A DNA stretch of 62,601 nt, the filler included, from Trichosphaerium sp. ATCC 40318 (taxonomy: Eukaryota; Protista; Tubulinea): assembly GCA_038496445.1 (NCBI GenBank). It is 3 parts of 3 records of this genome, joined end to end, with 100 filler letters (N's around TTAATTAATTAA, not from the genome) between each part and the next. Parts side by side here need not be neighbours in the genome. Positions count along the whole stretch, not along the records: positions 18,062 to 35,532 come from JALMLS010000114.1; 2 more parts are not named here. The stretch is one strand, 5' to 3'. The position numbers and the translations under genes were made by a program. The notes below the pieces were generated by a model. That model was not told the origin of the DNA and ran no database searches. It saw nothing but the letters and a program-made list of their open reading frames with translations. Shown here piece after piece: positions 1 through 62,601 of the stretch; positions within the stretch are counted from its first letter, which is position 1; each line of letters starts with the position of its first letter.

Positions 1-2774
<2,774 letters not shown>

Positions 2775-2932
2775 GTTGTCAAGGCGGTTTGAATAGCGTG
2801 AAAGTGAGGTAAGCTGACGGCGGGTTTTTGGCTTAAACGTTTTGGCGCCCAAACTCTCTGTGAATTTGATCACCAAAAATTGTATGTTGTAGTTTCGGTG
2901 TTTTTCGTGGCTCTGATAGTTGATGATTAGGC

Positions 2933-3498
2933 ATGTCCATACTACGGAGTGCCTTCTCCGGCCAAAGAAGAGCGTTTATTCAATCGTGTACGCAAAATAA
3001 GGCAAATGCTTATTGTAGGGAAAGAATACGCATTCGTACCGTACAACGATGCTATGCCACATCGTTTAAGCGCCCAAGAACGCGTGAACCCACTTTGAAC
3101 GAATTTTCGAAAAGAATACTTCAATCATACAACCGAAGCCATTGGGTAGAAGTAAGGAACATAACTTTGACACTCCCGCATCTTACCAGTTTATTTAAGG
3201 TTAATGCAGCCTTCAAAGATATACAAGACTCTGCGAACACAGGTGAGTGCAAGGGCATCGCTAAGGTACGATAAACATTGACAATACGAGAAAATGAAGG
3301 TAATTCCTCATGATCTTCAAAGAACCTTGGTTACCTCTTGCAAAATGGCGTTGATGCTGCCGACGTTATTATCTCGCGCATTTCAACTGGCATGGACAGT
3401 GTACGAGCCATTGAAGTAGTATCAGCTAATGTTCACTTCTGCCGTTTCAGGCACGTTTCTGATTGTTGTTTTTTCTTTTTTTGTACTTGATAATTTTT
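2933..3498 (+). pseudogene. Left-arm truncated copy of the mitochondrial-type gene
   Basis: Mirror of 4250->3685. The extra C near 3426 shifts the frame, and the copy ends inside an intron at the fold-back junction. Confidence 0.7.
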
Positions 3499-3499
3499 T

Positions 3500-4250
3500 A
3501 TTTCCTTAGAGATTATTGCTATGGTTCAACGCTACGCACTTTTTGACATCATCAGTCAAACCCATGAGCAAGGAGGCATAATGACCACTATTGATGAATT
3601 CTGGCTGTTTGGCAAATACTGTGTCAATGATGCGTTGAGCCACGCAAGGAAATTTAGCTGTGCGCACACATTAGTGAGGAAGTCAAAAATTATCAAGTAC
3701 AAAAAAAGAAAAAAACAACAATCAGAAACGTGCCTGAAACGGCAGAAGTGATCATTACTGATACTACTTCAATGGCTCGTACACTGTCCATGCCAGTTGA
3801 AATGCGCGAGATAATAACGTCGGCAGCATCAACGCCATTTTGCAAGAGGTAACCAAGGTTCTTTGAAGATCATGAGGAATTACCTTCATTTTCTCGTATT
3901 GTCAATGTTTATCGTACCTTAGCGATGCCCTTGCACTCACCTGTGTTCGCAGAGTCTTGTATATCTTTGAAGGCTGCATTAACCTTAAATAAACTGGTAA
4001 GATGCGGGAGTGTCAAAGTTATGTTCCTTACTTCTACCCAATGGCTTCGGTTGTATGATTGAAGTATTCTTTTCGAAAATTCGTTCAAAGTGGGTTCACG
4101 CGTTCTTGGGCGCTTAAACGATGTGGCATAGCATCGTTGTACGGTACGAATGCGTATTCTTTCCCTACAATAAGCATTTGCCTTATTTTGCGTACACGAT
4201 TGAATAAACGCTCTTCTTTGGCCGGAGAAGGCACTCCGTAGTATGGACAT
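3500..4250 (-). CDS. 5' part of a spliced gene for a probably mitochondrion-targeted helical (possibly PPR-like) protein, cut off at the palindrome centre
   Basis: Arg-rich N-terminus with few acidic residues (MSILRSAFSGQRRAF...RCYATS). Exons continue NLGYLLQNGVDAADV...SAVS|AKFPCVAQRIIDTVFAKQPEFINSGHYASLLMGL into the spacer. Confidence 0.6.
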
Positions 4251-4408
4251 GCCTAATCATCAACTATCAGAGCCACGAAAAACACCGAAACTACAACATA
4301 CAATTTTTGGTGATCAAATTCACAGAGAGTTTGGGCGCCAAAACGTTTAAGCCAAAAACCCGCCGTCAGCTTACCTCACTTTCACGCTATTCAAACCGCC
4401 TTGACAAC

Positions 4409-9269
<4,861 letters not shown>

Positions 9270-9411
9270 AACAAAAGAATCTCAGCAAATAAAACAATTT
9301 TCAAAAGAAAGCTTCCAGAATTTACGACCCAGATCTGCATCAAAATGTTTAATTTATAAATAAGCCATGTTGTATTGTAAAAATTGTGTACACGCTCTAT
9401 TGTGACACTGT

Positions 9412-11505
9412 CTACAGGAAATACGTTGTCTGTATGCGCTGTAAAATTACAAGTTTCTGTTTCCTCAAAAACTTGGGATTTGCAATTTGAGACAAATCTT
9501 CCAATAGCCAATGTGTCGTTTCCTTATCTGCTCCACGCCAATGAGGAATGTAACTCATGAGTTTATGAACAAGCATTGTAAGCTTTCCGAATTCTTCTGC
9601 TTTCAGCGGCATGTCATTTGTCTGACGTACATGAGTGAATGCCTTGATGAGCGCTGCTTCCTCACTTTTTGAAATTGTAGCTTGAATTGAATTGAGAAGA
9701 ACCGATATTTCTCGGAATGTTCCTTTGACATGTTTCTCCATTGCTGAACCTTTTCTCTTTGAAGGTGCTGATACATAAAGACCAAATTTGTACATTACAT
9801 ACAGAATTCCAATTGCTGGGATGGCCGCCAAGAAACGAAAGTTAAGTTCATTCGCTATCGCAGATAGTTAGCTAACAGGACACCAGTGAAGTGATGGTAA
9901 AAAAACGTACAGGCAAGCAATTTATCAAGTTGAAGCATGGCACGTTCTACGTCTACAACCTGTTTCTGTACTTGTATCAATATAAGTCTGATCAAGTTGC
10001 CGAGTAATGCGTTTTTAAGAGGAGCTTGTATTTCTGATTCATATGCTGTCATTATGGCAGCAAGGTCACCTTGTTCTGCCGAAACACGGAGTATTTGAAG
10101 CTGATGTGGGCCTATACCAGGCTCTACAGCAGTTTCAAAGTCTACAACCATATTCCCTAAGCTACTGACGCTGGATTCAAGAGCACGTTCACCTATGATC
10201 TTTGCGTGCTCATTATCATATCTGTCACCAAAACAGTTAGCGCAACTGACACGCGACACCGATTATTACCTTATAATTTGTAACACCTGAACTATTGGTG
10301 CTTCTATTTGTGATCTATAAAAGTGTCCCAGATTATGATACAACTCAATGCCTTGATCAATGATGCTCTGCCAATTTCCGAAAATATACCTAATCAGCAT
10401 AAGACCACGCCCAAAAACTTAGTGATGTACCTGCATGTAAGGACTGACGCTACTGTGAGAATCGGTACATAGTACCAGTGACGTGATATATAGCTACCTG
10501 CGCCGTGTGTTCGTATAGCTATGCGTAGTACTTTGGGTAACGAGATAGTGCGGTTAAGGAAAACCGTGATTTCTGCTCTTAAATCAGAGCTTTCGGATTC
10601 TTCAATTGTTTCTCCAGTGAGATCTTGGATGCTATTGAAAAAGTCGTTGTGTGTATCAACCAGCTGCGTTAGATATTTTCGAACACCCTCGATGGTTTGG
10701 AACTCAGACAGACCCATCAGATACGATGCCTTGCCTATGAGCTCGTACAACGCCTGAACTTATATTAGACACTTGAATTTGACACTGTCCAGAGACTATT
10801 GTTACCTGTAAGAGGGATCGGAGATGTTGCAAGTGAGTGGCACGTTGTTGACTTAGTTTAACGAACGCTGGCAAGTTGTGAGAAAGAAAAGTACTAAAAA
10901 GGCAACTCACGCTTTTTGTGAACGCGGTGGTTATATAGCATAGTTGCCCAGTACCAAGGGCTCTTTTGGACATAAAGCCACATTCCTTGTTGCTGTTCCC
11001 AGTACTCAATGTGACTCTCGACTTGACAACTTGTCAACGTGTGCGTAATAGAGTGTCTATAGCGTACTGGTTGGAATGGCTTCGATTGCCGCTGATAACA
11101 TGTTTCGCTGAGCAGTTGTCATCAAGATCGCCGCCATAAGAAGAAAGGAGTCACTTTCAGAATTCTCAGAGTCATCGACATGCTTGATAATGTGCAATAA
11201 TTGGCTTGCACCGGAGCTGAGGCTATTAGCACATGTGTTGCGTAATTTTCAACAAAGTACCTCCTACGCGCAGTGAGGTATCTAAGGGCCTCGTTTATTG
11301 AGCCTACAGGATGATGCTCCTCAAGATCAAACGCAATAAGCTCCTTCAGAGCAGCAACAGCTTCATTTATCTTAACCTCTACCAAAGGTACCTTTACACG
11401 CTTGGAAGCGATGTTCTCAACTTTGCCAACAAAAAACCGATGAAGCTGCGCCTTAGAGTTTGGCCATAGGTATTTTGACCAGTAATCAAGCGCATTTGTG
11501 GTCAT
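9412..11505 (-). CDS. NCA2/DGS1-family mitochondrial membrane protein (multi-exon)
   Basis: YESEIQAPLKNALLGNLIRLILIQVQKQVVDVERAMLQLDKLLA..NELNFRFLAAIP matches the NCA2/DGS1 C-terminal signature. Confidence 0.85.
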
Positions 11506-11674
11506 GTCGTTGAGTTTACAAAAAGTAGCTTAAATAAAACGTGCAAAAATTGAAATGTATTGAATAACTCAACGCAAATACCACTCAATCGCGTAATTAA
11601 TGCAAATTAACGCTTGTGTAGCATTCTAAAGAAGTACGGTGGGTTAATCAAAAAAACCCAATGACACAGTGAGA

Positions 11675-13183
11675 ATGAAGGTTGCAGCTTGGTCCACTAG
11701 CAAGTACCGGGCTATTCAACGCCGAAATAAATTTGTAGCTACTGGCTCAAGCCAAAGTGTTCCAAGATACCCTAAAGGCTTTTGGGCGCTTCCAGATAAC
11801 CGAAATTCAATCGCTATACAGGTTCATTTTGTCAAGTGTACACGGCATATTAAAACAAGTTAGTTTGAGCGCGAACGCGGCATAAAAGAGCTTGATGACT
11901 GGTACAAATTTATCGCTGAAGATGTAGTAAAAATAGGTGGTACAGCAATGAAATTATGCAATCACTCTCTAGTTCAGTTCCTGGGACTCGTGTACCCAGA
12001 CCACAAGTGGGATATATGGAGATTTCGTACGTGTCAAAATGTCAATAATGAAATGACACATTTTCACAATGTCCAAGTTTTTCCAGTTGTCTTACAACGT
12101 TACTTAGGCAAAAAGCCTCACAAGTTTTACAAATCATTCAGCAACCAATTTGCTTGCATGCGCATGGTACTAAAATTTATAAAACACTACAAAAAAAAGT
12201 TTAGAGAGTACGCAATACTCACTTTGTTTTAAAGCTCGAAGCACGGTTGAATATAAGAAAAGTGAGTGATTGGTATAACGTTATTGTCACCGACATGAAT
12301 AAGGCCGGTGGAGGGACACTGGTGCAGTACGTTATGCGTTGATAACCAAAGATTAAAATTTAAAAAAATAGAACATTTGACTATTCCCTACGCAATGTCT
12401 TGTCATACTTTTATCCTGATTTCGATTGGGAGCCCTGGAAATTTAGTGCGCTACTTCATACTCCACGTAAGTTCGATTATAACATAATAGAGCGTGTTCA
12501 CAGAAACTTTTGGATCGTGCCTGGCAACCTAGAGACTATTACTCGAAAAGTAATTACAATATCGTTTGTTTAAGCTAAACATTTTATAGTTGGAGAAGCA
12601 ATTGAATATCACATCTCTAGAAGACTGGTACAAGATAAGCATAAGACAAGTTAACCTACTAGTCGGTGCATCTATACAAACGTATGATAATTCAACGTTA
12701 CTGTTTATACTAATGTAGTCGTAGAATATTTAGATCAGTGGCAGGGTTTTTAAAATATATGTATGCAGATTACAAGTGGATCCCATGGAAATTCAGTACC
12801 ACAAGATTGTCCTGTGCATTAAACTTATTGGTTTTTAGCAAAAGCACAAAACTTTAGCGTTCTCTCCAACGCACGCGCTTTCCTAAATAGTGCAACAAAA
12901 AAACTTAGAATACAATCATACGCTGATTGGTATAGGGTCGCTCAAGTAAGTGCCAATACCTTACTCACCCGTTGTCTCTAAGCATTGCCCAAAGAGAGAT
13001 ATCAGGTTGCTTGGAGGAGCAAGCCTTCTGACAAATTGGCATTCCGTATTAAAGAGAGCATATCCCGACTACCATTGGAAATACAAACATTTATTATATC
13101 GTGATAAACGAGCGTTTCGTGTTTTTTCACATGAAAAAACGTGTTTGCTGATTGGTTTTTTTTTTCAGTCGACGTTTCTTTAA
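11675..13183 (+). CDS. Repeat protein with four ~65-aa units (FW...N...L.I...DWY....GG...S....L...YP...W..WKF); 3' end overwritten by an inverted insertion
   Basis: Spliced exons give DDWYKF...YPDHKWDIWRF, SDWYNV...YPDFDWEPWKF, EDWYKI...YADYKWIPWKF and ADWYRV...YPDYHWKY. The basic N-terminus resembles a transit peptide. Confidence 0.75.
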
Positions 13184-13319
13184 GCAATGTTTCATGCAGC
13201 AACTTCGTCCTGGCAATAAACATCACTTTGCAGAATGGGAGAATGATAGTCATCTTGAGATATACTTCAAAGATCATCCGGATGCAAGGAGACTGTACGA
13301 AATTTCAAAACTTTTTTGT
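13110..13319 (+). repeat. ~210-bp inverted copy of 17399-17612 (one exon plus intron flanks of the C2-ARM-U-box gene)
   Basis: Near-identical reverse complement with only small indels, including a 1-nt deletion in the exon. Confidence 0.95.
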
Positions 13320-13367
13320 CTTGGTTTTTTTTTACGTTTACAAGCTAGTTTACAATTCATCTCAAAA

Positions 13368-16300
13368 CTATGCATTATCAGCTAGTTCAGGATATTTATG
13401 CAAGAATTCTTGCACAGCTTTTCTCAGTGTTATATTAGGGATGAGGACCTTTCACAAAGAACGTTAGCGAGGGAAAAACAATTATAAAGAAAAAAATCAA
13501 GAAAAAAAGAGGAATCTATTTGACGGAACTTTACCTTGCTAGGTAAAGTCTCTCCAGTTAGTGGTGAAAGGTCATGTCCAGAAAGCCAGTCTTCAATCAT
13601 CTCTCTTTCATAAGAGTGACCATCACAAGTCATTACAGGATCTTGGAAAGGCTCTTGAGAAATAGGACAAATAAAATCTTCAGGGAATTCACTACGAGGA
13701 AAGAGATGTAAGTAACGATATTGACAGTTTGTATACAAACTAGAGTTTTTTCTTGGGAAATTTAGATGACGTACAGTAATGCAGTCGCTGAAGAGAATGC
13801 TTTTAGACAGTTACGTGCAGCTGGGCCTATTATAGGATCATTTGCCATTTTTTGCAATTTTTTCACAGCTTGTTTTTCGTTTATCGACTCTCTAACATCA
13901 TCCTCTATATATTCAAGTCAATAACAAACACGGTCATGCGTAAATATTTGTTTTGGAGGTATAAATTTTAAAAAAAACTTGTTTTGAAAGGAACTGGAGT
14001 CAAGGGACTTAAAAAAAGTGCTAAAATGTTTAGGTTCGATTTTTTTGAATGTAGCTCAGTTGTGTGATTCTAACCGTACCTGTAACTAAATCACCAATAG
14101 CTGCTAAAGCAGCTTGAACAACTGGTTGTGGTTTTGGGGTCAAAAGCGATGGATTGGATACAATACTGAATAAAGTAGTAACAGTGTTTGTGATAATTAT
14201 GTTCTCAAGGATTTGTTTCGTCTGAAAACAGATTTAGTGAAACAAGTCTTAGAAATGAAGGAGTTGACGTACATCAGGTATAATAGGAAAGCATAGGTTA
14301 TGTATAATACGAACTGCATGGTAAACAACCTCAGCTTCATGTGTCAAGTACCTTTGTTGATTGTTAGCTTTTTTTTTTGTGATTTCAAAGAAATGGACTC
14401 TCGTACTCTACAAATTGTATTACAGGTATCTGTTTGGATAACATGAGTTTTCTTGAAACAGGAGAATCTTAATGGAGGTTATTATTGAATATATTCTTTA
14501 GTATAAAGAGCGTACTTGATGTCAACTTAGCTACAAGTTTAAGACTTGTTTGCGTGACTATTATTGATTCTGATTTTTTCAATAAAGCGCTTAGAGCCTC
14601 GAATACATCTGCTTTACAAAGTTCACCATGTGTTTGTTCATCTAAAATTTAACAACAACACGTTAGGAACAATAAAAAAATAGTCAAGAAAAAAGTGAAA
14701 AAAAAAAAACCAAAACCAGATTCAAAGAATTAGTAGTCGACTCGCTCCTTACCTGTTGCGATATTGAGTATTAAACTTAAGCAATTTTGTTGAATGTTTT
14801 GATCTTCACTAGCCAATAAACTTACAAGCCGCCTGAGGAGTTCTTTGTCTCCATGTTTGTAAATCTCTAAGCACAATGCATCACCTAAGTGTATGTAAGG
14901 ATATTTTCTTCTACATGATTCTGAATTGTTGTACTGTCTTGTGAGAGTATGTTTATACATCTTAAACCGAGTCCGATATCAATAGGATCTTCAGTTTCAA
15001 GAACAGATAATAGTGAAGTAAGTTGCGAGTTATTGTCAACAAGAAGTGCAGATATTTTGTCAAGGTTCTATTATAAAAAAAATTGTGTTAACACTGATTT
15101 GTTTTTTTGGACAAAGGGCTATCATGTCCCTCCATTGTACCTCTTGATTATCCTCCAAAAGATTTTTTAACATACGTAAGGCAACATGGATTTCCTTTGG
15201 ATAAAGAGTAAGAAGAAGAATGCGTTGACAAAGGTAAAAAGATGCGACACAAAAAAACAATAACCTACTTTTCTACTATCCTTTCGCTTAATAGTATCTA
15301 AGATATCTGCAACAAGATGTTGTTCAGACTCTGATGTTCTATACGCCTTTAATAAAAACATAGCTTTATCAGCAACAGCTTCTGTAGTTGACGATGATAT
15401 GCTAATCAAAATCTTGCTCGCCTATACAAAAACATTAATAACCATAAGTTTGTTTTCAAGGAAATTACCTTCTCCAGGACGATGTTTGCTTCCTCTGACT
15501 TTACAGGGATGAATTGAGAAATAACTTGTAGTAAAACAAGTGTTGTATTATCATTGGCATCACCAGTATCGAAGTGTTGTACTAAATGATCTGTAATGTC
15601 CACTGCAATTGCTTTTTGATTTTCGGAGTCTACAAAAAAACCAATTAATGACTTTCTGCATTGTCTTGTTTACTATGCTAACTCACTTTTATGTGCAATC
15701 TGCTTCAATGTATGAAGAACAGCTTTACTAAATCTTTGATAATGTAGCAAATCTAGTAGTATAGGTATGCCTAAAAGAGAGTCAGCAACTTTTGTTTGAG
15801 TTTTTTTTTTGCGAACCTCCTGAATATCTAATAACATCCTTATTAGACTTTATCTCTCCAGCACGACCATAAGACAGATTACCAAGTATCTGTAGCACAA
15901 GATGCTATTGTGGAAGTGGTTAGAAAAGAACCAAAGAAATAGCAACGTACTTTAGCAGAAGAGCCTTTTGAGCGTTGTAAGACAGCTAGAAGCACAGGTA
16001 TCAAGCCTGTTGTTCTAAATTTGCTTTGTATCAATGAATCTATACCAAAGGTTATTGATAACGATGACTACTGAAAAGAGAAAGCACGTACCACGTATTG
16101 AGAGTAGAGAGAGAATTTCCAGTATTTTCTTCTGAGGTACATATTTATCAGGTCTTTTAAGGAGTTTTAATAAAAGAGTTAAGCCATCTCTATTCTCTAG
16201 CTCTGCTAGACAATTGGAATCTATTTTTTGATTTAGTTCTCTCTTCTTAAGCGATTCGCTGAGAAAGTATTCTTTTAAAACTGTACTGTACCACTTTTAC

Positions 16301-17885
16301 AAACAGATAGCAATAATCTAATCACTTCATCTTGGAGTTTTGGCTCATCTGTTCTCTGAAAAAAGCGTTAGAAAATGAAGAGTTAGATGAAAAAAAAAAA
16401 TGAAAAAAGAGTTTTTAGTGGTGTTGACAAGGGCGTACAAGCATTGGGACTACTAGCCGCAATATGCCGTTATCATGACATATTGTAGCTGCATTTTTAG
16501 GATCACTTTCAGTCATCTCATTTAGTTGTTTTAAAAGTGATAAAGGATTAATGCTACTTTGAGAACGAGAAGCACGTGGTCTAGTTTTTTTTCTTATACT
16601 ATCTGCTATTTTTTTAATCTTTTGTTGCATTTGTCTTATCTCTAATGATACATGTGCTGTCTTTGCGAGGCCATTTAATATACTATCAGGTCTCTTGAAA
16701 ACAGGTGCATTTAACCGTAATCACAACATTGTCAAGGCAATAGATAAAAAGGAGTCGCAATTATAAAAAAACAGAAAAAAAATTCAAATGTCGTTTTGGA
16801 TACTTATAAATCTTCTTGTCTGGTGTCACTGCACCTACAACTATTGGTGAAGCTTGCATGATTTCTAATAAAATTAGTTAAAGAGAAGTCATAATAATAA
16901 AAGTTACTCGTGTCGCAGTGCAAGCCATCTTCCATTTGAGCAAGAGGTGGTAAATCGCGTAATGTCATTTGTCCTTCAATATACCCAAATTTCGTATCTT
17001 TGAACTCAAACGCTTCAGTAAAATGTACTGGTTCTTCACGTAATGAGTAACATGAGGATAAGGAGAGCTATTGAAAAAAAAAAAGTCAGTATTTTTTTGG
17101 TTTTCTAGCTGTTTCTATCGCACTGAAGATGTTCCTAATAGTTCCTTGGCACCCTCACAATCGTTATATACTTCAACAACGATAGTTTGTTTTAATAGAG
17201 ACTGATAATAAGATTTAGTTTTAATTCGCCACAACAAGTTTTAAACGTACCCGTAGTGTCGCTGTGAACGGTAGAGGAGCTATCCGAAGCCATGAAGGAT
17301 TATTTGTGTTGTAACAAATGGGCGTACTTGGCGTATGTGAGGAGTTTGTTTTGTGTGAAAATTAATGAAAAATTGAAAAAAAACTAAGAATAGAACGAAC
17401 AAAAAAGTTTTGAAATTTCGTACAGTCTCCTTGCATCCGGATGATCTTTGAAGTATATCTCAAGATGACTATCATTCTCCCATTCTGCAAAGTGATGTTT
17501 ATTGCCAGGACGAAGTTGGCTGCATGAAACATTGCTTAAAGAAACGTCGACTGAAAAAAAAAAACCAATCAGCAAACACGTCTTTTTTCATGTGAAAAAA
17601 CACGAAACGCTCAGGCGACTACGCACTTGTCGATATACACTTCATCGTAACACTAAAATTCAATCTACCCCGTGTTGTAAATCCATGCTCCTTTGCACGA
17701 CTTGACTTATTTTTCTACGCCAGGATAACATCGTTTTAGCGACAAAACAAGTAGATTAAGCGTAAAAAAAAAATTCTTAATACCTTGTCAATTTTTTGTA
17801 TTGCAACATCATGTGTTACAGGTCCTGTTGCCAATAAAAACAAGTCCAGGGTCACGTATCCTATTATTACAGAATTAATTGATAC
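13368..17885 (-). CDS. C2-like + ARM-repeat + C-terminal U-box E3 ubiquitin ligase (5' truncated at the contig end)
   Basis: U-box FPEDFICPISQEPFQDPVMTCDGHSYERE...SPLTGETLPSK-VLIPNITLRKAV. ARM-like exons (LRRLVSLLASEDQNIQQNCLSLILNIA). C2-like exons IGYVTLDLFLLA and TPICYNTNNPSW. Confidence 0.8.
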
Positions 17886-17961
17886 TATAAGTACGGAAGT
17901 ACAGTTGGGAAGCGAGAACAAAAAAGGTTTAGTTTGTTTTGCTTGTATTTCAATTAATAAA

Positions 17962-18061
17962 NNNNNNNNNNNNNNNNNNNNNNNNNNNNNNNNNNNNNNN
18001 NNNNNTTAATTAATTAANNNNNNNNNNNNNNNNNNNNNNNNNNNNNNNNNNNNNNNNNNNN
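17962..18061. other. Artificial contig-joining linker (N44-TTAATTAATTAA-N44)
   Basis: Six-frame stop linker inside N runs; an identical 100-nt unit occurs at 35533-35632. Confidence 0.97.
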
Positions 18062-18074
18062 TATTTGATAATAG

Positions 18075-19616
18075 GTGATGACTTGGATTTTGTTAAGGAC
18101 TAATATTGAAGAAAGTATTGCTGAAGTATCATCAGTGTACCTCTCAGACTTGAACACTAAAGTAAAGATTCAAAACTTGTTTCTATATTCTTCATGTGCG
18201 TTTTAAAGAAAGATTTGGACTTTGTTGGATGTAATGCTTATTTCTTTTTAGCTGCTGATCCGTGGAGCGGTGCTTCTGGAGATGGAGCTGCATCTGCTCT
18301 TTTGAATGAAATTGTAGCTTACTACAGTGTGAATGAGTGCGTTGGATTTTTCTTCTTTTTTTCGATATTGAGCTAATTTTTATTTAGTCCTACACGTCGT
18401 AGTCTCCTCAGTGACTATGAGATTGATGCTTATGCGCTTGTTACTACACGTAATATTGGTGGTGGTACAAATAGCTTTGTTGCTGGTCTTGCAAATGTAG
18501 ATGTTTTGTGTGGAACGAGAAGTACGTGAATTGATAATGGTAGAAAAAAATACTTTTTTTCTGCATTACCAAATTAAATATTATTGTGGCAAGTTATTGA
18601 TGTTTTTCTTTTTTTTTATAGGCGGATCTGTTAATAGAATGTACACTCCTGAGCAAAAGACATCAAGATTTAAGGGATTTGTTGTTACTGTAGCACATGA
18701 ACTTGGTCATACAGTTGGTAGTTCACATACTCATTGTTATAATACACCAGCAATGGCCATAGATGGTACGACATGGATTTTTTTGCTCAAAGAGGAAAAT
18801 ATCTCCCGTTTTTTTTAATCTGTCACATTCGATTTATAGTGCATTCAACAGTTTGTTGCTGCATCAATTCTAGTTGTATATGTAAGAGTATAATGGAGTA
18901 TAACAGTCTAATTAGGTTTTGCATCTGTTCATGTTGATGGATGTCAATCAGGAGAGACATCAAGAGGATCTGCTTGTTTCAGTGGTGCTGAGAGTCAACC
19001 CGCTGATGGAGGAACTATTATGTCCTACTGTTCCAATATTGATATCACTTTTGGTGCAGAAGGAAAGCATGGTACTAATAGTAATCGTGTATCATTGTTA
19101 CTTCGTACAAAGATTGAACAAGCTGGTAAGTAGTCCCAGAGGAAAAGATAATCAAAGTTTTCTTTTCTTGACTTTTGTCGACCATGCTTAACTCTTTACT
19201 GACCCTTTTATTCTTTAGCTGCTGCAGAAAGTAGATGTCTACTTAGAGAAGATTTATCATCAAACTCTGGAGGTAGTAGTGCTGCAGGCGCTGCTATAGG
19301 CGTCATCTTTCTGATCGTTTTTATTATTGTTGTTGTTTGTGTTGTTTGCTACTTCTTATGGAAGTCAAAGAAGTTCTGTTTTGCTCCTGCAGCAAGTAAG
19401 AGTACTTACGGTGGGTCAACATCCCATACTACAACACATGCACCTTCTCCAGCTGTACATGCTAGAGCTGCTCCTGCACCTCCAGCCGCTGCTCGTCCTG
19501 CTCCTGCACCTCCAGCTGCTCATGCTGGTCCTCCTCCTGTCAACCGTGGTGCAAGACCTGAACCTCCACCAAAGCCTAAAATTACCAAACCTTTACCTAC
19601 ACCTCCACAACACTAG
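18075..19616 (+). CDS. Metzincin (reprolysin/M12B-like) metalloprotease with C-terminal TM helix and Pro-rich tail (5' truncated)
   Basis: HELGHTVGSSH zinc motif, GTIMSYC Met-turn, hydrophobic AAIGVIFLIVFIIVVVCVVCYFLW, then PAPPAA/PxxP repeats. Confidence 0.85.
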
Positions 19617-19930
19617 TTTTAGAAAAAACCACATAGGCGCCAAGTCAAAAGAGAAAGAAAAAGAAAAAGAAGATTATGTGGAAAAAAAAAAAGAATTATT
19701 TAAACTTCACATTCCTTTCTTTGGTTTTCCTTTCGCTTTTGTTGTATTAATTATTGTATGGAAAAATAATAAAAAGTTAAAAAAACTTGCTCGTACAACC
19801 CGTTGGAATGAAACGATTTCGCAAAGAGAAAATCTGTAAAGACAATCTTTCTTATTTAGTTGACATCATGATACATGCACTTAAAGGGGAGTAACTTAAC
19901 CGACGCAACCTATTGATAAGAGTACTTTAA

Positions 19931-20434
19931 GGGCACATCCTCTAATTTCAATTTTTGATTTTATACCATTGGCAGCGTACTTTTCACAGTCACGTGTTTT
20001 AAAAATACCGTTCTGTAAACAGTAATTTAAACACAAAAACAGGCCTTAGACCCTAACCAGTGAAGGCTGTTTGGCCTAATTACAGTTACAATAGTGCCTC
20101 AACAGTATTAGAGCTCCTCTAATTTAGTTAAGTGCACTCTGGGCGATTTTGAGGTGATTTTTCAAACCCGTTTTAAAACCCTAAAAAATCATGTTTATTC
20201 GTTTTTATTTTTTAACGTGTAGAAAATGGGTGTATCGTAGCAAGTAAAACAGCCGTGTGGTACTCTTTTTTTGAAAGTGTGCAATTCATAATAGGATTTT
20301 GCACTTTCTTACACGGTATTTTACTGTGCCCATGTTTTCAATAGATGACCACTATGTAACCAAAAAGCTCTGGTTAAAATTACAGGTTGCCAGAGTTATT
20401 TCAAAAAAACTGTCTTGAAAATTTGGGTGTCCCC
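19931..20434. mobile_element. Putative non-autonomous Kolobok-like element
   Basis: TTAA on both sides (19927-30, 20435-38). Purine-starting imperfect TIRs GGGCACATCC..AATTTCAA vs reverse complement GGGGACACCC..ATTTTCAA. No ORF. Confidence 0.5.
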
Positions 20435-20615
20435 TTAAGTACTATGTACAGAGATTGGGGGTCTGATTTATAGCAATAGGAGAGCACGCGACTATTTTTC
20501 TGTCGAGTTTTACCATCTATGGAAACGTACAGTGAACGATTCTTGTATTTTTATCAGAAATATTTTTTTCTTGTTTTTTTGGTAGTATACTTACAACAAC
20601 ATCTCTGTTCTTATA

Positions 20616-21668
20616 ATGTCTGTCTCTAGCGTGTCAAATGAAGACTTAAAAACGCTTTTGCTTAATACTACGTCCATTGAAAACCATCCAAACCCGGGTT
20701 GTAGTAGATGCGGAGATGGAATTTATCACTATAGTTTCAGAAATAATGATAAATTACATGTCGGTATTGAACACATTATTCCTTGCCATGAGAGAAAAAT
20801 AAGAGAAGCTAAAGAAAGTGGATCGAGCGATAAAGAAATAAAGAAGTTAGAGGCTATTATTGAAAGGTTTAAGGCTGATAAAATGCTTAAGCAAGCTAGA
20901 GGAATTTATGATGAAATTATGTCAAAAAAAAAGAAAGAACTTGACGATATGACTTCTGATGATCTTCAAATAGCTTTAAAGAAATGTATGTTCAAGCAAC
21001 ACTTGGGTTCTTATGTTTTAAACCCTTCATTTTGGCATAAAACCTCAAACGGCTTTGTTAATCGCGTTTTTCCGGAACACCTTAGCGTTGATACTCTGTG
21101 GAATAAGATTCCTATTTATCACTGGGATTATGTCATAAGAAGATGGGTAGAGTCAAAAGGAAGAGATGTTAGCGCACACGCCAGCTACATCAAGACAGAA
21201 ATACCCTTATCAGAAGTAATGAAACGTGTTGAAAAGTTCGACATTGAAAAAGGTGAAACCAGTCAAGCTACACTCGAACATTTCAAGGTGTGGCTTCAAT
21301 CTGTTCTTGACAGTGACTCAAGTGAGGAAAATGGTTGGAAGCTCCTCACATGCTTCTCGGCAGCTGCAGCGGTTCATGAACAGTGCAACAATGGTGGATG
21401 GGACCAAATCAGAGGGAACTTTAAGCCAATCGCACATCACTTTGCAATTCCTGGATTTCTGTTATGTGGATATCCAAAAGCTGCTAAAATCCTCATTGGA
21501 GCTATTTATCATGATGAACCATGTGGTGATGATGTTGAAAGTATTGCTATGTATTCTCGTTTTGATCTTATCGTGAAACTATGCAAGGCTGTTTTTGAAG
21601 CTAAAGAGGACTCTTTGTCGTTAGCGTTTGTTGCTTCAAAGCATCTTCGCTCAGTAGTTTCTTTGTAG
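20616..21668 (+). CDS. Intronless 350-aa protein with a C-terminal DMP19/DUF4375-like motif
   Basis: Uninterrupted ORF. VHEQCNNGGWDQIRGN...AIPGFLLCGYPKAAKILIGA resembles the EVxNGGFxQ...L..IGA..A pattern of DUF4375. Confidence 0.6.
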   Translation: MSVSSVSNEDLKTLLLNTTSIENHPNPGCSRCGDGIYHYSFRNNDKLHVGIEHIIPCHERKIREAKESGSSDKEIKKLEAIIERFKADKMLKQARGIYDEIMSKKKKELDDMTSDDLQIALKKCMFKQHLGSYVLNPSFWHKTSNGFVNRVFPEHLSVDTLWNKIPIYHWDYVIRRWVESKGRDVSAHASYIKTEIPLSEVMKRVEKFDIEKGETSQATLEHFKVWLQSVLDSDSSEENGWKLLTCFSAAAAVHEQCNNGGWDQIRGNFKPIAHHFAIPGFLLCGYPKAAKILIGAIYHDEPCGDDVESIAMYSRFDLIVKLCKAVFEAKEDSLSLAFVASKHLRSVVSL

Positions 21669-23200
21669 TGTTGTTTTTGAAAATTCAAGTTGGATAGCCT
21701 CAATTTGTATCCACATAAATAAAAAACGAGTACTAATTAATAGCTTGAATGGTTTTATGAGGTTAAATTTAACAGGTATGCTATACGTTTTGGTAAGTAC
21801 CTTGGTGTTGGTACATGCGTGGGTTATGTAAAAAACGAATTAATGTGTTAGATAGCTATCAACATTAACTTGCTCACGTTTATAAAATGAATGAATGGCG
21901 TTTATTAAAGGTCTATGGCTCCATTTAAGACCAACTTTTGGGTAGCTGTTTAGATTTTGGAGCGCAAAGAGTCTGCCAGCATTCAAGGGAATGCCTCATC
22001 AAATCGAGATTGTGCGTTTAAATTTATTGGGCAATAAAACCGATTTCCGCTAAGACAAGAATCCGCTCCGAAGTGTATTTTCGTACATTGGACATGCACT
22101 ATTTTTTTTATTTTTGCTCCGGATATTTTCGGCTTTTGACGGTTGTGTGTCGGAATTTTCCTTGTTTTTCCGGATAACGAGATGAATTATACTAAGGGCA
22201 ATTGGTGTTTTTTCCTTGTTTGGTGAAAGCTGCTGGCAATATGGTGCACTCACATTGCTTAGTGTCAAAGCTGTACCTAATGGCATTGATGTCAATGAGG
22301 TTGGGCAACTGGAAATTGCCTTACCTTAGAGAAACTTGGTACTTGAAAATTGAAGCATGTACCTTTGGTGGTGTAGATTGAAGGAGCTGTACAATGTTTT
22401 TAATGCTCATTTGTTTCCACATTCTTTGAGCGCACTTGTTTTATGGCTCATAGGAACAGGAGGAAGTGTACTTATCTCCCTGTTTATGCAATTGACAATT
22501 GTTGACACCAAGTGTCAAGTGACACTTGCAATGAGTCAGTTTAAGGAACAATTGCTAATTGTACGCCAAAAGCAATCATAGGAATTAATATGTAAAAGTA
22601 AACATGTCCATGCCGTGAAAATTGCATACTGAAATTACAAAACAGATAAAAAAATTTGACAATAGCAATTGGCAATTGCTTTGTACTTACAGATTCGTTG
22701 CATTCCTCCAATGGTTTGTCGTTTGAATTAATCTTGTTGAGGGGATTATTACACCTCTGGTATCTGTGTATATTCTCTTTGTGGCAGTCTGTGCTGATTG
22801 TGTTGTTTCAATGATTCTGAAAACAAAGGTAGCAATTTACAATTGCAGAAGGATACCTTTTTTAGATGGAGCATGTACAGGCTGTGAACAGTACATAATG
22901 CCCCTCTGTTTCTGAAAGGGAGTGTACCCAAACTAAGATGAGCTAATGTTAATGCCATAACAATAAAGAAGTTGTGTTGAGCACCTCAATTGGTACTCAT
23001 TCGTACCATCTTCAAGGTACTGTTTCATGGAAGAGTGCAAGTTTCTCAAAGCTGTTTGTATGTCACTGAATGCATAAGCAATTTGTATTGTACGTCACAT
23101 TAGGTACCCACCTGTAGGACCTTGGTCATATGACAATAGTGAATATCCGGAAAAAAACGTGTAAAGTCGGCGATATCCGTCAAAATCCGAAAATATCCGG

Positions 23201-24674
23201 CCAAAGGAGTCGTCATGAAAAATCACAAGAAAAAAAAAACTGTCACAAATATATTAGGAGGTTATTTTCCTGTCCCTGTGAGAAGCAATTCCGTTGCAAT
23301 TTCTTGTAAAAAACCTTTGGGAGTAAGGGTTCCGTCTTGACACTTATACAGAATAAAAGCAGTTGTGAGGGTGTAGTAAAACCAACCAACAAGAAGTGTC
23401 ATGTTCCATTTTTTGAACCGCCTATCTGTACAATAGGACTTGACCAGCTGGCCAAATTGATCACTATTTCCCTTGGTGTCATCATTTTTATTTTTGAACA
23501 TATCTTTTATTGCTACTGTCAAATGAACTTTTGTCATCATGCATACAGTAGAGAGTGGTGGCCAACTTTACGATTTCATTGCTATTTGTTGCAACAGCAA
23601 CAGTTTTGTCCAATGGTGCCAATCTTGTGTATCCCACAGGCACTTTTTTTGCAATTGATTGCTGCAAGGCCACTGACAGTGGTTGGTATTACATGATGAA
23701 GTAGCGTCTAAGTCAAATTCCCCCGGCTTGTTGAGATCCATGGCTGAACAAAAATTAGAGTCACATGTAAAAAAATGGCACCTTCCAATTGTTTTCGACC
23801 ATTTTGCACATGAAAGAAGGATTCATTTGGTGTGAGATGAGGCTATATCAAAGTATTGATAAAGTCAATCAGATATCTAGTTCGAATCATCGAGACACTT
23901 CAATTCTATGGCCCATGCGTATGGTTTCTTAGTGTTGTGAGTTTTTATATGGCAATTGAAATATTATGATGGAATACAGATTTCATCAGCACAAGTGAAA
24001 TAACCTGGTACCATGTGGCGCTTAAAGACAATCACTAGAAATGAATGTACCATGTTAGCATCAAATTTCATGTTGGCAGAGATGTTGAAGTAGTGATTAA
24101 GTTGCAACAAACCTGTTTTCCCAGTAAATAACATTTGTGCTTCACCTGTGCTCCACAATGTGCGAATATTCTGTATTCCAATAATCCCATGCCATATCAC
24201 TATACCAGAGAAGTTCGTCATATGGGTAGTGATCCCATTTTTTAGGTCAGTGTGATGTTGTTCATATGTGCTTGTGAATAACAAGTTTTCAAAAATCTTA
24301 TTATCCCACTTGAAGGTGAAAAATGCCATTGGTGTCTTGGCTTTTCCAATACCAATAACGTTACGTTGTTTTTTAAGTTTAGTCCAAACGTCTAACACGG
24401 GATAGTCAACATAGGTAAATCCGTAAGGCTTCAATGCTGCTGTCAAAATCGGAGCCCAAAGAAATATTAGTTGCCAGTATCGCAGATGTTATGAAGTACA
24501 TACTGTATGGATTCTCTGTTTGACCGTTTCAACACGCGATCCTTTGGGCGTTTGTCATAATACTTGGAAAAGCCACGGCGTTGTTGCGACATTGGGGAGT
24601 TACGTATTCTTTATTGTGAAATCCACAATTTTTGGGTTTACAAAAGTTGACTTTTTTGATGACGACTCGATGGG
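23201..24674 (-). mobile_element. piggyBac-family DNA transposon, 1474 bp, CCGG target-site duplication
   Basis: TIRs CCAAAGGAGTCGTCATGAAAAA vs rc CCCATCGAGTCGTCATCAAAAA (18/22). CCGG at 23197-23200 and 24675-24678. Encodes a decayed DDD transposase. Confidence 0.88.
23262..24592 (-). pseudogene. Decayed piggyBac-type (DDE_Tnp_1_7) transposase
   Basis: HMVPGYFTCADEICIP, KKPYAWAIELKCL..RYLIDF, HFFTCDSNFCS, KGNSDQFGQLVKSY..RRFKKW..TAFILY..FLQEIATELL: three catalytic Asp contexts, with several stops and frameshifts. Confidence 0.85.
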
Positions 24675-24874
24675 CCGGAGCGAAAGTAAAAAAAATAGTG
24701 CATGTCCATTATAGAACAAATGTCGTCTGCCTACAATAAAGGAGTATTGCATACTAAAGGTGCTTTAAATGGTCTTTTACTTTGGTTTTTTGTGCACGCG
24801 ATCGCCTTAACCTTTTTGGCTTAAATTCGCTTTATCACGTGTTACGAACAGCTCGCCTTCTACTTTTTAATAAA

Positions 24875-27800
24875 ATGGTAAACTCTTTGATTTCTTTGTT
24901 GTTGTTTCTTAAAACCATGTTAGAAGCTTGGAATACTCCTCGTATTCTTCTTTGGCTTATTTTGTACTTCTACATGTTCGCCAGCTGTCAATTTACAGCT
25001 TTTTAACTGTACTGGTGGTGATAACAATCAAAAATGGACTTACAAAGACAGAACACTCATTGTTGGGGTGTGTTGCCATAAACGACGCTTTTGTCAACAT
25101 CTAACGCTCTAACAGGAAGGCAATAACCCCTCTCTTGGGTGCCTTGATTGTGATGGTTGTACTACCAATCTTATACCGCACTCATGGAAATGCGAATCAT
25201 CTACAGCCCAGCAATGGGTAGTAGACCTATCGGCGAAACACACACAAATTCATCCCAAGTCAGACCTGACACTTTGTTTGACTGCTACTGCAGACCGTGA
25301 GGGATCTGTTGTGTGGCTGAGCCATTGTAATCCGGAGAGGTAATAATTGGGTTTTAAAAAGGGTAATGACACGTGATAGTGCAGTACAGCAATGGACTTA
25401 TAACACTACAACAAAGCAGTTTTCTATAAATCTACCTACAAACCAATGTCTTGATGTGGGTTCGGACTTAGATGCCTCTTGCAGCAAGCCTCCTTTGAGT
25501 AGCTATCCATATTGTAACGCTAATATTGGCGCTGAAGAAAGAGTTACCGACCTTGTATCTCGCTTAACGCTAGCAGAAAAAGCGCATTTGTTGATAGACA
25601 ATAATCTTGGTGTTCCAAGACTTGCTGTACATTTGAAACTGCTTCTGAACTCTTTTAATCTTAAGCTGCAGGTGCCACGACTGAAGTTCCAAGAAGCTCT
25701 ACATGGCGTTCATACTATTTGCGGAGAGAAATATAATGGGAATACTGGGTGCCCAACGTCATTTGTTCATGGATTACTGCTGGGTGCTTCGTTCAACAGA
25801 ACGTAAATGTGGCTTCTTTTTCGTTCATTTTTTTTCAAAATTACACCTAGGCTGTGGAGTGCTGTTGGCTCTGCTATCGCCATTGAAGCTCGTGGCTTGA
25901 ATAAACAAGGTATAGCAGGGCTCGTTTTCTGGGCTCCAGATATCAATCTATTCAGGGATCCGCGGTGGGGACGAGGCAAGTGATGTCGATTTATCTTTCT
26001 TTTTCTTGTATTTTCTTTTTGCTCAGTGAAATACAATATAGGCCAAGAAGTCCCTGGCGAAGATCCTTTTCTTACATCTGAATATGTACAGCATTACTCA
26101 AGAGGTGTACAAGAGGGAGATGATCCAAGATACTACAAAGCAATTTCAACAGCAAAACACTTTTCAGACTATGACATAGAAGGCAACGGTGAGGTATGTA
26201 ATAGCCGCAATCTAATATCGGTGTGTTTTATTTTCGCTTCTTGTTACACTTTCAAATGTTTGCATCAATGTTAAGCCACTTGAAAGCATTAGAAACTTTA
26301 TAAACAACCAGAAAAAAACACAATGTTTGATAATCAAATGACTGTCTTTGTGCTATTCCTAGTTTTTTCCCATATTTTTATCAACTTGTTCTTACAATGT
26401 GGTTTCTAATTTTGCATGTAAGGTAGTCCGACAAAGCTTTAATGCTATTGTAAACCTCAAAGATCAAGTAGAATTCTACTGGCCAGCTTTCAGATCAGCT
26501 GTAGAAGCTGCTCATGTAGGTTCAATCATGTGTGCATACAACGCAGTGAACGGCATTCCAAGTTGCGGAAACAATGAATTCATAAATAACGTAGCAAGAA
26601 AGCAATGGCAATTTGACGGATTTGTTGTCTCTGACTGCTTGGCTATTACTGATGGAGCCTTTACAGAGTATATAAAAAAGAACTTTAACGGATCTACAGA
26701 CCAACAAGTACGCGTTGCTATCAACGCTGGATGTGACATGAACTGTGGTCAGTACTTTTCATCATACATACCAGATGCAGTCAAGAATGGTGTGTTGAAA
26801 GAGAAAGACGTAGACAATGCGTTTATATCATCATGGAAGTATCTTTTTATGCTTGGTGAGATGGATGAGGTACTTCTATAGCCCTAGCGCCTCTTTTGTA
26901 CTCACTTTCTCCTTTGTAGAATGTCAGTTACCAAAAACTTGGACCTGAAGTTGTTGACACTCATGAACATCGGCAACTTGCCCTTGATGGTGCTCTTCAG
27001 GGTTTCGTCCTATTAAAGAATGAGGATAACGTATTGCCACTTGCTAAGGATAAATCAATTGCCATCCTTGGACCTCATTTCAATGTAACGATTGAGATGT
27101 TGTCTACTTATATTGGATCTAATGAACTCGTATATAACAACTCTCCTTACCTAGCTTTGAAGAGAAAAGGTGTAAAAATAGCAGGATATGCAGCTGGTTG
27201 TGACTTGATTTCCAACGATACTTCAGGGTTCGCTGCAGCTACAAAGATTGCGAAAGAAGCAGATTACGCAGTTGTATTTGTTGGATTGCATCCTGGAAAG
27301 GGAGGTGGAGCTGCAAGTGAAGGAGAAAGTCATGATAGGGAAATATTAGAGTTGACTGGTGTTCAAACTGACTTAATCAAAGCTGTTCATGCGACTAAGG
27401 TACACTTTCTTGATGTATTCCAGTTGTCACGTGTTTTGGAACAACTTTCTTTTTGTTTAATAACAGTATTATTAGACGCCTACTATTGTTGTGTTGATAC
27501 ATGGTGGCCCTCTTGCTATTGAATGGACAAAGGAGAATGTGCCTGGAATCGTAGATGCTTTCTATCCAGGCGAATTCGGAGGTACTAAAGAACAAGGATC
27601 CTAGTAATTTTACAGCCAATACACAACAGTTTATTTTTTAATTATTTTATAGGAGAAGCAATAGCCTCTATTCTATATGGAGATGTTAGTCCATCAGGAA
27701 GACTACCAAATACAATCTATCCTGCCGATTTCATCAAACGAGACAAAGAGAACATGAACCTCAGAAATGATGGTATTTCTTTTGACAAACAGAACAGAAA

Positions 27801-28460
27801 CAACAAAGTTAATTTACACTCTCTTTAGGTGGTGTAACGTATCGCTACTACACTGGAACGCCCCTGTGGTCTTTTGGTTTTGGTTTGTCTTATACTACGT
27901 TTAACTACACCACTGTACAATCGCAGATATCAGTGTCCGCGGAGGATCTTGCAATCGGACATAAATCTCTTTCAAATCCTCAGCCAAATGTTGGATATGA
28001 AGTAACTGTTAAGAACACTGGACATGTTACCTCAGATGTAAGCGTTCTCGGGTTTGTATACAGTAATCATACAGACTCTCCTATTAAGAAACTATTTGGC
28101 TTCCAACGTGTACACATGCTGAAACCAGGCGCTAGCGAAACGGTAAGCCTTTTTTTTACTTTTAAACTTCACAAACAAGGCTCTTCGTTCTTTTGTGAAA
28201 GAAGGGCCAGTTCAAACGACTGATTTTTCTTCTAAAATTTGCTTGTGTACAAGCGCATGATTTACTGATGAACTGCCTTTTAGGTGTTGTTTACTGTACC
28301 ACCAAGAGCACTTTCATTGGTGGATTCAGAAGGTAATGAGTGGATTAGAGGAGGTGATTATACTGTTACATTTGGTGATGAACCTGCTATGGCCAAAGCC
28401 AAATTGATAGTCCAAGGAGAGGATATCCTTGTTATGGAGTATAGCGCAATGTTCAAATAA
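24875..28460 (+). CDS. Secreted GH3 beta-xylosidase-like glycosidase with N-terminal ricin-B (QxW) lectin domain and C-terminal Fn3-like domain
   Basis: Signal-like MVNSLISLLLFL; QKW/QQW repeats with Cys; [71 protein letters not shown]. Confidence 0.93.
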
Positions 28461-28978
28461 AGCAGCTGTTTATTTGTCCTTTTTTGATTTCTTGTTCATA
28501 AGTACACAGCGTAGGAAACAAATGTATATGATCTTGGTTATTTCACATATGAATTGACTTGTTTGTACGGTGTTTAAAATGCCAAGTTTCTAAACAACCA
28601 AACAGCATAAATTATAATGAAATTGAACTAAATGGTTACGAGTTCATTCCGATTTATACCAACAATACTTTGGAAGAATTTCTATAATATCGTTTTCATG
28701 GCTTAAAGAAACCCAAATGAAACGAGTCTCCTTCAATTGGGTTTCTGACCACTCAAACCAGTTAAAACCTTCTGCCTCCTGCGGAAAGTATCGAACACTA
28801 TTGAAGTCATACAAAGATACAGTTAAACTGTGCACCTGGAGTTTACAAACACAACGAAACACACTGTTAAGATCAGCCTGAGTAACATTTGATGGTTCTC
28901 GTTAAGAAAAACTTTATCTTCCTTAAATGTTTAAGTGATTGATGTGGATAAGTGATAGTTCTTGTACAAGTAAATACA

Positions 28979-30721
28979 ATGGGAGAGCAGTTCAAACATT
29001 TCACTTCATTAAACTACGCTGACCAAGGTAAAGCGTTCCTAAACGTACGTAGATTATTTGATCAAGCAATAATGACACAACACGCTAAGCGTTAACGCTC
29101 TTTTTTTAGGCCTACTGGTCTGAACTTAAAGACGAGGCCGAGAATGTGTGGGTTTGGGCTCATAAATTCGTTGAGTTGGACTTAGATAAAGCTGAAGAAG
29201 GCCGTGATTTGGATGAATTCAAGTACGTATCGTTTCGTTAGCACGTGGGATAAAAGCCACAAAACGTATTTTTTTTTCGCTGTTTCTTGCTGTATTTGAC
29301 AGTCCTTTAGTGCTCATCGCTTCTTGGAGTCACTTGGTACGTCGCAACAAGGCCTTGGTTTTTCTATTTTGTTTACTCACTTAATACGAACTATTATTGA
29401 TCATTATGAATAGGTGAGACCAAGACTATCAAGGCTATGAGAGAGGAAAGCGAAACTGAGCTCTTGAAAAAAAAAGCCTTCAAAACCGTTACTAACTTTT
29501 TGTTTAGGAGATCCTTGACGCAGATATTGATTTCAACAAAAGATTAGCACTCATTGAGTATGCTCTTTATTCTTGCGTTTTGAAAGTAACTGAAATTATA
29601 GGTACTGTTTGTGGCGTTACAAGAAAAACGTTAAAGAGTTTGTGAACAAGCCACAGGTACGTATTATGGCGTTCTTGTCACGTGAATTTTAAAATAACGA
29701 TAATTTTATTAGGGTGAAGGCGAGGCCGTTAAGAAAGCACAGAAGATGCTCGAAGAAGTCCTCACTTTACTTGAGGATGTAAAAGCTAAGGCTGAAGTAG
29801 CGAAACAAGCTGTTGCTGAGGCTAAAAAGTAACTAACTTTTTCTATGTTTTGTTTCGAATGTTCACTTTATTCTAGGACCGAGAAAGCCGCAAGAGAAGC
29901 AGCCGCTGAAGCTAAAGCAAAAGAAGATAGTGCCAAGCAAGATGCAGAGGCAGCTAAGAAAGCTGAAGAAGAAGAAAAAAGAGCAGTCGCAGAACTTAAG
30001 GTAGCGCCATAAAATAACAAATGTGCTTTGATGTTCACGTTTCTTAGGCCCAAGAAGATGCTTATAATAATAAGACTGAAGAGCTCAAGAGGAAGACTGA
30101 AGAAGGTGGTGTTGTATCACGAAACAGAGCAAAGAATGAGCTAGCTCAACACTTAGAACGCAAGTTCTCATTAATCCGTTTGAAACTCCTTTATTTACGT
30201 TCTATTTTTAGAGGATCCTCTTCCGCTCCGTACTGCTAAATTGACTCAAGAAGCGTCAGCAAGAAAAGCAGAAAAAGCAAGAGAAGAAGCTGAAGCTTCA
30301 CATAAACAAGCTGTAGCAGGTACACTAACCATAAAGCTAGATAAAAAGCAAACTAAACACCTTTAGCACGTGAGGAATCTGATGCTGCAGCTGAAGCTGC
30401 TGCCGCAGCTAGAAAAGCTTCTGAAGAGGCTAGCGCCGCCGCTGATGCCGCAGTTGATGCTATGAATGCCAAGGTCAAAGAAGCAGAGGTAAGTATATTG
30501 TTATTGCTTCTTGTGTTGAAGAAGGCTGATGGTTTTTTAAGGCTGAACTTGAAAAAGCAAAGTTGGAACCATGTGGACAAGGAAACGTATGGGTAAGTGG
30601 TTGAGTAATTAGTAGAGTATTCATATACCTAACTCTTACATTTTTATAGTGGGTAGAACGTCGTTTGTTTGAGGCTAAGAAGTACATGCCAATGAGTAAG
30701 GGAGGTATAGCTAAGAAGTAA
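28979..30721 (+). CDS. ABP34-related / 'TolA-like' EF-hand coiled-coil protein (calcium-regulated actin-bundling family)
   Basis: YADQGKAFLNAYW, LDEFNAHRFLESLGET, DIDFNKRLALIEY, A/E/K-rich coil, NRAKNELAQHL..DPLPLR, GNVWWVERRLFEAKKYMP. Confidence 0.85.
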
Positions 30722-31095
30722 AAAAGACGTCCTGGTTTCTTTTAAACACGTGATCTAAATAAAAACTTCGCATATCTAGCCTAGAGTCATGTTTTTCTCC
30801 AGTAAGGATAGTAATAAAAATAGCCTTGGAGCTGATTGTTTCGGGCTTGAAGTGAATTTTAGCAAGAAAAACTTGTTGTCACATTTAATTTGGCCCGTCA
30901 AACACCCAATTCATTCTTTACGTCTTTTGATGGAAAATTTGGAGATGTAGGGTTGATTATATACTATGTTCTCATAAACCTACGGGTATTTTCAATGATT
31001 AGTTGATTTTTTAGCTAAAAATTCTACCCGTTCAAGTTTTGCACACGTGCATTGACTTAATATCAAAAGATAATAAACTGAACACAGGTACAAAC

Positions 31096-31863
31096 ATGAG
31101 TCTACGAAGAGCAAGAAAAGGTTCTCTGACAACAAACATTAATAAACCAATACCCAAGAATTCAAAAAAGGAAGAATCAAGGTGATCATACTAAATTAAC
31201 TCCAAAATAAGCTGTTCTCCATTAACACTCTACTTAGTACAAAGAAGCTCCGACTAAACAGAAGCGTATCAATGCCAGACGAGTTTATTACAAGACCAAA
31301 GAAAAAGCCAAAAAAACGTGCGCTTGCATGTGCTTATGGAGCACTACCTAAACCGCCAACTAAACAAAATAATGCCGAAAAAAATACAAAATCAAAATTA
31401 ATTAAAGAACCGACGCCTTCAGAAGCAATAATCAAGGCGTACAGTGATAGTAGTGCAGTTGACAATAAGACAAAAAGAAAGCGGGCAGTTTCGATGTACG
31501 AAGCGTTGCCTAGACCACGTGGAAAGCGGTCAAGTTTAATGTTCGAAGCGTTACCAACACGTGGAGCCAGAAAACCTGCAAAGAAAACGATCAAAGATGG
31601 TAGAAGGGTGATTTCTAGAGCTACAGGGAAACGAATGCTAAAGCGATCGTTGAGCGAAAACGAAATAATTGAGTTGGAAAAACAAACACCACAACATGGC
31701 GGAAAACGAACAAGGTAAGAAAGAACTCTACTGATTGATTGTTGTTTTCAAGCTAAAATACCATTTTTTCTGACTTTCTTGAAGGCGTAGATCTGTCTAC
31801 TTAGCATATAATAAAGCCAAAGAGGACAGACCACCAAATTGGCGTATCCATAGAGAGAAATAA
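31096..31863 (+). CDS. Basic low-complexity orphan protein, paralogue A (3 exons)
   Basis: MSLRRARKGS..RSVSMPDEF..YGALPKP..RAVSMYEALP..LKRSLSENEI..RRRSVYLAYN..RPPNWRI; same exon structure as paralogue B. Confidence 0.8.
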
Positions 31864-32263
31864 TAATGTATTGTCAACAAGGACTTTCTACAATGATGTA
31901 CCAATAAAGATTACCATTGAGTGTAAATTAACAGAAAACATATGCTTTGTTACAAAAAGTAGCTATTTGAGACAGGCTTATGTCGGATAAAAACAGTATG
32001 ATCCTGACCATTATAAGTGAAAGATCATTTTCAAAACACGCTTTGTTGTACTGAGGACTTATTGTAAAAACGTGATTTTTACGGACGTTTTTCTGATTTC
32101 GTTGTTACTGGCGACTCTTTCTGCAGGTATTAGAATGGTTGCATACACATACATTGTAGATAATGCAAACACCCAATGATCCGACAGCGAGTTTCGTTGA
32201 AAAAGCGAAATAATTTTCCTCTAAATTCATAGCCATACCTTAATTCAAGCTCTAAGTCATTGA

Positions 32264-33084
32264 ATGGCAATGTCTCTAAGGCGAGCCAGAAAGGGCTCCA
32301 CTACAACGCAACTCAAAAGAGCTGTAACTTCTGCTCCTACTCCAAAGGAAGAGGATCAATCTCCGTTAGTTACATTTTTTTTTATCCAAATAAGCTGGTT
32401 TTTTACAGCTCCTTCACTCCAATTCTCTAACACGTGTTTAATTATGTAGACCATTTCCATTAAATAGAAGTGTATCAATACCTGATGAATTCATAACAGG
32501 ACATAAAAAGCCGGTGGCTGCGCAACATCGAGCACGTGAGTTGGCATGTCGTTACGGAGCACTACCAAAACCAAACGCAACAAAAAAGAAAAAGAAAAAC
32601 GCCGAAACCACTAATACACGGCCCACGACGCCACGGAATACGCTTGCAGAGGCATACAGAGATTTTGATAACAAAACAGAAATTTCAGAACGACAAAGAG
32701 CAGTCTCAATGTACGAAGCGTTGCCTAAACCACGTGCTCCCAAAAAACCTTCAAAGCCTGTTCATAATAAGCAAAACATACGCAAACCAGCAAAAAATGC
32801 CAATAACAATGTCAAAGGTGGTAGAGCAGCGTTAGCTACTGCTAAAGGAAAGAACTTTTTAAAGCGATCGCTGAGCGAAAATGAAATAGTGGCTGTAGAA
32901 AAAAAACCTCAAGAAGAAGGTGGTAAAAGAACAAGGTAAGTTGAAGACTCATGTTTGACTTCAGTTGGTTGCACTTGTATGTAGTACTTACTGTTTACAA
33001 AGGCGTAGATCTATATACATGGCTTACAATAAACCCAAGGAGGACAGGTCACCAAATTGGCGTATCCGTGGTGGAAGAAAATAA
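32264..33084 (+). CDS. Basic low-complexity orphan protein, paralogue B (3 exons)
   Basis: MAMSLRRARKGS..RSVSIPDEF..YGALPKP..RAVSMYEALP..LKRSLSENEI..RRRSIYMAYN..RSPNWRI. Confidence 0.8.
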
Positions 33085-33594
33085 AAGTGTATTTCTAACT
33101 AAACTTGTCAATAACAAAAATAAACAAACCAAGTTGAATCCTGGAAGGTGATGTGAAACTGAGTGATGTTTCTACGCACACTGTTCAAGAAGTTAAGACT
33201 AAGGTATGAATTACATTTGCCCTCCTGAAGGGTAGCGTCGCCATCATTGAGTTGACCTAGATTGTCGTGTTAAATTCAAAATGCGCTGTTAGTTACCTCA
33301 TACTTTCGCCTATGTTCGCTAGTCATTTTCTTTAGTTTTGAACATTTATCTACTTAACCTTATTTTGTGAAGAAAGAAAAAATGGTTGTACACGTGTTTT
33401 ACTCCGTTACAGACGTTTGGGTAAACTTGAGTTGACTTCGTATAAATCAACAACAACAACCGACAAAGCTTAAACAACATGGCCAGCAATCACCCACATC
33501 CCACCCAAAAATTTCCTTTTCAATTTGTTTAAAAACTGTAAAACCTTTCTTTTATTTTCAAGTGTTCTTGTATAATATAACAAATGTAGCAATT

Positions 33595-35198
33595 ATTTGA
33601 TTTTTAGTTTTCTCCAATCACGTGTTTTCTTAGAAGAACCAGCACCTTTGAGTTTTCTTTTTTGTCTGTTCCATAACTGTGTATTTTTCCTGCCAAATCT
33701 ACCAGGCGAACAGCAAGCTAATAGTATTAGCTAGGTACACTAAATCATAGACGCACTTGAATAGCTAAAATTTTTGCGCTTTCTGTGACCAGAATCACCA
33801 CCAGAAACAAGTCCATAACTTTCAGGTCTGATAATAAGCCGGTACCTCAAAAGCGTCAGGATTCCCATGCAGCCAAAAAACATACCACAAAGTGCTTAAA
33901 TAATATATTAATAACAATTTTACGCGTCAAGCGTCGCTTTTCAACTGGATCTTCCATGTCTGCCGTGCACATCCTAAGAAGGTTATTTGATAATAATACC
34001 ATGTAATTAACTTACTTGATGATACGGTTAGTAAGCCAACGCAAGCCATAAGGGATTAGCGAAGCATTCTCAGCTATTTGGCTCAATATTTTATAAATGG
34101 CATTAAGGAGAAAGCATTTGAGGATCAGCTGTTTGGGTGTAAGTTAATAATCAATGTATAAACCTAAAATACCTGCAGATTTTGTCTTTGAAGACTGGAA
34201 CAAAAACCGCTAAACGATACGTCAAATTACAAAGACACAAGCAAACCCAAACCTCAGCATCGTTGGTAGATAATATTTTGACACCTTGTTCTTATGTTCT
34301 TGAATAACGTAATTCAAGACATTTCGCAGTACAGTATACAAGTACGGTTTACCATACGTTAAGCTAACATTCAGCGTTACCAATTTACCCTTTACAGTTT
34401 ACGTACTTATATAAGTCGATAGTAGGTCAGAGGTAAAGCAGGAGCTGCTCAAAAAGCTTGATTTTACGTTACAATTTGCGTTTTGGCACCTCTGCTACTT
34501 GCTAACAAATATGAGCGCTTGCACTTATTGTAAAAATCCAGAAGCAATACCTCAATGAATATCAAGAGTAATGACTCGTCAGGCATCGTGTGACAGTTTC
34601 CAATATAGTGTGAACACGATAGCTTGAGAAACACCGTGTTGTTGGCGAGTCTTGAGAAGGTACCTGCGTGTTTAAGAATTTCAAGAAGGTGACTATTGTC
34701 TGCACGCAAGCCAGATATCAACACACCAGTTGCCTTCACAAAATAATTATTAATATAAAATAATAGCACGTGGTTTTGTGTAGGTAATTGGCGAAACGGT
34801 TGATTAATTGCGGTTTTGTAAACTACCTTACGGAGAGCAGTGGTGCTTCTTTAAACCGTTTTGTTTTTTTGACACCACTGAAAGGCATCGCAAAGCCTTT
34901 GTTCCATATTTGCCTATCCAATCGCGCACGTCAGAGATAACTTCGAACAATTCAAGCGACTTCTGGTTGATCTTCTTTTTTATCAGAGTGGTTGGACTTT
35001 TGATCTAAATACTCGGTTACACAGCCTTTGTGTCGTATTTTGGCAATAAATTACGCACCTGCAGCTGTGATAGCTCTTCATTTTGCAATTCCTCCTGTAA
35101 TTGCGCTAGCTTGTGCCCATTGCAGTAATTTTTCTTTCGGTTGATTGTTATGCTCTACGTTATTTTGGTTCGCTGGCGTTTTCTCCTTAGTAGCCATC
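33595..35198 (-). CDS. Probable spliced gene of unknown function (boundaries uncertain)
   Basis: Exon-like open stretches (KLAQLQEELQNEELSQLQ; ATGVLISGLRADNSHLLEILKH...) bounded by GT/AG. No family recognised. Confidence 0.35.
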
Positions 35199-35532
35199 AT
35201 TGGGCTGTCATAAAGCTAGTGTTATACCCATAAGGTGTTTGAGGCCTTACAAATTTGGCAGCACTTTTTGACCTGCCTTTGACCACCTTTTCTACCACCG
35301 AGTAAGGTAACCACTCGTGTACGTTCATTAAAAACCTCAATTTATACTTTAATTGTCGTAGCGCATCTTTATCAAAACTTTTTGCGTAAAAGCAAAAACA
35401 ACCAACCTTCGGTCCATTCATAGATAGGCAAGCTATTCGCACAGCAGAAACTAATCTTTTTTCAAGGCAATGAAACTGTTTCGCGCCACCACTGCTGCCT
35501 CAGCGCGTGCTCGTACTGTCTCCTCAAGGTTT

Positions 35533-35632
35533 NNNNNNNNNNNNNNNNNNNNNNNNNNNNNNNNNNNNNNNNNNNNTTAATTAATTAANNNNNNNNNNNN
35601 NNNNNNNNNNNNNNNNNNNNNNNNNNNNNNNN
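35533..35632. other. Artificial contig-joining linker
   Basis: N44-TTAATTAATTAA-N44. Confidence 0.97.
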
Positions 35633-35649
35633 TCTTTACACTAATTTTA

Positions 35650-37060
35650 TTTAGTCAACAGTGTCTCAACCTGATGATACCAAATCAAAATGCTGCTACA
35701 ACCAATATGTATGACAAATGTTGACAATTTGTCGTTTAGTGACTCCAGTTTTCCTTCTCTAGTTTTGTTGTTTTAAAGCTACTTTAACGAAGAGCTCTTT
35801 TATGGTTAGCCCATACCACACCTGAAACATGGTGGCTTTATCCATGTGAATCTACTTTCAAGAAATAATTTTGGTAACTTTCCTAATCCAAATTCTCTGT
35901 AATCCCAAGGGTCAGGTGAAATATCAACACAACTCGTCCAGCGTCCCTAGCAAACAACTGAGTATTTGCTACTAAAGAATCGTTACTATTGTACCTTTTG
36001 AATAATGTCAAAGCCACCCTTGGCTGTCTGATTTTGTTGTGAAAAGTAAAAAGAGAGAAGAGATTCAAGTATTTGTAGAAGATTATCGGAGTACTTTAAA
36101 TGTACTCTGCTTTCTGAACTATTCTCTTTGAATGCTATTCCATCTGTTGATCCCCTTCTTGCATGTAAAATATACTCTACATCTCCCTATGAAAAGAATG
36201 AAAATCGAATAAAAAAGTGTACTTTTTCCAATGTTTGTTTTTGTAAGTCACGTGAAAATCAGGTGATATAGTTAGTTATTACCGTTTTCCTAAGGGATAC
36301 ATCTTCCATTAAAATAGAAGTTTTGTTGTTTTTTGGGAACAGCAGCATCCTTGGCCTAAAACTATGCGTTTGTTTAAGTGGTTTTTATTGAGTAGTACCC
36401 AATGGCCATTTCGAATCCATCCAAGTTGTGGTACATTACTAGTTGAATACGCACTAGTTGTTTACTATTTTCAATACAAATGTCAGAAACGACAACCTAT
36501 AAAGAAGCATTAGTATCCATGAGAGTACAAAATAAGTTGTTTAATTGAAAGAAAAAAGAAACATAAGTTGCAGGATGGGCACAACTATTAGGTTAATAAA
36601 CGAGCTTATAGTATCTTAGTCGTTGGAACTAGATAAGAAAGTTTATCTTACAGCTATGTTAAAGGCGGTCAAGACTGCTTCCTTGCGTAGACGCTATAGG
36701 AGAGTTTTCTAGTTTTCTAAGTTGGCACGTGATTTATTTCGTGTTTCTTCAAAATCAACGACGTACACAATGCCTAACATATCCTTCTTCCACGTTTTCC
36801 CATGTGTTGTAGTGTTCATTTGTATGTGCACTTCGGTCAGTGACTGTATCTATGTTGAACATTTTCTTAAACACCTTGTGCATCTTGTAGCTGTAAATGA
36901 CAATATTTATCTTTTCCGACTTTGATATTTCTTTATACACCTTAATAGAGCTTTAGCATAACGGATTCGGCGTAAACCTAGTATCTTACATTATACCAAG
37001 ACGTGTACTTCGACTTTAACGCTTTTGAAACGTAAAACGATTGTAAGCATGTTTTCTTCC
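35650..37060 (-). pseudogene. Uncharacterised spliced gene or remnant (left arm; mirror ~54420-55830 +)
   Basis: Exon-like pieces (VYKEISKSEKINIVIYSYKMH..., GFEMAIGYYSIKNHLNKRIVFRPRMLL...). I could not build a stop-free model. Confidence 0.3.
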
Positions 37061-37439
37061 AATAGTATTCATTAAAACAGGTTCTATCATGTATTTCATG
37101 ACACGTGGCTCCTTTTTAAAACGTTAACGGAATGTTTAACGAAATTGTTTATGCTGTATTTATTTGAAAACAGTATTTACGCGTACCCAGGCTTATAACA
37201 GAAATAACAGGTAATTTAAAAAGGATTTGAACAAACACTTCATTAGGCAGCAAATTCCACAATAGGGTTTGGTCTGGACTGTGTATGATCGTGCTCAGCC
37301 TACCTCCCATTGCTTTTAATAAAAAAGAGACTTAATAGTGGGTAGCAAGTCTGAAATTGATGAATGGAATCTTTTATTTTTTCTAAAGCTAATCTGGAGT
37401 AAGCACTTCTGGTAGTACACTACGTTTCATAAACACCGC

Positions 37440-38902
37440 TCAATGTCGGCCTATAATTGTATGTACACTAGAAAGAGATATGACACCGTCATCTGTTATG
37501 CCTTGACACCCTCGTAGACCAATTTTGTGGGCACTAGAAAGGGCTACTAGCCCTTCATCTGTTATATTTGTGAAACCGACATCAATAGTGTGTACACCAG
37601 AAAGAGCCTTTATGCCATAATCTGAAATACCTTTACAACCCACCAGGTTAATTTCATGTACTCCAGAAAGAGCTACTAGCCCTTCATCTGTTATTTTTGT
37701 AAAACTGAGATTAATAGTGTGTACACCAGAAAGAGCTTTTATCCCTTCATCTGTTACATTTGTAGAACCGAGATTAATAGTGTGTACACCAGAAAGAGCT
37801 GTTATCCCTTTGTCTGTTATGTTTTTACATCCATTAAGCTCAATCTTATGTACGCCAGAAAGAGCCTTTATGCCGTAATCTGAAATACCTTTACAACCCA
37901 CCAGGTTAATTTCATGTACTCCAGAAAGAGCTACTAGCCCTTCATCTGTTATTTTTGTAGAACCGAGATTAATAGTGTGTACACCAGAAAGAGCTTTTAT
38001 CCCTTCATCTGTTACATTTCTAGAACAGAGATTAATTTTATGTACACCAGAAAGAGCTTTTATCCCTTCATCTGTTATTCTTGTATAAGTGAGATCAATA
38101 GTGTGTACACCAGAAAGAGCTTTTAACCCTTCATCTGTTATTTTTGTAGAACCGACATCAATAGTGTGTACACCAGAAAGGGCTGTTATTCCTTTGTCTG
38201 TTATGTTGTTACATCCACTAAGATCAATTTCATGTACACCAGAAAGAGCTTTTAACCCTTCATCTGTTACATTTGTAGAACCGAGAGTAATTTTATGTAC
38301 ACCAGAAAGAGCTTTTATCCCTTCATCTGTTATTTTTGTAAAAGTGAGATTAATAGTGTGGACGCCAGAAAGAGCTTTTAACCCTTTATCTGTTATTTTT
38401 GTAAAACTGAGACCAATAGTGTGGACACCAGAAAGTGCCTTGACACCTTCGTCTGTAATACAATTACAAAATTTTATATTAATGGTATGAACGCCAGACA
38501 GTGCCTTGATGGCTTCATCTGTTACACTGCAAGAATTAATATCGATTGAACGAATGCCAGCAAGTGCTTTGACAACATCATCAGGACACCATAATTGTTT
38601 GTACAAAATTTTGACTTTCGTGTGCTGAAGAGTGCTTGAATGTCGTAAGAGTGCTTTTGCCTGCGCAACACTTGAAATACAAACCTTTGAGTATCCTATA
38701 ATGTCATGGATGATAGAGGCAAACGATGACAGGTTTGACAAGCTGCAAAACGTGCTTTTGTAGTTTGGCGTAAGATGGTTGCTAAAATCTCTGTTGGGAA
38801 GTCTAATATGCTTATTTGCGCTCTTTTGATTGCGTTAGAATGCGATATAGAGTAATGTAGTGCTTACCTATGATCTTCAGCGTTTAAACTATTTTTTAGC
38901 AT
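37440..38902 (-). pseudogene. F-box-LRR gene, left-arm copy, frameshifted between F-box and LRRs
   Basis: About 17 repeats of LSGVHxIxLxx(xx)ITDEGxxA. It lacks one A (CGT-TTG vs CGT-ATT-G near 38723) relative to the right copy. Confidence 0.75.
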
Positions 38903-39458
38903 CAAATCAGTAGTGTGAGTGCGTAATTAACAAAGGTAAAGCGAGATTAGTAGCCACGTGTTTTATTACCGAGAAAACACAAAAAAAGCTATTCTGTGAA
39001 AGTGCGGTTGTAATTGTAGCTATTATTAGATTACACCATAGTCTCTGTTGATAATGAGATAGTCCACCTTTGTACAATGTGAGTTCATGGCACTCGGGCT
39101 GTCGGATAAAAAGAAGAGTATGTTTAAGTCAGGATTACAGTTATCACTTGTTTATAGCACCTCGAAAACTTCATCTTGTATGCTTCATACTATCAAAAAG
39201 CTAACCCACCACCTTGGTTATGCAACTCAGCCCTAGAACTTATTAACGCTGGGTTTTTGTTTGAGTACATAGCGGTAACGGCTTTTGTTTTAAAAACTCC
39301 TCCAAACACTGAAATTCTTTGCTTTGAACCATTCTTGAGCGCAAAAAAAATCAGCTGTCAACCTTTGAACTGAAAGTGCAAGAACTGGCGTAAACTGAAG
39401 TTGTTATCCACAAAATGTATTAGAAAAAGTACATATTCTGTTGGATAATTCTAGTTTA

Positions 39459-41708
39459 TTACCCGACTGATGACTCAACATCATCAATCTTGTTTAGCTG
39501 TTTTGCGCCTTTGATGGCTTGTTCCCTACCCTTTTTGACATTTACAAAGTACATTAACGGCAGTGATATCAACAAAGCTACCTAAATAGACTGTGAACAT
39601 TTCATCAAGAGTTTCGGTAACAAAGCATACAAGAACATATAAAAATGCCCATCTAAGTGTTCCAGTGGCTTCCTTTAATCCAGCAGCAACAAAAGGTCCT
39701 ACCCATGTACTTCCGCGATTTGTAATTTCAAAGAACCCGAAAAACTCGCTTTCATAGCCAGGAGGAACAAGACTTGCAAATAAAACGCTAAAAAAAAACT
39801 GTCAACTTTTAGTACAAAAAATAGACAGCAGAAATTACTCCATTGAAGTTCTTACCGGCTAACAGATTGTATAGCACCAAGACAAAATCCATACCAAATC
39901 ACAACCGGGAATAATTCCCACTTACTCGTTAACCCTATTGAAACAGTCAGCCGTTATGCACATGTGACAGCTGGGTTTTGTTGAAAAAACTGTACCAAAT
40001 ACACCCGAAAAACCAATCATAGAGTAAATAGGAAGAACAAGGAGCCACCCAATAAAGATAAATATCATAGTCTTATTACTTAAAGAAAACCATTGTTTAA
40101 TCTTTAGCCAAAACACAGTACCAATAAGACCGAAAATTGGAGTCTAAACAAAGTCCTAAAAAAAAATAGGACAAACACAATTAACTTACCACTATTAGTA
40201 CTCCTGCCAAGATTTCGCCAGATGCACCAAGTTCCTCATTAGCAAAAAGAGTACCAAGAGATCTGAGTCTAAAATGAGTGGAATTATAAACGCGCTTCAG
40301 TACGTACGCAATTAGTTCAAAAGCATCGGAGTAGACAAACCATGCCAACAGAAACAGTGCAAGATTTGGAAATTTCTTGATCTTTAGGAATGTATGATAC
40401 ACTTAAACTTACTGTAAGCAAACATAACTACTTATACTCATGTACCTGTTTTGAATGATTCCGCAATATAGTTAGATCCTTCAGGCAATGGTTTACCAAC
40501 GTGTCGCCGCACAAGAAAATAAGAAAAAAACGAGAATGCAAACCACCAAAGTCCTCCAACGCCAATAGCCTAAAGCGAGGAATGTTGAATAAAAAACATA
40601 AATAAACACTATCTTAGTTACCACTCGATATCCTGTTGTACTATCATCCTCAATAAATTGTGTAGAGTTCGAGTTTAAGTAATCTTGGCACCTACAAACT
40701 TAACATGGCGGAATTTACTTTTTGTGCGTGCCGTATAGTTGTTTCCATGTCGAAAGGGTTTGTAAAAAGAAAGATAAAGCCAATAGATATTACTAGAATA
40801 ATCAATGCAGCAGAATAACCATAAATAAATCCAATTTTAGACACATAGTTTGATACCTTATCCTCAACCTGAAATAACTTTAGTTCAGTTTATTGCTCTT
40901 TCTTTAGCGCCCGTGTGTCTTTGACGTACTTTTCTTTTGACTTCTTTGGTTTCTTTTGAAACTTTTAAGTACTTTGGATGATGTCTTACGAGAAAAGGGA
41001 GATATGAATTATAGTAAATGTTTGCCAACCCAAACATGACATTAGATAAAATTGCTAGTACACCTACAAGCCAATACAAAGACGATTTTACTATGAAAGC
41101 GACAGCCATCGTCATGATACTTCCCAAAACAGTTGTAACAATCAAAGCTGGTTTCCTGGAAGGTCCAAAATCGGCGAACGAACCTAAAGACAAAGAGTGA
41201 GAAGTTTTCCCAAAAAAGTATGCCTACCAAACAAAATATATGCGACGATTTGGAACAGCACTGATAGTCCGACTATCACGCTAGCATACGCTCTACGATC
41301 ACGTTTAGTATGTATACTGGAAAATTATACTCATGACGATAAATGACGACTCAAAATACGGTACATACGCTGGATTTAGTTTTACCCAACCGAGGTTAAC
41401 TTTACAATCTGATCCAGCGCTAAATTTTGCAAAGTCATTTAACAAAATTGGCAAGAACCCATTTATAACAACGAAGGGGTACACAGAGTTGGCCCTTTAA
41501 AGTAGAGTTAGCTCACATTAACATCGTTGAATCACAAAAGGTGTAGTCTACAATAAAACTATTGGAAGCCTTACCAATCATAAGAATACCAACCGTGAAG
41601 TTCCCATGCTGTTGTGGCGTTGTTTTTATCGCTTTCGCTAGTATTTGAACTAGATCTTTCCTCAGAGTCGCTGGTAGACTCCAAGGTACCTGTACTGATG
41701 TCGTCCAT
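39459..41708 (-). CDS. Atg22/UMF1-family MFS transporter (left-arm copy)
   Basis: GWYSYDW-ANS, LGSFADFGPSRK, NIYYNSYLP, FLLAWFVYSDA, ESEFFGFFEITNRGSTWVGP. Confidence 0.9.
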
Positions 41709-41937
41709 AATCGAGTTAAAAGCTAAAATTCTAAAATGGCACGTGATCATAAGAAGATTGTTGACGACGCCAAAACAAGCATGCACATTTATAGTGGTCG
41801 CCAATTACCGCAGAATAGTGTAGACGTGCTTTCATAGACTCAAGCTTCTGTGAAAAAAAGTATAATTATTAATCACTTAAACAGCATAAAAAGCATTGCA
41901 GGGATAGCCCGGAAAGGGTAAAGCTATATTGCCGGTA

Positions 41938-43591
41938 ATGTTGGCGTCTATCATGAAGTCTATGTCTAAAAAGAAAGGTAAAGTTGCGCTTGTTAACGTA
42001 GGCGATTAATCATTATACCAGAGGCGGTTTTACCAACAATTACAAAACATAAGCCAACAAATAAGAAACGTCGCGCTGAAATGAGCTATGAAGACCAAAT
42101 GGATGCAGACGTTACGAAAGCACGCGTTAAAAACTCGATGATGAATTAAAAACCCAATAACAAGCCTATAGCTACGAGAAAAACGTGAACGTAAACGTAG
42201 AAAGCTGGAGGAAGAGAAAAATAAGCCTGCACCAGTAATCAGCTCAGAACTCCAAGTACAAACAACATTTCTAAGAGTTCACCCAAAACTTACGTAATTT
42301 TTAGGCTCTACGCGCAGAATTCGATGTGAGTGACTCTGATGAGGATGAAGAACAAGATATACTTGGTGATAAACCTCTTATTGATACAAAAGATAAAGCA
42401 GAGGCAGCTGTCAAACGTGTAAGTGTCAAAATGTCAAATGAGTTCAGTGAAAATATTAAGCATTTTTTTTTGTTTTGTCTCACAGGTCTCCAGATAAATG
42501 AGGTTCTTGGTAGAAAAGGTGCTCGCCAAACAAAAGTAATAGCAGTGGACCTTGAGTGGATAGGTAAAAGGAGATTGTAACCGAAGTAAGGAAGCTAATA
42601 GAAACCCTTAAGGCGACGGAAGGGATGCCACTCTTTGTCTTTTACAGCTTGCTGTACCTGATGACTTGGTATACTTATTCGATTTTGTAACACTCCAGGC
42701 ATCAGTCATATGGGCAGCAGGCTTAAAGGAAGTATGGAATAATTTTTGAACTTTCTGTAGATGACTAAGCATGTAATTAGATTATGGAGTCGAAAGACAT
42801 TCTGAAAATATTCCATGATTGTAGACAAGACGCAGATGTTTTATGGTAATTAAACCAATTCAAATGCATTTACTAACAAGGTTGCAGGAATGGACATAAC
42901 GTAAAACTGACACGTGTTTATGACACACAAATAGCTTTTGGTACCTTTTTCTTGTTTACACTATCGGCTGTTTATCTTCTTTATTGGTAGCACTGTTTCA
43001 GCAACAACAAGGTAAACGTATACCTCTACCTGCAAGTTTAAATACATTGCTGCGAAAATTCGCTTTTGGTGGCGTAAACAAACATAAGGACGAAGCACGT
43101 GCTGAAATGTCTAGTAACGCAATGTACTGGGCACAAAGACCTATGACAGAATCTCAAATGGTGCGATATTTCATTACCTTATCCAATGGATACTAATAAT
43201 TAATTTTTTAGGGCTATGCAAGGTACGATGGATAAGAGTAAAATGTCCTATTGTCAAGGCTGTATTTTAATATTTTTTTGTTTCAAACAGGCAAGATGTA
43301 TTAAATGTTCCAGTCATCTATAGACAGTTTAATGGTGCCTTTTCTCAACAAACAATCAAAGCTGTTGTTAAAAATTCTGAGCTTTATGCGGATCAAGTAA
43401 GGTAAGCAATCAATTCACGAACAAGAATGGTAAAACCTACATTTCTATGTGCTTATATTACCTCAAGAAGTCTTAGCATAGAAGAATATACTGCACTTCG
43501 CGATTCATATGATGGTATACCAAAGTACAATATTGAGTCATGGGATAATAGCGCAAAGCAAAGCCTAGAATTCTATTCGAGAAAAAAATGA
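41938..43591 (+). CDS. EXD1/Egalitarian-like DEDDy 3'-5' exonuclease (left-arm copy)
   Basis: IAVDLEW, LCLLQLA, LKIFHDCRQDAD, VYDTQIA, SLNTLL, WAQRPMTESQM-GYAR-QDV. Confidence 0.88.
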
Positions 43592-43792
43592 TACAACGCA
43601 AGTCAAGATAAGATGACTTTTTCTTGAAATGTTTGATTCTTATACAAATGGCTAGGTTAATCCCTTTAAGTGGTATTTCACAAAGTATTTTCAAGCTGTG
43701 ATGTAGTACCACATGTAAATACTAAGATATAACTAATTAAAAAAACCTTAACGAGTACAAAATACTTTAAAAAATTTATTTGTTTATTACTA

Positions 43793-44619
43793 CTATGTTC
43801 TGTATTGTACAGTTTCTCTAAGGTGTTGAGTATCATCTTCGTTTTCTTTACGATGGTTTCTGAAGTGACGCCATGCAAGAATAAACGCTGCAAAAAGACC
43901 AATATAAAACAGACCTAAGATAGCACGTGAGCATAAAACCTGTCACTCAAAAAAAAAAAAAAAACGGTTAATGTAATACTCACTTATTAGCGTCCATACA
44001 AACACAGTGAAATGGTCCCTTATAAACTGTGTTCTGTTTGCTTCGAATAGAACGCCAAATACCATTAAAACAAAACCAAGCGTTCCAACATTACACCAAA
44101 GTAAAAGCTTTGATATGAATAGATGCGTTGACTGTACTCGTGATGGGTCCATAAAGTACCTCTACAACGTAGAATTAAGAAATTGTAGCTTTTGTTGTTA
44201 TATTTTCTGTACCTTGTGTGGTATGTGAATACAGCTATCAGGTAGTCGTGGAGCAAACAGCGCAGTCTTGTGATTTAAATTAACAGTTTGGCTTTCGGTT
44301 TTGTATTTTGTAGAACGTAAAATAACGTACCAAAACAAAGGATAACGCCACTACTAGTGTTACTAGAACGTACATTGTAACAACTTTTGCTTTATCAATA
44401 AATGTGTCAGATTGGCCTCCTAGATGTTGTAAATAATCTATACATCACATAGCAAGGCTAATTGGGCGTACCATCATTAAAATGTGTTGAAATCTTTGGT
44501 GGCAGTAGAACGCCATACACTACCGCGTGACCGAGTATAATTACCAACAACAGCGTTGTTACAACCAACTCCCACCAAACAAGCTTAGCATAACTTTTTA
44601 TTGTCGCTTTTGCCTTCAT
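43793..44619 (-). CDS. DUF1648-like small membrane protein (left-arm copy)
   Basis: TM helix followed by LPPKISTHFNDGGQSD, plus three more hydrophobic segments. Confidence 0.65.
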
Positions 44620-44815
44620 CAGCTCTACAAAGTGCGGACAAGGAAATAATAGAATCGAGCTTTGGCTGTAATTCTTAAATTGGCGGCTTAAGCCATTTCA
44701 CCTCGAATTGGAAGAACTGAAAGACGCATAGTGTTGTACTTGTTCTTTGGTGTCTAGTTGCGTAATACGATTACCGTTTTTGTACACAAACGAAAAACGC
44801 GAAGTGCAATAGCAA

Positions 44816-45543
44816 ATGAGAGGAAGACAAGGATCCAATGCCTTGCAGTCGTTGCGTATGGAGGCTGGCAAGAGCGGCGTAACGCGAATTTTGGAACGAA
44901 GACTTTCCGTATCAAAGGAATGTGTACAAGTGCACAATGCTTATAAACTAACCCACCTGCAGGACCGTTTAGTACAGATTAAATCCCGCATGTCTTTTAT
45001 GTTTAAGAAATCGCACCAGGATAGCGAAGACACCAAGGTCTTTGGTGTGGCGCTGGACGAGGAGTCAAAACTCATTCCTCGCGTTGGTACACTATAACGC
45101 AACATAACGACGTTATTCATACACTAACTGAGCCACTAGTGACAAAATGCATAAAGTTTTTGGATTCTCAAGGTAAACACACCAAAACGTAAATTAATGC
45201 TTAAACGTTAAAAGGATACGAAACTGAAGGGCTATTTCGCGTTTCTGGTATGCACTCAGTAATTCAGAGCTTTCGCCAACGATACGACAAAGGTGAGTGT
45301 GACACGCACTGAATAACGTATTGCGCTAACGTCATGTGTTACAAGGCGAATCGGTGGATTTCACAACAACAGATATACACACTGTAGCAGGCCTTCTTAA
45401 ACTTTACCTCAGAGAACTACCAGTACGATTCCGTTTTCTACAAAGCCAAACGAAACCGACGATCTGTTTTTCCACTTTTTCTTTTTTTTTGATTGTTGTC
45501 TCGTGTTTAGTGCGTATTAATGCTTGTCATAGGAACCACTATG
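44816..45543 (+). pseudogene. Truncated RhoGAP copy ending at the fold-back junction
   Basis: Mirror of 46665->45937; stops a few codons into the EPL exon. Confidence 0.8.
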
Positions 45544-45555
45544 ACATCAAATTTA

Positions 45556-46665
45556 CCAAAGAATAGCTCGTACTTATCAATTAATAGCTGTAATAACTCA
45601 AGAGCATATGGAGAATCTTGCATCTGTGTAGTCAATGATTGATCCATAGGACGAAGTAGAGAAGGAGCAAAAACAATTGCCAAATTCTTACTGCTCATCA
45701 TATTAACTTCACTGTGCCTGTTTTTTTGGAAATTCTGGTTAACAAATGACTACTTTAATACTTAGACCAGAACCAATACGTACTGCGTAAGCTTATGCAA
45801 GTATCCAGTCAAGTAAGAAATAGTTTTAATGTTCACTTCAGGAAGAAGCTCCAAAACAGCTCTAATTTTATTCAACTTTGTCTCCATATCTGAAATACCA
45901 ACAGCTGCTAGAAGCATGTCATAAAATTCATATGAACATAGTGGTTCCTATGACAAGCATTAATACGCACTAAACACGAGACAACAATCAAAAAAAAAGA
46001 AAAAGTGGAAAAACAGATCGTCGGTTTCGTTTGGCTTTGTAGAAAACGGAATCGTACTGGTAGTTCTCTGAGGTAAAGTTTAAGAAGGCCTGCTACAGTG
46101 TGTATATCTGTTGTTGTGAAATCCACCGATTCGCCTTGTAACACATGACGTTAGCGCAATACGTTATTCAGTGCGTGTCACACTCACCTTTGTCGTATCG
46201 TTGGCGAAAGCTCTGAATTACTGAGTGCATACCAGAAACGCGAAATAGCCCTTCAGTTTCGTATCCTTTTAACGTTTAAGCATTAATTTACGTTTTTGGT
46301 GTGTTTACCTTGAGAATCCAAAAACTTTATGCATTTTGTCACTAGTGGCTCAGTTAGTGTATGAATAACGTCGTTATGTTGCGTTATAGTGTACCAACGC
46401 GAGGAATGAGTTTTGACTCCTCGTCCAGCGCCACACCAAAGACCTTGGTGTCTTCGCTATCCTGGTGCGATTTCTTAAACATAAAAGACATGCGGGATTT
46501 AATCTGTACTAAACGGTCCTGCAGGTGGGTTAGTTTATAAGCATTGTGCACTTGTACACATTCCTTTGATACGGAAAGTCTTCGTTCCAAAATTCGCGTT
46601 ACGCCGCTCTTGCCAGCCTCCATACGCAACGACTGCAAGGCATTGGATCCTTGTCTTCCTCTCAT
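45556..46665 (-). CDS. RhoGAP-domain protein (right arm plus spacer; 3' end lost at the junction)
   Basis: VFGVAL, EGLFRVSG (Arg finger), DIHTVAGLLKLYLRELPEPL, NMMSSKNLAIVFAPSLLRP. Confidence 0.92.
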
Positions 46666-46858
46666 TTGCTATTGCACTTCGCGTTTTTCGTTTGTGTACA
46701 AAAACGGTAATCGTATTACGCAACTAGACACCAAAGAACAAGTACAACGCTATGCGCCTTTCAGGTCTTCCAATTCGAGGTGAATGGCTTAAGCCGCCAA
46801 TTTAAGAATTACAGCCACTCGATTCTATTATTTCCTTGTGGCGCACTTTGTAGAGCTG

Positions 46859-47684
46859 ATGAAGGCAAAAGCGACAATAAAAAGTTATGCTAAGCTTGTT
46901 TGGTGGGAGTTGGTTGTAACAACGCTATTGTTGGTAATTATACTCGGTCACGCGGTAGTGTATGGCGTTTTACTGCCACCAAAGATTTCAACACATTTTA
47001 ATGATGGTACGCGCAATTAGCCTTGCTATGTGATGTATAGATTATTTACAACATCTAGGAGGCCAATCTGACACATTTATTGATAAAGCAAAAGTTGTTA
47101 CAATGTACGTTCTAGTAACACTAGTAGTGGCGTTATCCTTTGTTTTGGTACGTTATTTTACGTTCTACAAAATACAAAACCGAAAGCCAAACTGTTAATT
47201 TAAATCACAAGACTGCGCTGTTTGCTCCACGACTACCTGATAGCTGTATTCACATACCACACAAGGTACAGAAAATATAACAACAAAAGCTACAATTTCT
47301 TAATTCTACGTTGTAGAGGTACTTTATGGACCCATCACGAGTACAGTCAACGCATCTATTCATATCAAAGCTTTTACTTTGGTGTAATGTTGGAACGCTT
47401 GGTTTTGTTTTAATGGTATTTGGCGTTCTATTCGAAGCAAACAGAACACAGTTTATAAGGGACCATTTCACTGTGTTTGTATGGACGCTAATAAGTGAGT
47501 ATTACATTAACCGTTTTTTTTTTTTTTTGAGTGACAGGTTTTATGCTCACGTGCTATCTTAGGTCTGTTTTATATTGGTCTTTTTGCAGCGTTTATTCTT
47601 GCATGGCGTCACTTCAGAAACCATCGTAAAGAAAACGAAGATGATACTCAACACCTTAGAGAAACTGTACAATACAGAACATAG
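46859..47684 (+). CDS. DUF1648-like small membrane protein (right-arm copy)
   Basis: Mirror of 43793-44619. Confidence 0.65.
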
Positions 47685-47886
47685 TAGTAATAAACAAATA
47701 ATTTTTTTAAAGTATTTTGTACTCGTTAAGGTTTTTTTAATTAGTTATATCTTAGTATTTACATGTGGTACTACATCACAGCTTGAAAATACTTTGTGAA
47801 ATACCACTTAAAGGGATTAACCTAGCCATTTGTATAAAGAATCAAATATTTCAAGAAAAAGTCATCTTATCTTGACTTCCGTTGTA

Positions 47887-49535
47887 TCATTTTTTTCTCG
47901 AATAGAATTCTAGGCTTTGCTTTGCGCTATTATCCCATGACTCAATATTGTACTTTGGTATACCATCATATGAATCGCGAAGTGCAGTATATTCTTCTAA
48001 GTTAAGACTTCTTGAGGTAATATAAGCACATAGAAATGTAGGTTTCACCATTCTTGTTCGCGAGTTGATTGCTTACCTTACTTGATCCGCATAAAGCTCA
48101 GAATTCTTAACAACAGCTTTGATTGTTTGTTGAGAAAACGCGCCATTAAACTGTCTATAGATGACTGGAACATTTAATACATCTTGCCTTTTTTGAAACA
48201 AAAAAATATTAAAATACAGCCTTGACAATAAGATATTTTACTCTTATCCATCGTACCTTGCATAGCCCTAAAATTATTAGTATCCAGTAGATAAGATAAT
48301 GCAATATCGTACCATTTGAGATTCTGTCATAGGTCTTTGTGCCCAGTACATTGCGTTACTAGACATTTCAGCACGTGCTTCGTCCTTATGTTTGTTTACG
48401 CCACCAAAAGCGAATTTTCGCAGCAATGTGTTTAAACTCGCAGGTAGAGGTATACGTTTACCTTGTTGTTGCTGAAACAGTGCTACCAATAAAGAAGATA
48501 AACAGCCGATAGTGTAAACAAGAAAAAGGTACCAAAAGCTATTTGTGTGTCATAAACACGTGTCAGTTTTACGTTATGTCCATTCCTGCAACCTTGTTAG
48601 TAAATGCATTTGAATTGGTTTAATTACCATAAAACATCTGCGTCTTGTCTACAATCATGGAATATTTTCAGAATGTCTTTCGACTCCATAATCTAATTAC
48701 ATGCTTAGTCATCTACAGAAAGTTCAAAAATTATTCCATACTTCCTTTAAGCCTGCTGCCCATATGACTGATGCCTGGAGTGTTACAAAATCGAATAAGT
48801 ATACCAAGTCATCAGGTACAGCAAGCTGTAAAAGACAAAGAGTGGCATCCCTTCCGTCGCCTTAAGGGTTTCTATTAGCTTCCTTACTTCGGTTACAATC
48901 TCCTTTTACCTATCCACTCAAGGTCCACTGCTATTACTTTTGTTTGGCGAGCACCTTTTCTACCAAGAACCTCATTTATCTGGAGACCTGTGAGACAAAA
49001 CAAAAAAAAATGCTTAATATTTTCACTGAACTCATTTGACATTTTGACACTTACACGTTTGACAGCTGCCTCTGCTTTATCTTTTGTATCAATAAGAGGT
49101 TTATCACCAAGTATATCTTGTTCTTCATCCTCATCAGAGTCACTCACATCGAATTCTGCGCGTAGAGCCTAAAAATTACGTAAGTTTTGGGTGAACTCTT
49201 AGAAAATGTTGTTTGTACTTGGAGTTCTGAGCTGATTACTGGTGCAGGCTTATTTTTCTCTTCCTCCAGCTTTCTACGTTTACGTTCACGTTTTTCTCGT
49301 AGCTACAGGCTTGTTATTGGGTTTTTAATTCATCATCGAGTTTTTAAACGTGCTTTCGTAACGTCTGCGTCCATTTGGTCTTCATAGCTCATTTCAGCGC
49401 GACGTTTCTTATTTGTTGGCTTATGTTTTGTAATTGTTGGTAAAACCGCCTCTGGTATAATGATTAATCGCCTACGTTAACAAGCGCAACTTTACCTTTC
49501 TTTTTAGACATGGACTTCATGATAGACGCCAACAT
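47887..49535 (-). CDS. EXD1/Egalitarian-like exonuclease (right-arm copy)
   Basis: Mirror of 41938-43591 with several substitutions in the 3' part (e.g. SLSIEE vs SLNLEE). Confidence 0.88.
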
Positions 49536-49764
49536 TACCGGCAATATAGCTTTACCCTTTCCGGGCTATCCCTGCAATGCTTTTTATGCTGTTTAAGTGA
49601 TTAATAATTGTACTTTTTTTCACAGAAGCTTGAGTCTATGAAAGCACGTCTACACTATTCTGCGGTAATTGGCGACCACTATAAATGTGCATGCTTGTTT
49701 TGGCGTCGTCAACAATCTTCTTATGATCACGTGCCATTTTAGAATTTTAGCTTTTAACTCGATT

Positions 49765-52015
49765 ATGGACGACATCAGTACAGGTACCTTGGAGTCTACC
49801 AGCGACTCTGAGGAAAGATCTAGTTCAAATACTAGCGAAAGCGATAAAAACAACGCCACAACAGCATGGGAACTTCACGGTTGGTATTCTTATGATTGGT
49901 AAGGCTTCCAATAGTTTTATTGTAGACTACACCTTTTGTGATTCAACGATGTTAATGTGAGCTAACTCTACTTTAAAGGGCCAACTCTGTGTACCCCTTC
50001 GTTGTTATAAATGGGTTCTTGCCAATTTTGTTAAATGACTTTGCAAAATTTAGCGCTGGATCAGATTGTAAAGTTAACCTCGGTTGGGTAAAACTAAATC
50101 CAGCGTATGTACCGTATTTTGAGTCGTCATTTATCGTCATGAGTATAATTTTCCAGTATACATACTAAAAGTGATCGTAGAGCGTATGCTAGCGTGATAG
50201 TCGGACTATCAGTGCTGTTCCAAATCGTCGCATATATTTTGTTTGGTAGGCATACTTTTTTGGGAAAATTTCTCACTCTTTGTCTTTAGGTTCGTTCGCC
50301 GATTTTGGACCTTCCAGGAAACCAGCTTTGATTGTTACAACTGTTTTGGGAAGTATCATGACGATGGCTGTCGCTTTCATAGTAAAATCGTCTTTGTATT
50401 GGCTTGTAGGTGTCCTAGCAATTTTATCTAATGTCATGTTTGGGTTGGCAAACATTTACTATAATTCATATCTCCCTTTTCTCGTAAGACATCATCCAAA
50501 GTACTTAAAAGTTTCAAAAGAAACCAAAGAAGTCAAAAGAAAAGTACGTCAAAGACACACGGGCGCTAAAGAAAGAGCAATAAACTGAACTAAAGTTATT
50601 TCAGGTTGAGGATAAGGTATCAAACTATGTGTCTAAAATTGGATTTATTTATGGTTATTCTGCTGCATTGATTATTCTAGTAATATCTATTGGCTTTATC
50701 TTTCTTTTTACAAACCCTTTCGACATGGAAACAACTATACGGCACGCACAAAAAGTAAATTCCGCCATGTTAAGTTTGTAGGTGCCAAGATTACTTAAAC
50801 TCGAACTCTACACAATTTATTGAGGATGATAGTACAACAGGATATCGAGTGGTAACTAAGATAGTGTTTATTTATGTTTTTTATTCAACATTCCTCGCTT
50901 TAGGCTATTGGCGTTGGAGGACTTTGGTGGTTTGCATTCTCGTTTTTTTCTTATTTTCTTGTGCGGCGACACGTTGGTAAACCATTGCCTGAAGGATCTA
51001 ACTATATTGCGGAATCATTCAAAACAGGTACATGAGTATAAGTAGTTATATGTTTGCTTACAGTAAGTTTAAGTGTATCATACATTCCTAAAGATCAAGA
51101 AATTTCCAAATCTTGCACTGTTTCTGTTGGCATGGTTTGTCTACTCCGATGCTTTTGAATTAATTGCGTACGTACTGAAGCGCGTTTATAATTCCACTCA
51201 TTTTAGACTCAGATCTCTTGGTACTCTTTTTGCTAATGAGGAACTTGGTGCATCTGGCGAAATCTTGGCAGGAGTACTAATAGTGGTAAGTTAATTGTTG
51301 TCCTATTTTTTTTTGAGGACTTTGTTTAGACGCCAATTTTCGGTCTTATTGGTACTGTGTTTTGGCTAAAGATTAAACAATGGTTTTCTTTAAGTAATAA
51401 GACTATGATATTTATCTTTATTGGGTGGCTCCTTGTTCTTCCTATTTACTCTATGATTGGTTTTTCGGGTGTATTTGGTACAGTTTTTTCAACAAAACCC
51501 AGCTGTCACATGTGCATAACGGCTGACTGTTTCAATAGGGTTAACGAGTAAGTGGGAATTATTCCCGGTTGTGATTTGGTATGGATTTTGTCTTGGTGCT
51601 ATACAATCTGTTAGCCGGTAAGAAGTTCAATGGAGTAATTTCTGCGGTCTATTTTTTGTATTAAAAGTTGACTGTTTTTTTTTTAGCGTTTTATTTGCAA
51701 GTCTTGTTCCTCCTGGCTATGAAAGCGAGTTTTTCGGGTTCTTTGAAATTACAAATCGCGGAAGTACATGGGTAGGACCTTTTGTTGCTGCTGGATTAAA
51801 GGAAGCCACTGGAACACTTAGATGGGCATTTTTATATGTTCTTGTATGCTTTGTTACCGAAACTCTTGATGAAATGTTCACAGTCTATTTAGGTAGCTTT
51901 GTTGATATCACTGCCGTTAATGTACTTTGTAAATGTCAAAAAGGGTAGGGAACAAGCCATCAAAGGCGCAAAACAGCTAAACAAGATTGATGATGTTGAG
52001 TCATCAGTCGGGTAA
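49765..52015 (+). CDS. Atg22/UMF1-family MFS transporter (right-arm copy)
   Basis: Mirror of 39459-41708. Confidence 0.9.
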
Positions 52016-52569
52016 TAAACTAGAATTATCCAACAGAATATGTACTTTTTCTAATACATTTTGTGGATAACAACTTCAGTTTACGCCAGTTCTTGCACTT
52101 TCAGTTCAAAGGTTGACAGCTGATTTTTTTTGCGCTCAAGAATGGTTCAAAGCAAAGAATTTCAGTGTTTGGAGGAGTTTTTAAAACAAAAGCCGTTACC
52201 GCTATGTACTCAAACAAAAACCCAGCGTTAATAAGTTCTAGGGCTGAGTTGCATAACCAAGGTGGTGGGTTAGCTTTTTGATAGTATGAAGCATACAAGA
52301 TGAAGTTTTCGAGGTGCTATAAACAAGTGATAACTGTAATCCTGACTTAAACATACTCTTCTTTTTATCCGACAGCCCGAGTGCCATGAACTCACATTGT
52401 ACAAAGGTGGACTATCTCATTATCAACAGACTATGGTGTAATCTAATAATAGCTACAATTACAACCGCACTTTCACAGAATAGCTTTTTTTGTGATTTCT
52501 CGGTAATAAAACACGTGGCTACTAATCTCGCTTTACCTTTGTTAATTACGCACTCACACTACTGATTTG

Positions 52570-54036
52570 ATGCTAAAAAAAAGTTTAAACGCTGAAGATC
52601 ATAGGTAAGCGCTACATTACTCTATATCGCATTCTAACGCAATCAAAAGAGCGCAAATAAGCATATTAGACTTCCCAACAGAGATTTTAGCAACCATCTT
52701 ACGCCAAACTACAAAAGCACGTTTTGCAGCTTCTCAAACCTGTCATCGTATTGCCTCTATCATCCATGACATTATAGGATACTCAAAGGTTTGTATTTCA
52801 AGTGTTGCGCAGGCAAAAGCACTCTTACAACATTCAAGCACTCTTCAGCACACGAAAGTCAAAATTAAGTACAAAGAATTATGGTGTCCTGATGATGTTG
52901 TCAAAGCACTTGCTGGCATTCGTTCAATCGATATTAATTCTTGCAATGTAACAGATGAAGCCATCAAGGCACTGTCTGGCGTTCATACCATTAATATAAA
53001 ATTTTGTACTTGGATTACAGACGAAGGTGTCAAGGCACTTTCTGGTGTCCACACTATTGGTCTCAGTTTTACAAATGTAACAGATAAAGGGTTAAAAGCT
53101 CTTTCTGGTGTACATAAAATTGAGCTTAATGGTTCTACAAAAATAACAGATGAAGGGATAAAAGCTCTTTCTGGTGTACATAAAATTACTCTCGGTTCTA
53201 CAAATGTAACAGATGAAGGGTTAAAAGCTCTTTCTGGTGTACATGAAATTGATCTTAGTGGATGTAACAACATAACAGACAAAGGAATAACAGCCCTTTC
53301 TGGTGTACACACTATTGATGTCGGTTCTACAAAAATAACAGATGAAGGGTTAAAAGCTCTTTCTGGTGTACACACTATTGATCTCACTTATACAAGAATA
53401 ACAGATGAAGGGATAAAAGCTCTTTCTGGTGTACATAAAATTAATCTCTGTTCTAGAAATGTAACAGATGAAGGGATAAAAGCTCTTTCTGGTGTACACA
53501 CTATTAATCTCGGTTCTACAAAAATAACAGATGAAGGGCTAGTAGCTCTTTCTGGAGTACATGAAATTAACCTGGTGGGTTGTAAAGGTATTTCAGATTA
53601 CGGCATAAAGGCTCTTTCTGGCGTACATAAGATTGAGCTTAATGGATGTAAAAACATAACAGACAAAGGGATAACAGCTCTTTCTGGTGTACACACTATT
53701 AATCTCGGTTCTACAAATGTAACAGATGAAGGGATAAAAGCTCTTTCTGGTGTACACACTATTAATCTCAGTTTTACAAAAATAACAGATGAAGGGCTAG
53801 TAGCTCTTTCTGGAGTACATGAAATTAACCTGGTGGGTTGTAAAGGTATTTCAGATTATGGCATAAAGGCTCTTTCTGGTGTACACACTATTGATGTCGG
53901 TTTCACAAATATAACAGATGAAGGGCTAGTAGCCCTTTCTAGTGCCCACAAAATTGGTCTACGAGGGTGTCAAGGCATAACAGATGACGGTGTCATATCT
54001 CTTTCTAGTGTACATACAATTATAGGCCGACATTGA
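52570..54036 (+). CDS. F-box-LRR protein, apparently intact (one 5' intron)
   Basis: MLKKSLNAEDHR|AQISILDFPTEILATIL...SQTCHRIASII is continuous with ~17 LRRs. The ORF track starts late only because no in-frame start codon occurs earlier. Confidence 0.85.
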
Positions 54037-55964
54037 GCGGTGTTTATGAAACGTAGTGTACTACCAGAAGTGCTTACTCCAGATTAGCTTTAGAAAAAAT
54101 AAAAGATTCCATTCATCAATTTCAGACTTGCTACCCACTATTAAGTCTCTTTTTTATTAAAAGCAATGGGAGGTAGGCTGAGCACGATCATACACAGTCC
54201 AGACCAAACCCTATTGTGGAATTTGCTGCCTAATGAAGTGTTTGTTCAAATCCTTTTTAAATTACCTGTTATTTCTGTTATAAGCCTGGGTACGCGTAAA
54301 TACTGTTTTCAAATAAATACAGCATAAACAATTTCGTTAAACATTCCGTTAACGTTTTAAAAAGGAGCCACGTGTCATGAAATACATGATAGAACCTGTT
54401 TTAATGAATACTATTGGAAGAAAACATGCTTACAATCGTTTTACGTTTCAAAAGCGTTAAAGTCGAAGTACACGTCTTGGTATAATGTAAGATACTAGGT
54501 TTACGCCGAATCCGTTATGCTAAAGCTCTATTAAGGTGTATAAAGAAATATCAAAGTCGGAAAAGATAAATATTGTCATTTACAGCTACAAGATGCACAA
54601 GGTGTTTAAGAAAATGTTCAACATAGATACAGTCACTGACCGAAGTGCACATACAAATGAACACTACAACACATGGGAAAACGTGGAAGAAGGATATGTT
54701 AGGCATTGTGTACGTCGTTGATTTTGAAGAAACACGAAATAAATCACGTGCCAACTTAGAAAACTAGAAAACTCTCCTATAGCGTCTACGCAAGGAAGCA
54801 GTCTTGACCGCCTTTAACATAGCTGTAAGATAAACTTTCTTATCTAGTTCCAACGACTAAGATACTATAAGCTCGTTTATTAACCTAATAGTTGTGCCCA
54901 TCCTGCAACTTATGTTTCTTTTTTCTTTCAATTAAACAACTTATTTTGTACTCTCATGGATACTAATGCTTCGTTATAGGTTGTCGTTTCTGACATTTGT
55001 ATTGAAAATAGTAAACAACTAGTGCGCATTCAACTAGTAATGTACCACAACTTGGATGGATTCGAAATGGCCATTGGGTACTACTCAATAAAAACCACTT
55101 AAACAAACGCATAGTTTTAGGCCAAGGATGCTGCTGTTCCCAAAAAACAACAAAACTTCTATTTTAATGGAAGATGTATCCCTTAGGAAAACGGTAATAA
55201 CTAACTATATCACCTGATTTTCACGTGACTTGCAAAAACAAACATTGGAAAAAGTACACTTTTTTATTCGATTTTCATTCTTTTCATAGGGAGATGTAGA
55301 GTATATTTTACATGCAAGAAGGGGATCAACAGATGGAATAGCATTCAAAGAGAATAGTTCAGAAAGCAGAGTACATTTAAAGTACTCTGATAATCTTCTA
55401 CAAATACTTGAATCTCTGCTGTCTTTTTACTTTTCACAACAAAATCAGACAGCCAAGGGTGGCTTTGACATTATTCAAAAGGTACAATAGTAACGATTCT
55501 TTAGTAGCAAATACTCAGTTGTTTGCTAGGGACGCTGGACGAGTTGTGTTGATATTTCACCTGACCCTTGGGGTTACAGAGAATTTGGATTAGGAAAGTT
55601 ACCAAAATTATTTCTTGAAAGTAGATACACATGGATAAAGCCACCATGTTTCAGGTGTGGTATGGGCTAACCGTAAAAGAGCTCTTCGTTAAAGTAGCTT
55701 TAAAATCAACAAAACTAGAGAAGGAAAACTGGAGTCACTAAACGACAAATTGTCAACATTTGTCATACATATTGGTTGTTGTAGCAGCATTTTGATTTGG
55801 TATCATCAGGTTGAGACACTGTTGACTAAATAAAATTAGTGTAAAGACGAACCTGGCCTCACATAGTACTCCTTAATAAGTATGCTGTTGTCACGATGAA
55901 TCGTTTATTGACATTGAGGCTTAAACTAATAAGTCAACTTTGTAAGTACAAAAAAAGTTGTAAC

Positions 55965-57596
55965 ATGGAGAGCAACGGTTCAAATAGGAGTATATTTGAG
56001 CTCACAGCGCTTCCGGTTGAGATAATAGTTCATATCTTAAAGTCTGGAACGTTTACGCTGCAGCCCAAACGTGTCATTTATTGCGAGATATCGTACACAA
56101 CCATGTGGGATACAAAGAAATTAGAGTTAAGAGCGAAGATGAGTTATTTATGCTTTCTGGCAGTCCTTTGCTTCAGAATACACGCATTTCATTGTACAAC
56201 CATTTTCGTGAGGTTACTAACGACAGCCACTTGCGTTTACTTTCAGGAGTACAATCAATAGACTTGAGGGGTTGTGACGGAATAACAGATGAAGGCATCC
56301 AGGCACTGTCCGGAGTACACCAAATTAATCTATCAAACACAAACATAAGTAATGAAGGCCTAAAGGCGTTGGCAGGTGTACACGAAATAGACTTATATAA
56401 GTGTGCAGAAATAACACGTGGAGGTGTTAAAGTATTGGCTGGCGTACACACAATTAATTTATACTATGTAGATGTATGTGATGAGGATCTCAAGGCATTG
56501 GCTGGCGTTCATTCTATAAACTTGAGTGGCTCTGACCTCATAACAAATAAAGGATTAAAAGCTTTGTCTGGGATACATACTATCCAGTTAGACAGTCAGT
56601 TGATAACAGATGAGGGTATCATCGCATTAGCTGGAGTACATACTATCGGCTTAGCAGGCACAAAAGTGTCGGACAAAGGTGTGAAGGCATTGGCTGGAGT
56701 TCATACAATTGATTTGAACGGATGTCATGTAATTACAAGCGAGGGTTTAAAAGCGTTATCTGGCGTACATACTATCAACCTGGAAGACTGCCCTTGGGTG
56801 TCAGATGAAGGACTGAAATCATTGGCTGAAATCATTGGCTGGCGTGTATAACATCAACTTGGCTTTTTGTTCTGGAATAACAGATGCAGGAGTTAAATCG
56901 CTGGCTGGTGTTAGTAAGATTGATTTATCACACACAGCAATTACAGATGAAGGGTTGAGAGCACTTGCAGGTGTTATAAAAATCACATTGACTCGTTGTA
57001 AGGAAATAACAGATGAAGGAGTCAAAGCTTTGGCTGGTGTAAAGAAAATCAACTTGTCCAAGTGTAGACAGATAACTGATGAGGGCATCAAAGCGTTATC
57101 TGGTGTAGAGACTATCGACTTAAAGTTTTGTTGCAAAATAACAGATGAAGGCATAAAGGCGCTGTCTGGTGTAAAACAAATTAACTTAGCTTCATTATAC
57201 AAAATCACAGATGAAGGTCTCAAGGCATTGGCTGGTGTGAAGGATATTTCTTTGCAAGACTGCACATTAATAACAGATGAGGGTATTGCTGCATTAGTTG
57301 GAGTACAGATCATTGATTTATCATCAACAAATGTTGGTGATAAGAGCTTGAAAGTATTATCAGGTGCACACCGTATAAAATTAAGCAGTTGTCAAAGAAT
57401 AACAGATGAAGGCATCAAGTCATTGGCTAATGTTAACACATTATACTTTAAGTGTTGTACAACAATAACAGATGAGGGGCTCAAGGCATTAACTGGAGTA
57501 ACTTGTATTTATTTACGTGATTGTATCAATATAAGTGACGAGGCCATGAATATATTACGTACACAAGGTGTACGTGTATATGACCTTTCATTCTAA
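55965..57596 (+). pseudogene. F-box-LRR paralogue with two frameshifts
   Basis: LTALPVEIIVHIL, a shift near 56048 into NVYAAAQTCHLLRDIV, then LRRs. A 13-bp tandem duplication CTGAAATCATTGG (56813-56838) splits the array. Confidence 0.8.
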
Positions 57597-57913
57597 CTTT
57601 ATTTGGTTTTTTTTCATCTTGAAAGAGCACCCAATTTGTGATTGTTGTTCCCCCTGTAAATATGTGTTACCACCATTGGATATCGGATGTTCGAACCAGT
57701 GGACAGCGGTTGAATGGTAATGTACCCTCTGATGTTTATGGCCATATTGCTCGAGCAAGTACAGTTTAATATTTGACGTCTCATGTTATTTGCTTTCGCT
57801 TCTAGGTGATTGCAGAGGTAAAACATTAGAACAAGTAACATATGTACAAATAGTGACTATAGCAGTAAACAAAACGAAAACGCGATTTACGAAGTGCTTA
57901 TTTATTATCCAAG

Positions 57914-60900
57914 CTAGCGAAATTGGTAAGACGTGTTATGTGTTGGATAAGATGATGTTCTTTGTGGTGATCTTCGCGCTGGACTGTTAGTTGTAAAGTT
58001 TGTATTATAGTCATAACTGGCCGTAGGATCATATGGGGGAGAAGATGAAGGGGACCTGTAGTAGAGTTAGTGGTGGCTTAGCGAGGGAAAAATTGAGTTT
58101 TCTAAGGTAAGAAAATAATAAGAAAAAAAATACCTTCGTGGTTTAGTTGCAGTAGATACTACAGAAGGTCTATATCTTTCTTGATTAGAATGTCTTCTGT
58201 CTCTATGTGTCTAAAAAAGATACAAAATAAGTCAAAGGTATTACCGGAATAGAGATATTTGACGTACAGGTGAAGTAGCACTCTTTTGAGGCTTTTTTTT
58301 AGGTTTTACAAAATCGTCAACGTGTGTTGATGCTGGACGACTTGTGTTTGGTTTCCTTGTACGAAAAGGGTCACGTACTACACGCTTAGCATTATTCTTA
58401 AAAGACAGCTTCGATACATCAGTAGCCTTCTCTGGACGACGTTCAGACTTTTTCGTTTCTGGTTTTTTTTCAATCTTAAAGTATTCCTCATCTGCTTTGA
58501 TGTAGTTATGGAACATATCCGCTTTGGATAGAATATTTATACAATCTTCCAACTCTTGCTCAATATTGGTTACAATAACACAACGTGTTTCCATCCTATG
58601 AGTAAGTGGTAAATATAAAAGTTTCCTCTTTTTTTTGCTCTAGGTTTTTTTTACCGTTCTTTGTATGTTCGTGGTGCACTGTACTCTGGTACACCTTGAT
58701 GCTGCATCAACGAAATCTTTGATTGTAATTCTTTAACTCTAGAAACCAAATCATCTTGAGGCTACAAAGAGTTAATAAAGATACAAGTCAAAAGACTTTG
58801 ACAATGACCAAATTATCAAAAAAAAAAACCCAGAAAAAACGTGTTCTCTTACCTTTACCAAATCAGTAAACTTACTGAATACTACAACTGTATCTGCAGC
58901 TGTATCACTTCTAGCAACACCAGATATAAAACTAAATAATTGTTGCGACAATGCCGAATGAACAACAATATTCTCCAAAAATGTTAAAAGAGATTGTATC
59001 ACAACATTAGATGACGCATTGTCTTTTTTGAATTTCTCACATACATCAAGCAAAGATGTAAGAGGATAAGCAATGCTTTGATTAATACCATGATCTCTAC
59101 CATGTCTCTTATTCTTATGGCTAGAAACCCAATTACTAAGTATTTGTTGAGCACCATAAAGTGTCTGGCAAGTTACTGATAGTATGTACAGAGCACCAAC
59201 ACATTTTTGTGCATTAGTAGAATTGTCAAGTACTGTCTTTAGTCCATTGATGATTGCATCGAATGTGCTGGCAGCAGGTAATGCCTCGATGATAGATAAC
59301 CCTTCTTGATGCATTAATGGTCTATTACTAGCCAAGTGTATGCGATAGTCACAGATATTTTGTATTATCTTAAAGCAAAGTCCATTCACAACATCACCAT
59401 AATTTGAAGTTAATACTGTAATAAAAGGGTTGATAGCGCCATCACATATTGAGAATAGGATCTTTCCAGAAGGTTGTAATGATATACGCCATACCAAGAA
59501 TATAATACGAGAAAGTGCTTCCTCAGAAATGTTTGTAGTGTCGCTCATTTTATCACTAGATAACAACTTAAAAACAACTTAAAAACATTTTTCTTTGAAA
59601 ATAAACCATCAAAATTGACGACGTACTCTTCTTTGATTGATTCATCCATCTGATCACTTAAGAGCTTTACAAGCGCTTTGAATAACTAATTCATTTTTAA
59701 TAAAAAAGTATCCGATAGCAGTTAATGAGGACGTACTTTTGCGGCTGGAGTACCACCAAGGTCAACTATTTTACAAAATACAGAGCTTAAACGTTCAAAT
59801 ATAATTTGCGAGTTTGTCAAAGCAAGAGTATCCACAAACTCTCCTAGTTTACCTAGATTATATAGTTAAGATAACAAATAACTACCTTTAATAAACAAAC
59901 CATACCTCTCTTTATAAAATCGCACTGATCAAGCCAAAATTTACGTTTCAAAATTTCTTTATTAGCAATCTCAGCCAATGAACTGTTTTGCATGTCATTG
60001 GTATTAAAAGGTACCGGTAACACCTTAAGTAACTGTTAGTGATATATAACATTGATTTAAACATATAAAGACGTACAGGAGGTAATATATTATCAAGTAA
60101 TACCAAGGTACTATAAAAGTACTTTGGACAAGAATAAGAAAACTCCATAATTCTTGGTAACATTGAGTTCTTTCTTGCTCCTTTCCAACGAGAAAATATA
60201 TTATAAGTCTGTTTGTGTATATTTGTAATCAGATTCGTCTTTCTGCTCCCTAATGAATGTGGTGCACTCAATGGCAAGCAAGTCGTTGTTGAATAAATCT
60301 ACATTTGTATGAGCTCAAAGAGAAGAAACTAAAAACAAAGAAAAAAAATCACGTGATGTGTACCTCCAGAATTACATTGAGCAACGCTGTGTTCGAATAT
60401 GTAGCTAAATCAGGAAGCTGAATAAACATAGAACACAGAAGTTTAAGCGAAGCTAAAACAACACCAAGCTCAATACATTCTTGGTTGATATCCACAAACA
60501 CGTATTTAGAATCCTAAAAATACTATTAGATAATGCGTACAACAACAAAAAGTTACCCATTTTGAGTCTAGTTGAGTGGACATATTCAAAAGGATCTTAG
60601 TTATGTGTTCTGTCGTATCTTGACTGAATAGCATTATACATGTGTCCATATTATGTGCAACAGCTGTAAGTACTCGTAATGATGAAGTGAGCGTAATCAT
60701 TGTATCCAAAGTGTATAGCTGAGAAGACTCAGAAGTATCTAAATAATAATTAAATAACATTCTCTCTAAAGGAACAAAACGTACCTTCTGTTTCAGAGGC
60801 TGTAGAGTCTAATAGGTTGACAACAGCTTCAATCTATATCTCGTTATGTAAATTCTTTTAAACACAATACTTACCCCGTCTTGATTAAGTAAAAGAGCTG

Positions 60901-62601
60901 GGTGAAGCCACTTTACAATCTGTACAAGGCTCGCGTGGAATTCTTTGGACCAATTCTTTTTCTTCTTCTCGCCTCCTTGTGCAATATCTTCAACAATATC
61001 AACAACCATCATATGCATGTCTGCACCCTAGTAACTGTATCAAGATCATTGTATTTTACTAGATATAATCACTTACTTCTGTAACGACTGCGTTCACACT
61101 TGATTCACGTTGAAGGATATAAAGTAGTAGTTGTATAGCATACTGGAATAACTGCGGCTCATCTAGTAATTTAATAAGCACACCAAATACCATGATTACT
61201 TCATACCCATTAATTCTTCATTCGGAGACGAGAGAACTTGTAGAATAGTAGACATGCCTTCACTTTGCAAGAGAGTAGACACTACTGCTGCTGCGCCAAC
61301 ATTTGTAGTACACAAAGTATTCAAGTCACGCAATACACTAATACGTGTAGCTGTAATAATCTTAATCAAAAGGTATCATTATATGTTTGTCACGCACCTG
61401 TGGATGTTGCTTGTACAAGCTTTTCTACTTGACGTAGACCTTCCTATAGATACAATAAACAAAAAATTTCAAAAAGCACGTGGATTTTAAGTACCATATG
61501 ATAAGCCAATTGATACCCAAGGATTCTCCCAGTACAAAGATCAGGGTATTTAATGCAAGATGAGATATCAGGACAACTATACTCTTCTCCTTCTTCAGCA
61601 CTAAACCCTGGTTACAACAAACTCAAAGGAAATAAATAACGTACCCTTCCATTAAAATGCCTTTCATTGTAGTAACCAAATTAGCATGTTTTGCCAAATA
61701 AGCCAAGCCACCGCGTGTCTTCAAAAAGAATAATAGAATAGAGCGAATATGTTGAAATATGTACAAGAATACGCTTGATTGACGGACTACTGGACTTGCC
61801 AAAAGTAACAGAAGTAGAAGCAATAACCGCCTTGCCTGAATCCAAAATAAGCAAAGAATTTGGAGAGATCTAAAACAGTACGAACATCTAATAAGTTCTC
61901 TACACCTTGAGACATGTCTAATTCCTCTTTTACCATATTTGGTTCAATTTCAGCTCTCCATGGCATTTGGTATGATGGGGAGCTTAGAGTAATGCAAAGA
62001 GAGTGCAATTGCTAAGAACAACAAATATTAGATTTTTCGAGTTTCCAAGTTTTAGCTTTGTAGCTTTGGTGATAAATAGAACGTACCCTAAGAGAAACAA
62101 CAATTGGTTCTACAAGTTCTGCACTAAATATAAAGTTAGCAAAGAGATTTCAACTAACCACAGTGTTTATACAACGTACGTTGAGTCACCCCAATCTGAC
62201 GAACCAATGATAACTTCAACTTGAAGATCAAACTTTGTTAAACAATCATAAAGATGAGCAATTTTTGTTATCTCTTCCAAAACGCTTATGACACGAGGTG
62301 ATTGAGGTTGTGTTAATAGTTTAACGCAAACTTGATACCCATGTTCAGTTTCTGCCTCATCATACATGCTAATACTTGAAGACAAAACAGCTGAGTTTAA
62401 GAACTTGTCAGCTGCCACTGAATGCGTCAAACAGCTTCTCAGAGCTGTCAGCACTTGCAATTTTAGTTGCGATGTCATCTCTAGGCTATCAGCAGAAAGA
62501 TGCGGATAAAAAGATTCTAAACCATCACGTTTTACAAAAGCATCAACAAATCCAAGTCCAGCTCTTGCCATAGCACCCACAAGAGTTAACTCGCTTCAAA
62601 A
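57914..62601 (-). CDS. VIRMA: Virilizer (m6A writer-complex scaffold) homologue, 5' end outside the window
   Basis: RDPFRTRKPNTSRPASTHVDDF matches the conserved virilizer C-terminal motif; long helical multi-exon body and R/S-rich tail. Confidence 0.82.

Follow-up and report, generated by a model that had tools for sequence, protein, structure and literature searches.

The window analysed here, a stretch of 62,601 nucleotides from Trichosphaerium sp. ATCC 40318, contains a decayed piggyBac-type element of 1,474 bp (23201-24674) bounded by 22-bp terminal inverted repeats (TIRs) that agree at 18 of 22 positions. Its junctions read ...AATAT CCGG-CCAAAGGAGTCGTCATGAAAAA ... TTTTTGATGACGACTCGATGGG-CCGG AGCG, where hyphens mark the ends of the element. 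An inverted-repeat search of the window returned arms at 23196-23222 and 24653-24679 (27 nt, 85% complementary), and exclusion of TCCGG from these arms gives the figure of 18/22. The TIR core GAGTCGTCATSAAAAA was found at two sites only, both of them element ends, against a chance expectation of 0.04. The inverted repeats, their CC termini and the CCGG on each side are present in the sequence as the first-pass annotation had described them. The features of the locus are the following.

22090-24707, no strand: host non-autonomous element of 1,140 bp (insert excluded), whose inverted repeats span ~90 bp, with ATT on either side
22119-22122, no strand: single CCGG in the left repeat of the host element, a paralogous "empty site" at which two left arms overlap
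23197-23200, no strand: left flanking CCGG, the probable target-site duplication (sequence and repeat search; a single CCGG lies at the equivalent place in the host element's other repeat)
23201-23222, plus strand: TIR adjoining the 3' end of the transposase gene, beginning CCAAAGGAGTCGTCAT (repeat search)
23265-24437, minus strand: main exon of a decayed piggyBac-type DDD transposase (tblastn with P0002, E=8e-56, and with P0008, E=6e-53; Pfam on the best ORF)
24504-24592, minus strand: probable first exon, encoding a basic N-terminus that starts MSQQRRGFSKYYDKRPKDRVLKR; a GTATGT donor comes next (by analogy with the intron of the relative L001)
24653-24674, minus strand: TIR adjoining the 5' end of the gene, reading CCCATCGAGTCGTCAT on the minus strand (repeat search)
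24675-24678, no strand: right flanking CCGG (sequence and repeat search)

The transposase gene is dead, with 2 frameshifts and 5 in-frame stop codons in its reading frame. With E=9e-4 and 19.1 bits, the match of the best ORF (23964-24446, minus strand, 160 aa) to Pfam DDE_Tnp_1_7 is under the 22.4 cutoff. The tblastn alignment with the intact relative P0002 extends over 24413-23292 at 33% identity, and Asp is kept at all three catalytic positions (CADE, CDSNF, NSDQF). The call of the first exon was modelled on L001, which has a clean 39-nt intron and a spliced product of 441 aa; the presumed short intron of the window gene, at ~24447-24503, allows no in-frame splicing in the decayed copy. The main exon stops 64 bp short of the element end, a space too small for a cysteine-rich domain. 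A GH3 exon neighbours the element, and the host DNA has short introns and 38% GC.

The element is inserted in the right inverted repeat of the 1.14-kb host element, whose repeats it splits: 22084-22122 pairs with 24675-24713, and 22119-22142 pairs with 23177-23200, so that the left arms overlap only by the CCGG at 22119-22122. When 23201-24678 was deleted in silico, the right repeat of the host element aligned to the left repeat gap-free across the junction, in agreement with the earlier claim that excision of the element plus one CCGG restores a repeat matching the other, single-CCGG one. Relative to this paralogous empty site, the only one available, the filled site holds 4 bp extra. The first pass had concluded that 4 bp were duplicated; the four additional bases stand, and, since the site is palindromic, one empty site alone cannot tell a 4-bp duplication from one of 2 or 0 bp. 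An orthologous empty allele was sought through contigs encoding the neighbouring 350-aa ORF, and none was on record. Several TCCGGA hexamers occur within the inverted repeats of the host element.

On sequence comparison, the relatives of this transposase are a small, deeply divergent piggyBac clade, represented mostly by short metagenome or read-assembly contigs, with DNA for about a dozen. The clade transposases have ~400-440 aa and share 15% identity with that of Trichoplusia ni (T. ni) piggyBac, and the elements measure ~1.45-2.2 kb; intact copies include L003, which encodes P0008, and L004, which encodes P0018. Pfam DDE_Tnp_1_7 was matched from profile position 1 or 2 to 349 in P0002, P0008, P0011 and P0016 (E 4e-20 to 2e-29). 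A clade profile searched against the PDB aligned to residues 114-510 of T. ni piggyBac (6x67, E=7e-19) and to piggyBat (E=7e-16), and the AlphaFold model of P0008 (pLDDT 89.4) found its best structural match in 6x67_C (TM 0.74, E=3e-17, 15% identity), with piggyBat second and Tn5 far behind. D172, D250 and D350, which correspond to D268, D346 and D447 of T. ni piggyBac, are invariant in 21 clade members. The position of Y283 is occupied by an aromatic residue and Y439 is kept, whereas the YN motif (Y439-N440) reads YD in 20 of the 21. These matches, together with the CC termini, bear out the initial assignment to the piggyBac superfamily, and the transposase is predicted to retain the piggyBac DNA-binding, catalytic and insertion domains with the DDD triad. 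The C-terminal cysteine-rich domain is absent: the clade profile stops at about T. ni residue 510, Pfam shows no second domain, and the clade ORFs finish 60-80 bp ahead of the element ends. The acidic N-terminus is also missing. A scan of viral contigs for the clade returned no member. L001 and L002, which are 99.87% identical over 1.5 kb and lie at different sites, are recent copies.

With regard to the flanking tetranucleotides, CCGG was found on both ends of the window element and of L003, L004, L006 and L016, and on the one visible end of L015; L006 has genuine, differing sequence outside its two CCGGs. Run X1 contains further copies of the window element's family; CCGG flanks two of their left ends, and CCGA flanks a single right end. 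Other families are flanked differently: L002 by ACGT on both ends, L001 by CCGT and ACGT, L008 and L017 by ACGT at one end each, L010 by CCGA and TCGA, and L011, L012 and L013 by TCGA at all visible ends, with at least two different flanks per side. TTAA was seen at no end in the flank table or the X1 copies, and the complete insertions in the table show no further direct repeat beyond the tetranucleotide. C occupies the first position past the tetranucleotide in 15 of the 23 tabulated ends, and both ends of the window element start with CC. This scoring omits L005 and L007, which lack a flank before their initial CC and are incomplete at the other end, as well as P0017, P0014 and P0006. In a tree of clade sequences, the families with TCGA group together (support 99), as do those with ACGT (support 100); the remaining ones, the window element among them, carry CCGG.

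The contigs of L003, L004, L015 and L016 end precisely at CCGG, which is expected if all copies there share CCGG and diverge just outside it. An MspI restriction-library artefact was considered for these contig ends and rejected, since these ends coincide with the start of the inverted repeats, genuine flanking sequence lies beyond CCGG in L006 and in the window element, and the ends of sister families are ACGT or TCGA. Three one-base variants were observed, namely the left end of L001 (CCGT), the left end of L010 (CCGA) and the right end in X1 (CCGA). Random mutation was discarded as their source, as all three fall on the outer base, for which the chance is ~(1/4)^3.

In the tabulated flanks of other copies and relatives, CpG-centred palindromes prevail, and the proposal of a new CCGG-targeting clade, made in the first pass, is upheld in a broader form: CCGG recurs in other copies of the same family and in five further related families, and sister subclades use ACGT or TCGA. 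The data support a lineage trait that consists of a CpG-centred palindrome (NCGN) varying by subclade rather than CCGG alone, and they likewise support the view that the odd target is a property of the whole lineage and not a one-off accident. We give almost no credence to an ordinary TTAA-specific piggyBac that landed in CCGG once by accident. Non-TTAA sites do account for ~2% of canonical piggyBac events (PMC3499692), but the known off-target sites are one base off TTAA while CCGG differs at all four positions, and TTAA is missing from every other copy and related family examined. The caveat of a rare off-target event, raised in the first pass, is therefore contradicted by the copies in another sample and by the related families, which also carry CCGG. 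It is very improbable, too, that the tetranucleotide just forms the outer edge of the inverted repeat, with no CpG-specific target and a coincidental single CCGG in the host element. CCGG, ACGT and TCGA are palindromic and always adjoin the ends, and so resemble extensions of the repeat. However, deleting both CCGGs leaves the right repeat of the host element 4 bp short, whereas deleting one gives the gap-free alignment; no complete insertion has a direct repeat outside the tetranucleotide; and the near-identical L001 and L002 have different outer bases in the left tetranucleotide, so that this base must belong to the flank or target and not to the element.

A closer competitor, which we still regard as unlikely, accepts the same clade and the same CpG-palindrome preference but has only the central CG duplicated (2-bp stagger) or nothing at all (blunt cut at the site's centre). 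On that reading, the element itself would supply the outer base of the tetranucleotide on one side, as its terminal base, and the flank would supply a preferred base on the other. Every tabulated flank and X1 fits this scheme without a mismatch, and L001 (C-CG-T...A-CG-T), L010 and X1 record 3 need no extra assumptions, whereas under a 4-bp duplication three ends break the perfect repeat, always at the outer base. The empty site in the window fits equally well, the 2-bp reading giving ends GCC...GGC. The repeat symmetry of the ACGT and TCGA families runs through the tetranucleotide and not always past it, and with 4 bp duplicated the ends of the ACGT families would be CC... and TG..., which are not mirror images. 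On the other hand, each of three subclades would have to evolve a preference for a flank base that pairs with its own terminal base. The outer bases match in 19 of 22 cases (hand tally of the flank table and X1), which comes free with a 4-bp palindromic duplication. Canonical piggyBac shares the formal ambiguity, yet biochemistry gives 4 nt, a geometry conserved out to PiggyMac; moreover, ~2% of canonical piggyBac events fall on sites that are one base off, for example CTAA (PMC3499692). Finally, the alignment of CCGTAGA with CCCTAGA requires the element to begin after the tetranucleotide. A 4-bp duplication is accordingly the favoured reading by homology with canonical piggyBac ends: the clade termini CCGG-CCGTAGA (L003, L004, L006, L016) parallel TTAA-CCCTAGA of T. 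ni (PMC7351741), the first base C is the sole position conserved across the inverted repeats of piggyBac-like elements (PMC5381638), and the 4-nt stagger is common even to the distant ciliate PiggyMac (PMC3408717).

We consider it probable that the window element is a dead autonomous cut-and-paste copy from a piggyBac branch that targets CpG-centred 4-bp palindromes and most likely duplicates them. This branch would insert into CCGG, ACGT or TCGA according to subclade, and not into TTAA, with a preferred context that often seems to be a hexamer (TCCGGA or CACGTG). If canonical piggyBac chemistry applies, the transposon 3'-OH would attack 4 nt into the flank and form a hairpin, and the ends would then bear 4-nt 5' overhangs; as the tetranucleotide is palindromic, these overhangs would allow both seamless re-ligation of the donor and annealing at a new target. 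It is plausible that the protein determines the change from TA to CG in the central dinucleotide. In T. ni piggyBac, N440 makes a base-specific contact to A-2, the second A of TTAA (PMC7351741), and its equivalent in the clade is Asp, residue 343 in P0008 and a candidate determinant. This account builds on computed homology and fold, the structure of the ends, the statistics of their flanks and a single paralogous empty site; beyond these, the stagger length, the hairpin chemistry, the role of the Asp and activity are what we infer.

The clade shares with T. ni piggyBac (IFP2) and with piggyBat of Myotis lucifugus (6x67/6x68, 9c0f) the DDE_Tnp_1_7 domain, the fold, the DDD triad, ends that start with C or CC, and a palindromic 4-bp flank directly outside them. 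It differs from these systems in the flank itself (CCGG, ACGT or TCGA instead of TTAA), in its low sequence identity (~15%), in the replacement of N440 by Asp, in the lack of the acidic N-terminal region and in the size of the elements (1.45-2.2 kb against 2.5 kb). It also lacks the C-terminal cysteine-rich domain, which is described as essential in T. ni piggyBac (PMC5861402). In Paramecium, PiggyMac requires only the central dinucleotide of the 4-nt overhang to be fixed (PMC3408717), which parallels the NCGN rule of the clade. In contrast to the clade, its centre is TA, it retains the cysteine-rich domain, and, as a gene domesticated by its host, it serves to excise internal eliminated sequences, whereas the clade consists of mobile elements with their own inverted ends. 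A survey of 157 piggyBac-like elements listed five single copies at non-TTAA sites (TTTT, ATAG, TTAT, ATAT, ATAA), with AT-rich flanks that were mostly unequal between sides and were ascribed to mutation (PMC5381638); unlike the clade, none of them is a lineage with a consistent CpG-centred target. In the literature searched, no description was found of a piggyBac lineage targeting CCGG, ACGT, TCGA or such palindromes.

As a tentative hypothesis, about which we remain doubtful, the clade could represent a natural retargeting of piggyBac in two layers, with a central dinucleotide set by the protein and an outer pair kept as a DNA memory. An Asn-to-Asp change at the position of T. ni N440 would switch recognition from A to G. 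The equivalent of the T. ni thymine-methyl pocket (V414/L416, where the clade alignment is of low reliability) might accept, or even prefer, 5-methyl-C. The outer pair (C·G, A·T or T·A) may travel in the 4-nt donor flaps that must anneal at the new site, and near-cognate insertions like the ones in L001 and L010 could then let subclades drift among CCGG, ACGT and TCGA. Methylation sensitivity and use of the clade as a tool, both suggested in the first pass, are speculation, and any interplay of the CpG targets with DNA methylation, while possible, is equally speculative.

TTAA specificity is a defining trait of piggyBac and its main limit as a gene-delivery tool, and this clade breaks that trait. 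Mining pipelines designed to demand both a TTAACC flank and a cysteine-rich domain (PMC13461360) necessarily pass over elements of this type, which may explain why the clade has escaped notice. The current structural account of piggyBac targeting rests on one target sequence; the clade offers a natural comparison set with one fold, CpG-centred targets and three subclades set apart by nothing but the outer base pair. Together with the candidate Asn-to-Asp determinant, this set makes piggyBac target choice directly testable. The clade also suggests that a piggyBac transposase may function without the supposedly essential cysteine-rich domain, in elements of ~1.45 kb. Should the two-layer hypothesis be true, one residue and the flanking tetranucleotide could reprogram piggyBac targets, with a transposase of ~400 aa that dispenses with this domain.

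The decayed piggyBac-type transposon (23201-24674, 1,474 bp, transposase gene on the minus strand) lies within the right inverted repeat of a larger host element. The window sequence agrees with the ends described in the first-pass annotation. The principal features are as follows.

22090-24707: non-autonomous host element, 1,140 bp minus the insert, with ~90-bp inverted repeats starting GGACATGCAC and ATT on both sides
23197-23200: left CCGG, followed by CCAAAGGAGTCGTCATGAAAAA
24675-24678: right CCGG, preceded by TTTTTGATGACGACTCGATGGG
25366-28223 (+): glycoside hydrolase family 3 (GH3) gene, at least six ORF pieces with short introns between them

A repeat search of the window found the two ends as an inverted pair of 27 nt with 85% complementarity (23196-23222 and 24653-24679), which match at 18 of 22 positions once the shared TCCGG is left out. 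The core GAGTCGTCATSAAAAA occurs at two places in the window, both of them element ends, against an expectation of 0.04. The arms of the host pair 22084-22122 with 24675-24713 and 22119-22142 with 23177-23200, and its two left arms share a single CCGG at 22119-22122. When 23201-24678 was removed in silico, the right repeat of the host aligned to the left one across the junction free of gaps, and the extra sequence therefore consists of the element plus exactly four bases; the empty site in this comparison is a single, paralogous one, the host's other repeat. CCGG is scarce in this 17.5-kb piece, with 11 occurrences versus 115 for TTAA.

The short introns of the neighbouring GH3 gene indicate that this piece is eukaryotic. 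Further along, two paralogous lysine- and proline-rich ORFs of 148 and 141 aa (31272-31718 and 32514-32939, both +) are tandemly duplicated with a period of 1,218 bp (direct repeats D1-D3). A 350-aa ORF at 20616-21668 (+) has no significant Pfam match, and the gene-position collection contains no exact record of it.

The flanks of relatives with available DNA, about a dozen loci (L handles), were tabulated.

Tetranucleotides flanking the window element and related loci
Window: left CCGG; right CCGG
L003: left CCGG; right CCGG; contig ends at flank
L004: left CCGG; right CCGG; contig ends at flank
L006: left CCGG; right CCGG; real flanks outside, differing
L016: left CCGG; right CCGG; contig ends at flank
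L015: left CCGG; right not seen; contig begins at flank
L001: left CCGT; right ACGT
L002: left ACGT; right ACGT
L008: left not seen; right ACGT
L017: left ACGT; right not seen
L010: left CCGA; right TCGA
L011, L012: left TCGA; right TCGA; left flanks differ
L013: left not seen; right TCGA; another right flank

The read-assembly contigs L003, L004, L015 and L016 end exactly at CCGG or one base past it, the outcome expected if CCGG is common to all copies of a sample and the sequences diverge just outside it. Contigs from X1, the one public sequencing run with part of the window's own family, added two left ends with CCGG at further sites and a right end with CCGA. A 151-nt X1 contig joins window position 23323 to 24610 via 12 filler bases (aligned to 23276-23323 and 24610-24656); it is an internally deleted, MITE-like derivative of this family from another sample, with CCGA instead of CCGG after its right end. 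A quick maximum-likelihood tree of 27 sequences groups the TCGA families in one clade (support 99) and the ACGT families in another (support 100); the remaining members are of the CCGG type, including the window element on a long branch. As the groups track flank type, the latter is heritable and lineage-specific. With these lineage-specific flanks, and with TTAA at none of the ends examined in the tabulated loci and X1 contigs, the earlier caveat that the CCGG insertion might be a rare off-target event is removed. Near-identical intact copies at different sites, namely L001 and L002 (one element at two sites, with 99.87% identity across 1.5 kb) and L011-L013, speak for recent movement.

The preferred target apparently reaches beyond the tetranucleotide to a hexamer. 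When each end is read inward, the tetranucleotide is preceded by T at 5 of 6 CCGG-family ends, giving TCCGGA (window 23196 and 24679, L003, L006, L016), and by C at all 6 ACGT-family ends, giving CACGTG (L001, L002, L008, L017); L010 suggests CTCGAG. The end of the L010 read-assembly contig (1811-1831) is Illumina adapter (reverse complement TACACGACGCTCTTCCGATCT), so that its last bases are not genomic. The host repeats in the window carry TCCGGA, the preferred context of the inserted family, at 22118-22123, 22169-22174 and 23145-23150.

Given that the sites are palindromic, a 4-bp duplication with element ends CC...GG, a 2-bp CG duplication with ends GCC...GGC and a blunt insertion at the midpoint of the site all yield an identical empty site. 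Canonical piggyBac is formally just as ambiguous and was resolved by biochemistry. We favour the 4-bp duplication. The two shorter readings accommodate, without added assumption, the three ends that depart from a perfect 4-bp repeat (L001 left, L010 left and X1 right, each time in the outer base), but 19 of the 22 outer bases complete the palindrome in a hand tally of the flank table and X1 ends. Duplication of a palindromic target would explain these bases for free, whereas the shorter readings, which are less favoured, need each subclade to favour a flank base that complements its own terminal one. Moreover, clade ends with CCGG followed by CCGTAGA (L003, L004, L006, L016) align with TTAA followed by CCCTAGA in T. 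ni piggyBac, and C is the first base after the tetranucleotide at 15 of 23 tabulated ends, this first C being the one conserved position in piggyBac-like repeats (PMC5381638). A 4-nt stagger is likewise shared as far as the ciliate PiggyMac, in which the central dinucleotide alone is fixed (PMC3408717).

The mismatched ends can also be reconciled with a 4-bp duplication, since near-cognate site use is already known for canonical piggyBac, where one-base-off sites such as CTAA account for about 2% of events (PMC3499692). If, as in the piggyBac pathway, the donor tetranucleotide travels with the excised element as 5' flaps, near-cognate insertion would produce a heteroduplex, and one daughter would carry the target base on one side and the donor base on the other. 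This would account for the pattern seen in L001 and L010.

With regard to coding content, three-frame translation of the minus strand shows piggyBac motifs with the three catalytic aspartates (CADE, CDSNF, NSDQF). The longest window ORF alone matches the Pfam family DDE_Tnp_1_7 below threshold (E=9e-4, 19.1 bits), and tblastn with the intact relative P0002 aligns to 24413-23292 (E=8e-56, 33% identity). The frame contains five in-frame stops and, to judge from a middle segment that fits a different frame better, two frameshifts. It ends 64 bp short of the element's end, too close for a C-terminal cysteine-rich domain to fit. The gene probably has a basic N-terminal exon (ATG at 24592) with a GTATGT donor after it, but in-frame splicing is impossible in this decayed copy. 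The window copy is dead.

With the 160-aa ORF as query, an exhaustive phmmer search of 1.84 billion representatives yielded no more than 19 proteins at E<=1e-3, among which the top hit has 33% identity; a second search added P0020-P0035. Full-length members have 389-482 aa. P0002, P0008, P0011 and P0016 align to the DDE_Tnp_1_7 profile over its full length (E from 4e-20 to 2e-29), with no other Pfam domain. Against the PDB, the profile of the clade hits T. ni piggyBac (6x67, residues 114-510, E=7e-19) and piggyBat (residues 77-479, E=7e-16). The matched part comprises the DNA-binding, catalytic and insertion domains and leaves out both the acidic N-terminus and the cysteine-rich domain. The AlphaFold model of P0008 (pLDDT 89.4) has 6x67_C as its top structural match (TM 0.74, E=3e-17, 15% identity), followed by piggyBat, with Tn5 far behind. 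In L001, a clean 39-nt GT..AG intron (271-309) separates a lysine-rich first exon from the transposase ORF; its removal joins the two in frame for a total of 441 aa. This marks the elements as eukaryotic and means that prokaryote-style gene calling in databases cuts the N-terminus off these proteins. A weak match in a 325-kb metagenome contig (L009 3001-3117, 38% over 39 aa, E=2e-6 among candidates only) is probably not a clade member.

In the T. ni structures, TTAA is bound in melted, single-stranded form; its second A is contacted base-specifically by N440, the methyl of its second T lies in a pocket of V414, L416 and Y439, and its last A is paired with the first T and stacked on Y283 (PMC7351741). 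The clade motif corresponding to Y439-N440 is Y-D in 20 of 21 sequences, the alignment from there to the equivalent of the catalytic D447 is gap-free, and an aromatic residue (Y, H or F) is retained at the Y283 position. Recognition of guanine N1-H and N2-H2 by an aspartate carboxylate is a well-known way of switching from adenine to guanine, as in the NKxD motif of GTPases. The aspartate at the N440 position is a candidate target determinant. In a palindromic tetranucleotide the first and last bases stay complementary, which is the feature used in the T. ni structure.

A survey of 157 piggyBac-like elements reported TTAA throughout, barring five single copies with AT-rich, mostly unequal flanks that were put down to mutation (PMC5381638). 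Full-text searches of the papers covered turned up nothing relevant on piggyBac with palindromic targets or with CCGG, ACGT or TCGA. The largest mining study, which accepted only elements with a cysteine-rich domain and a TTAACC flank, would have discarded this clade (PMC13461360). Its transposase homology, fold and end structure place the clade in the piggyBac superfamily, although, in contrast to the canonical definition, it has neither TTAA nor the cysteine-rich domain.
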